Shown here piece by piece: positions 1 to 64,000 of a stretch of DNA of 64,000 nucleotides (positions are counted from its first letter, which is position 1; the number at the start of each line of letters is the position of its first letter). The notes under the pieces are model-generated. The model made no database searches, was not told the DNA's origin, and saw only the letters and a program-made list of their open reading frames with translations. The stretch is from Octopus sinensis. Its lineage: Eukaryota. Location: contig NC_043011.1 of assembly GCF_006345805.1 (NCBI RefSeq), positions 22,518,464-22,582,463 of the forward strand, given 5' to 3'. Both the position numbers and the translations under genes were made by a program.

Positions 1-199
1 TATATTATTGTTCTTTGTTTGAAATAGAAAAAAAAATACTCAGTATTACTACGCTCTTTATAATAGACCACCTACAGCAACTAACAAAAGGCTGAATCTA
101 GCAGAAGCAACATCTTGATCAGTCTACCAAAAAATACACCGCCACTAATATTTTTAGGCTCCTGTAACAGAAAAAAGAAAAAGAAAAATGTAAATTTCG

Positions 200-1560
200 T
201 CAAATTTGAACAATCGGGCAAAACTAAATATTGTTCTTACGAAAGAAACTAAATGAGATGTTATGAATGATAGCAACACTAACGTCCAAAGGAAAACAAG
301 ATGTTATCTACGACAGCGTTGAATTATTTCGCTACAAGACACTTATTTCACATTCGAAGACCATAAGGGTAATTTTACACATAATCAATCCCTTCACTAG
401 ATTTAGCAAATAAGCTAGAACAATTAAGTATGACCAACTAACACATTTTTGATGCCATTATTCCTAAATTTCAGACAGATTTTGATTTACGCTTGTGGAA
501 TAGCACGAACGTTGTGAGTCACTAGTTTAAAACTATCCTACACGAAAACAATTTTAGATTTCACCAATTAGACATAAAAGATTATCACCGTCTGTTTCAA
601 AAGTTTACATTTACCTGCACTGAATTTCATCAAACAAATCAACTCACATCAATCATTAAAAGATCAAAATCATTTTATACGGAAAAAAAAAAAAATTACG
701 ATAAATCTATTAAAAAGTATACCGTAAATCCTCGAGTATAGTCCGCCCTTGAGTATAATACGCAGGGGATTCTTAGGGGGCTGTACCTCTGAAAAACCTA
801 AACCTTGTGTATAATATGTACCCCTTCTCTAACTTGAGTCAAGGAGGTCTATATAACGTCCTTGGTTTGTAAAAATGTATATGGTTAACGTCCTTTATTA
901 TTATTGTATATATAACATAATGCAAACGTGTAGCTTTTTTGTGCATTTTGTTTGCAGAAAATAAAGAAATAACAGTAATAACGTTTAATAAATGTTGCTA
1001 ATTGCAAGTTATGGATGATTCTTTTATGACTTCATTGCTTTCAGACTTAGCTTAAGGTATTTTCGCACTCGACATCACAAAATGCGCCTGAATAAACATT
1101 GCCGGATAGTAAATAGAGATTCAGACATTGCTTAGAAAATAATTTTCATTTTTAACCTCGTATATAGTACGCACGAGGGATTTTGACCTTTAAATTTTCG
1201 GAAAAAAATGCGGATTATACTCGAGGATTTACGGTGTTCGAATGTACTCCTTGATGTAAGTATGGAATCGAAAGATTCTAATGGAGTTAGTGATAACCCC
1301 GGTTCATGTATTCCAAATCTTTATATTCCAAATTCACACACCGAGACATACACTGAAAATCTCAACGAATCTTTTAGGGATTTAGCATATCGTATTATGG
1401 TAGAATCGAACAACAACGATGCAAATATTTTAGATGTCACATTCAGCTTAACTTTCAGCAATCATCTTATAGAAAAAAACTTTACGTAATTCCCCATTAC
1501 ATGCATAAACTCCAATTACCTGCAAATTATTATCAATACCTTCGAACAGAGACGCTACAT
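200..1560 (+). pseudogene. Highly decayed Penelope-like (PLE) reverse transcriptase remnant, interrupted by a MITE
   Basis: Degenerate pieces such as TFEDHKGNF, LDIKDY, FDVSMESKD and NILDVTFSL parallel the better preserved PLE copy at 31970-33410 (TLKDH, DFYPS, FDVSM). Many stops and frameshifts. Confidence 0.55.
722..1234. mobile_element. Tc1/mariner (pogo-like) MITE
   Basis: 25-bp TIRs CCGTAAATCCTCGAGTATAGTCCGC (722-746) and GCGGATTATACTCGAGGATTTACGG (1210-1234). TA on the left, TG on the right. No coding capacity. Confidence 0.8.
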
Positions 1561-1885
1561 TGACAAAGGGCAAATACCCTGAAACGCGTCTGTAGCTGTC
1601 TGACTGGCAGTGTGAAGCGGCTGACCTCCCTTGTTCGAAGGTTATAATGGACACAGTTTGTGTGTCAAATAGCTATCTTAAGGCGATGGCCTCATGGAGC
1701 TAATCAGCGACAGCTTTTAGTCTTATATCTATAAGACTGCCATATTAATATGGCGATAACAATTAACTTCCAGTAACGCTGCCGTAATCTCTTTTAGAGA
1801 GACTTAGTAATTTTAATATTTCTATTATCATCAATACTATAGTGATAAACATCACGTGACGGCTTTCCGACCATTCATCTAATAT

Positions 1886-2090
1886 TGATTTCAAATTTTG
1901 GTACAAGGCCAGCAATTTCAGGGGTAAGTCAATTACATCAACCCAGTACTCAACTGGTACTTATTTTATCGAGCTCCGAAAGGATGAAAGACAAAGTCGA
2001 CCGCAGCGGAATTTGAACCTAGAACGTGGAGATGGACGAAATGCCGCTAAGCATTTCGACCGTCTTCACGATTCTGCCAGCTCTCCGCCT
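1886..2090 (-). mobile_element. tRNA-derived SINE, family A
   Basis: Matches the recurrent GGCGGCGAGCTGGCAGAATCGTTAGC...GAGTTCAAATTCCGCCGAGGTCGACTTTGCCTTTCATCCTTTCGGGGTCGATAAA family, seen more than 12 times in the window. Confidence 0.8.
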
Positions 2091-2382
2091 TAACCGTTGT
2101 TTTAATATTGATGCCTCGATACTCTCAATGAAAGTGGTTTTTAGATAAAGCACAGTACATCGAAAACTACTTACTTTCAACCACACACAGAAAGCGACCT
2201 ATTATATAGTACTATCATTATACATTCTACAGGTCACTGTGGTAGCAAAAATAATTTTGAAACACCTACTTAAGCATTTCTCATTCGAGCATAAGTATGA
2301 TAAAATCTTAAAGAAAAATTATCTAAAGCTATTTTGTCTCCACTACACATACCTCAGCTAACCTCAAGCAATCTAAATCAAG

Positions 2383-2418
<36 letters not shown>

Positions 2419-2751
2419 ACCACTAATTCTACAATCCAACTTGAAACTGTATCTATCTGAACATTAGAACTCAAATACATCCTCATCTTCTAAATGTAAC
2501 AACACTATTTTACCGCTCACGAACTCCTTTACAACATAATCTAGCAGTCACATTGCCAAGAATTTACTTTTCATCTAACCTTACAATGCACCATTTAAAT
2601 ACCATTATGTTCAGATATTTGTATAATTTATATCTCTTGCGCAGGGATTAACCATTTGCGTCCTTTTTGCCATAGCCTAATTAGGAATCAGCTTCATACT
2701 TTACTGTTCTTTATATGGCATTAAAAAAAATTCAAGCGGTTAATTAAACCA

Positions 2752-2840
<89 letters not shown>

Positions 2841-2844
<4 letters not shown>

Positions 2845-3047
2845 ATCCAAACATGAAAACACAAAGAGAAAACACAACAACGCGAGGACGTGGAACAAGT
2901 ATAGTGTTATTGGACGCTCGGGAAAGGAAAGAAAGAAGGAGGATTTAACGTTTCGAGCGGAGCTCTTCGTCAGAAACATAGGAAAAGGAAAGATCCAAGG
3001 AAGGGAAGACGGAGGGAAAAAAATCGCCAACGGTACACACGCGGTCA
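2841..3047 (-). mobile_element. Short non-coding hammerhead-bearing element (PLE pLTR-like)
   Basis: About 205-bp element flanked by (TA)n. A homologous copy lies in the opposite orientation at 24851-25058. Contains a hammerhead motif. Confidence 0.7.
2943..2977 (-). ncRNA. Minimal type I hammerhead ribozyme motif
   Basis: Minus strand GTTT-CTGACGA-A-GAGC tcc GCTC-GAAAC-GTT-AAAT. Core CUGANGA/GAAA, stem II GAGC/GCTC, palindromic AACGTT stem III (dimer type). Confidence 0.7.
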
Positions 3048-3072
3048 TATATATATGCATATATACATACGT

Positions 3073-3111
3073 CCCTTATTCCATGTCCTCGTACTTCGTA
3101 TGTATATATGC

Positions 3112-3142
<31 letters not shown>

Positions 3143-4238
3143 ATTTTTATTATTATATGATTGAACGCCACGCATCCTTTTCCAAGTAAGTTTTATCCTA
3201 ACTCCGATACGACTCTTGTATCATTCTATCATTCGTTTTTTTCTCTCTTCTCCAAGTATTCTATCCTTTTACTCTTTCATTTTCTCCTTTCCTTTCTCTT
3301 ATTCTTTTACCTCTTCCTCTCTCACTATTCTACCCTTTTACTCTGTCGTTTTCTCTCTTCCTTTCTCTTATTCTTTTACCTCCTCCTCTCCCACTATTCT
3401 ATCCTTTTACTCTGTCGTTTTCTCTCTTCCTTTCTCTTATTCTTTTACCTCCTCCTCTCTCACTATTCTACCCTTTTACTCTGTCGTTTTCTCTCTTCCT
3501 TTCTCTTATTCCTTTACCTCCTCCTCTCCCACTATTCTATCCTTTTGCTCTTTCGCTTTCTCTCTTCCTTTCTTTTACCTCCCCTTCTCCCTCTCCCTCT
3601 CCCTCTTTTTGTCTCTTGTCCTGTCTCCACATATTTTCCTCTCTCCTTCACAGTTCTCTGTCTGCCACTCTCTCTCCCTCACTCTTCCTCCTTTGCTCAC
3701 GTGGCCCCCACGTGACCATCGGCTATTCTCCTAACTTGGGTTTCTTTCTTCCTGTTTCAGCTGGACAGGCAAGACGTATTGTTCTTTGTCTCCTGTTCAG
3801 ACTTATTTCTTCGCGTTCGCCACCACAACCTCGCTTAGGCTTAGCACCCCTTCCTGTTTGTTTTCACTGTGCTGTTTTTGTCACCAATCTTGACCCTCTG
3901 CAAGATCGCAAATTTTATTTAACTTGCTTTGCGGGAGTAACTGTTTTATCGAAGGCGTATCTTGTCGTGAATTGCTCGAAATACGGATTAGAAAAACAGC
4001 CGACAACTGAAGAAGGGTCGTTCCTTGTGTTGCTTGTCTTGTTTTCCACTTGCTTCTTTCGTTGCTTGTAAAAAAGCCCTTATTCCATGTCCTCGTACTT
4101 TGTATTTTTTGTTGTATATTTTTTGTGGCGTCCTGTGCTCACATATGCATTTGTATATACGTATGCATGTAAGTATGTACGTATACATATGTATATATGC
4201 ATATATATATTATTTATATTATTATATGATTGAACGCC
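3073..4238. mobile_element. Unclassified element with terminal direct repeats and an internal 69-bp tandem repeat
   Basis: TATTCCATGTCCTCGTACTT...ATTATATGATTGAACGCCA occurs at about 3073-3170 and 4077-4238. A pyrimidine-rich 69-bp unit starts at 3292, 3361, 3430 and 3499. Confidence 0.55.
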
Positions 4239-4239
4239 A

Positions 4240-4276
<37 letters not shown>

Positions 4277-4279
<3 letters not shown>

Positions 4280-5015
4280 TTGCGTCAGAAATTAATTAGC
4301 ACTTCTCAAATTTTTACATTTTCTTACATTTTCTTAATTTAATTAACTTATTATCAGAAACGAACTCGTTTTTAATCAAAAATTTATTAAAACATATCCC
4401 AGCATACCACATAATTGTTTTTAATCGTGAAATTTAGTCAATATCTTGTTGCTCTTCCTTTGGCAGCAATGACAGCTGCTACGCGGGCCGGCATGCTGTC
4501 TATGAGTGCCTGCAGGTACTGTGCAGGGATGGCCCTCCATGCAGCAAGAAGTGCCCCAAACAGCTCGTGTCGGTTCCTGTATTGCTGCACATTCAAATCC
4601 CTACCCAATCGACTCCAGAGGTTCTCAATAGGGTTCAGGTCAGATGACTGGCCAGGCCAGTCCATGAAGAAACCGGTTGTGAGCTTGGCTGTGTGGGGAG
4701 GCGCGTTGTCCTGCTGGAGCACGTACTCCTCGCCACCAAAGAGGTATCCCGCAGAGGGTATGGCAGCATTCCGTACTATCTCAACGTACTTTGCTGCGTT
4801 GATGTTGCCTTCGACGGCATAGAGCCGCCCAACACCACTGTAGCTGAACGCCCCCACACCATCAGACCACCCCCACCATGCTTCATGGTGGGAGCAATGC
4901 AGTCTTTGTTGAAGCGCTCACCCCTGCGGCGTCGCACATGGACAGGCTTGTCACTGACGAGACTGAATCGCGACTCGTCAGTGAACATCACTGTCCGCCA
5001 CTGCTGCACGGTCCA
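4277..5015 (-). pseudogene. Tc1-like DD34E transposase pseudogene (3' half plus right terminus)
   Basis: WRTVMFTDESRF...KHGGGGLMVWG, frameshift near 4856, then QQDNAPPH...WPGQSSDLNPIENLW...KGRATRY. The D-E spacing is shortened to 27 by a deletion. The terminus follows a TA run at about 4277. Confidence 0.9.
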
Positions 5016-5324
5016 TGTCCATGTATATATATATATATATGTAGGCCTCTATCAGAATTATTTACTTATAATTTTCACTATTTCCCCAACAGGTCTATGT
5101 AATGGTGTCTGGTAAATTCACTGTAGTTAATATATCACGGTAAATATACCATCTGCAATTTCATTGCAAAGTAATTACATTGCTAGGTAATTGCATCACA
5201 AGGTAATTATATCAGTTAATTCATTGTAAATTTGTCATCATATCGAGTAACATCGTTAGTGAATTTATCATCGAGCTTTTTTTTTATCCGAGGGAAAAAT
5301 ATATTCTTAAAAATTATTCAAACC

Positions 5325-5548
5325 CTTTTACTCTTTTTTTTTTGCACTTTTACTTGTTTCAGTCATTTGACTGCGGCCATGCTGGAGCACCGCCTTTAGT
5401 TGAGCAAATCGACCCAGGGCTTATTCTTTGTAAGCCTAGTACTTATTCTATCGGTCTCTTTTGCCGAACCGCTAAGTTACGGGGACGCAAACACACCAGC
5501 ATCGGTTGTCAAGCGATGTTACGGGGACAAACACAGACACACAAACAT

Positions 5549-5581
<33 letters not shown>

Positions 5582-5724
5582 CATATATACGAGGGCTTCT
5601 TTCAGTTTCCGGCTACCAAATCCACTCACAAGTCTTTGGTTGGCCCGAGGCTATAGTAGTGGGACTGAACCCGGAACCATGTGGTTCGTAAGCAAGCTAC
5701 TTACCACACAGCTACTCCTGCGCC
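5325..5724 (-). mobile_element. tRNA-derived SINE, family B (internal TA/TG microsatellite)
   Basis: Head GGCGCAGGAGTAGCTGTGTGGTAAG...GGTTCAGTCCC, tail GGTGCTCCAGCATGGCCGCAGTCAAATGACTGAAACAAGTAAAAG. Multiple copies in the window. Confidence 0.8.
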
Positions 5725-5763
5725 TATAACTATTGATTTTTGTGTCGCATTTTTCCTTATTTC

Positions 5764-6180
5764 GGATCTTTTCGGTTTGAACGGCAGTTTTTAACATAAT
5801 TTCTTGGTAACTAAAAAATTTGAAACTTCGTATACTGGTAGAATGTGTTTATAAAACATCTTTTTCTCTTGGCTTTATTGAGAAAATTCTATAGTTTGTA
5901 AGATATTTGTTGTTTTTTTTCTTCAATTTCTGTAATTTCAACCAATCACTGGCGTCTATTGAGGTAAACAACATTCTGTGCCGTATGAATATGTCCTTCG
6001 TTTAAGAAACAGATTGGGTTTATTTACATTTGTGAAGAAAAAAAGATACCCTTCCCCCCACCCCCACCCCTAACCCTAAAAGAGATTGAAATGCAATAGA
6101 TCGATACTAGGGTCATAATTATGGGTGACAATTTCATATGACACCGCTAGAAAAAACTGCCGTTCAAACCGAAAAGATCC
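5764..6180. mobile_element. MITE with GG termini and 8-bp TSD (Merlin-like)
   Basis: TIR GGATCTTTTCGGTTTGAACGGCAGTTTTT and AAAAACTGCCGTTCAAACCGAAAAGATCC. TSD CTTATTTC at 5756-5763 and 6181-6188. Confidence 0.85.
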
Positions 6181-6289
6181 CTTATTTCATTTAGAATAAA
6201 AAACTAATTCCATCCATCTCCCATCCATCCATTAAACTATTCTTGGAGAAGTGTTTGTGTGGTGGTGGTGGTGGTCCTCAGGCCTCTAT

Positions 6290-6535
6290 ACGGTCCTATT
6301 TGAAGCAACTATGCGCTTGGATTTGCAAGTGGGATCAACTGAGACTACGGATATTTATCAACCATCTTGTTTGTGAACTACACCTAGGTCTCCAGGCAGT
6401 TGGCTCGGCTTGAAGAATCCGTCTTGTGATTCTTTCCTGCGATATTCTAATCACATGTTTGTAGTGCTGGAGCTGTGATCGCTCAATGCAGAGAAGATAC
6501 TTACTGCTCGACATGGGAAATTCCTTGGTCACAAG
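6290..6535 (-). pseudogene. RTE-clade LINE 3' fragment
   Basis: LLCIERSQLQHYKHVIRISQERITRRILQAEP...RPR...TRW resembles the RTE RT C-terminus. Related pieces at 15990-16560 and 54640-54820. Confidence 0.7.
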
Positions 6536-6571
6536 AATTATAAATAAATTCAAAGAGAAAAACAATTATTT

Positions 6572-6892
6572 GGCGCTCCTTCGTTTTAACTCGGCAAAAC
6601 TATAACAAGACCTCGGTTTCCGTGTTAACTCGATAATTCACTTCGGATATCTTCGTGACCTCCGAGACAGTGTGCGTGTTCTGTTTTTATGTATTTATGT
6701 GTTGTGAAATATAGATATAACGAAATTATGTCAGCAAAAAGCCTTGCATATTTGTTCTTACATGCTTCATGTGTGTATGTAAAATCCGCAAATTTTCGGG
6801 GGTCACGAAGATATCCGAAGTGAATTGTCGAGTTGTCACGGAAACAACGGAGGTTTTGTTATGGTTTTGTCGAGTTAAAACGAAGGAACGCC
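6572..6892. mobile_element. MITE with about 95-bp TIRs and 9-bp TSD (MULE- or Merlin-like)
   Basis: GGCGCTCCTTCGTTTTAACTCG...CTTCGTGACC mirrored by GGTCACGAAG...CGAGTTAAAACGAAGGAACGCC. TSD CAATTATTT at 6563-6571 and 6893-6901. Confidence 0.85.
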
Positions 6893-7116
6893 CAATTATT
6901 TATATAAAATTTACTCACTAAAAATTTGAGAAAAGAAAAAGGTTACTTTTGAAAACAGAATCGTAAAATAATACCATTTAGGAGATTGCTATTTTAAGTT
7001 GGATGAAGAAGGAAATAACAGAAAAAAGCAAATTATGTAACATGCCTGTCTTACGCATTCTTTGCAGCACATGTGATACATAGGACATTTCCTTGGCCTC
7101 CATGCATTATATATGA

Positions 7117-7633
7117 CTAGCAGTATCGCCCGGCGTTGCTCGGGTTTGTAAGGGAAATAACTATATAAGCATTTTTAGAGAGTTACTTCCTTTATAGATG
7201 CCAATTCGGTCTTTCTTAGCCATTTCTGTTTTGGTGTCTTCAAGCCATGAAGTCGTTGTTCTAAAAGAACGCTGGTCTCCTTGACAACGCATTACGACGT
7301 TGATTTCCTTACACTCCCTTCCCCACAGCTTCACGAGGGAGGGAAGAAGGGGGAGAAGCAAACACAGGTGCAGGTGTTTGAGCGTGGACGCCAACTCCGC
7401 CGCCATCGACACACGAAAAATTATGCATTAAAATGGAATAAAAAATGATGTTAAATTATTTTTAAAATCGTAGACTCATCGTAGACGCGCGCTAATAGCC
7501 AGACGGGCTCGATATTAATCACGACTATAAGATACCCGAATTTGGTTAAACTGCACCGCAAAATGTGGGAGGAGTTAGGAATCTAAATCGTAGGAGACAG
7601 ACACTCACACAACTACAGTTTTATATATATAGA
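7117..7633 (-). mobile_element. Non-autonomous Helitron-like element
   Basis: On the minus strand it starts TC (TCTATATATATAA) and ends CCCGAGCAACGCCGGGCGATACTGCTAG (hairpin plus CTAG), between A and T with no TSD. The 3' end recurs at 62977-63047. Confidence 0.75.
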
Positions 7634-8869
7634 TATACATTCCCAATTTTCTTCAACCGTCAGTGTTACTTGGGATATTTAAAAGAAAAGGTTTATATTT
7701 TCAGAATGTTTGAAACAAGAGCAGACTAAAAACCTGAAAACAAGCAGGGACATTTTTAGGACAGATTTACGAAAATGTTTTAGCCAAGTAAAAGGGTTAA
7801 AATAATTCAAAGTTTGGTAGTCATTAACGATGCATTACATTCTTGTACTACTTTTATATCTGTGTCTACTATGCGGAATTTCTGCGCCGGCAATAGAATG
7901 TTCCATTATTACTTCGTTTTCTGGATTCTTTCATTTTCCCACAAGATTTCTAAAATTTCCAGCTCATAGGATGGAATTTTTTGTCTTTGAATTTGTTTCC
8001 CATTGTTTATTTTTCTCTATTTCATTTTTTTCTCTTCACATTGATACACTCTGTATTTAAGACAATTTTCTCAAACCGCATGTTTCTTTTTAAAAATCTA
8101 GCATCTAATTTTTACTCTTATCGTAAGTTTTATAATTTCTACCTTTACCTTACTTTTCTTATTTTCTTCAAAGGTCACACAGATCAAACACTAACCCTTT
8201 TTCTACTGTGCTCCTTAACCCGCTTCATGATTTTACCCCCATCAACTTCAAAAAATCCCGTTTACTTTTCAGTTTATCTTGTATTTCAGTATCTCAGTAT
8301 CACTACATTCCAATATTCGTATATTCTACAATTGACCCAGAGAAATTCAACCCTTTTACCTTGCCGAAAAGGGGATCATGCATTTGCTTTTCAAGATGTT
8401 TTATATGTAAGCGTGTTATAAATGATATAGTTGAATTTTAGGACGGTCATTTGGCCAATAAAATAAAAAACACACGCACTGGTTTAATTTACCTCTTTAT
8501 TGCTGTTGAATAGTTTATTGCCAATCTCCAACTGATTTTTTCTTGTGTTTATGTTGTTGTGCTTATGTTGTTTATGTGTTTATGTTCATTTATTTGTTGT
8601 CAAGCCTCTCCCTCTCTCTGTGTATTGCAGTTTTGTCGACGTTACTGCTTTGTTGTTTTTTTGGCGTCCATGTTTAATTCACACGTGTGTGTGTTTGTGG
8701 TTTGTAAGTGTGTATGTATGCGTGTATATGGTTTGCGGATGTACGTGTCAGTGGCTTTTGTGTATTTGTGGTTTGTTTACATTTAAATGTGTAGTGATTG
8801 TTTTTACTGATTTAAATCTTATTTTATCATCGTCGTTGTATTACTGCAACTTTTCTATTGAGAAGATGT

Positions 8870-9230
8870 GTGGAGTTTGTGGCTGTGTGGTAAGTGGCTT
8901 GCTTTCCAACCACATGGTTCAGGTTTAATTCCCACTGCGTGGCACCTTGGGCGAGTATCTTCTACTATAGAAGCCCGTCGTATACATATATATGTATGTG
9001 TGTTTGTGTTTATGTTTGTGCTTGTCCCCCCACCCCAACATCGCTTGACAACCGATGCTGGTGTGTTTACGTCCCCGTAAGTTAGCGGTTCGACAAAAGG
9101 GACCGATATAATAAGTACTAGGCTTACAAAGAATAAGTTCTGGGGTCGATTTGCTCGACTAAAGGCGGTGCTCCAGCATGGCCACAGTCAAATTACTGAA
9201 ACAAGGAAAAGAGTAAAGAGAGTAAAAGAG
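8870..9230 (+). mobile_element. tRNA-derived SINE, family B
   Basis: Same head, body and tail as the 5325-5724 copy, ending in (GTAAAAGA)n. Confidence 0.8.
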
Positions 9231-9394
9231 TATTATGTATACTACTTTTGTAACTTGGTAGAAAGTTGTATCTTTCTAATGTGTAGTAAGAATTTTTATT
9301 TAAACATTATCCATTGAGCAATTGTATTTTTCCATGCCATGCTGGTGATGTATGAATATTTGTATGTTCCACCGTATTTAAGCCAGTGTCTAAA

Positions 9395-11642
9395 TGTCCA
9401 CTAGCGAAAATTCGATCAACTGTCCACAGGTCTAAATTCTATCAACTTTCCACTCGTCTAAATTCGATCAACTGTCCACTGTTGTAAATTCGATCAACTG
9501 TCCACTGGTGTAAATTTGATCAACTGGTGTAAATTTGATCAACCGTCGACTTGTGCATTTCAATCAATTAGTACTAGCGAAAATTTGATCAACTGTCCAC
9601 TAGTGCCAATTCGATCAACTGTCCACTGGTCTAAATTCGATCAACTATCCACTAGTGTTATATTCGATTAACTGTCCACTGGTGTAAATTTGATCAACTG
9701 TCTACTTGTGCATTTCAATCAAATGTCAACTAGCGAAAATTCGATCAACTGTCCACAGGTCTAAATTCGATCAACTATTCACTAGCGAAAATTCGATTGA
9801 CTTTCACTGGTCTAAATTCGTTCAACTGTCTACTTATGCAAATTCGATCAACTGTCCACTAGCAAACATTCGTTCTACTGGCCACTGGTGTAAATTCGAT
9901 CAACTGTCCACTAGCGCAAATTCTATCAACTGCACTCTGGTGTAAATTCGATCAACAGTCCACTAGCGAAAATTTGATCAATTATCTTCTTGTGCAAATT
10001 CGATCAACTGTGCAGTAGCGAAAATTCGATCAACTGTCCACTGGTCTAACGTCGATCCACTAATAGCGTAAATTCGATCAACTGTCTACTTTTGCAAATT
10101 CGATCAACTGCCCACTGGTGGAAATTTGATTAACTGTCCGCTAGCGCAAATTCGATCAACTGTCCACTGGTCTAACGTCGATCAACTATCCAACGGTGCA
10201 AATTCGATCAACTGTCCACTGGTGTAAATTTGATCAACTGTCTAATTGTGTATTTCGATCAATTTTCAACTAGGGAAAATTCGATAGACTGTCCACTAGT
10301 CTAAATTCGTTCAACTGTCTACTTATGTAAATTCGATTAACTGTCCACTAGCGAAAATTCGATCTAGTATCCTCTAGCGCAAATTCGATTGAATGTCTAC
10401 TGGTCTAAATTCGTTCAATTGTCTACTTGTGCAAATTCGATCAACTGTCCACTAGCAAACATTCGTTCACTGTCCACTGGTGTAATTCGATCAACTGTCA
10501 ACTAGCGCAAATTCTATCAACTGCCCACTGGTGTAAATTCGATCAATTGTCCACTAGGGAAAATTTGATCAATTGTCTTCTTGTGCAAATTCAATTAACT
10601 GTCCACTAGCGAAAATTCGATCAACTGTCCACTGGTGTAAATTCGATCAACTGTCCACTGGTCTAACGTCGATCAACTATCCAACGGTGCAAATTCGATC
10701 AACTGTCCACTGATGTAAATTCGATCAACTGTCTAATTGTGTATTTCGATCAATTTTCAACTAGGGAAAATTCGATAGACTCCACTAGTCTAAATTCGTT
10801 CAACTGTCTACTTATGTAAATTCGATTAACTGTCCACTAGCGAAAATTCGATCTAGTATCCACTAGCGCAAATTCGATTGAATGTCTACTGGTCTAAATT
10901 CGTTCAATTGTCTACTTGTGCAAATTCGATCAACTGTCCACTAGCAAACATTCGTTCAACTGTCCACTGGTGTAAATTCGATCAACTGTCAACTAGCGCA
11001 AATTCTATCAACTGCCCACTGGTGTAAATTCGATCAATTGTCCACTAGGGAAAATTTGATCAATTGTCTTCTTGTGCAAATTCAATTAACTGTCCACTAG
11101 CGAAAATTCGATCAACTGTCCACTGGTGTAAATTCGATCAACTGTCCACTGGTCTAACGTCGATCAACTGTGCAATTGTGTAAATTCGATCTACTGTCTA
11201 CTTTTGCAAATTCGATCGACTACCCACTGGTGTAAATTTGATTAATTGTCCGCTGGCGCAAATTCGATCGATCAACTGTCCACTGATGTAAATTCGATCA
11301 ACTGTCTACTTTTGCAAATTCGATCACCTGTCCACTGGCGTAAATTTGAACAACTGTCTACTTGTGCATTTCAATCAATTGCCCACTAGCAAAAATTCGA
11401 TCAACTGTCCACTGATGTAAATTCGATCAACTGTCTACTTTTGCAAATTCGATCACCTGTCCACTGGCGTAAATTTGAACAACTGTCTACTTGTGCATTT
11501 CAATCAATTGCCCACTAGCGAAAATTCGATCAACTGTCCACCGGTGTAAACTTGATCAACTGTTTACATGTGCAAATTCGATCAATTGTCCACTGGTGTA
11601 AATTCGATCAACTGTCCACTGGTCTAAATTCGATCAACTGTC
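9395..11642. repeat. 26-bp tandem satellite/minisatellite, about 85 units
   Basis: Consensus AAATTCGATCAACTGTCCACTGGTGT repeated head to tail. The variant TCTAACGTC recurs at 10171, 10662 and 11153 (491-bp period). Confidence 0.95.
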
Positions 11643-11694
11643 ATCAAAATTCAAAAAGAAACGATTTCTAACAGACATTATGTTTAAACTAATA

Positions 11695-12215
11695 ATCCAT
11701 CCATCCATCCAAATTCAAACACACAAATAATTTCTAACAGACATTTTGTAACAACTAATAATTATCCAACCATCCACCCATCCATCCATCCATACACCCA
11801 CCCATCCACCCAACGACACACCCACCCATCCATCCATCGATCCATCCATCAGTCCACCCATCCACCCAACCACTCACCCACCCACCTACCCACTCACCCA
11901 CCCACTCCTCAACCCACCTATCCACCCATCCATCAATCCATCGATCAATCCATCAAAATTCTAACACACAAATAATTTCTAACAGGCATTTTGTTTGAAA
12001 CTAATAATTATCCATCCATCCATCCATCCATCCATCCACCTATCCATCCATCCATCCGTCCATCCCTCCATCGCTCCCTCCCTCCATCGCTCCCTCCCTC
12101 CATCCTTCCATCCCTCCCTCCATCCATCCATCCATCCATCCATCCTTCCATCCATCCATCCATCCTTCCATCCATCCCTCCCTCCGTCCCCCCCTCTATC
12201 CCTCCATCCATCCAT
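11695..12215. repeat. (CCAT)n/(CCCT)n degenerate tetranucleotide repeat
   Basis: Direct reading. Interspersed with three copies of ATTTCTAACAG(A/G)CATT...AACTAATA. Confidence 0.9.
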
Positions 12216-13232
12216 GGAATAAGTACTAGGCTTTAAAAAATAAGTACTTGGGTCGATGCATTCGTCTAAAAGAATTATTCAAGGCGGTGCTCCTGCATGG
12301 CCATAGTCCAACATGGATCATACATAGACATATTAATTTTATGTGTTATTAGCTTAAAAGGCGCACTTCATGCGGACTTTTCACCTAGCTCCTACGGAGG
12401 GCTAATTGGGCCTGCAGCCCAAAACTAAAGAGAGCTAAATAGCTTGATTATAATACGCCTATTATAATACGGTGGTCAGGGGCTAAGGACGGATGAGAAT
12501 TAATTCTGTAATGCAATCATTCTATTGTTCCAGTTCCAAGTTGAATTCCAACAGTTGGCCACTTTGTTCCAAAGTTCTTATCTCGACATACGATTAACGA
12601 AGTAAATATCATTTATCTCCCTTTTGATCTCTGATGTCATCTGACAAATGCTAACTAATATGGCGTGAATCAGTCCATCTTTACTTGCTAGAAATAGCAA
12701 TTCAAATGCTTTAAAATCAGATCCAAATGTTAGGTGTTCAAGAAGGGTAGATTTTCTATCCCGGGATCATCCTGATTCCAAAAAGATATAATATGTCTAT
12801 GTACAACACATGTAGACTGAGATGCAGGGGTCCCGGACAGACAGACAGAATTTCGCTTTTATTAATATAGAAAATATCCTATAGAACTGATTATTTACTA
12901 CAACAGCAGTAACAGATTCTCCGATATTGGTAAAATTTGTTCGGTAAAAAGCGCAGGTTTTTAACAACAACTACAACAATAAACTGGAAAAAAAAACGGC
13001 ATAAAACAAAAACAAACAAAAAAAAACACAAGGACTCATTTAAAATGATTGACATTTTTATGGTTAGGAACAATGGGATATAGTGGTGATCATGCCTTTT
13101 CCATGGCTATTAGTGGAGCAAATGAAGTGAAATAGCTTCAACACAAAGTCGAAATCACGTCGCCGATTTGATTCACCTGGAGCTAACCTACTTCTTATCG
13201 TTCAACAGAAGACAGAGATTATTCCTTCGTGA

Positions 13233-13395
13233 TTAAGTTGACAACTGCTGATCATCGGTAAAAGCTTCATTAATGAAATGATGGGATTGTTCAATCTTAT
13301 TGGTGTTCTCTACATTTTCAGTCGTATTATTTGACCTGGATCGTAAAGTCTTTTGAGAAGCTTCATTAACGTTGGTTCTTAATGACAAGCGATTC
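13233..13395 (-). CDS. Mucin-like type I membrane protein, last coding exon (cytoplasmic tail)
   Basis: Acceptor tttctttcag, phase 2 matching the TM exon. Encodes (R)NRLSLRTNVNEASQKTLRSRSNNTTENVENTNKIEQSHHFINEAFTDDQQLST then TAA. Confidence 0.75.
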
Positions 13396-13421
13396 CTGAA
13401 AGAAATATAAATACAAATATG

Positions 13422-14173
13422 GGATCTTTTCTTTTTGATGGACGGAATTTTCTAGTTAACTTCGTATACTTGTAGAATGTGTCAAAAGAAAACATTATTG
13501 TAAACAAAATTGAAAACAAAATTGTAATTTGTAACTTTAACGAAGTTTAATTCTTCGAATTTTAACCAATGAAATCCTAGCATTCGAGCTCAAATCATTT
13601 GCTGCGTCTAAAAACTCACACACACACGTCTTATTCATCCTTCTCGCTTCTGTCTTCTGCTAGAAATAACAGCTATATCTCTTAAATCGGTGAATTTCGT
13701 CGCCCAATAAAAATATTAACGATATTTTTTGAATATTTTCTTTATTTTTTTTTGCCGAAAAGGCTTCTCCCATGGTTTTGAAGGGCCAGAAACAACAAAA
13801 ACAAAACAATAATATGCTTAAAGCGGTCTAGAGTTTGCGCGTGGAGTGTGAGTCGTATTGTAAAAATTTGCGAAATATTTTTTCATAAAAGGATGCCCCA
13901 GCTTGTCGGAAGCTGTGATATAAATTGGGAAAAAAATCCTCGACACCAGTGCCTAATTAGTACTTAATTTATCGATCCCGAAACGATGAAACATTGACCC
14001 CCCCCTTCTGGTTTATTTACCTTTTGTGTAAATTCGTGGCGGCAAGGGGCAACTCACGAACGTGTATGTATGCTTGTGTGCGTATGTGTGTGTATGTATA
14101 TCTCCGTTTGTATGTGTGTACACGCTTATATATTAATTACTATGTGCTTGTGCAAATGTATATGCATGTGTTT

Positions 14174-14250
<77 letters not shown>

Positions 14251-14617
14251 TGACAGAGAGTGTGTGTGTGTGTGCAAGTGTACGTGTGTATGTATCTGAA
14301 TGTGTGTGTGTGTATGCGGCATGCGTCTGCTATGTTTCTTTATCAATATCAATAACGCAGCAAATGATTTGAACTCAAATGCTCGGATTTCATTGGTTAA
14401 AATTCGAAGATGCTGGGATTTCATTGGTTAAAATTCGAAGATGCTGGGATTTCATTGGTTAAAATTCGAAGAATTAAACTACGTTAAAGTTACAAATTAC
14501 AATTTTGTTTTCAATTTTGTTTACAATAATGTTTTCTTTTGACACATTCTACCAGTATACGAAGTTTCAAATATTTTAGTTAACTAGAAAATTCCGTCCA
14601 TCAAAAAGAAAAGATCC
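13422..14617. mobile_element. Merlin-like element with long (about 150 bp) TIRs and 8-bp TSD
   Basis: GGATCTTTTCTTTTTGATGGACGGAATTTTCTAG is mirrored at the right end. TSD CAAATATG at 13414-13421 and 14618-14625. Shares termini and a subterminal motif with 5764-6180. Confidence 0.85.
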
Positions 14618-14954
14618 CAAATATGAGTTAATTCATCTGTAAATAGATAAAACTGTAATTCCGTTCAAGGAGGTGGCGGATCGGCCTGCCCGCCTAGCTA
14701 GCAGTGTGACATAATTCGAAAGCTACACCAATGTGTGGAAGTGCATTGTGATCAACGGTGTCTAACAACATCTGACAGGCTGGTCGATACAATGATACAG
14801 TGATTACACACACGCGCGCGCACACACGCACACACGCACGCACACACTCACGCACGCACGCACGCATAGAAACATCAACATTATTTGCGCAATTTCGCAC
14901 TTGATTTTCTCGGCTTTCATTAGGATTAATCTTTTTATATTTTCTTTATTTTTT

Positions 14955-15634
14955 TACTTGAAAGGTTTTAGTCGAGCAAATCAGTCCCGGGACTTATTTT
15001 CAAGCCTAGTACTTATTCTATCGGTTTCTTATGCCGAAGCGCTAAGTTACGGGAGCGTGAACACATCAGCACTGGTTGTCAAACGGTGGTGGCGGACAAA
15101 CACGGACACAAAGACACACACACATACATACATACATACATACATACATACATACATACATGCATACATACATACATGCATACATACATATAATATGCAT
15201 ACATGCATACGTGCACACACACTCACATACATACTGAACACACACACACACACACACATAAACAATTGCAGCGTGGAAGTTGTTTATAAGCCATTTAAGA
15301 AACACACAAAAACTGTTAGATTCACTTCAACATTTTCCGTGCTGCACGGAATTTTGTCAGTGAATATGTCGCGGTTTTAAAGCGACGAAAATATCTTGAC
15401 AAATTAAATTTAAATGTTGAAGTGAATCTAACGGTTTTTGTGTTTCTTAAGTGGCTTATAAACACCTTCCACGCTGCAATTGTTTTCGTTCCAGCACACG
15501 ATCTCAGATCAGGTCATTTGCTACGCAAGTACATCTCCGTAATATATACTTTTCAATTCCTGAGCGTTATACTAATACATCTGTTTGTTTTGTACACCAC
15601 CTGTCTTCGTCTTTTGTTTTTTTCGTGAACTCTC

Positions 15635-15712
<78 letters not shown>

Positions 15713-15860
15713 GACGAGCTTGTTTCAGTTTCCGCCTACCAAATTTGGTTGGCTCGAAGCTATAGTAGAAGATACTTGCTCAAGGTGCTACGCAGTGAGA
15801 CTGAACCCGGAACCTTATGGTTGGCAAGCAAACTTCTTACCTCATAGCCACGCCTGCGCC
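14955..15860 (-). mobile_element. Family B SINE split by a nested insertion (about 15260-15636)
   Basis: Tail at 14955-15110 and head at 15710-15860. The insert lies in the internal microsatellite and carries a 75-bp inverted repeat. Confidence 0.7.
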
Positions 15861-15989
15861 TAATTGTTTATTTAAGCACTAGTCAATAACTTGAGTTATT
15901 TTGTATGATATTCACGAGGATTTCGACGGAGACAATCTGTCCGTCTCTCCGTCCGTCCGTCTCTCCGTCCGTCCGTCCATCCATCCAGC

Positions 15990-16560
15990 CATCCATATTC
16001 TCTGCTTACTATTCGCGAGAGGGTCGTAGGAGTAGAGTTTCCGTCCCCAGGTGCCCCTTCCATAGGGTCCTATCAGAAGCAACCGTCATTACACTTTACG
16101 GTAGGATTCCCAACTATCTCGTTCTTGATCTATTCCTGGGTCTCTTGCTGGTTGGCTCTGCTTGAAGAATCCGTCTTGCGACATTCTCATCACATGTTCG
16201 TAGCACCGGAGCAGCAACCTCTCAATGTAGAGAAGTATTGGCTCAACCTGGAGAGACTCTCTGATCTCCGAGTTACGCACCCTGTCGAATAACGTTACTT
16301 CCAAAGATCCTTGGGTGTAACCCCATTTAGGCTGTTTGTATTAACAATTGTACTCTTGCAGTCATTACCCAAGATTCATGACTCTTGGTGATGAGAAGCA
16401 CGGAAACCGAATCGAAGACGGTGAGCTTGGCTTTCTTTATCAACTTCTCTTCTTCTGAGAATCGAATACTGGAGCTGGCGCATTTCTGTGACAACACTTG
16501 ATTCTGTTATCCGAATCAGTCTCCTGCTTCCTACCACTTATGAACACGGCCCAAGTAGTG
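15990..16560 (-). pseudogene. RTE-clade LINE RT fragment
   Basis: VTLFDRVRNSEIRESLQVEPILLYIERLLLRCYEHVMRM, an RTE-type C-terminal RT region. Frameshifted. Confidence 0.75.
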
Positions 16561-16920
16561 GAACACCACTTTAACTGAAGACAATAACAGCCAAAATGAC
16601 ATGAATTAGTCTTAGTTGGAAATCAAAACCGAATCGTTAAATCTACGAGAAATATCTGCTGAATCTCTTTCAAATGAGAGCTACTGTTTTAAAACAAAAG
16701 GAAAATATGCTGTATCTCTATTAAAACGTCAGGATCGCCATGCGTGGAATGGCTTTGTAGGTATACTTGAGCAGGGCTGCTCTAGATCTAACCAACAATC
16801 TATCGGAAATACAGACAATTACAAAAACGTATTGTAAAACAAAACAATTTAAAGTAACCAAACTACATACAGCTCTTAAGCCTTTCACTGTAGAACTGTT
16901 ATATATATACACACACACAC

Positions 16921-17032
<112 letters not shown>

Positions 17033-17915
17033 CAAGAATTTAGGCAAAGCAACTCAACTGGAAAGCTCATGATAACCCCCACTCCTTTTGGACAGCAACA
17101 AGTGTATTATCTACATCCACTGGACTCCCTCTGCTCAGATGGTCAACAAAGAGTACTATATGCATTAAAATAAAAAAAATCCTACTTTGAAGGAGATTAG
17201 AGTTTTGTACATCTTTGAAATTTACTAAGGTCTTTCCTGGAAAAGTCACAAAACTTCTGGAATGCACCTTGTATTTCACAACGTTTGTTAACATAAATAC
17301 GACGTAAATGTAACAACTCTCGTTTAGCATTGACACATGAGTTTTTTCTTGTCGAGCATTCATCGCTCTTCAATAGTCTGTGTATGGATGTTCTTATCGC
17401 TGGATCAACAAAATTTAAAGAATGGCTCACAATTTCACAACTATATATGACACCTAAACTAACATAGGAAGCCCACCTATCGGATATCAAACGTGTTTCT
17501 GTGGATTTTCATTGGTATTGTTGGGTAGTCTACGCTGCAGCGGTATATTTCAACTGCTATTTCAGAAATGCTCATGTTATCATCAGCAGATACTATATAA
17601 CTAGGTGCCTGTGTTTTTGAAATTATGGGATTTCACAATTGTCCCTTCCAACGCAATTTACTTTCACTTTCTTATGACACTCAATGTTAATCCATGTTAA
17701 CTGAATGATAGACAGTTCCGAGTTTCTGTGTTTAAATATCACTGCGATATTTAATGATATATCATTGATATATCAATGATATATCATTGCTTCTTAATCT
17801 CTCTAAAATTATGTAATATGAACTATCAAATGTATTAACGCTTAGCAATCAATTCCTCAACCATCCCGTACAAAACCATTATATCTGAGAAAGAAAGTAT
17901 TGTTTCAAATCTTAC

Positions 17916-18000
17916 CTTTGTTTACGATAAAAAACGATCCCAACAATGATGAGAATGGCAGCCAGAAGACAAACAACCACAACCGACACAATAATGGCAG
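17916..18000 (-). CDS. Mucin-like type I membrane protein, transmembrane exon
   Basis: Acceptor ttatctccag, donor AG/gtaaga, phase 1 to 2. Encodes AAIIVSVVVVCLLAAILIIVGIVFYRKQR (hydrophobic helix plus basic stop-transfer). Confidence 0.88.
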
Positions 18001-18379
18001 CTGGAGATAACAGAAAGACAGTTGCTATATTAGGTTAGAATAACGATTTCTAAAGGGGTAAGTAATGCTCCCGATCGTAGAATGGTAGAATTATCCCAAG
18101 ATGGCGATAAGATTAAAGTGGATGCTGGAGAGGGAGTACTAGGTGTAAGAGAGATGGTGCCAAAACTTTTGGCTTGTCAAACAGCTAAGCATATATCAAT
18201 CTAGTCACGAATGACTGAGCGGTAACAGTTCCCCTCACCCCAAAACTTTTGAAATGGATAAAAATTCGAAATGATTCGCTAAATAGCTTTTTGAAAAGCA
18301 TTATCTTTAAGTAAGGCAGGGTTGAGTTGTATTGAGTTACAGCAGAGAATAAAATAACTTTTGCGAATGAGTGCGTGTG

Positions 18380-18445
<66 letters not shown>

Positions 18446-18587
18446 GTATGTATATATATAATCAGCCGAAATTGCTACGATGATCCGGTTCTTGACTGAA
18501 GATTGAGGGCTTCGAATGTCCATGTTTTTTGTATCGTCTTCTAAGTGTTTTGCGTTCTTGTCCCAGTTTGTATTTTTCTACATATAA

Positions 18588-18655
<68 letters not shown>

Positions 18656-19702
18656 ATCTTTAATCGGTGATTGCACCATACAAAACCGACGATCGTTGCA
18701 ATTGTGCCAGCATATTTAGATACAGAAAATATCAATCAAATTAATATATCCGAAAAATATGTTACCAAGGCAATCCAAAATTGGTTAAATTCAAAGTGAA
18801 CTAAGAAAATATTTCTATTAGACGAACGCAAATAAGAAGAACGTCAAGAAAATATATAATGTTCTAAGAAAAATCAATTTAGTATTTAACTTTTGATGAC
18901 GTCAGTTGATAACGAAAGAAGAAAAAAATTAACACGAATTCTACGTCACGACAATTAGAAACAGAAATTCTGCGTCACAATAATTAGTTATCCATCAAAT
19001 ATGCTAAACGCTTGGATTTATTTGTCATACATCAGGAATTACCCTGAGTATTTGTTCTATTTGTATTTATTGGGAGCTGATTGTTGGATATAGTCAGCCA
19101 AATTCGTTTAACACTGCCAGGACTTATTAATCCATTTTTACTTACTGTCTAAGAATCCACAAGTTGGAAAAAATATGCTTTTGCATGTATTTGTCAATAG
19201 AATGGGTATATTAATCAAAATACGTAGTATTATAGATTCACTTCAGCCTATCTTACTAATCGGTATCTGAAGAGCACGTGGTGCTGCTATATAACAATAT
19301 CTGGTTATTTAATAGCCAGTACGAAACCGATTGATAAGATTGGCTGAAATGGATTACGGCATACTTCGACGATATTCGCACGAGCGCATGTATGTATGTT
19401 TCGGTTATAAATGCTGAAAACTTGAAAAGGCCAATAATTCAGAGTAGTAAATGCCAAAACATTGAATTGTGAAATATTTTAGAAAAATAAGAAAAACAGT
19501 TAGTAAAATTTCATGAGCACACACACACACACACACCACACACACACACACACATGCTGCTAGGCAATTTGTTCGACGCGGTAATGATTCTGCAAGCTTT
19601 AATAAGATTAAAGCAGAGTGTATCTTAAGATAAGAGGGTGGTCAGGAATCTGTGGTTTTCTTCTTCATTTAATTTTAGAAATGCAAATAACAATGGACTA
19701 AC

Positions 19703-21013
19703 CTGGTATGGCTGCCTTGCCGGAATACGTCAAGAAAAAGTTACGAGTCGGTGCAAGTGTACTACTAATATTGTTTATATCGTTGGTTGTTTTATGTATA
19801 GAGACCTTCGGAGGTTCGGTGCGAGTAGGAATATTTCTGAATAAATATTTTGTCGTAGTGGAACTACTTTCTGCTTGTAAATTATCGTGGAACTGATTCA
19901 ATGTTGTGGTTATTGTTTGTGTAAAGGTCTCACTAACATTTCCCAATAAAGTATTTGATGTATCTCTTATTGACGAATTATTTCGGAGTAAATCCTTTGA
20001 TAAAGCTTCATTTAAAGTTGTATCGATTAAATTCTCTGGCGTTGCAGCTTCTGTCTCTATTGCCAACGATAATCTGGAAGGGCGGGCTGTCCAGTTTATG
20101 TTGAGAGATGTAGCTTGTGATGTTATGACTGAATCTACGAGAGTGGATGATGTAATAAATACGTCAGCGGATTTTGTTTCATTCAAAGAATTCTTTGTGA
20201 TATTCCTTGGAAGTGCGCTTGATATAACTTCAGTCGAACTATTATTTATGGGTAAATCCTTTGATACAGTCCAACGCGAAGTCGTATTAATTAGATTCTC
20301 TGATGTTAAAGTTTCTGTCACTATTACCGGCAGCAGACGAGGCCTGTGCGTTTTCCAATTCTGTTCAGCTGATACGGATACTGTGCGAAACATATCACCA
20401 GTATCTTTTGCTGCTGATAAATCTGATGCTGAAGTGAAAGAGCTGGATGCCAATGTTGTTTCCGGTGTAGATTTTATACTTTCCTGACGAGTTGCAAAAG
20501 TGATCGTTTCATTATCCTGACGAGTTGCAAAAGTAATCGTTTCATTATGCTTTGGCGAATCATATATGTTATCCGAGATGGTTGCGTTATTGTATTGTTC
20601 GGTAACCGTATAGTTTGCAAGAAGTGAAATAAGTGATTTCATATTGATTGTCGTTATTGGCACAGTGGTTTTTGGTAATTTTGTTGCTGTATTTCCTGAC
20701 GCTGTTGTATTTGATGCCGTTGTTGTAGGACCTGACGCTGTTGTATTTGATACTGTTGCATTTGGCGCCATAGCTGAATTTCTTGATGCTGTTACCATTG
20801 TTGCTGCTCTTTTTATTCTCTTTATCCGAAGCGTTATATAAGTGTTGTTTTGAGTCGAAGAAAGATTTGACCGACTGTGTCCATTTCTCGTTGATGTAAA
20901 CTCTTTTGGGGTGAAAAGGCGTGAAGATTTCTTCCTGGGTTTTGAAGTTTTCATACTTTCTTTTGATGTTAGTTTCTTTGTAGAAGACTCTGGTATGCTT
21001 TCGTTACGATGGG
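19703..21013 (-). CDS. Mucin-like type I membrane protein, 1311-nt Ser/Thr-rich stalk exon
   Basis: The 418-aa ORF extends upstream to acceptor acattccag, with donor G/gttagt. Length is divisible by 3 (phase 1-1). S/T-rich with many N-x-S/T sequons and an RIKRIKR motif. Confidence 0.88.
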
Positions 21014-21263
21014 CTGGAATGTAATAATGATGCTTTTACATTAGAATGAGACCACAACTGTTGGGAGTAAGGATGTAATGAATTTAATCAACCACGTACA
21101 TAGCTAGCAATATATTTTACCGAATCTAAAATGAGAGGCAAAGTCATCCTCGATGATATTTGATATCACAACGTAATGAGATGTAACTAAATGTTGTCAG
21201 CCATTTAGTCCGGGCTATTGACGTGTCTGTACTTCCTCTGCCTAATAACAATGGGGTTCTACA

Positions 21264-21400
21264 ATGCAGTTTGGAATAAGTAACTGTGCAGTGTTAATTA
21301 TGAAGAGAGACCCGAAGATAAACTCTGATGGCATAAAATTACTACAATACAATATCATTAGCTCGTTGAGGAATAATGAGGGACACAAATACTTGATTGG
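21264..21400 (+). pseudogene. Small R4/Dong-like RT fragment
   Basis: MQFGISNCAVLIMKR...HKYL resembles the post-YxDD region of RLE-clade LINEs, similar to 34870-36950. Confidence 0.5.
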
Positions 21401-21584
21401 TACTTTATTTTATCGGCCTGAAAGGATGAAAGGCAAAGTTGATCTCGGCGGTATTTGAACACAAAGCGTAAAGATCTGAAAGAATTGTTGCTAAGCATTT
21501 TCTCAGACGTGGTAACTATTCTGTCAGCCCACCGCCTTAATAATAATAATAATAATATAATAATAATAATAGTAATAATAATAA

Positions 21585-21800
21585 TCTTTTCTACTATAGC
21601 CACAAGGCCTAAAATTTGGGGGAGGGACATAGTCGATTACATCGGCCCCAGTACTCAATTAGTGATTATTTTGTCGACCTCAAAATGATGAAAGGCAAAG
21701 TTGACCTCGGCGGAATTTGAACTCACAACGTAAAGACGGACGAAATGCCGCTAAGCATTTTATCCGACGTACTAACAATTCTACGGGCTCGCCGTCTTAA
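21585..21800 (-). mobile_element. tRNA-derived SINE, family A (plus adjacent partial copy at 21400-21540)
   Basis: Family A core in reverse orientation, flanked by (TAA)n. Confidence 0.75.
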
Positions 21801-21802
21801 TG

Positions 21803-21847
<45 letters not shown>

Positions 21848-22125
21848 GGGTAAAGACCTCTTTCGGTCATGAATGATCATAGGATCGCACCTAAAAAGTT
21901 CTCCTCCGAGGCACAAGTCCAGCAAAGGTTATTTATGGACATACCAGAGGCCAATACAGCTTGGCACTAGTAACATCGCAACTCATTTCTATAACTGAGT
22001 GAACTGGAGCAACATAAAATAAGGTGTCTTGCTCAAGAACACGACAAAAACCCTGTCCGGGAATCGAACTCACTACCTCATGATTGTGAGCCCGACGCTT
22101 TAAACACTGAGCCATGAGACTTCAC
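21848..22125 (-). mobile_element. tRNA-derived SINE, family D
   Basis: Head TGGCTCAGTG...GAGTTCGATTCCCGG then GTGTTCTTGAGCAAGACAC. Homologous to 57916-58235 and 60780-61120. Confidence 0.75.
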
Positions 22126-22404
22126 AATTATGATAATAGTAATAATAATGGCCATTGTCGTAAATGCAGTACCACAAATCATTGAGCAAGATCCACACGA
22201 CTCCGTCAACCCCAATATGTAAATACTACTAAAGTTATCGACACTATGTGATTTGAAAGACCAGCAGGTCTCCTGACGGCAGGATTCAGACCAAGAACGT
22301 AAGGAGTCGTAAGCAAGTACTGCTAGAGATCTTGTTCAGTGCTCTGCTATCTCTGCCATTCTGCTCTAATTGTGATAATTCTAGTAATGGTATCTAACAT
22401 AGCA

Positions 22405-22640
22405 AAAAGGCGGGGTGAGCTGGCAGAGTCGTTAGCACGCCGGGCGAAATGCGTAGCCGTATTTCGTCTGCCGTTACGTTATGAGTTCAAATTCCGCCGA
22501 GGTCGACTTTGCCTTTCATCCTTTCGGGGTCGATAAATTAAGAACCAGTTACACACTGGGGTCGATATAATCGACTTAATCCGTTCTATGTCCTTGTTTG
22601 TCCCCTCTGTGTTTAGCCCCTTGTGGGTAGTAAAGAAATA
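22405..22640 (+). mobile_element. Full-length family A SINE with 16-bp TSD
   Basis: TSD GGTATCTAACATAGCA at 22389-22404 and 22641-22656. A and B boxes present. Confidence 0.9.
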
Positions 22641-22839
22641 GGTATCTAACATAGCATAAGACCATTCATTTTGGGGGATGAATGTAGTCGAGTACGGAAA
22701 AAAGATGCAGAAACGAAAAGCAAAGTTATCCGCAATGGGATTTGAACTTTTAGCGTCAAGAGGTGCAACTTAATACTGATAAGATATTTTGTCCGGTGTG
22801 CTGCTATTTTTGCTGTCCAATTACATGATGATGGTCAGG

Positions 22840-23055
22840 AGGCGAGTTGGCAGAATCGTTACCACACCAGACGAAATGCTGCTGCTAAGCATTTCGTCCA
22901 TCTTTACGTTCTGAGTTCAAATTCCACCGAGGTCGATTTTGCCTTTCATTCCTTTCGGGGTCGATAAAATAAGTACGAGATGAACACTGTGGTCGATGTA
23001 AACAACTTGGCCCCTGCCCCAAACCTGCTGGCCTTGTGCCGAAATTTGAAACCAA
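22840..23055 (+). mobile_element. tRNA-derived SINE, family A
   Basis: Family A head and core. Confidence 0.75.
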
Positions 23056-23157
23056 TTACTTGATGATGGTAGTAATAAAAACGCATCAGTGAAGGCGGCG
23101 GCAGAAGCAGCAGCAACAGCAGTAGTAGTAGTAGTAGTAGTAAACATTTAAACTTAC

Positions 23158-23343
23158 TAACGCTGAAAACGTTCAGAACACATTTATCCATGATCCCATC
23201 AGTGCGTCGCAAATTTGCCGACGTCTGTTGTCGACCAGTTCTGTTACATTGGCAAAAATATGAGGAACGTTCTTTTCTCAACCATGGAAACCTTATGCAT
23301 CGGCTATTCCTTTCAGGGTTGCAGTTCTCATAATGCCTAGCTC
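23158..23343 (-). CDS. Mucin-like membrane protein, second Cys-rich exon
   Basis: Acceptor tttttctgtag, donor A/gtaagt, 186 nt, phase 1-1. GARHYENCNPERNSRCIRFPWLRKERSSYFCQCNRTGRQQTSANLRRTDGIMDKCVLNVFSV. Confidence 0.8.
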
Positions 23344-23513
23344 CTACAGAAAAAGAATATAAGAATACAAGGGCTAACTTCGCTTTAGGACATAGAGAAA
23401 CAACATGTGTAGTATAAGCAAAATTTCGTCATATTCTATTTTCTGTTACACCAATATTTCTTTAACTTGTGATATAAGCTTTAAAAAAATGTTTTGAATG
23501 TTTATTCTTTTAC

Positions 23514-23654
23514 CTTTGATACATTTTCTGTGATTCTTGAAAAACGCGAAGCCTCGGAGACAGGAACATTTATTGTCATTGCAGTTTTGATGTCGGCAGG
23601 TAAATCTAGCAAGGCACTTCGTGTATCGTAAACATTTCTCCCAAATTCTAGCTC
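23514..23654 (-). CDS. Mucin-like membrane protein, first Cys-rich (EB/EGF-like) exon
   Basis: Acceptor ttttgaag, donor G/gtaaaa, 141 nt, phase 1-1. GARIWEKCLRYTKCLARFTCRHQNCNDNKCSCLRGFAFFKNHRKCIK. Confidence 0.8.
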
Positions 23655-24549
23655 CTTCAAAATATATACACACACATGCATATATGTAAATTTAATGGTA
23701 AGATATTTTTCGTTCACACACACACACACACACACCACACACACACACACACACGTGTACACACACACATACGCACACACACACAATAAAAATTCAAAAG
23801 TGAAACGTTTCAAAGAATTCATTGACATGTATCCGATAATTCCTATATAGCCCCTTAGAAACAAAATACTTCGTCTTGGAGGAGCCGCTCATCTAAAATA
23901 TTAAATGTGTAAATTGAAAAGAAAAATGTTTGCTTTACAGTTATACTTAACTCGTATAGGATCCTCTATTGATTTAGGTCTCCATCTTTGATTCAGGAAT
24001 TTTCCAACATACACGACTCGTACACAACATACATTCACACATACGAGTATGTACGTATATTATTCCTTTTTTAAACAACACCAAAAGGGATTTTTTTATC
24101 TACTAATTGCTTGGATAATTTTAGATGATCGAAGTTTTTCAAATCATGAGATTCCAGTTTTTTTTAAAAAGAAAGTCCCAAACAAGGCGAGAAGTCACTT
24201 AGTGTAAGGGAATATGAAGAAGGAGAAATTAAGATAAAAGGAATGAATTTACTTTGAACATGAAAGAGTTCAGGGCTTAAGATGGGGGAAAACAATGAGA
24301 TGGGAGAGGGTTCTAAAGTCTGGCAGAACGAGGAAAAGGCTACATCTGTAGAAATACTTCCCTATTCGTGGAAGCACAACAACATGAAAGCGCAGTGGGT
24401 TTCGAGTCAGGTAAGAAAAGATCCTATCGTAAGTGTACTTAGTACGCAGAATACTTTCCTGCGATATTTACCCTTGACCAAATTGTTGCTGTCTGATGTT
24501 TAATCTTATATCTCACATTCTGTATCTGATATATACTTGATTTTACATG

Positions 24550-24582
<33 letters not shown>

Positions 24583-24744
24583 TAATTCATATTTATAATG
24601 TATAATTTATAAATTTTAATTCTTAATATTACAAAGTATAAGTTTTTATTCTTAATTTTAATTCTTCATTTTTAATCTTTAATGCTTAATTGTATTGCTT
24701 ATTTTTAAAGGGATGTAAAATTAGATATATAATATTTTGAAATA

Positions 24745-24816
24745 GAACCTGAAGATGTGTTGGAATAATTGTAAATCTGACGATTGCATATATGTATATA
24801 TATATATATATATATG

Positions 24817-24848
<32 letters not shown>

Positions 24849-25131
24849 AATGTGACCGCGTGTGTACCGTTGGCGATTTTTTCCCTCTGTCTTCCCTTCT
24901 CTGGATCTCTCCTTCTCCTATGTTTCCGACGAAGAGCTTCGCTCGAAACGTTAAACCTTCCTTCTTTCCTTCTTCCCTGAGCGTCCAATAATACTATATT
25001 TGTTCCACGTCCTCGCATTGTTATGTTTTTTTTTTGTGCTTTCTTGTTTGGATTAACTATATATATATATGAATATAGTTGTGTATATGTATATATATTG
25101 TAATCTTCTAATACTGAAACACGTGTAGTTC
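24745..25131 (+). ncRNA. Type I hammerhead motif with an expanded loop II
   Basis: GAAC-CTGAAGA-T-GTGTTGGAA [about 340 nt] TTCTAATAC-T-GAAAC-ACGTGT-A-GTTC. Stems I, II and the palindromic stem III all pair. Confidence 0.6.
24851..25058 (+). mobile_element. Second copy of the short hammerhead element (motif at 24922-24956, core CCGACGA)
   Basis: Reverse-complement homolog of 2841-3047, flanked by (TA)n. GTTT-CCGACGA-A-GAGC ttc GCTC-GAAACGTT-AAAC. Confidence 0.7.
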
Positions 25132-25469
25132 CTTAAGTATTAACTAAAGTAAGAGATAATTAGTGAAGTATATTATATACCCTGCTGGTAATTTTCGTTA
25201 TATCATTTAATTATTATATCGTGATGTGCAAACTGATACCATCAGTTTACTATCAGATATACTCATTAGGTTATTTTTGTACTATCTGAAATAGAATACC
25301 CGCATATCGATTAATTCCCCCAAAATTGAATTAATATTGACTTTTATAAGATACTTTGTATATTTATAGATAAATATATAAGTATACGATAAATAAGACC
25401 CCAAGGTACGATATGTAGATGCATATAATGCTGATGGGTTGTACCTGATTGATTTGGAAATTTGTTTTC

Positions 25470-25550
<81 letters not shown>

Positions 25551-25997
25551 CACAGTAGCCTTTAAAAAACCTATGGAGTTCTCAATTTTTTATACTTCGA
25601 TCTCGAATGCTATCGAAGTCAAAAACTATTCGTTTGTTGAGGACTATTAGAACGTGTGATTATAAAGCCTAGAGACTGTCAACATTATATGATACCGTTT
25701 AGCTCCAGATCAGACTTGATCAAGTAGACCCTCGATCAAAGTCGTTCTAACCGTGATCATATTGTCTTTTTGAGTGTTATGGACTACAATGCCCAATGAC
25801 TTTTATTTGAGACAGTAGTTTTAATGTTGTGCTTGCTGGTCATCAGTAAACATTTTATTTACTGTTTCACTAGTCTGATGACTGAGGATAATTTAAAAAA
25901 TCAACAATAGCAGCCACCACCATTTCCACCACCACTGTCATCACCATTAGTAGTGCTATCACTGAAACAACAAAAACAATAACAATAATATTCTTAC

Positions 25998-26030
25998 CTT
26001 TACTTGGCAGCCGATGGGAGAATTTAATCA
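25998..26030 (-). CDS. Mucin-like membrane protein, 33-nt microexon
   Basis: Acceptor ttctatttgtag, donor AAG/gtaaga, phase 1-1, open frame VIKFSHRLPSK. Confidence 0.6.
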
Positions 26031-26639
26031 CTACAAATAGAAGAATTTTCCAAGTTTAAATGAACGTATAGAAATATAGAATCAAATAAGATATGGCCTT
26101 AATCCAGATACTAATAAGTTTAAACTATAGTAACTATACTATAGTAACCATGTTTCAAATATCTCACTATTTTATCGTACCAACAGTACTTTTTAATAAA
26201 ATCAATCGGAGCGACTTCAACAATTTCTGACATATAGCTACTCTCATTTGCACCTCCTGCCGTGAGGTAGGTTCATCTGGGACTCTTGACAGGAAGAAAT
26301 TTGAAGCGAGACGGAGAATGATCGATTATATCAACTCTTGTACTTAAATAGTAGTTTTATGTTACCGAAGTTGGTAAATTAAAAGGTAAAGTTGACCTCG
26401 GCGGAATTTGAACTCGTAAAACACATACACAAATAGAACAAATACCGTAGGGCATTTTGTCCGACGCTCAGACGATTCGTTCAAATTTTTATTTCTCTCT
26501 CCATCCATCACACGCCTGTTCAATGATTTTATGAAACAAGACATTTCATAAAATTTGTGAAAATGTGTCCTATTATGACGTCATTTCAATCAGGATTTCC
26601 CAACATAGAAAATTAAAGAGAGGTAATACATTTGACGTG

Positions 26640-27045
26640 GAGGCACATGGCCAAGTGGTTAGAGAAGCAGACCCGCGGTCGAGGGATCGCAGGTTTGAAT
26701 CTCAGACCGGCTATGTGTGTGTTTATGAGCGAAACACGCAGCTTCGGCAGAAGGTAATGGCGAACTTTCATCCTTTGCCTTTCATCCTTTCGGGGTCGAT
26801 AAATTAAGTACCAGTTACGCACTGGGGTCGATGTAATCGACTTAATACTTATGTCTGTCCTTGTTTGAAATAGGTAATGGCGAACTTCTGTTGACTCTTT
26901 CGCCACAACTTTCTCTCACTCCTGCATCTAGCAGTTCAGCCGTAACGGACCGGCGCCCCGTCTAAGTGGGGAACCTATATGCCAATGAAACCAGGAAACC
27001 GGCCCTTATGAGCCAGACATAGCTCGAGAAGGACAAACAACAACA
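26640..27045 (+). mobile_element. Family C SINE with a nested 5'-truncated family A SINE
   Basis: Head GGAGGCACATGGCCAAGTGGTTAG. The nested insert 26768-26871 is flanked by TSD AGGTAATGGCGAACTT. Tail (AAC)n. Confidence 0.75.
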
Positions 27046-27468
27046 ATATATTTGATGTTTTTTTCCCTTTGCTCTATATTTTGTGTCAAACTTTTGATAC
27101 ATATCTATTTATCCATTATGACGTCATAATAAGTCGATTTCCCTCATAAATACGATCGATGATTTGCATGTTAATGAATATACGATAAAATTTTTTTTCA
27201 TTTATTTAAGTTATTGAATACGCAACGTAAGGAAAAATAACTTTTGGGTTTTACTTTGATCAAAGTTTATTTTTTCTTCGTACATCACAAAAAAAGCAGC
27301 TAAACTGTTAAAAGAAAGAGAAAAGTAATATAAAAAGTGACTGATTTACTAAAACCTTTAGTCAGAAAAAAATGTAAATTCTGCCGTAAATCTATTTCGA
27401 TTTATTGAATGGAGTTCCTTTTCACACTTGATATTACTTATTTGTGTGGTGGGTAATCTACTCTACTT

Positions 27469-27617
<149 letters not shown>

Positions 27618-28711
27618 GAGAGACAAATAGAGATTGCAGAATATTAAATTATATATTTCTAAAATGAATACTTTTTGTTGAGTAATATCAAAATACAGTT
27701 TATTAAGCTTCCACTCTAAATTTGAATAATTTAGCTAATTAAAATGTAACAAATATAACATATATTTCTGAAAGTGAAAACAGCGGTAAATTTAACTTTC
27801 TAATTCTTTCAAAGACTCTTTGTATTTATACTTAATGTAGTATAGTAAATGAACAAAAAGCTCAAATTTAAAATTTTACCACCCGGCCGTGTCAAAGAAT
27901 AGACCCAACATTTCTTCTCCGTGTCGTAAAAGGCGACTAATAGAAGTTAAGGTCGGATTTGCACTCCGAACTCGTAAAACCCACACCAGCAATGACTACC
28001 CAGACAGTTCGATGGGTTGGAGGGTTGTCGCCTGAGTGGTGCAAAGGTATACTCCGCCAGGAGTAGGGAATCACCAGCAAATGGTGAATGCAGTGATGTG
28101 TTGTTACAGTGCATGCCCCCATAATCCTACTGTTCATGCAACATAAATAAAAGAACTGTAATGATATTTTATAAGAGCTTTAGTTAACAATACTAATTTC
28201 TTTTCACAACCGTTCACCACAAAGTACATTAGAGGTCTAGGTCTTTTTAAATATAGTTAAATGGGACGGGGACTAACATTTAACGTGTTAATTAACAAAA
28301 AAAATCCTTAGCAGTGGTGATATTTCTTGCGAAGAAAGATAAGTGAGACAAATCTAAAATACAAATTAATTAGAAATTAAATGAGAAATGATCTTGGGTT
28401 AGGCAACTCTGCACATGTTTCGGTCTTCTTAGACCTTTTCAACGAAATATACTTTCAGAGCTTATCAGATCTAAGGTGACTTAGAGAATACGTATTTTGA
28501 GTGAAAAATATTCACAAATGAAGTGAATAGGCATCTATTGACTCATACTTTATGCTCTATCCGTTGTCATGTTCTAGTGACCCGACAACACGTTACATTA
28601 ATATATGAAGCTCGAGACATCCAGCAGAGATTTGACCTGACTCATATAAAACAGCAGCAAAGAAAACAATGTTGGTAAAGCCGGCATCATTTATACAGGT
28701 AAATTTCGTAC

Positions 28712-28799
28712 CTAAAGGATCTTCTGACGAATGGGTTAGTTCACCATTTGTCGCCGTAAAAACAAAGAAGGCGAATGTAGATAAAGAGTAAATATTCAT
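28712..28799 (-). CDS. Mucin-like membrane protein, first coding exon (signal peptide)
   Basis: Acceptor ttttattttcag 7 nt before gccATG. MNIYSLSTFAFFVFTATNGELTHSSEDPL, donor G/gtacga, phase 1. Implies upstream non-coding exon(s). Confidence 0.7.
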
Positions 28800-28939
28800 G
28801 GCGTAACTGAAAATAAAATAAAAGAAAAAGAAACATTGAAAATAATGCATCGAGTGTTTGAGTAGCAGAATGGAACATGTTCATCATGACACACACAGAC
28901 ACACACAGACACACACAGAGACACACACAGAGACACACA

Positions 28940-28970
<31 letters not shown>

Positions 28971-28990
28971 AACAGAAGAGAGACACAAAC

Positions 28991-29028
<38 letters not shown>

Positions 29029-29523
29029 GAGAGAACAGTTTCAATTCACTTATATAACCCTAATAACCAAAAGAAAAGCATAACGTTATCATTTCATTTT
29101 CTTAAAATTCCCAAACACGATGTAAAGAACATCGCTATTTTTGCTCTTTGTTGATTTCAAGCAAAACACGGGCATTTATCACAAAGGATGCACCTGAACC
29201 GCAAAGAAGTTCTTATTTAGAGACGAAAAAAGAAAAAAAAAACCTCTTTCAACCTAGACACGAGCAGCACTTATTGAGAGATGTCTCAGCAGCCCAATTT
29301 GCAAAACTTGAGTCTAATGGAGGCTAAAGGTCAGTTATTAGTTGATTTAGAAAGTGGGGATGTCAAAATAATAATTTTTAAAAAACCCTTGTGGAACAGT
29401 CATCAACATATTTATAGAAATGCTTTTGTAAGTTTATCCTTTCACAGAGTTACACAAACTGCAAGTAGTATTCTCAACGAACTATTCTAACTCTCAGAAA
29501 TGATATTTCCGAGGATATTAATG

Positions 29524-29760
29524 CATATTTCTTTACTACCCACCAGGGGCTAAACACAGAGAGGACAAACAAGGACAGACAAACGGAGTAAGTCGATTAT
29601 ATCGACCCCAATGCGTAACTGGTACTTAATTTATCGACCCCGAAAGGATGAAAGGCAAAGTCGACCTCGGCGGATTTGAACTCAGAACGTAGCGGCAGAC
29701 GAAATACGGCTACGCATTTCGCCCGGCGTGCTAACGTTTCGGCCAGCTCACCGCCTTACA
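29524..29760 (-). mobile_element. Full-length family A SINE with 15-bp TSD
   Basis: TSD CCGAGGATATTAATG at 29509-29523 and 29761-29775. Confidence 0.9.
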
Positions 29761-29849
29761 CCGAGGATATTAATGTCACCATCATTAAACAACCCTTACA
29801 AGGTCCAGTCTATGTTGCAATATGGTGGCTGGTGTGCCTCAATGGATTA

Positions 29850-30102
29850 TAAGTAAGTTTACCGCCATCAATTCATCGCAGGAGTGTTCACTGTGAAGAA
29901 AGTTCACTGCGAGGAAAGTTCACCGCAAGGAAAGTTCATCGCGAGGAAAGTTTACCGAGAAGATATATTCACAGTATCTCAGCATTAATAGTTAAAACTA
30001 TTTTATTGAAAAAAAAAAAAAAAAAAAACCAAAAAGAAACGGTGAATTGATGACGGTCAACTTTCCCTGCGGTGAATGGATGACGGTGAACTTACCGGAC
30101 AT
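29850..30102. mobile_element. TIR element with about 15-bp subterminal tandem repeats
   Basis: GTAAGTTTACCGCCATCAATTCATCGCAGG is mirrored by CCTGCGGTGAATGGATGACGGTGAACTTAC. Internal AAAGTTCACCGCGAGG-like repeats. A decayed relative lies near 5105-5290. Confidence 0.6.
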
Positions 30103-30283
30103 GGCTTCAGTGACCTTGAGAATTATGCAAGCGGAGTGCAAAGTCCTTGTAAGTCAAAAGATTGAAAAGAGAAAGGATACCAGATGGTTTCGGCTGGAAC
30201 AGCTTTGATTACAGGTCCGCTTGACCAAAGATACCTGCGGTTAAACAACAACAACAATAGCAGCAGCAGCAGGAGCAGCAGCA

Positions 30284-30650
30284 GCAGGGCAGCGGACTCG
30301 CGGTCAGAGGATCGCGGTCAGAGGATCGCGGTTTCGATTCCCAGACCGGGCGTTGTGTGTGTTTATTGGGCGAAAACACTTAAAGCTCCACGAGGCTCCG
30401 GCAGGGGGTGGTGGCGACCCCATGTGGTACACTTTCGCTTCAACTTTCTCTCACTCTTTCTTTCTGTTTCTTGTCCCCGACTTTCTATGCAACCGCTGAG
30501 CCTGGATGCGCATTCATCCATCCGTCGATGCTCTCGGTGTCGGGGGTCGACCTGCTTTCTCTTCTGCGGGTCTTACGAATAGCAAAGGACCACGTTTCGG
30601 ACTTCTCCCATCTTGCGAGCTCTGGGACGAAGACCGTTCGCTCAACAGCA
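30284..30650 (+). mobile_element. Family C SINE embedded in (AGC)n/(AAC)n
   Basis: GCAGCGGACTCGCGGTC...GGTTTCGATTCCCAGACCGGGCGTTGTG, homologous to 36225-36609. Confidence 0.75.
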
Positions 30651-30934
30651 ACAGCAACAGCAACAGCAGCAGCAGCAGTATCACCCTTAACATTGCTGCT
30701 ATTAATCTTTGTCACTACCATCACTATCTCTACAAGCAAGAACAGCACCAACATAACCGTTACATACAAAGGAATGAAAACGCTAGACATTTTAGACATA
30801 TTATGTCAAATTATAAGATGCGATGGTCTTGGCTAGAAAGTCGTTATCGACCATAAGTTTTGTTACAATACAAATGAAATACCATCTCGACGCTTAACCC
30901 CACATATACAATGTATCCCTCCACCCACTCCAAG

Positions 30935-31275
30935 TAACCATAACCACCGGCATAACCAACACCCCCACCCTCAACACCAACACCACTGCTGCCGCCATCG
31001 TCACCGCCACCGCCGCCAAAGTAGTCACTACCGTCCTCGCTACCACTGCCGCCACCGCCGTTTCCGCCGCCACTGCCGCCACCACTGCCGCCGCCTCTAC
31101 CGTCACCACCTCAGTGCTGCCGCCACACCAGCTCTGCTGCCACCTCCAACACCATCGCCAGCGCCGTCACCACTGCAACCCCCACTACTACCTCAATCAA
31201 CACCGAAGCCACCGCTATCACCACTACTCTCCTCTATCTAGTAACCTCCACAACTCCTGTAATCTCAACCACTAT
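30935..31275. repeat. Degenerate (CCA)n/(GCC)n trinucleotide repeat
   Basis: Direct reading. Confidence 0.8.
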
Positions 31276-31648
31276 CTTTCTTGAGATTATATACAGTACA
31301 TTCTCCACAAGATACTTCCTTCTGCATTGTTCACAACACATCTCTTTTCTCTAAAGACCCTCAAACAACTTCAGCCCGAGGTGATCCGCATTTTAATAGA
31401 GACCGGATACATTTCAAACAGACAGATTTAAGTAAACAATCCTTTCACATTCTGTACTTTGGAGGTCATAAAATCATCCAAGTCAAATAAGTTAAATCTT
31501 GACTAGACGGACATCAGGGATTTCACTGTTTGTCTCCATTAAGTAACAGAGCGGGCTTTTTTTTTCATTATTTTTATTTTTAAGCGGTGAAAAATCTGGC
31601 TGCATGACAGAACTCACGTTTTGCCTTTTGTGTGATGTGTGTGTGCAT

Positions 31649-31713
<65 letters not shown>

Positions 31714-31969
31714 ATTACCAATATAGAGTCATTGGCTTTCGTGTGTTCCACTCATTCAAATAGTTATCGCTGTATGTAAGTCTGTACAACTCGACAGTCT
31801 ATTTGTATTTATTAACCACACACACACACACAATCACATGTATGCATGCACACTCTTACACATACGTACACACTCATACACACACACATGTACGCATACA
31901 TACTCACACACCTCATACACAAATTCGAAAGCAAAGCATTGTCATACGGTCAGATACTATGGAAACACT

Positions 31970-33410
31970 TATGAGAAATATCTATTGAGACCAGTGAGAG
32001 GCAGAACATCGAAGGTATTTGAAGTCAATGCTACACAGGAAATCGGTTAAAACAGTAGTCAACAGGGCATTGCAACAGTTACTTACAGCCGGAACGACGA
32101 TTGGCGATCGCATGAGAGTTGTAACACTTGTATTACTGAGAACGTTGATAGCATCATATGAATATAACATCTTATGTGCAAGAAGTCGACCGTGGTCAGA
32201 TTGATGGTAACTGTTATAGACAGGCCGAATTCCTTGAATATGTTTATCACGTCCTTCCTGGACTTGTTCATGGCGTGGCGGCTCATATGGCTTTGGATTT
32301 GCCAGGCAATCGTCCCTATAGAGGGCCAACCAATGTGGTTGCGTGCATTTCTAGAAAGTATCCAAGATAAATAACCCGACGAGTCCGGCGATCTCAGTCC
32401 CGTCGTAGCACCTCATAGAAACGTCGAACAGTAAATCGACTGCTTTCTTCACTCAGACAGTGTATCGTCCTGAACCAAGATTGACTTTCTGACGTTCACG
32501 ATGATTCTGACATCGAGATCACTCGTGCTAATGAATTACTTAGAAAGATTTAGAGCCTTCAAGAGGAGGGTTTTCGATACAGAAGGGTAAAAGTCTACGG
32601 TGTCAAACGCATTAGACTGCAGGCTGATTTATTCTCGATACTGTGAAACCAGTCGATCAGGGCCGCGCTGGAATCCCATTGAATCAACCCTGTGGCCCTT
32701 CTAATGTCAGAGTTGATGGTATCAAGAATGCGGCGAGCTGGCAGAAACGTTAGCACGCCGGGCGAAATGCGTAGCCGTATTTCGTCTGTCGTTACGTTGT
32801 GAGTTCAAATTCCGCCGAGGTCGACTTTGCCTTTGCATCCTTTCGGGGTCGATAAATTAAGTACCAGTTACGCACTGGGGTCGATGTAATCGACTTAATA
32901 CCTATGTCTGTCCTTGTTTGTTCCCTCTATGTTTAGCCCCTTGTGGGTAATAAAGAAACAGGTATCAAGAATGCGCTTTCTAACAATACCTATATCACTT
33001 TTAGAGGGGTTGATCAGCCTGCATTTAGGGTTGTAGAGGAATTTAGGCATGTGGTCTTTAAGTGTAATGTGCGGAGGTCGCGTGGTAAGGCGGTCTACAC
33101 GACCTTCTATGTTACGGCGGATAGCTAGCTCCTTCGCGTCTGAATTTATCATTGAATGTGGAGTTGCAAGTTTTCTTGTGTGTCTTGGTGATTATGTTTG
33201 TGAGAAGCCTTGCGTGTGTGGAGATGCATGTTTCATAAATCTTCTTTATTTAGTCTGCGAAGATATGTAGATTAGGCGATTGCTTAATTTTGGCCATGTA
33301 GTCATTTAAAGATTTGAGGAAAGTTTTAGAACGATGCCGAAATATTACCTTCTATATGACCCTCTTCTTTGAGCCTTAAAGCTCTCAACCTCTCTCTCTC
33401 TATTTCTTTC
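31970..33410 (-). pseudogene. Penelope-like retroelement RT pseudogene
   Basis: HITLKDH...PKCRLINPSKSDIG...RILD, DFYPS, FDVSM..YDG.EI..LVGLFIL and LYRDDCLA (RT YxDD). Frameshifts and stops, split by a SINE. Confidence 0.8.
32733..32960 (+). mobile_element. Family A SINE with 15-bp TSD inserted in the PLE
   Basis: TSD GGTATCAAGAATGCG at 32718-32732 and 32961-32975. Confidence 0.9.
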
Positions 33411-33431
33411 CTTTTTCTTTTCTCTTCTATT

Positions 33432-33477
<46 letters not shown>

Positions 33478-33497
33478 ATTATATATATATATATATA

Positions 33498-33774
33498 TCA
33501 CCGTGACCGACCAGGCTATCAGATGTTGCTACACATCGCTGGTCACAATGCGCTTCGCATTGTTTTAGCCTTTAAATGACGCCACCCCGCTGGCTAAGAA
33601 AGAGTGAGAGAAAGTTGTGGCGAAAGAGTACAGCAGGGATCGCCACCATCCCCTGCCAGAGCCTCGTGGAGTTTTAGGTGTTTTCGCTCAATAAACACTC
33701 ACAACGCCCGGTCTGGGAATCGAAACCATGATCCTACCCGCGAGTCCGCTGCCCTAACCACTGGGCTATTGCGC

Positions 33775-33775
<1 letters not shown>
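33498..33775 (-). mobile_element. Family C SINE
   Basis: Reverse complement of the family C head (AGCCCAGTGGTTAGGGCAGCGGACTCGCGG...GTTTCGATTCCCAGACCGGG). Confidence 0.7.
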
Positions 33776-33816
<41 letters not shown>

Positions 33817-33822
33817 ATATAT

Positions 33823-33866
<44 letters not shown>

Positions 33867-34050
33867 TATATCTATATATATATATATATATATATATCTA
33901 TATATATATATATAAGGCGAACTTGCAGTATCGTTAGCACGTCAGGCAAAATAAATGCTTAGTGGCATTTCATCCGTCTTTATGTTCTGAGTTCTAATTT
34001 CACCGAGGTTGGCATTACCTTTCATGTTTTCAGGGTCGATAAAATAAGTA

Positions 34051-34137
<87 letters not shown>

Positions 34138-34241
34138 CATACATGCATATGTATACATACATACAGCCGCACACATGCATATATAAAGTGTATGTATGTA
34201 TGTATCTTTCTTCCTTCCTTCCTTCCTTCCTTCCTTCCTTC

Positions 34242-34291
<50 letters not shown>

Positions 34292-34869
34292 CTACTCCTT
34301 CCCGGACGTCTCACCAACTTTGAGAAGTTGCTAAATAACTTCTCTCACCAGTGTTTTGTATTGTAATTATTTTTCTCTGGCTTCTCTTAACCTGCATACA
34401 CTTCTACCACACTCCTCACATTCCTCCACTTGTACCTCACCGACCCGCCCGCTCGCTCGCTTCATGCGCGCGCGCACGCGCACACACATCACTCCCTCGC
34501 TAACCTGCGTTCCTATACATCCGTAATTTCATACTTGTACACATACACACAAACACACTTGCTCCTCTATAAAAACTACTCATACCATTCTCACCTCACA
34601 CATATGACTATCTCCAAACACAGATACACTTCTATACTTGCATTTAAGAGAATTCCTGGTGTTTGTAAATATGTGATTGAGTTGGTGCGTTGGTTGAACT
34701 GTCGAGTATGTGCATCTTTTCACTTAAAAAATCTCAAATAGGGAATTTTTGGAATGTCTTAGAAATCTTCACTATACCGCTAATGGATTAAATTTGTAAA
34801 ATCCGCGCCAGTTTTATTTGCTCTTTCTTTGTAAAAACGAATATTTCTAGTTTTTTTTTTTTTTGGTGC

Positions 34870-36950
34870 AAATTTGTAGGTACATAAACTATGTACCTGT
34901 GACGATAGAAACAAATAAGAATTTATAGCCGGCATACAAGAGCTCTAAGTTCTGCATTAATTCACCATAAAAGTTCTCTTTTCCTGGGCTTTTGATTATA
35001 TACATCCACATCCGCTGGGCAGCTGACCTCTACAACAGTTCAATATCAGGTCCGTTATGTTTGCACCGAATTACTGTTTTTATTGGAGTGTTCCACGAGT
35101 ATTCCTTGTTTTCAAAGTTGTGAATATCTGCTGGTTCTGACACACCTTTGATGTATGCCAATACATTCCTTCCTGTGAATATCATATACGCCATGCCTCG
35201 GGGCAGGTAGTATCTCGTAGACAATCTGGGACAGCTGTTGTTGATGTGGGTGATATCTCCATACTGGTATAGTAGAGCCGACATTTTCTATCACAACGTG
35301 GAGTTTGGTGGTATATTTGTCCCTCTTGTTTATCAAGTATTTAATATCTTTCTCCTGTTCCCGGATAGCGACGCCATATCCTTCTAGGTGGGATGTAGTG
35401 TATCTATTATAGGTCCAAGAGAGGATACTCTTCATGTCAATGCTGTTGTTGCCCTCTAGCTTACGGGTCTTGTACCAATGCATTGCTTTTTGTTGCTATG
35501 ATGTCTGCTTCATTTTCAAGCTTGTTTAGGTAGGCTAGCCCAACCTCCTTTGGGTCGCATGAGACATTTGCATTCTCAGAGTACCTGTACAGCAGTTCCT
35601 CATCGATTCCGAGGTATTTGTAGTTTTCATCATTAAAGATAGAGGAGAGAGACAAGCCGTTGATATACATGTTTTCCTCGGCTGATTATCATGTATGAAC
35701 GCTTATCTTGCCTAGACTCCATTCGTAAATCTCGTGAAAATGTTGTGACTATTTCCAATTGCCACTTGATATCAATCCTATTACCAGAATATAACTTTAG
35801 GTCATCTACAAAAATTGTGTGGGTGCATTAATTTTATTCTTTTCTGCTTGTTCCAGCTTGTATCCTTTTGCATTTTGTTAACAGGGTCGACAAGGGATTC
35901 GCTGCCAGTAGAAACAACATTACAGATAAACTATCACCCTGGAAGATGCTTGTTGATAACTTAATTCTGTTTATAACAATAGGTGTTGTCAGTGACGACT
36001 GTGTGGAAACGTGTGGTCGGCCTTTCAACAGCATTCACAATAGCAACTGGGACTTTGGTTAGGTGTAGTGGTTTATCATCCATGAACGAGGCATAGAGAT
36101 TACGGAGATGTTGCTTGGCTTCTTTAAGAACATCTTTGTCGAGGAGTAACTGTTCAGCATGGCCCCAGCCTCCTTTCTTTTTTCCTGTCTGTTCATCAGT
36201 CATCACACCATTTGTTTGGCAGTCGGAGGCGCACTGGCCCAGTGGTTAGGGCAGCGGACTCGCGGTCATAGGATCGCGGTTTCGATTCCCAGACCGAGCG
36301 TTGTGAGTGTTTATTGAGCGAAAAACACTAAAAGCTCCACGAGCTCCGGAAGGGGATGGTGGTGATCCCTGCTGTACTCTTCACCACAACTTTCTCTCAC
36401 TCTTACTTCCTGTTTCTGTTGTACATGTATTTCAAAGGGCCGGCCTTGTCACTCTCTGTGTCACGCTGACTATATCCGAGAACTACGTTAAGGGTACACG
36501 TGTCTGTGGAGTGCTCAGCCACTTACACGTTAATTTCACGAGCAGGCTGTTCCGTTGATTCGGATCAACCGGAACCCTCATCGTCGTAACCGACGGAGTG
36601 CTTCCACACTGTTTGGCAGTCATCTGAGAGAAAGACATTCAAACAACCTGTGTACAGTTTATATATAACATTCAAGCATGTTACGAGCCTATAGCTTTTG
36701 GCCATATGAGTTCTATTATTAGCCAATCTGTATATCTAGCTCAACATCCATTTTTTAAAATAGGTTTGTTAGAGTTTCCCTGTAGAACGTGGTTTTTTGT
36801 ACTGTAGCCAACTATCAAGCCTCCACCAGATGATTTCTAATTCGGTAGCCTCATAATAACTGTCAGGACTGTTTCACTGGTGATGTTATATGTTTTGGGA
36901 AAGGAATTTGCATAATACTCACTTCATAGTTCGTTTAATCATGCTGCACC
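34870..36950 (-). pseudogene. R4/Dong/NeSL-like (restriction-like endonuclease) non-LTR retrotransposon relic
   Basis: IFQGDSLS.MLF.L...PL, FVDDLKLY and YKYLGI, a C-terminal HI...CP.L...YY..R zinc-knuckle region, and WN.PI.T...N.PDI endonuclease motif. Many frameshifts. Confidence 0.8.
36225..36609 (+). mobile_element. Full-length family C SINE with 12-bp TSD
   Basis: TSD TGTTTGGCAGTC at 36213-36224 and 36610-36621. tRNA-like A box TGGCCCAGTGG and B box GTTTCGATTCC. Confidence 0.9.
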
Positions 36951-37158
36951 GCGGTGGTGTTCCTTGTCTACATTACGGATAATGTATGTATGTATGTATG
37001 TATGTATGTATGTATGTATGTATGTATGTATGTATGTATGTATGTATGTATGTATGCATGCATGCATGCATGTAGGATGTATGTATGTATGTATGTATGT
37101 ATGTGTGTATGTGTGTGTGTTGTGTGTATGTATGTATGTATGTAATGTTGTTGTATGT

Positions 37159-37258
37159 NNNNNNNNNNNNNNNNNNNNNNNNNNNNNNNNNNNNNNNNNN
37201 NNNNNNNNNNNNNNNNNNNNNNNNNNNNNNNNNNNNNNNNNNNNNNNNNNNNNNNNNN
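37159..37258. other. Assembly gap (100 N)
   Basis: Run of N characters. Confidence 1.
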
Positions 37259-37383
37259 CAAATGGAAGAATGCTACTGCTATTTAGCCCCAGGAAACACC
37301 GTTTCCAGTTGGCTATGTGCGTACTATGTCCTTAAGTTTTCAAACAGGGGAGATAAGCACCTCCACCCAGAAAAACCAGCAAT

Positions 37384-37422
37384 CAGAGACTAGTTTCAGA
37401 GTCATTACTCTTCATCGGTCTG
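37384..37422 (-). ncRNA. Type I hammerhead motif (U4C core variant)
   Basis: Minus strand CAGA-CCGATGA-AGAGT aatg ACTCT-GAAAC-TA-GT-C-TCTG. Stems I, II and III pair, GUC cleavage triplet. Confidence 0.6.
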
Positions 37423-37512
37423 GAGTAGCTTGGCTTGCTAGCTGTCGATGCTTAGTCACCTTTGAAAACAGACAGCCTCATTAAATTCAAGTGAAATAAA
37501 TTCACTGATCTA

Positions 37513-37571
<59 letters not shown>

Positions 37572-37617
37572 AATATTATCTATGCACATACTCAAACATC
37601 AGCAAAATACAGGATGC

Positions 37618-37658
<41 letters not shown>

Positions 37659-39213
37659 AGCGCGCGCGTGCGTATGTGTGTGTGTGTAAGTGCAAATAAA
37701 GGTTACAAACCTTACTGAGAGATGGCAAAATCCTATGAAAGTACTGATTAGTTACATTAACTATATAAACCATGGTTTATATTCATTTATCATAACAAGC
37801 TAAGAAAATAGAGAGATAATTGATAAATTATTATTTATTAATTTAAAAACTGACAAACATCCCTTACAGCTGTTTCAATTCAAGACCTTCAGAAATTTAA
37901 TTAATGAAATTAAAAATTAACAGAAAGGCGAATCTCGTTAGAGGTAATTTAAGATATACAGCATTTGTGTTCAATTCCTGCATGTTAAGTAAACGGCTGC
38001 ATCTTGGCGGTACTGCATCATGTCCACTGCCTTAGGACTGAAACATGTGTAAGAATAAAAGACTATATATATACATACATAAGTGTTCGTGTGTGTGAGT
38101 CTGTGTATATATATATATATATATATACACATATATAACTACTGATGGATATGTGTCAATTCATTACAGCCGTTTCTAACGAATTTTTTAATATTGATCA
38201 ATGAGTACATTATATCATTATAAAAAAAAACCATTTTCTGCAGATGAATACAGGAATTTTACAATCAAGGATATTTAAAATAATTTGAAATCCACGACGC
38301 ATACATATTTAGTCATTCAACGATTGACTCTGCGGCAAGAGCATATTTTTCCGATCATGTGCTCCAGCATCGCCGCAGTTCAATGACGGAAACATGTAAA
38401 AGATAAAAGTATTTCTTTTATACTTTTCAAAATTTAATTGACTACCCACCTCTATTGTTTTGTTATAAATAGAGTATTTTATGTTTCAGAATTCAGTTAC
38501 ATGATCAGTGACAAGGGAAATATGAATAGAAACAGCATAAGAAAAAATAATTACACTCTACATCTGTATCGAGTATTCTTTCCTCCTCTTTGTAAACTCA
38601 CACCTACAAATCCAAACACACACACACACGCATGCACGCATAGATACATACACACTCGCACGCACGCAAACACGCAAACACACACACATATGTGTATGTG
38701 TAATTACATACATATATGTGTGTGTATACATATGCACATGTGTATGTGTCTGTTTGATTGAGTTTCCTGTCAGTTTGCCATATCGAAATTGTTAGATATG
38801 CACGTAAAATGGGATAAAAACTGCCAAATAACATAATAACAAACTATTCTAATTGTGCAAGACTGCCAAATACTGACAGTAAAACAAATATATTTTAATC
38901 GTGCATGACACTAAAGAACTAATATAAATTTCTTCTAGATTACTTGTGATTCACTTGTTCCTTCCACTGAAATAAAATAAAATATAACAAAATAATATAT
39001 ATGAAAAAAAAACCCAAATCAGTAAAATATCTTCCGGTTTTTTTTTTCTTCTTTTTCCTAACATGTAATTTCAACATCTGCGCAAGAATTGTTATGTAGT
39101 TAAGAAGTTCGCTTCGCAACTACGTTGTACTGCGTTGGCTCCCACAGAGAAGGGTGTCTTGACTAGTACCTCTTGTGTAGAACCGGTAGACAGAAACTCC
39201 AAGGAAGTTGTCG

Positions 39214-39278
<65 letters not shown>

Positions 39279-39439
39279 GTCTGTCTGTCTATCTATCCAC
39301 CTACCCACCCCATACCTACCTATCTACCTACCTATCTATCTACCTACCAACCTACCTACCTACCTACCTACCTACCTACCTACCTACCTATCTACCTACC
39401 TACCTACTTACTTACCTACCCACCTACCTTCCTACCTAT

Positions 39440-40990
<1,551 letters not shown>

Positions 40991-41209
40991 GTTGCCGGGT
41001 TTTTTATTGTTCATTATACTTAGACTACACGCGCGCGTACGTGCTCATACACATGTCTAGTTAGTACCCGCGAAGGTATATATATATATATATATATACA
41101 CTTTTATATACACACACACAATTATACGTGTAAAGTTAAACACAAGCGCACACAAGTACATACGCATATGCACTCACATCATGTATGTGTTTTAACGTGT
41201 GTGTGTGTG

Positions 41210-41254
<45 letters not shown>

Positions 41255-42559
41255 CGTGTGTGCTTTTTGTGTGTGCGTGTGTGTTGGGATATTTTTACTG
41301 TTTTTTCTCTGCTATCACAACCACCTATATGCCAATCTACCGAATTCTCTCTGTCAAGAATGATGAACGAGAATTATCGAATTGCAATATATTAAATTCC
41401 TATATTGCAAAAAGAAACCAGAACCAAACCATTTCTGTTGTTATTTTCCTGATACTCTTCTGACAATAATTATCTCTAGTGAATTTAACAGGGTACTTCA
41501 GCTTCATTTCCAACCACGAACTTTTATAAGTTAAACTAGTTACAGAGGTCAATATTTATATAAGACATCAGTACGAGCCAAGGGAGAACCTCAACGTGGT
41601 CATTCGACGTGCAGCAACCTCATCTACCTCAGATCCATGCCCGTTGCTTAAGGGGCTGCACTGGACGGCACTTCCCCCTCACTATTCAATGGTGCACCCT
41701 TGGATTTACTCCACTTTAACATTATTACAAATTAGTGCCCACCCAGAATATTCTGAAGCACACCCAGGCAATAAAGTCTGACGATGAGCCTGCTCAAATC
41801 ATACTGGGGCGACATAAACACACATATTAGCCGTTTTTTACTTTTATTCTTTTCTGGTTTCAGTTACCTGCTACGTCCATTCTAGAACACCACCTTCGAG
41901 CCCTAGTACTCATCTTTTTAGGTCTGGTTCGTATTTTATTGAAGTTGAACCAGTAGGTACAGAACCTAAACGTAAACACTGACACACATACACACAATCA
42001 TATATACACATATACACAATTATACATACACACATTAACAGAGGTACTAGGCTGTGCAAGGTTAAGGCAATGTACAGATGTGAGTATATTTGTTCATATA
42101 TTTGTTGTGCTTAAACAGTATATCATTTGCCATGTTGTACTCCTGGCAATTATATCATAGTTGTTGAAAGTTGATTGAGTGAACAAGCACAAAAAATTAT
42201 TGTAAAGAGGCTCCTCGTCTTGCTTAAGGAATGTGAGACTACAGCCTCTTCCAAGATATCTTGCATCACTCCCAAGCAGGAGCTTTTTGGCAAATTTCGC
42301 AGTATGTCGCTCAGATATATAAAGTGAAAGTTTCGAGGTCCTAGAATGATGTTGGATCATGAATATTGTGCAGGAGTTGTACGAGATTTAAAAATCGTCT
42401 TCAGAACGTTTGCATGCATTTCAAACAACATTAGAGAGAAATTATTTTCATTTTTTAACATATTTAAATATGCTTATATTGATGTAAACTCATATTTATT
42501 AAAGCGGTCAGCAGCAATGCAGATATAAAATTATATAATTATATAGGCAGTATATATTG

Positions 42560-42750
42560 ATTTTAAATGTTGGCACAAGGCCAGCAATTTCGGTGGAAGG
42601 GGTCAGTATTCAACTGGCTCTTATTTTATTGACACTGAAAGGATGAAAGGCAAGTCAACCTTTGCGGAACTTGAACTCAGAACGTGAAGACATACAAAAT
42701 ACAACTAAGCATTTTGCCTGGCGTGCTAACGATTCTGCCAGCTCGCCGCG
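42560..42750 (-). mobile_element. tRNA-derived SINE, family A
   Basis: Family A core, reverse orientation. Confidence 0.7.
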
Positions 42751-43299
42751 TTATAGACAGTATATATTGAAACACTCTTGTCAATTAAGATTCTTCATTA
42801 GCAAAATTAATATCTTCGAAAAGTTAGAGTGTACTTTCAAATATCATCGAAAACACAAAATAATTTATTGTTTCACGTTTCGATTCGTTTATACTTTTAT
42901 AACATTCAGATATTATGCTCAATAAATCAAGTTGTTAATTTTAATAAAATTTGAAATATATTGTGAAAATTAAAAGCCTTAATTATAGAGTATAAAATGT
43001 AAATAATTAAGAAATATAAACCGAATTATGATTTTATCTTTTATGGTTTTCAGACCATATTTAAATGGACCATTTAGTTGTGGAAGTTTAATAACGACAG
43101 GATTCTAAATATGTGCTATTCCTCTCCTCACACTATCTCTCTCTGCATATGTGTGTGCTCATGTGTGTGTATGCGCACGCGCGTGTGTGCTTGTATATAT
43201 ATATATCCTCTTTTGCCCTTACTCTTTTACTCGTTTCAGGCATGCGACTGCGGTCGTGCTGGAGCACCACCGTGGTCTTTCTGATTTTTTCATTCAGGG

Positions 43300-44250
43300 G
43301 TGTTTCAGATCACCACTCCTGTGTGTGCTTTTGTCCTAGCTGTTGGCCCATTTGGTGTATAGGGGAGTTTGATTCCACTGCCCTCGTCTGCAACTCATGT
43401 CGGGCTGTTGGTTCATCCGGTTTGTGGAGAGGAAGATGTCTAGTTCCTTTTTGAAGACATCTACTTCCACCTTATGCAGATTTCTTAATTTTTGCGGTAG
43501 GGCATTGAAGGGCTGTGGACCTTTGAATCCGAGACTATTGCAGTACTTGGTCATGAATTTAGAAGGAGTAGATGGTATCTTTGGTACAATGCAATGCGGC
43601 CAGGTCTGGCATTTGTATAACACTCAATGCCGAAATTCGGCAGTAGCTTGTCTAGAGTTTTCCATATGTAAATTATTGCATATATCTCACGCCTTCGCTC
43701 CAGGGAGTTAAGTCGCAGTTTTCTCAGCTTATCCCCCGAGGCTCATCTGTTGCACTGTTTCAATATTTTTAGTGTAGTGGCGTTGGACTGGTTCAAGCCC
43801 CGCTGTTAGTTTGGAGCTATGTGTGACGATAACTGGGAGCAGTAGTCCAGGAGGCTGAGAGCAAAAGTTCTCCACATGGTCGACATAGTTTCTTTGTCTC
43901 TTGTCTTGAAGTATATCAGTATCCATTCTGCCAGTTGTCGGCACTTTGCTGCCATCTTGATAATGTGCATATAAAATGATGTGTCATTACCTGTGACTCT
44001 GGGATTGTAGTGCCTTTGGGTCCTGTATATGCAGGTTGTAGTGCATTTGTGAGTTAATAGTGCAGTGCTTGAAATTTTCCAGCATTAAACTGCATGTTGT
44101 TTATTTCAGCCCACTTGTATATCGAATTCAGGTCCCGCTGTAAGCTTGCGACGTCATCTTCGTTTTTTATTGCCTGTCATAATTTTGTATCATCGGCATA
44201 GCTAGTGACAGTGGCTGTCCGAGTGGCCGTGGGCATGTCTAAGAGGGCTA
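43300..44250 (-). pseudogene. CR1/L2-like LINE RT 3' fragment
   Basis: SYADDTKL, LQRDLNSIYKWAEINNMQFNAGKF and GPQPFNALPQKLRN...FKKELD. Same family as 62120-62700. Confidence 0.8.
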
Positions 44251-44282
44251 TATATACATATATACATACACACACTCACACA

Positions 44283-44316
<34 letters not shown>

Positions 44317-44410
44317 ACACATATATATGTATATATATATGTATATATACATAGATATCATTTACATTATTTACATTTGACGGATATTTGTCCTCGTCTT
44401 GTTTGTTGTT

Positions 44411-44456
44411 AACACAACGTTTCGGCTGATATACCCTCCAGCCTTCATCAGGTGTT
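44411..44456 (-). ncRNA. Type I hammerhead ribozyme motif
   Basis: AACAC-CTGATGA-A-GGCTG gagggtatat CAGCC-GAAAC-GTT-GTGTT. Intact core, stems I and II, palindromic stem III. Confidence 0.8.
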
Positions 44457-44503
44457 TTGGAGAAATTTCGAACCTGGATTCTCATTCCTAAGGTATTTTT
44501 CGA

Positions 44504-44538
<35 letters not shown>

Positions 44539-44670
44539 TATTATTATTATTATTATCATTCAGATCACTGCTTGGAATCTAACTCGGAATTTTGGGGTTA
44601 GTAGCCCGCGCTCTTAACCACTACGCCATATGCATGTGGGAATGAGAACCCATGTTAGAAATTTCCCCAA

Positions 44671-44716
44671 GGCACCTGATGAAAGCTGGAGGGTATATCA
44701 GCTGAAACGTTGTGTT
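44671..44716 (+). ncRNA. Type I hammerhead ribozyme motif
   Basis: GGCAC-CTGATGA-A-AGCTG gagggtatat CAGCT-GAAAC-GTT-GTGTT. Confidence 0.8.
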
Positions 44717-44848
44717 AACAACAAACAAGATGAATACAAATATCCGTCAAATGTAAATAATGTACATAATTCCCCATCTCTTAAATATAGAACTATACAT
44801 ACATACATTCACACACATACATACATACATAATACATACATACATATA

Positions 44849-44904
<56 letters not shown>

Positions 44905-44908
<4 letters not shown>

Positions 44909-46187
44909 TATACATACATAAGTGTGTTATAGTGTCTGTCTGTGTGTGTAAGGGGTTTCTAACTCCTCCCACACCATCCAACCGATTTTAATGAGTTTTG
45001 GCACATAGGTAGATCACATGCCCTGAATTTCAAATGAGGCTGAAATTTTTCAAAAACTCGATAATGCTCATTTGGCATCGATTTTTGTGAGCTCAATCGG
45101 GCGTTTGAATGGAAATTTCCATAACAATGTTATTTTCCTGCAGCTTTTGCGTCTTTTGTCCGATTTTGATAAAAATCGATGAGTGAGCGAGGCTCATGGC
45201 AGTGAGTTGATGTCAGTATATAGCATTAACAAAAAATCGATAATTGCGTCTGAGCATTGGTTTTATAAAATCAATAGGCTTTTTGCGTGCAAATATCTAT
45301 AGGGATTTTATTTTTGGCCGTAACTTTTATATTTTTTATCCGATTTTAATGAAATTTGAGATGTAGATAAATTTTGTGGTGGGAGGAGACAGTAAAAGTG
45401 TTTATTTAATTGAAATGGGCTTGAAAAGGGCACAAATACAAATAGATATTTCCTTAGAGACATTCTTATCGATTCAGTAGAAATTTTACATGTGATTACA
45501 GTTCATGTCCGTTAGTTGATGCCAGCATGAAGAGTTGACAAAAAAATCGATAATTGCGCGAGCGGGAGACTTTCAGAAATGAATAGGTTTTTTGTATGCA
45601 ATTACCCATAGGATTAATGTTTTATACCGTAACTTTTACAGAATTCATCTGATTTTGATGAAAGTTTATGTTCGGAGTCATGTAGTAGAAGTAAAATTAA
45701 ACTAGTGAAAGGCAGAAATCATCAAAATTCACTCACAATAAAATAATGAACTGATTTTGAAGAAAATTGACCCATGAGTTAAATTAAGCACTTTGACATA
45801 TGAAGCATCGATTATTCATATATATGGGGATTTAAAAGTCAATGAGATATTTGCATGTAAATGGTCACATGAATTCTATTTTATGACATAACCTTAACAC
45901 TTGGACACGCTAATCAATTTTGTACAGAGGGTGGCATTAAGGGGAGGAAAATAAAGAAACAACACTCTCAACGGGTCGAGGAACACCTAAAACTTTGCTT
46001 GCGATTTCAGACGGTCCAGTATGTAGGAGTACGCCGAAAGCGTTAACCGGGTAAAATCCCTGCCGAACAAGATATAACATCTTAATGGGTAAAAGTTGAA
46101 GCGGGGAACGTAGAAGATTTCAATACAAGGTCAGAGGTGGGCTTAACATCAACACGGAAAACAGAAGCAACGCCGGTTCAACAGCTA

Positions 46188-46188
<1 letters not shown>
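44905..46188 (+). mobile_element. Non-autonomous Helitron-like element
   Basis: Shares CTAACTCCTCCCACA with 7117-7633. Internal imperfect repeats. Ends GCAACGCCGG...CTAG (46185-46188) followed by T. Confidence 0.7.
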
Positions 46189-46807
<619 letters not shown>

Positions 46808-46811
<4 letters not shown>

Positions 46812-47198
46812 TTGAATAAAGCTAACACATAGTCTGGTTTTCACGCTTTTTTTATCGTACTAAAAAAAATTTTTTTTTCAATATGAAGTGTGTTAAACAT
46901 TAAAAAAAATATTTGTAATGTTCATAAAGTTCAATTAGCGCTTTCATACGTTCGTAGTAATCATCAGATTTCAAAATGTACGTAACTGACAGTTGGGTTC
47001 TTGACAATTGTAGTAGAATGACTGACCTCTTCCTTTTTATACCTCTTAGAAGGCTCCAACAAGCTGAATCTTTCGAATACGGTTTTGAGCAATCCGCATG
47101 CAGCTTAAACCTCACGATATTGTAAAAACGTTTTTTTTTAAAAAATACAATAATAAAAAACGTGAAAATCAGACCATGATTTAACTTTATTCCACTGA
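46808..47198. mobile_element. Tc1/mariner-type MITE
   Basis: Imperfect 40-bp TIRs TCAGTTGAATAAAGCTAACACATAGTCTGGTTTTCACG and CGTGAAAATCAGACCATGATTTAACTTTATTCCACTGA, flanked by TA. Confidence 0.75.
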
Positions 47199-47246
47199 TA
47201 TATTATTCTAAACACATTTATACAATTCGGAATAATAGATAGATAG

Positions 47247-47278
<32 letters not shown>

Positions 47279-47475
47279 GTATATATACATATACATACAT
47301 ACATACAGTAAATAATATTTATATAATATATATATATATATACACATAATATAATATATATATCTATACATATATATTATATATACATATATATATAGAT
47401 ATATATACATATATAAGTATATATACATATATACATATATATATATATGCATTGCATATACATATATATATCACA

Positions 47476-47516
<41 letters not shown>

Positions 47517-47551
47517 GCACATATATATATATATATATGCATATACATATA

Positions 47552-48266
47552 CAGGTGATTGGAAAGTAACTCCCCTATTTTAAAATGCTTATAATTTATT
47601 TATTAACTATAATTTTTTTCTCAAATTTGCTGTGTGTTTTTAATGTATGGGAATTGATTCCATGTTTTTTTTTCAGATCGATTATTTTGTTTCAACTTTA
47701 GAAGCCCTACAAACATGGCTGGATGTTTTACTGTGCAGGAGTGTGCCCAGCTAGCAGCACATTGCGAAGTTTGGAGATCAGTCGTTCAAGTGCAAAGATG
47801 GTGGAGAACCATTAGAAAAGACATGCTCAAGTTGATGCAAAGACAATCAAGAATTGCCATGCAAAATTCATGACTACAGGATTTGTAGATGATACTTGAA
47901 GTGGTCGTCCTTCCAATTCATCAAGGTCCACATGACCGGCTGGCCGGAAGCCCTGATGTAACACCCTGTGACTGTTTTCTTTGGGGTTGGTTAAAGGAAG
48001 GAGTCTTTTATACCAAACCAAAGACTTTGGAAGAACTTGAAGAACGAGAAGTAATGTCTTGCATTCCACAAGAGTTCCTGATGAAATCAGTTGATGTGGT
48101 TCCCAAGCGGCTTCAGAAGCTGGTGGTGAATGATAATGCCTATATCAAATTTTAAATAAAATGCAATGCTATAGAGTTTCTTTACATATTCGTTTTTTCT
48201 AAAAATTATAGTTAATAAATAAATTATAAGCATTTTAAAATAGGGAGTTACTTTTCAATCACCCTG
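47552..48266 (+). mobile_element. Internally deleted IS630/Tc1/mariner transposon
   Basis: About 65-bp TIRs CAGGTGATTGGAAAGTAACTCCC... with TA flanks. Transposase remnant SPDVTPCDCFLWGWLKEGVFYTKPKTLEEL (third catalytic residue D). Confidence 0.88.
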
Positions 48267-48535
48267 TATATACATACACACATATATGTACATATATATA
48301 CATACATATATAGATGTATATATACATACGTATATAGATGTATATATACATATATATTTACATACGTATATAGATGTATATATACATATATATATACATA
48401 TATATACATATATACATATATATACATATATATACACTTATATACATATATATACATATATACACATACATATAGATTATATATACTTATATATAGGATA
48501 TACTTATATATATCTAACTTTTATATATCTATATA

Positions 48536-48578
<43 letters not shown>

Positions 48579-48614
48579 CTGTTAGAATGTCTTATTGACG
48601 AGTTTCATTTCTTC

Positions 48615-48702
48615 ACTTCCCTGAAGAGAAGATACTTTGTTTTACACCATTTTATTCCTTTGGAATAATACAAGTGATATCTTCGAAACATATGTCGGAA
48701 GT
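48615..48702 (+). ncRNA. Complete type I hammerhead ribozyme motif
   Basis: ACTTCC-CTGAAGA-GAAGATA [43 nt] TATCTTC-GAAAC-ATAT-GT-C-GGAAGT. Perfect 6-bp stem I, 7-bp stem II, stem III and a GUC site (cleavage after 48696). Confidence 0.85.
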
Positions 48703-48898
48703 ATACGAATTTGAATAACACCTGCATTTAACTCCATTTATTTATTGACATATATTATTCAAAAGATTTCACGCAAACCCGAAGATTCTACCTTTAAAAA
48801 CAACGAATTACAATAGTTTTACTGGTGATTTTTTGCTACCTTGGTAACTATCTATATATTTTTCCTTGTTAATTGTTAACAATGGAAAAATACACACA

Positions 48899-48932
<34 letters not shown>

Positions 48933-49048
48933 CATACATATATAAATAAATAAATATTTACACACACATATATATACATATATATATACAGGTTTATATA
49001 CATATTTATATACATAAACAAGAAAAAAGCAACAAGAATGGATTAGTT

Positions 49049-49139
49049 GTTCAGTACAATTGTTTCATACGAAGAACAGATTTATTTAAAGCTGCAAATA
49101 TTGCAGCAATTACAAGTGTCCCGTATTCTTCAGCCAAAA
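49049..49139 (-). ncRNA. Type I hammerhead ribozyme motif
   Basis: Minus strand TTTGG-CTGAAGA-ATACGGG [long loop] TTCGTAT-GAAAC-AATT-GT-A-CTGAA. Stem II and palindromic stem III pair, stem I has G-U pairs. Confidence 0.7.
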
Positions 49140-49959
49140 CACATATACTTATATTTACATACATATAAATACATCTATATATACATATATATATACGTAT
49201 ATATATACATACATACATATATGTATACATATACATGTACACATATGTATACACACACATATATATATATATACATACACACACACATATATGTATACAT
49301 ATACACACACAGACATATATATATATACATATACACAGATATATATATATATATACATACATATATATACATATGTATACATACATATATATATATACAT
49401 ATATACACATATGTATACACATACATTTATATATTTACACATCTATATGTATATATACACATATACATATATATTTACGTACACATATATTTATTTTCAA
49501 ACATATGTATACATATGCATCTAGATACATGCATATATATATATTTACACACACACACTAATATATATATATATATATACATCCACCCATCCATCCGTGT
49601 GTGCGTACGTGCGTGCGTGCGTGCGTACGTACATACATACATACATACATAACTCAGAACATGAAGACAGACGAATGGACACTAAGCACTAACGATTCTG
49701 CCCACTTGCTGTCTTACAATTGACTCTAAATAGTAAAACTGTCAGAAAAATAGAGCAGTTACTGAACTGAAATCAAGGTAAGTTGTGGTAAGTTTGCTTT
49801 AAATCTAGGATTATATTGATATTTTCATTTATTACATATTTTTGGCAATATCGTATGAGTAATACCTGATAAAACTTTTGTTTGACAATGAGGTTTAGTG
49901 AAATAAACTACGTTATCCTATTAATGGGTTCTAATTCAGGCATAAGTCCAGAAGCTTTT

Positions 49960-50320
49960 GTGGCAGCTTTTAGCTGGTACTTTATTTTATCGAACCCGTA
50001 AAAATTTGATCTCGGCGGAGTTTCAACTCAGAATGTAAAGAGGTAGAACAGATGCCGCGAAGCATTTTCGGACGTTCTAATGAATCTGCTAAAATCACCG
50101 CTTTACAGTTGCAAATTTTGGCACAGCGCAGGCGGTTTTTGAGGGGAGGGTGAAGTCGATTAAAACCACCCCAATACTTGACTGGTACTTATTTTATCGA
50201 CCCCGAAAGGATGAAAGACAAAGTCGGCCTCGGCGAAATTTGAACTCAACGTAATGACAGACGAAGTACCGCTAAACATTTTGTTCGGCTTGCAAACAGT
50301 TCCGCTAGCTCGCCGCCTTC
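49960..50320 (-). mobile_element. Two tandem family A SINE copies
   Basis: Family A core twice, reverse orientation, just past the 3' end of the GTPase gene. Confidence 0.7.
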
Positions 50321-50796
50321 AGCATTTTACTAATAACAATTATACGAAATATTTAAAAACTTCAATTTTTTTTATTAACGTTTCAATTGTTTTATAATAA
50401 TTTATTTGTTTTTTTAAAAATATGTCATCTGACTTTTTGTTTTTTACAGTTTTCTTCTGTCCATTTTATGATTTTACATTGGCTTTAATGAAAAAATATG
50501 TTATACACATGGTAAAAGGCATTTCTGAGAACTTTGTTTTAGACTATCTGCTGGCTTTCCGATACTCACTCAACCCACATAATCTGTTATGTAAAATATT
50601 TGACATAAAACACATCTCAATTTTACTTCTTTTAACAGATAATAACAAATAAAAAAAACATTAAGATAAAATATTAAAAAATATGCGTCTTCTCAAGTAA
50701 CAAACGTGCAAAAATGAAGCCAGTTAGGATTTATCATGACGTAAGTTTCTGCAAAGCAAACGACAGCTTTTACATTCCACATCGTAATTGTCTGCA

Positions 50797-51234
50797 TTAC
50801 AAGGTCGATGTTCGATGGCGAATTTGAAGACGTTTCTCGGTGAAATTTTTTAGAGATTGTCGTATATCCAATTTTAAACCACCTTCTGAATTTTTTGACT
50901 TTTCCTTTTTCTTTCGACAATGTCGAACCTCTTGAATCAAAGTCCTCACAGCCTTTTCTACACTGTCGTAACTATCCCCAGCAGATACTTCAGAAAACAG
51001 AAGATTCCTATTACGGCAAAAAGCTAAACCTTCTTCGAATTGTACTTGTCTCATATGTAACATATCGGCTTTGTTGCCTATGACAGAAATTGGTGTTGCT
51101 TCGTCACACAGTTGTAATACCTTGTCCACGAGTTTCTTACATGATTCGAAGCTTTCTCGATCCATGATTGAGTAAACAATCATAATCCCATCAGCCCACG
51201 ATAAGTGGTTCTCTCGCTGTTGACTGTCAATAGC
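50797..51234 (-). CDS. RERG: RERG/RASL11/RASL12-family Ras-like small GTPase, terminal exon
   Basis: Acceptor ctacttccag, phase 0, 146 codons. WADGIMIVYSIMDRESF, G4 GNKAD, G5 EVSAG, basic C-terminus without CAAX. Exact orthology within the subfamily is not established. Confidence 0.88.
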   Translation of the reverse strand, partial: AIDSQQRENHLSWADGIMIVYSIMDRESFESCKKLVDKVLQLCDEATPISVIGNKADMLHMRQVQFEEGLAFCRNRNLLFSEVSAGDSYDSVEKAVRTLIQEVRHCRKKKEKSKNSEGGLKLDIRQSLKNFTEKRLQIRHRTSTL

Positions 51235-52413
51235 CTGGAAGTAGATACGAACACGAATTAGGCATAAGCGAAAATAAATAATTTAAATTGCTGATTATGT
51301 GCATATCTATGAGGGGTTTAAGCCCTCTGGGAATAATTATTTTCACATAAAGGTGTCATATCACCAACATATGTGTAGTTACATTAACGTACAAATAAAA
51401 AAAAAACATATAATCACATATATACATGGAAAACTACATATGTACTGATACACACACAAAAGTACCTGTCGGGATATCAATATGTATTATAAAATTAAAT
51501 ATTTTACTGGGCCCACTTTTATTTTACAATTAGGCCTACCTAGTTCTTCTCCAGATCTTTTAATTTGTGCTCGGTTGATTTTTCCAATGAACCACTGGTA
51601 TTAAAATGGAGTACATATGAAACTGTTTAACTTCAGAGACTTTACAGAAACAGGTGCTTTAAATATCAATTAAGAGTTTCCATTTCTAAGATTGATTCAA
51701 GTTCTCCATAAATCAAATCTAACTCTAAGTGCTACTCTCTATTTTTTGTCAGTAAAATATACCTAGTGATTATGCAACGAAGGAATAAAAATATAGTTTA
51801 CTTTTCAAACGATAAATCCTGAAAAAAGTTCATGTACATGCTTCCTGTTCTGGTGTTATCTTTCAAAATGCTTTATATCAATTATTTTTGAAACAGCCTT
51901 GTTATTACATTAGCACAACATCAACCGTACACATGCAAAGAAGAGCAAAAACAGAAAAACGTAACAACAATTACAAACCATAACGAGAACAACCACAACC
52001 ACTAATAGCAACGTTTTCACACTATAGATAAGTAGAGAAATTTAGTTTTCTGATATCAAATTGTTCTTGGCGTTGATAAGCTTTACTTACACCTCACTTT
52101 ATCGCTATAACGTATACAGATTAGATCTTTCCGATCGTAATGATGGTAAATTACCGTCAATTGGCCTCCGTAAAGAATTTGCAAGCTAAAACCGCCTCCC
52201 TGGTGGGGATAAACAACACTGTACGTAAGCCAGAAGAATTCGCAATCATCTTGATATTTTCTGACGTGTTCTGTCAAGGTATAACTTATTTATTACACTC
52301 GAGATCTCGTTTGCAGAATTATATTTTCAGCATGTTTTTATTTCATATTGTAAATTACCATTAAAAAGTAATTCGTTGTGCATATGAAATTAAATTTCTC
52401 TTAGAAGTGTAAT

Positions 52414-52612
52414 GTATTTCACTACTGCCCACAAGGGGCTAAACACAGAGGGGACAAACGGATTATGTCGATTACATCGACCCCAGGGCGTAACTGGTAC
52501 TTAATTTATCGACCCCGAAAGGATGAAAGGCAAAGTCGACCTCGGCGGAATTTGAACTCAGAACGTAACGGCAGACGAAATACGGCTACGCATTTCGCCC
52601 GGCGTGCTAACG
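52414..52612 (-). mobile_element. Slightly 5'-truncated family A SINE with 12-bp TSD
   Basis: AGAAGTGTAATG duplicated on both sides. Confidence 0.85.
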
Positions 52613-53134
52613 AGAAGTGTAATGGATGGCTGAATGGTTAAGCGTGCGATATTTTGCATGCGATGCCCGAATGACATGTAGCAAATTACTGTCGTATTTT
52701 AGCCCCAGATAAACCCCAATCCAAAACTATAGGCATTTTTGTAGTTACAATTGTGTTTATTCCTAGACAAAAATGTATCTATAAATACATTATGCATCGT
52801 GGGAAATTTAACTATCTCTCTCTCTTACTCACTCACTCACACACACGAAATACGGGCCAAGTATTTGTGGTCACATCAGTGAACCATAAACAGATGCCCT
52901 ACAACACAATATATACCAAATTTTAACTCACCCATTTCTTTCAGATAAATACAGAGCCTCAAAATGGCTCACACCAGTCTGGCACACACTCACACACACA
53001 CACACACACACACACAAGAAATAAAAAGGCAAGTTGTGCTCTTGGCTTTATCCGCCAAACACATGAGGCTTTCGTGTTCAGAATCAGAAAGTAGCTGGAG
53101 GTATCCAGCAAAGACGTATCAACCGTGACTAAGA

Positions 53135-53223
<89 letters not shown>

Positions 53224-53689
53224 CATTCACAGCGACTAGAAATTATCAAGAAAGTCAAGTTCGCCCAGCAGACCCAGGATATCATAGACGACAACCTCAG
53301 CGCAACAGGCCGATGAGGACCATCACCGAGAAGATTAAAGTGGTGGAGTCCACAAAGAGACGTACGATTCACGAGTACATCTGGTACAAGTAATACAGGA
53401 TGAAGAGAAAGCATTTCATGTCCGGCAAGATACGAAGGAACTCACGTACTCCTAAAATCCTGTCATCTGGATTTGAACACAATGGACAATGCACACACAT
53501 AAACCTCTCTCTCAGTGTGTGTGTATCTTAGAGTTCTCTCTTTCTGTCCTCGTCTTATGAGGTCAATGCGAGATAGTAAGAATTACGAATTCGCGTCGGG
53601 AGTAAAATATATGAATATATGCGTGTATACTTATCTTAATATATAAACCCAGCTTCAGTGTATTGTCTTTTCCTTTTTCATGATATATA

Positions 53690-54108
53690 TACTCTTTTAG
53701 TCTTTTACTCTTTTACTTGTTTCAGTCATTTGACTGCGGCCATGCTGGAGCACCGCCTTTGGTCGAGCAAATCGACCCCAGGACTTATTCTTTGTAAGCC
53801 CAGTACTTATTCTATCGGTCTCTTTTGCCGAACCGCTAAGTGACGGGGACATAAACACACCAGCATCGGTTGTCAAGCAATGCTAGAGGGACAAACACAG
53901 ACACACAAACATATACACACACATACATATATATATATACATATATACTACAGGCTTCTATCAGTTTCCATCTACCAAATCCACTCACAAGGCATTGGTC
54001 GGCCCGAGGCTATAGCAGAAGACAATTGCCCAAGATACCACGCAGTGGGACTGAACCCAGAACCATGTGGTTTGTAAGCAAGCTACTTACCACGCAGCCA
54101 CTCCTGCG
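53690..54108 (-). mobile_element. Full-length family B SINE
   Basis: Colinear with 5325-5724. Confidence 0.85.
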
Positions 54109-55413
54109 CACACACACACATGTATGTATATACACACATGTATGTATATTCACACACACATGTGCGCGCGCGCATGTGTATGTATAGAAACCATCTGAGT
54201 GAAAAGCCAAGAATATTGCGCATTACAAAGATACTAACGCTAACATAGCAACACTTAACCTATATAAGAAAACGTAATAAATTACTAAACTATCGTCTTT
54301 GCTTTGGTAAATATGCACCAAATTTGCCGCTGCGTAACATTTTTTTGTTATTTATAAGCAGTGAAGGATGCATTCTTCTTTTTATATTACTTCAAATTCT
54401 TACAAAATTCGGAGGATGTATTTTAGATGTATGTTAGAGAGAGAGAGAGACGTCGTGAAACATGTAAGCATCTTGTGATAAAAATCTGCAGCCAGAGTTC
54501 TATTCGTGATGGAACTAGCTTGAATTGCGCAGCTAATATTCTCGGTCAACTGCGATACAAATATCTCGTTAATTACATCTCAGATTTCATCACATTCCAT
54601 TCCTCTATTAAAAGACTCCAAAGGTGTACTCATTCCATAAGACCTAGGATACTATTGTAAGCAGCCATCATCAATCTTTCCGGCTGGATTCTCAAGAGTG
54701 GCCAACTGAAACTACGGATGTTATCCAATCATTTCGTTCCTGGTCCACCCCTAGGTCTCCTGCTGGTTGGCTCGGTTTCAAAAGTCAGCCTTGCGATTCT
54801 TTCCTGAAACATTCTAAGAGAGTAATTAGCCAAAACGCCAAACTCGCTATCTTCAATTCTGTTTACATGCTATCCTTACCCATAGTCATAAATATTAAGT
54901 AATGACTGAAAAAGAATGATCGCAAATACAAGTGACCGAAATGGGGTTCCTTTGAAGGGTCTCTAGAGTAACGTTATTCGACTGGGTGCGTAGCTTGGGG
55001 ATCAGAGAGTCTCCCCTGTTCGAGCCGTTATTCATCCGCATTGCGGGAGGCCACAGCTCCAGTGCTACGATTAGAATGTTACTGGAAAGGATCGCAAGAC
55101 GAATTCTTCGAACCGAACCAAAAAAACGAAAATTCCATGAATGTCCTCCGTCAATAAACTCTTGATTTCCGAACATCAGTGAAATGTTGGTTTGCAGACT
55201 TTACTGAATGTTAGAATTTAATAGACACCTTTTCGTATACTGCTGTTTTACATAAATCTAAATCCAATATACCACGTCTAAAGACTGAAACGACAACCTT
55301 TATTTTGATGCCCAGCCTCAGCCTAAAGCTTAACAAAGGATTAGACTGCCGCTTCATATGGAGACTTGAACAGCATGTGGTCGTCACATCAGGACCTAAA
55401 ATTTCCATCATAG

Positions 55414-55900
55414 TTGCTTAGGAGGATTTTAAACATCAAATGGCAGTCTCTAGCAACAGACACCGTTATTCTTCAGCGAGCCAACACATCCAGTATTGAG
55501 ATGTGCCGCATGCAGAGTCAAAAGCGTATGAGGAGCATACTAGAATCAGGGATCACAGGCTACATAAGCAGTTGTTTTACGGGGAGTTACAATGTGGTAA
55601 ATGTTTGCGACATATACATAAGGATTGTTTTAGGGCTGTCATCAAAAACCTAGTGTGGATGTTGAAAACTTGGAGCAAATGATAGAAAATCGATTGGTTT
55701 GAAAAGTGAACTGCGATGGTTGAAAAGCATTTGAAACGAGAAATTAAACATTCCATCTTAAAACGACCAATTCGTAAACAGGACTTGATTTTGATCCCAG
55801 ATACTATTCTATCTGAAAATGTTTGTAACGTTCGCAGTAGGGTCTGTTTGTCCAAAGTTGGTCTTGCAAGCCATATGAGATCTCATGACGACATTTACTA
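55414..55900 (+). pseudogene. RTE/BovB-like LINE 3' end
   Basis: LRRILNIKWQ...ILQRANTSSIE, KQLFYGEL and a terminal C..RVCLSKVGLASHMRSH zinc-finger-like motif. Confidence 0.75.
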
Positions 55901-56896
55901 ACTGAAGAAATGGCCTTCTTCTATAAAGAAATGGAAATCACGAATATGAGATTAATAAAGTATAAAATTACTTTGCTCTGTTCGTGACTTGATACCGACA
56001 GACAAATAAGTATTTCACTTCCAGTAATATTTAGAACTCTTGCTATTCATAAAATGTCTGACGCTACGGTAAAACAGACAATGTTCTGTCGAAACGCCAA
56101 AAAATTTTGACATATTCAGCGTCCTACATAATTTTTTAACTGATGCTTGCATGATGAAACAGACTTTTAGCAGTCAACTTCCTCTCACTGTTCTTATAAT
56201 CACCCATTTATCTACACTTACAGATAAACAAACAAACAAACAAATTCCTGACCTAAACAGCCATTCTAATTTTCTTTTTTGTAGAAGTATTTTTTCTAGA
56301 CATCATTATAACTATATGACAAAATACAATACCAGACTAAATAAAATTCAATCGATTATCTGAAAAATAGTCTATTTAGTTGTTCAACAAGATAGAGGGG
56401 AGACGTTCCGTCTTGTTGGTGCTTCCCAACTCCTACGTCGGCCTATATGTGTATGTCTCTCTGTGTGTGTTTTTGTGTCTGTGTTTGTCTCACGGTGTTT
56501 AACAACCGCTGTTGGTGTGTTTACATCTGCATAACTTAACGATTCGACCAAAAAATATAAAATGACGTCCAAAATGTTTCGGTCCAAAATTTTAGAATAG
56601 AATGTTTTTAATAATGATTTGACAACCTCGGATTATTGGTTGATTGATCTTTTAACGTTGAACTACCCAGTGGGTTTATCCAGCGACAATAACAAAAAAA
56701 TACAAGTATTTCTTTTCTTTCCTATTTTTTTTTGTTTTTCTTTGCTAAAATAAATTAACTAAAAACCGTTGATATTCTAATGTGGCAACGATGAGGGGGC
56801 GGGGAACGAATGTTTCAATTGCCTGCGGTAGTTGTGGTTGATTACTTATTAAAATTTTGAAAGCTGAGGTGTAATATGTAATTAATTATATCTGAC

Positions 56897-56970
56897 CTTC
56901 CAAGCTGTGTCTCTGATATGAACCAAAACAGTTTTGTCGTCCACAACTGTGCTGTGACTGGAAACGGTCT
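56897..56970 (-). CDS. RERG: RERG-like GTPase, penultimate 74-nt exon (G3 region)
   Basis: Acceptor atattttcag, donor AAG/gtcaga, phase 1 to 0, joining the terminal exon in frame. Encodes (E)TVSSHSTVVDDKTVLVHIRDTAWK. The G1/G2 exons were not found in the window. Confidence 0.78.
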
Positions 56971-57687
56971 CTGAAAATATGAAGTACAGGATTTCTTTCA
57001 GAAAATTGAAAACAAAGACAGACTTTGTGAAGACTAGACAAAAATGTTTCATTGCTTCCTGTTAGTTTGCGCCTGTTTATGTGGGAGTGATACATAAGGT
57101 AGGAGCTAGTTGGCCTGTTGGATAATACTGTAATACGAATAAAGATGGTTTGTTGTAAGTAAGTCATGGTTGTGTGGTCATGAAGTTCGCTTCATTTCCA
57201 CGTGATTCTGGGTTCGATCTCAATGCGAGGCAGCTTGGGTAAGTGTCTTTTACTATAGCTCGTCACTATACCTTGTGAGTGAAACTTAATAGAGGAAACC
57301 TACACAGAAACCCGTTCGTGTATGTGTGTGAGTGCATGTATATGAATGGAAATATATATGTGTGTGTGTGTGATGTATATGTTCCCGTGTTTACTTTTAA
57401 ATTTTTGCTGGACTTATATTTATGCCCCGTAACTTAGCGATTGGTACAATAAGTACCAGACTGAAATGTGGTTGATGTGATCACCTAAACTCGTGACCGA
57501 AATCATGAAGAATAAAATTTTAAAAAATTAGTAAAGTAACATGACAAGTGCTACTCATAAAACTGATTGGCAATGGCTTGGTTGTACGGTTAACGGTGAA
57601 TAAAATAAGAAATGATTTTGTCATGTTTATTTATAGAAAACGATACTCATACACAGAACCATTGGTTATCATACCACTTTAGACCCT

Positions 57688-57890
57688 TTTATTTCTTTAC
57701 TGCCCACAAGGGGCTACACACAAGACGATTATATCGACCCCAGTGCGTAACAGGTACTTATTTAATCGACCCCGAAAGGATGAAAGGCAAAGTCGACCTC
57801 GGCGGAATCTGAACTCAGAACGTAGCGGCAGACGAAATACTACTGAGCATTTCGCCCGGCGTGCTAACGTTTCTGCCAGCTCGTCGCCTT
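57688..57890 (-). mobile_element. Family A SINE with TSD ACCACTTTAGACCCT
   Basis: Duplication at about 57673-57687 and 57904-57918. Confidence 0.8.
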
Positions 57891-57915
57891 TTAGAGCTTT
57901 TAGACCACTTTAGAC

Positions 57916-58235
57916 CCTCTTCAGTCATGAAGACCATGGGATTGCACCTAAAAAGTTACCCTCCGAGACACAAGATCAAACAAGGTTGTTTATAGAAGAC
58001 CAGCAATCACCCATGTATACCAGCCTCCTCTCTCCACGCCACCGATGTTATCCAAGGGAAAGGTCGATACAGCTTGGCACCATTGACGCCACAACTTATT
58101 TCTACAGCTGAGTGAACTGGAGTAACGTGAAATAAAGTGTCTCGCTCAAAAACACAACACAGCCCGGTCCGGGAATCGAACTCACTACCTCATAATTGTG
58201 AGCCCGACGCTCTAAGCACTGAGCCATGCGCATTC
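57916..58235 (-). mobile_element. Family D SINE
   Basis: Homologous to 21848-22125. Confidence 0.75.
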
Positions 58236-58886
58236 ATTGCCATACCACTAAAACCTATGAAAACATTATTTAAATACTCCCAGCAGAGAGCTCCCTCTCT
58301 GGGTGGTATGCTACGATGTTCAGTCTCATAGCAAGACCGCTTCAAGCTTCGGTTGTCTTTGATTTTAGATCCAGGTTGCGTGTAATAGCAGGCCAGACGT
58401 ACAATAGACAATACCATATGAATTCCATCCATCGGAGTACTTCAATGTGTATACAAGAGTTTCCTACTAAAGATGATATACATGCCCATTATACTAAGCG
58501 AGACGTACATTTGTTGCTCATTGGATATATGTCCTCGAAATCGCAATTTGTAAGGGATCAAATAACGAGTAAACTTCGGGGAATTGAGTCTGTTACACTC
58601 ATTTTATTTATGTTTTATTGGCTTGGTCTAAGAGAAGCTGTTGTGATTATGATCTACGTAGGCCTTCAAAGACTGATAACCTTTGTACTTCACTTACATT
58701 ATTAATTGACCTAGGAAAGATTTGAAGGTATGTCATCATACGTATTTCACCCATCCCGTTTATATTTCTAGTTTTATGTTCAAACAGCAAGTAAAAATAT
58801 ATATTAAAAAACATACTATTACTTAGAAGCACCGTTTCTAAGTAAAACTGAGAAACTGTTTCCAATATTTATATCAATTATTGTTA

Positions 58887-59092
58887 GGCGGCGAGCAGGT
58901 AGAATCGTTAGCATACCAGGCACAATGCTTAGCGGTATTTCTTCCATCTTTACATTCTGAGTTTAAATTTCGTCGGGGTCTATTTTGCCTTTCATGCTTT
59001 CTGGGTCGGTAAAATAAGTAGCAGTTGAGTACTGGGGTCGATCTAATCGACTTAGCCCCTCACCTGGAATTGCTTGTCTTGTGCCAAAATCA
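58887..59092 (+). mobile_element. Family A SINE
   Basis: Family A head and core. Confidence 0.75.
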
Positions 59093-59557
59093 AGGTGTAT
59101 TATGTACACATTTGAGTTGCTGAGTAACTTCCTCAACACCCAGTCATAATATTGTAAGAGCTAGGCCAGGCAACTCCTACCTGGTCGAAAGCCATGCTGG
59201 GTATCACTCAGTTATTTTCTTCAAGGAATGCGATTAGTTTCCCTCTGACTATCCGTTCCATGACTTTGCTGATGTCTGAAGTCAGAGAGATAGGCCTATA
59301 GCTTTTGGCATCTGCTCTGCTTCCCCCTTTATGGATTGGGCATATTATTCCCTCCTTCAGCTTGCTTGGCAGTCTGCCATTTGCAAGAAAGCTCTGGAAT
59401 AGAATCTGGAGGGGTTGTGCCAGGACGTGCTTACACGATTTGAGGAAGATTGCTGGGAAACCATCAGGACCAGCAGTTGAGTTTGCGGCCACCTTATCTA
59501 TGGCTAGTAGTATATCTTCTTCGCTAATGTCGATGTATTCCATCGTAACTGCCTCGC
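59093..59557 (-). pseudogene. CR1/Jockey-like LINE RT N-terminal fragment
   Basis: TAGPDGFPAIFLK...ICPIHKGGSRADAKSYRPISLTSDISKVMERIV...QHGFRPGRSCL. Confidence 0.88.
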
Positions 59558-60779
59558 TGGAATTGCTTGTTTTGTGCCAAGATTTGAAACCAATATTTCC
59601 ACGATCATATTTTCTAATCTATCTTTCTTCTGTTTAACCTTTAGCATTCAGATTATTCTGTCAAATGTAATGCTTATTTACCTAGATTGTTTTGAATTAA
59701 CCATGCATTAAATCGAAGTTTCAAGAGTTCAATGGTGTTATTGTTTATTTTTAGAAATACATTGTAGGGCAGGCGTGAAACTGATATTTATATCAATTTT
59801 TATTATGTTTCTGTGCTCGGAGAGAAAATAAAATAGATAATATCTTTACAGTTACGGGAAAGAGAAAACACTCGGCGGTGAACTAACTTTTGAAACCGTA
59901 GATAAATAAACTGGTACGAAAATATAAGGAAAAGAGGATTGAAAGAACTACAAGTGAAGTCAATTAGCTTCTTTTTTTATTTTCTTGCAGTTAACTTAAG
60001 AAATTGATAAATACTGGGTATTTCCTTTCCGTTATTAATCATACTTTACTCATACAAATCCATCATCTTTTAATTTTAGTTGATTGATGTTCGTTAGCTG
60101 AGTATTAGATTATCTGTTTTTCAATTTCTTTATAATTCTTTCGCATACGGAATGCAGATCTTTTCATCTAACATCACAAGATTTGAAAACCTTTTGAAGA
60201 CTAGAAAAAATATATATTTCAGGCGTTCCTGGCATCTGTATAATTGTGATGATTATCTAAAATTAATATTACTGAATAAAAATAGTAAACATAACTGGAG
60301 ATCTGTAGAGTAGTCAGCTGATTACAAATATGAAAATCAGTGGAGAGACCAGAACAGAAGACTTCCATAATAATTGAATTATATTTAGGTTTGTCTTCAT
60401 AACTGAAGGAACCTAATTAATTGGTGAAGGTTTGCAAGATCGTGATTTCGGTTCTCAGACCGGGTGGTGTCTTGTGTTCCTGCGCAAAACAGTTCATTTC
60501 ACGTTGCTAAAGGCCATTGAGTGGGAAATAAGTAACCCTGTGATAAACTGGCATCCCATTCAGAAGGACAGTGGTGATCTCAGTCATTTATACACTACGA
60601 GGACCGGGTAATCCACCCTATGGGTGCTAGGACTCCAGACAGTAATGACCATTGGTTAACTTTATCCGTTATTTTCTTTTTTAACATCCTAAGTTCTAAT
60701 CTGAAACCTGAGATGGGTACAATAAGCACCAGGCATATATGCAAATCAATTCTGTCGGCTATGTCCCTTCCATTATAAA

Positions 60780-61120
60780 ATGAAGGCCTTGAAGTAATGT
60801 AGGGTCGGGTACACAATCATGATCTAGTGAGTTCGATTCTCGGACCGGGCTCTGTATTGTGTTCTTGAGCAAGACACTTTATTTCACGTTGCTCAAGTTC
60901 ACTCAGCTGTAGAAAAGAGTTGTGACGTCACTGGTGCCAAGCTGTATCGGCCTTTGCATTTCCTTTGGATAAAATCGGTGGCGTGGAGTGGGGAGGCTGG
61001 TATACGCGGGCGACCGCTAGTCTTCCACACACAAACTTTCCAAGAGCTGTGCCTCGGAGGGGTACTTTCTAGGAGCACCGTATGGTCATTCATGACCGAA
61101 GAGGGTCTTTACCTTTACCC
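60780..61120 (+). mobile_element. Family D SINE
   Basis: GAGTTCGATTCTCGGACCGGG...GTGTTCTTGAGCAAGACACTTTATTTCACG, tail CTTTACC repeats. Confidence 0.75.
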
Positions 61121-61299
61121 GTTACATTTGAATTTAAAAGCAAGCGCCATATAACACAGGCTCACTACTGAATAGTTAATGCACTTGTTTCTTTTAATTT
61201 CTGCCTAAATCAGCTTCCTTTTCCTTTTGCTCTTTCTTCTACAAGTTTCAGTCATTGGATTGCAGCCATGCAGAGGGTTTAGTGGAACAAATCGACCTC

Positions 61300-61340
<41 letters not shown>

Positions 61341-62119
61341 ATATTAGGGAGTATATCCAAACTTACAGGGAAAATTATATTTAGGATTAAATCAAATTTC
61401 ACAGTATAAATATAAATTAAATTAGAGATAAAACCACTATTAGGCAACTCAAACAGTGATAGACATAAACCAAAACATAAAAAACAAAAAATAAATATAA
61501 TTAATATAATATTTAATATATATATAATATAATATAAAATTTAAAATTTAAATTATTAAAATTTTAAATTTATATTTAAAATTTTTTATATATTTAAATT
61601 TTTAAAATTTCTTAATTTTTTAATTTTTAAACTTGAAATTTTTTTTTAATATAACTAACCAAAAAACATAAAAAGTTAATATAATATAATAAGTAAAAAC
61701 ACTACGTACATTTCATGGCTATAATTCAATTCGAATTACAATTAAGTTTAAATTCAATTAAAAATTCGAATTAAAATTATAGTCAATTTTAAGGTTAATG
61801 ATAATAGTTAAATAAATAAGCAAATAGAGTTAAACAATATTTTAAAAAATAAATAAAATAATAATTTTTCTTATAAAAAAAACTCTATTTTCTAAATTAG
61901 AAACTTAAAACATTAGGATTATGTCATACAACCCATATATTATGTTAAATATTAATTTTTAAGGTAAAAAAATAGATAGAAAAATGTATTTATCTATTAA
62001 GATATAATACGGCTTTAAAAAACATAAATTCACGAATATCCTTAACTCAGTTATAGTCCAATATCTAATTACCAAATTATTTAACAAAATAATCACTATT
62101 CATATTTTTAAATTTAAAT

Positions 62120-62700
62120 TTAAGTCCAAAACTGAATATGAAACTTACAGGGTACACTGGTCCACAAGGAATTACAATCCCAGAGCCTAAATCAGTGAGG
62201 GACCTGGGTATCGGCATGAGTGATGATAACTCTTTCCAAATGAACATCAGGACGGCGACAAAGTGCAGGCGACTGGCTGGCTGGCTGGATCCTGAGAACA
62301 CTCAGAACCAGAGATAAGGAAATCATGACGGTCCTTTGGAGGACATTCGTCCTCAGCCGCCTAGATTACTGCTCCCAGCTATGGTCACCCAACAGTGTAA
62401 AATTAACAGCGGACCTTGAAGCAATCCAGCGAAGCTTCACAAAAAAGATCGTCTCTTTGCAACAGCTCAGCTACTGGAAAAGGCTGAAACAGCTAAGACT
62501 CTACTCCCTGGAGCGAAGGTATGCAGTAATATACATCTGGAAGATCCTGGAAGGAATTGTGCCAAATTTTAGCATTGAAAGCTACACCAATGCCAGAACG
62601 GGTTGTCACTGCACAGTGCCAAAGATCCCAGCAATGCCATCGAGCTTCAGGAAGGTTACTGCAACAGCCTGGGTTTCAGGTGCCCACAGTTTTTTAATAT
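62120..62700 (+). pseudogene. CR1/L2-like LINE RT 3' fragment
   Basis: VRDLGI, LWRTFVLSRLDYCSQLWSP...LEAIQRSFTKKI...LYSLERR. Confidence 0.85.
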
Positions 62701-62976
62701 ACTCATTTTAATATACTCTTAAATCTAATTGTAACAGCTAGATTTAAGAGTATGACATATTTCTAGCTATTATATCCAATTAAATCCAACCTCCCTAATA
62801 TTATTAGTCTTAGAGAATTTTTCAGAGTATTTTATTTATGTTATTCCCATAATACTTCGCGCATGACAGAGGGAGCAGCCATTTACACAGGAATGAGAAG
62901 GAGTAAACATTATATCGATAAGTATACTTCCTTTGTTAATTTTTTTTACTAGAGTTTTGTACTAGTTTTATTCAAT

Positions 62977-63047
62977 ACTAGCAGTATCGTCCGGCGTTGC
63001 TCGGGTTTGTAAGGGAAATAACTATATAAGCATTTTTAGAGAGTTAT
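62977..63047 (-). mobile_element. Helitron-like 3' terminal fragment
   Basis: Nearly identical to 7116-7186 (ACTAGCAGTATCG...GGCGTTGCTCGGG). Confidence 0.75.
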
Positions 63048-63573
63048 AGACACCGCTAGAATAAGTACTAGGCTTACAAAGAATAAGTCTTGGGGTCGAT
63101 TTGCTGGACTAAATGCGGTGCTCCAGATTGGCCGCAGTCAAATGACTGAAACAACTAAAAGAAAAAATATATATATCTATATGTTATATATATATGTGTG
63201 TGTGTGTGTGTGTGGTGTGTGTATGATAATAATATAAATATATGCATATATACATACATATATGTACATACCTACATATATATATATATATGTAGGTATG
63301 TACAATATGTATGTATATATGCATATATTTATATTATGTAGGTATGTACATATATGTATGTATATATGCATATATTTATATTATTATCATATATATATAT
63401 ATATATACACACACACATATATATATATATATATAACATATAGATATATATATATTTTTTCTTTTAGTTGTTTCAGTCATTTGACTGCGGCCATCTGGAG
63501 CACCGCATTTAGTCCAGCAAATCGACCCCAAGACTTATTCTTCGTAAGCCTAGTACTTATTCTAGCGGTGTCT
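63048..63573. repeat. Fold-back inverted duplication of a family B SINE tail
   Basis: 63048-63210 is the reverse complement of about 63405-63573, including private substitutions and the flanking microsatellite. Confidence 0.8.
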
Positions 63574-63742
63574 TTTGCCGAACTGCTAAGTTACGGGGAC
63601 GTAAATACACCACCATCGGTTGTCAAGCGATGTTAGGGGGACAAACACAGATACACAAATATATACGCACACACATACACATACACATATATATATATTT
63701 AGATATATACGACGGGCTTCTATCAGTTTCCGTCTATCAAAA

Positions 63743-63788
<46 letters not shown>

Positions 63789-63962
63789 GCATATATGGGT
63801 ACAGGATATTAAAAAACGTACACAGAATGAGAAACGAGAACATAAAAAACAAAAACATAGACAAACGAACTTTTTTCCGAACAACTCACGGAGCCGCGCA
63901 GCAGGATTGAACCCGAAATCACATAGTTGCAAAGCGAGCCTTCTTAACCACATTGCCATGCC
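63455..63962 (-). mobile_element. Family B SINE
   Basis: Tail and body at 63455-63740 and a degenerate tRNA-like head at about 63895-63962. Confidence 0.7.
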
Positions 63963-64000
63963 TAGCATTTTCAATGTTTCTTGGGAAATATTTTGAAGTA

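What the first reader, a model, noticed from the sequence alone, without database searches (positions are those of the whole stretch)
44363..44764. Inverted hammerhead pair with compensatory stem changes, downstream of a Pol III tRNA-like head
Seen: two 126-bp arms in inverted orientation each hold an intact hammerhead. Stem II is GGCTG/CAGCC in one and AGCTG/CAGCT in the other (G-C to A-U double change), and stem I goes from AACAC to GGCAC (A-U to G-U), so pairing is preserved. Between them, on the minus strand, is a tRNA-like head (A box TGGCGTAGTGG, loop CTACTAA, B box GTTAGATTCC) followed by (TAA)n. No TTTT terminator occurs before the minus-strand ribozyme. Inference: a Pol III-driven self-cleaving SINE/retrozyme chimera, analogous to Schistosoma Sm-alpha or newt satellite 2, possibly mobilised by PLE RT.
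Basis: partly seen in the sequence, partly recalled or inferred. Interest (0 to 1): 0.75.

Follow-up and report, generated by a model that had tools for sequence, protein, structure and literature searches.

The report
Penelope retrotransposon end with tRNA promoter

Summary
The arms, both hammerhead cores, the tRNA-like head and (TAA)n are real. The 'compensatory' stem changes are not: across 97 arms the two stem II positions vary independently (p=0.39). The unit recurs genome-wide (5,725 exact hammerhead matches). It is not a stand-alone SINE/retrozyme. Head-(TAA)n-hammerhead-tail is the pseudo-LTR of a Penelope/Poseidon-type element: it follows the endonuclease stop in 29 of 30 loci, and its tail runs in frame into the RT ORF, so the arms encode the ORF's N-terminus. 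The inverted truncated arm, one-sided tail and 10-14 bp duplications are known Penelope traits. The unusual feature is a head most like tRNA-Arg(ACG) (50/74) with A and B boxes. Of 30 position-sampled heads, 22 begin 0-7 nt upstream of tRNA base 1, none at 8-63, and 8 run into the ORF. This likely marks a Pol III start, making each solo repeat a built-in SINE. One head-started copy spans the whole ORF. Pol III transcription and cleavage are untested, and this copy's B box is mutated. My literature searches found no such element, but this scan has reported the same family from other DNA several times.

The parts
44357..44794 (.). Whole insertion: sense pLTR copy on the minus strand (head to 9-nt repeats) plus an inverted, 5'-truncated second copy carrying the tail
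44357..44488 (-). Left arm: sense copy of the pLTR 3' part, ending in the 9-nt repeats, without tail
44411..44456 (-). Minimal type I hammerhead: stem I 44456-44452/44415-44411, core from 44451, stem II 44443-44439/44428-44424; predicted cut after 44416
   Evidence: cleavage not tested
44360..44485 (-). ATG-initiated open frame of 42 codons, the N-terminus of the element's ORF
44489..44505 (-). Linker between (TAA)n and the arm
44506..44560 (-). (TAA)n microsatellite, length variable among copies
44561..44635 (-). tRNA-derived head, closest to tRNA-Arg(ACG) of 11 isotypes compared; acceptor stem lost
   Evidence: family majority 50/74 identical; not called as tRNA
44618..44628 (-). A box
44574..44583 (-). 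B box, mutated in this copy at 44580
44636..44640 (-). Short leader before tRNA base 1; its last 2 nt are shared with the start of the inverted arm (junction microhomology)
44639..44770 (+). Right arm: inverted 5'-truncated copy starting in the linker
44671..44716 (+). Second minimal hammerhead: core from 44676, predicted cut after 44711
44642..44794 (+). ATG-initiated open frame through hammerhead and tail; continues into the RT ORF in long copies
44765..44794 (+). Penelope 'tail' of about 30 nt, on this end only
44347..44357 (+). Possible target duplication (10 of 11 nt match to 44795-44805); weak, since both lie in microsatellite
   Evidence: the automated test found only 6 nt for this copy

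Best explanation
[quoted passage not shown] Shown: in long copies the order is RT-endonuclease ORF, stop, ~35 nt, head, (TAA)n, ATG, hammerhead, 9-nt repeats, tail, and the tail continues in frame into the ORF of the next unit. Shown: most sampled heads start 0-7 nt before tRNA base 1. Inferred: Pol III starts about 6 nt before the head and reads a T4-free repeat into flanking DNA. Inferred: the element's protein binds the tail region, nicks AT-rich DNA and starts reverse transcription internally at either tail border, as shown for the anole element. Inferred: a second priming or template switch joins an inverted copy at microhomology, leaving a 10-14 bp duplication. Any solo repeat with intact boxes would then be a SINE-like source needing only the protein in trans. 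The hammerheads would at best cleave as dimers or with protein help.
For: Unit recurs: 29 of 30 fetched loci, the window's own included, have both arms and the head. 5,725 exact hammerhead matches, reversed control 0; about 14,000 arms after a 41/103 recovery correction. Head directly follows the endonuclease region in 29 of 30 loci. RT: RVT_1 E=1.2e-9; 7 homologues at 52-68% identity. Tail-to-ORF continuity in long copies; partial tandem L416. Exactly one tail in 42 of 44 two-arm inserts. Shared flank word of 10 nt or more in 17 of 44 inserts versus 6 of 1,892 mismatched pairs. Both arms share the free N7 variant in 6 inserts versus 1.3 expected. 5' ends: 22 of 30 at 0-7 nt, 0 at 8-63, 8 into the ORF; about 42 times the truncation rate further upstream. 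Genome-wide 4,245 A-box words versus 834 words just upstream. 14 of the 22 join unique flank, so fold-back does not explain the peak. Best tRNA match Arg(ACG), score 22 versus 13.5 next.
Against: No transcript evidence: no run on record as RNA and only contigs could be laid. This copy's B box is mutated and the head does not keep an acceptor stem. A short palindrome at the head start could favour truncation or fold-back. About a dozen copies are truncated inside the head. Pfam gave no GIY-YIG hit for the C-terminal ORF, so that label rests on recalled motifs. No intact ORF was seen: the best-covering matches among 72 scored all carry stops or breaks. Loci L001-L060 were selected for similarity to this copy. 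No phylogeny was built.
Confidence: 0.72

Rival explanations
1. Same Penelope element, but the head is a passenger (an old SINE-head insertion). The pile-up of 5' ends comes from a Pol II start at that place, or from RT stopping or folding back at the short palindrome, or from tRNA-like processing.
For: Drosophila Penelope has an internal LINE-like promoter (PMC2377424, abstract). A GCCC/GGGC palindrome sits at the head start, and 8 of 22 head-start copies have an inverted piece adjacent. No Pol III data exist.
Against: 14 of 22 join unique flank. 13 of 22 keep 4-7 leader bases, which does not fit a cut exactly at base 1. The acceptor stem is lost while both boxes persist in the majority sequence. 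A structural block would be expected at the 3' side of the head (inference).
Confidence: 0.2
2. One reading: an independent Pol III SINE/retrozyme like Sm-alpha, in which self-cleavage by a selected ribozyme pair produces the mobile RNA.
For: Head and hammerhead are linked in 26 of 30 A-box-anchored loci. Short copies outnumber ORF-linked ones about 5:1. A Pol III plus hammerhead precedent exists in schistosomes (PMC6765202, passages).
Against: The head is part of the coding element and the arm encodes the ORF start. There is no covariation, and core positions mutate about like other non-CpG sites, 2.8% versus 3.7%. Inverted arms point apart, so one transcript carries only one ribozyme. Copies end at the tail borders, 50-80 nt past the cut site. 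Head-to-tail repeats are rare (L119).
Confidence: 0.07
3. A chance neighbour (SINE inserted beside a ribozyme) or a DNA-type MITE with terminal inverted repeats.
For: The window copy alone looks like a MITE.
Against: The unit recurs. The inverted arm varies in length from copy to copy and is often absent. Duplications vary in length and the tail is one-sided.
Confidence: 0.01

Closest known systems
Penelope/Poseidon-clade PLEs, e.g. PAc of Anolis carolinensis (PMC11167929, parts 1-2 of 4 read; PMC8557442, passages)
   Same: Single RT plus C-terminal endonuclease ORF, partial tandems forming pLTRs, inverted 5'-truncated copy, 30-40 nt one-sided tail, hammerhead in the pLTR overlapping the ORF start.
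   Different: Here the pLTR begins with a tRNA-derived head with A and B boxes and (TAA)n, and copies pile up at that head. The parts of those papers that I read describe no such head.
Minimal hammerheads of metazoan PLEs (PMC4209133, passages)
   Same: Type I, no real helix III, palindromic loop, 4-5 bp helix I; predicted to work only as dimers, with low activity.
   Different: No difference seen in the ribozyme; helix II here is 5 bp with one extra A after the core.
Schistosoma Sm-alpha SINE-like repeats (as summarised in PMC6765202, passages; the primary paper was not held)
   Same: Pol III-type promoter upstream of a hammerhead in a short retroposed repeat.
   Different: Sm-alpha is non-coding, tandem and has active canonical hammerheads. 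This one is the terminal repeat of its own coding element, mostly dispersed or inverted, with a minimal hammerhead.
Metazoan non-LTR retrozymes and newt satellite 2 (PMC7229834, passages)
   Same: Short hammerhead-bearing repeat of 170-400 nt, PLE mobilisation proposed.
   Different: Those are tandem, canonical-hammerhead circRNA sources. Here the unit ends are set by the PLE tail, not the cut site.
TRIMp3 elements Cassandra, Helenus, Ajax (PMC10886601, passages)
   Same: A small-RNA-derived Pol III promoter embedded in a retroelement's terminal repeat.
   Different: Those are non-autonomous LTR elements. This is a Penelope element that carries an RT-endonuclease ORF.
Octopus tRNA SINEs OR1, OR2, OK (OR1 named a CORE-SINE in PMC4824008, passages; tRNA-Arg origin of OR1/OR2 recalled, not checked)
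   Same: tRNA-derived head in what is likely an octopus genome (host inferred from recalled repeats, not from a call).
   Different: No room for a CORE domain, since (TAA)n follows the head directly.

Membership tests
EN+ PLE, Penelope/Poseidon type | RT domain in a single ORF | tested here: met
   RVT_1 E=1.2e-9 on L180; 817 in-frame codons from majority segments
EN+ PLE, Penelope/Poseidon type | C-terminal GIY-YIG endonuclease | tested here: inconclusive
   Motifs recognised by eye; no Pfam hit on L154
EN+ PLE, Penelope/Poseidon type | pLTR from partial tandem | tested here: met
   L416 and L415; tail runs into the ORF
EN+ PLE, Penelope/Poseidon type | Inverted 5'-truncated copy and one-sided 30-40 nt tail | tested here: met
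   one tail in 42 of 44 two-arm inserts
EN+ PLE, Penelope/Poseidon type | Minimal hammerhead in the pLTR | tested here: met
   core intact in 60 of 102 arms
EN+ PLE, Penelope/Poseidon type | No Zn-finger-like linker between RT and EN (present in Neptune/Nematis) | tested here: met
   By inspection: absent, present in other host families
EN+ PLE, Penelope/Poseidon type | Phylogenetic placement with named members | not tested
   No named reference sequences were fetched
tRNA-derived SINE | tRNA-related head with A and B boxes at the 5' end | tested here: met
   B box mutated in this copy
tRNA-derived SINE | Transcribed by Pol III | not testable with these tools
   Only contigs available
tRNA-derived SINE | A separate non-coding family that only borrows a partner's 3' end | tested here: not met
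   The head is part of the coding element in 29 of 30 loci
Retrozyme / Sm-alpha type | Canonical hammerhead with helix III | tested here: not met
   One pair closing a CG loop
Retrozyme / Sm-alpha type | Head-to-tail tandem monomers | tested here: not met
   Mostly single or inverted; isolated direct repeats only
Retrozyme / Sm-alpha type | Self-cleavage and circular RNA | not testable with these tools
   No raw reads
Octopus OR1/OR2/OK SINEs | Sequence identity to the published consensus | not testable with these tools
   Sequences not found

The most novel reading that the evidence does not exclude
The tRNA-derived head is the promoter of the whole protein-coding element, so Pol III would make the 2.8 kb RNA of an autonomous retrotransposon as well as its SINE-like short form. 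For: three ORF-bearing copies begin at the head and one spans the entire ORF to the next head, and the 2,530 nt majority sequence has no run of four T. Against: the T-run signal is modest (shuffle p 0.014-0.073), G4 is also absent, 5 of 41 shorter ORFs of distant relatives also lack T4, and an uncapped RNA would need a route to translation.
Probability: 0.3. Interest if true: 0.8.

Novelty: new variant of a known kind. Interest (0 to 1): 0.55.

Why it matters
SINEs are normally separate parasites that borrow a LINE's 3' end. Here the coding element appears to carry its own SINE inside its terminal repeat, which offers a concrete route from a Penelope element to a Pol III parasite, and sequence evidence that Penelope proteins copy short RNAs in trans. 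If the same promoter drives the ORF, it would be a Pol III-transcribed coding retrotransposon. Thousands of dated junctions also give a natural dataset for how Penelope inversions and tails form. The locus itself is one dead copy among thousands.

Tried and rejected
Rfam at gathering score and at E<=10 gave no hammerhead or tRNA match. ARAGORN called no head in the window or in 58 loci. Compensatory covariation was rejected. A GIY-YIG family search of the genome led to other PLE families, mostly Neptune-like; none of the 50 loci fetched carried this arm. The partner emerged from sequence upstream of heads. Expression: no RNA holder listed; the guessed-RNA runs are contigs only; two runs of other organisms laid nothing, which proves nothing. 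Low phenylalanine as a sign of T-run avoidance was rejected, since homologues have the same 2.2-3.2%. The first T-run null covered only 1,005 nt and was redone. The 5'-end count had an off-by-one error and was redone; a frame was wrong and was redone. No head-less version of the family appeared in 30 loci found with a 54%-identical protein. Distant relatives from metagenomes: 0 of 41 ORFs had an A+B box pattern within 500 nt downstream, but the pattern recovers only 15 of 30 own loci, 39 of 80 loci had no long ORF, and some ORFs end early. The protein atlas was unavailable. Three papers were not held. Repbase, Dfam and the Zenodo library of PMC13282606 could not be searched and may already list the family.

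Full report
Observation. The arms are 44357-44488 and 44639-44770, 132 nt, 90% complementary. Each holds a hammerhead core, a 5 bp stem II, a 5 bp stem I and, in place of helix III, one A-U pair closing CG. This is the minimal type described for Penelope-like elements (PLEs), which showed no monomer cleavage and low dimer cleavage in vitro (PMC4209133, passages). Between the arms, on the minus strand, lie a tRNA-like head and (TAA)n. The unit has no T4. Rfam and ARAGORN call nothing.

The stem changes are not compensatory. I projected 108 arms from 59 loci onto the right arm. Of these, 97 have G/A and C/T at the two stem II positions: GC 57, GT 21, AC 16, AT 3 (p=0.39). CpG sites differ from the majority at 18.8%, other non-CpG sites at 3.7%, core sites at 2.8%, stems at 4.8%. 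This is decay after insertion. These loci were chosen for similarity to the window copy.

The unit is a large family. The window lies in a 2.72 Gb animal genome, likely an octopus (recalled repeats, no call). Of 30 loci fetched, 29, the window's own included, have both arms and the head. A 32-nt hammerhead pattern has 5,725 exact matches, control 0. It recovers 41 of 103 arms, implying about 14,000 arms. The same modules occur in contigs of four other coded organisms or labels.

It inserts like a Penelope element. In 40 loci taken in chromosome order, copies are single, 5'-truncated, or joined to an inverted copy of variable length. A ~30 nt tail is on exactly one end in 42 of 44 two-arm inserts. 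Flanks share a word of 10 nt or more in 17 of 44 inserts, against 6 of 1,892 mismatched pairs. Both arms carry the minor N7 variant in 6 inserts where 1.3 are expected, so they tend to come from one template. Inverted truncated copies and one-sided tails are standard PLE traits (PMC8557442, passages).

It is the pseudo-LTR of a coding element. Six loci showed a shared sequence upstream of the head that translates as an endonuclease-like C-terminus. In 29 of 30 loci found with it, the head follows directly. Further upstream lies an RT (RVT_1, E=1.2e-9; the C-terminal ORF had no Pfam hit). Seven unnamed homologues are 52-68% identical. At the other end, the tail continues in frame into the ORF, and both window arms hold ATG-initiated open frames of 52 and 42 codons. 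The anole element PAc has the same layout: its ORF starts in the hammerhead, the tail lies between two internal RT start sites, and cleavage was protein-assisted and dispensable for insertion in vitro (PMC11167929, parts 1-2 of 4). Long copies are mostly 88-94% identical to the majority, and none seen had an intact ORF.

The head. Its majority sequence aligns from base 1 with the host's tRNA-Arg(ACG), 50 of 74 identical, score 22 against 13.5 for the next of 11 isotypes. Not all isotypes were sampled. The acceptor stem is lost; A and B boxes are kept in the majority. The window copy has a C-to-A change in the B box. Among the first 30 A-box matches on contig C1, 22 extend only 0-7 nt upstream into the element's sequence, none 8-63, and 8 run into the ORF. 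That is about 42 times the truncation rate further upstream. Genome-wide, the A-box word has 4,245 matches and an equally specified word just upstream has 834. Of the 22, 14 join unique DNA and 8 an inverted piece, and 13 keep 4-7 leader bases. A transcription start about 6 nt before the tRNA-like sequence explains this best. That is inference: no usable RNA data were found.

Could Pol III drive the ORF too? Three ORF-bearing copies start at the head and L415 spans the whole ORF; a fourth, L416, is an ordinary partial tandem. The 2,530 nt majority has no T4; shuffles give none in 41 of 3,000 (mononucleotide), 146 of 2,000 (dinucleotide) and 124 of 5,000 (synonymous codon). Two Neptune-like host ORFs of 2.3 kb have 10 and 9, and 41 distant relatives have 157 in 45 kb. 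But G4 is also absent, 5 of those 41 have none, and phenylalanine content is normal for the clade. I treat this as a hint only.

Comparison with what is known. It works like a SINE and is a member of the endonuclease-positive PLEs, with the GIY-YIG label and clade placement resting on motifs. It fails the retrozyme tests for canonical helix III and tandem monomers. Schistosome Sm-alpha (PMC6765202, passages) and TRIMp3 elements (PMC10886601, passages) are non-coding precedents for parts of it. Eight library searches turned up no PLE with a tRNA-derived pLTR head. The 2026 O. vulgaris repeat paper (PMC13282606; parts 1-2 of 3 and a supplement search) lists 190 Penelope families without structural detail. 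Also seen: PMC7229834, PMC4824008 and PMC9115989 (passages) and PMC2377424 (abstract). Repbase, Dfam and subscription papers were out of reach.

Earlier notes of this scan. A sequence look-up found nothing. A word look-up made after my main tests returned 9 unreviewed findings, 8 shown, on this and other genomes with essentially the same reading. They are repeats of the idea, not independent evidence.

Verdict. A real feature, and a dead copy of a Penelope family with a captured tRNA-derived head that is likely a Pol III promoter. New variant of a known kind; interest 0.55.

Noticed in passing
window 40902 (+) and 2973 (-): Two more minimal hammerhead-like cores with unrelated stems, probably ends of other Penelope families.
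   Followed up: no
window 50797-51282 (+): 161-codon frame that looks like the last exon of a Ras-like small GTPase (RERG-like, by recalled motifs); the insertion may lie in one of its introns.
   Followed up: no
window 9395-11642 and 3245-3577: Satellite of 87 copies of 26 bp, and a 69 bp array of 4.8 copies.
   Followed up: no
window 19698-21035 (-): 445-codon Ser/Thr-rich open frame, mucin-like.
   Followed up: no
window 4438-4917 (-), 59208-59618 (+), 62244-62711 (+): A Tc1-like transposase fragment and two LINE RT fragments, by recalled motifs.
   Followed up: no
G000:C2:3.12-3.16 Mb (L263-L272): Tandem array of roughly 90 tRNA-Arg(ACG) genes at about 206 bp spacing.
   Followed up: partly
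L104, L110 and other loci: Neptune-like PLE families with intact 775-781 codon ORFs, several copies, possibly recently active; no hammerhead found near them with my patterns.
   Followed up: partly
L390, L391, L392, L395: Four near-full-length copies with the same junctions, three on unplaced contigs: duplication or assembly redundancy.
   Followed up: no
family-wide, arm 3' part: The repeat before the tail varies in steps of 9 nt (37, 46, 55, 64 nt between anchors), which keeps the reading frame.
   Followed up: partly
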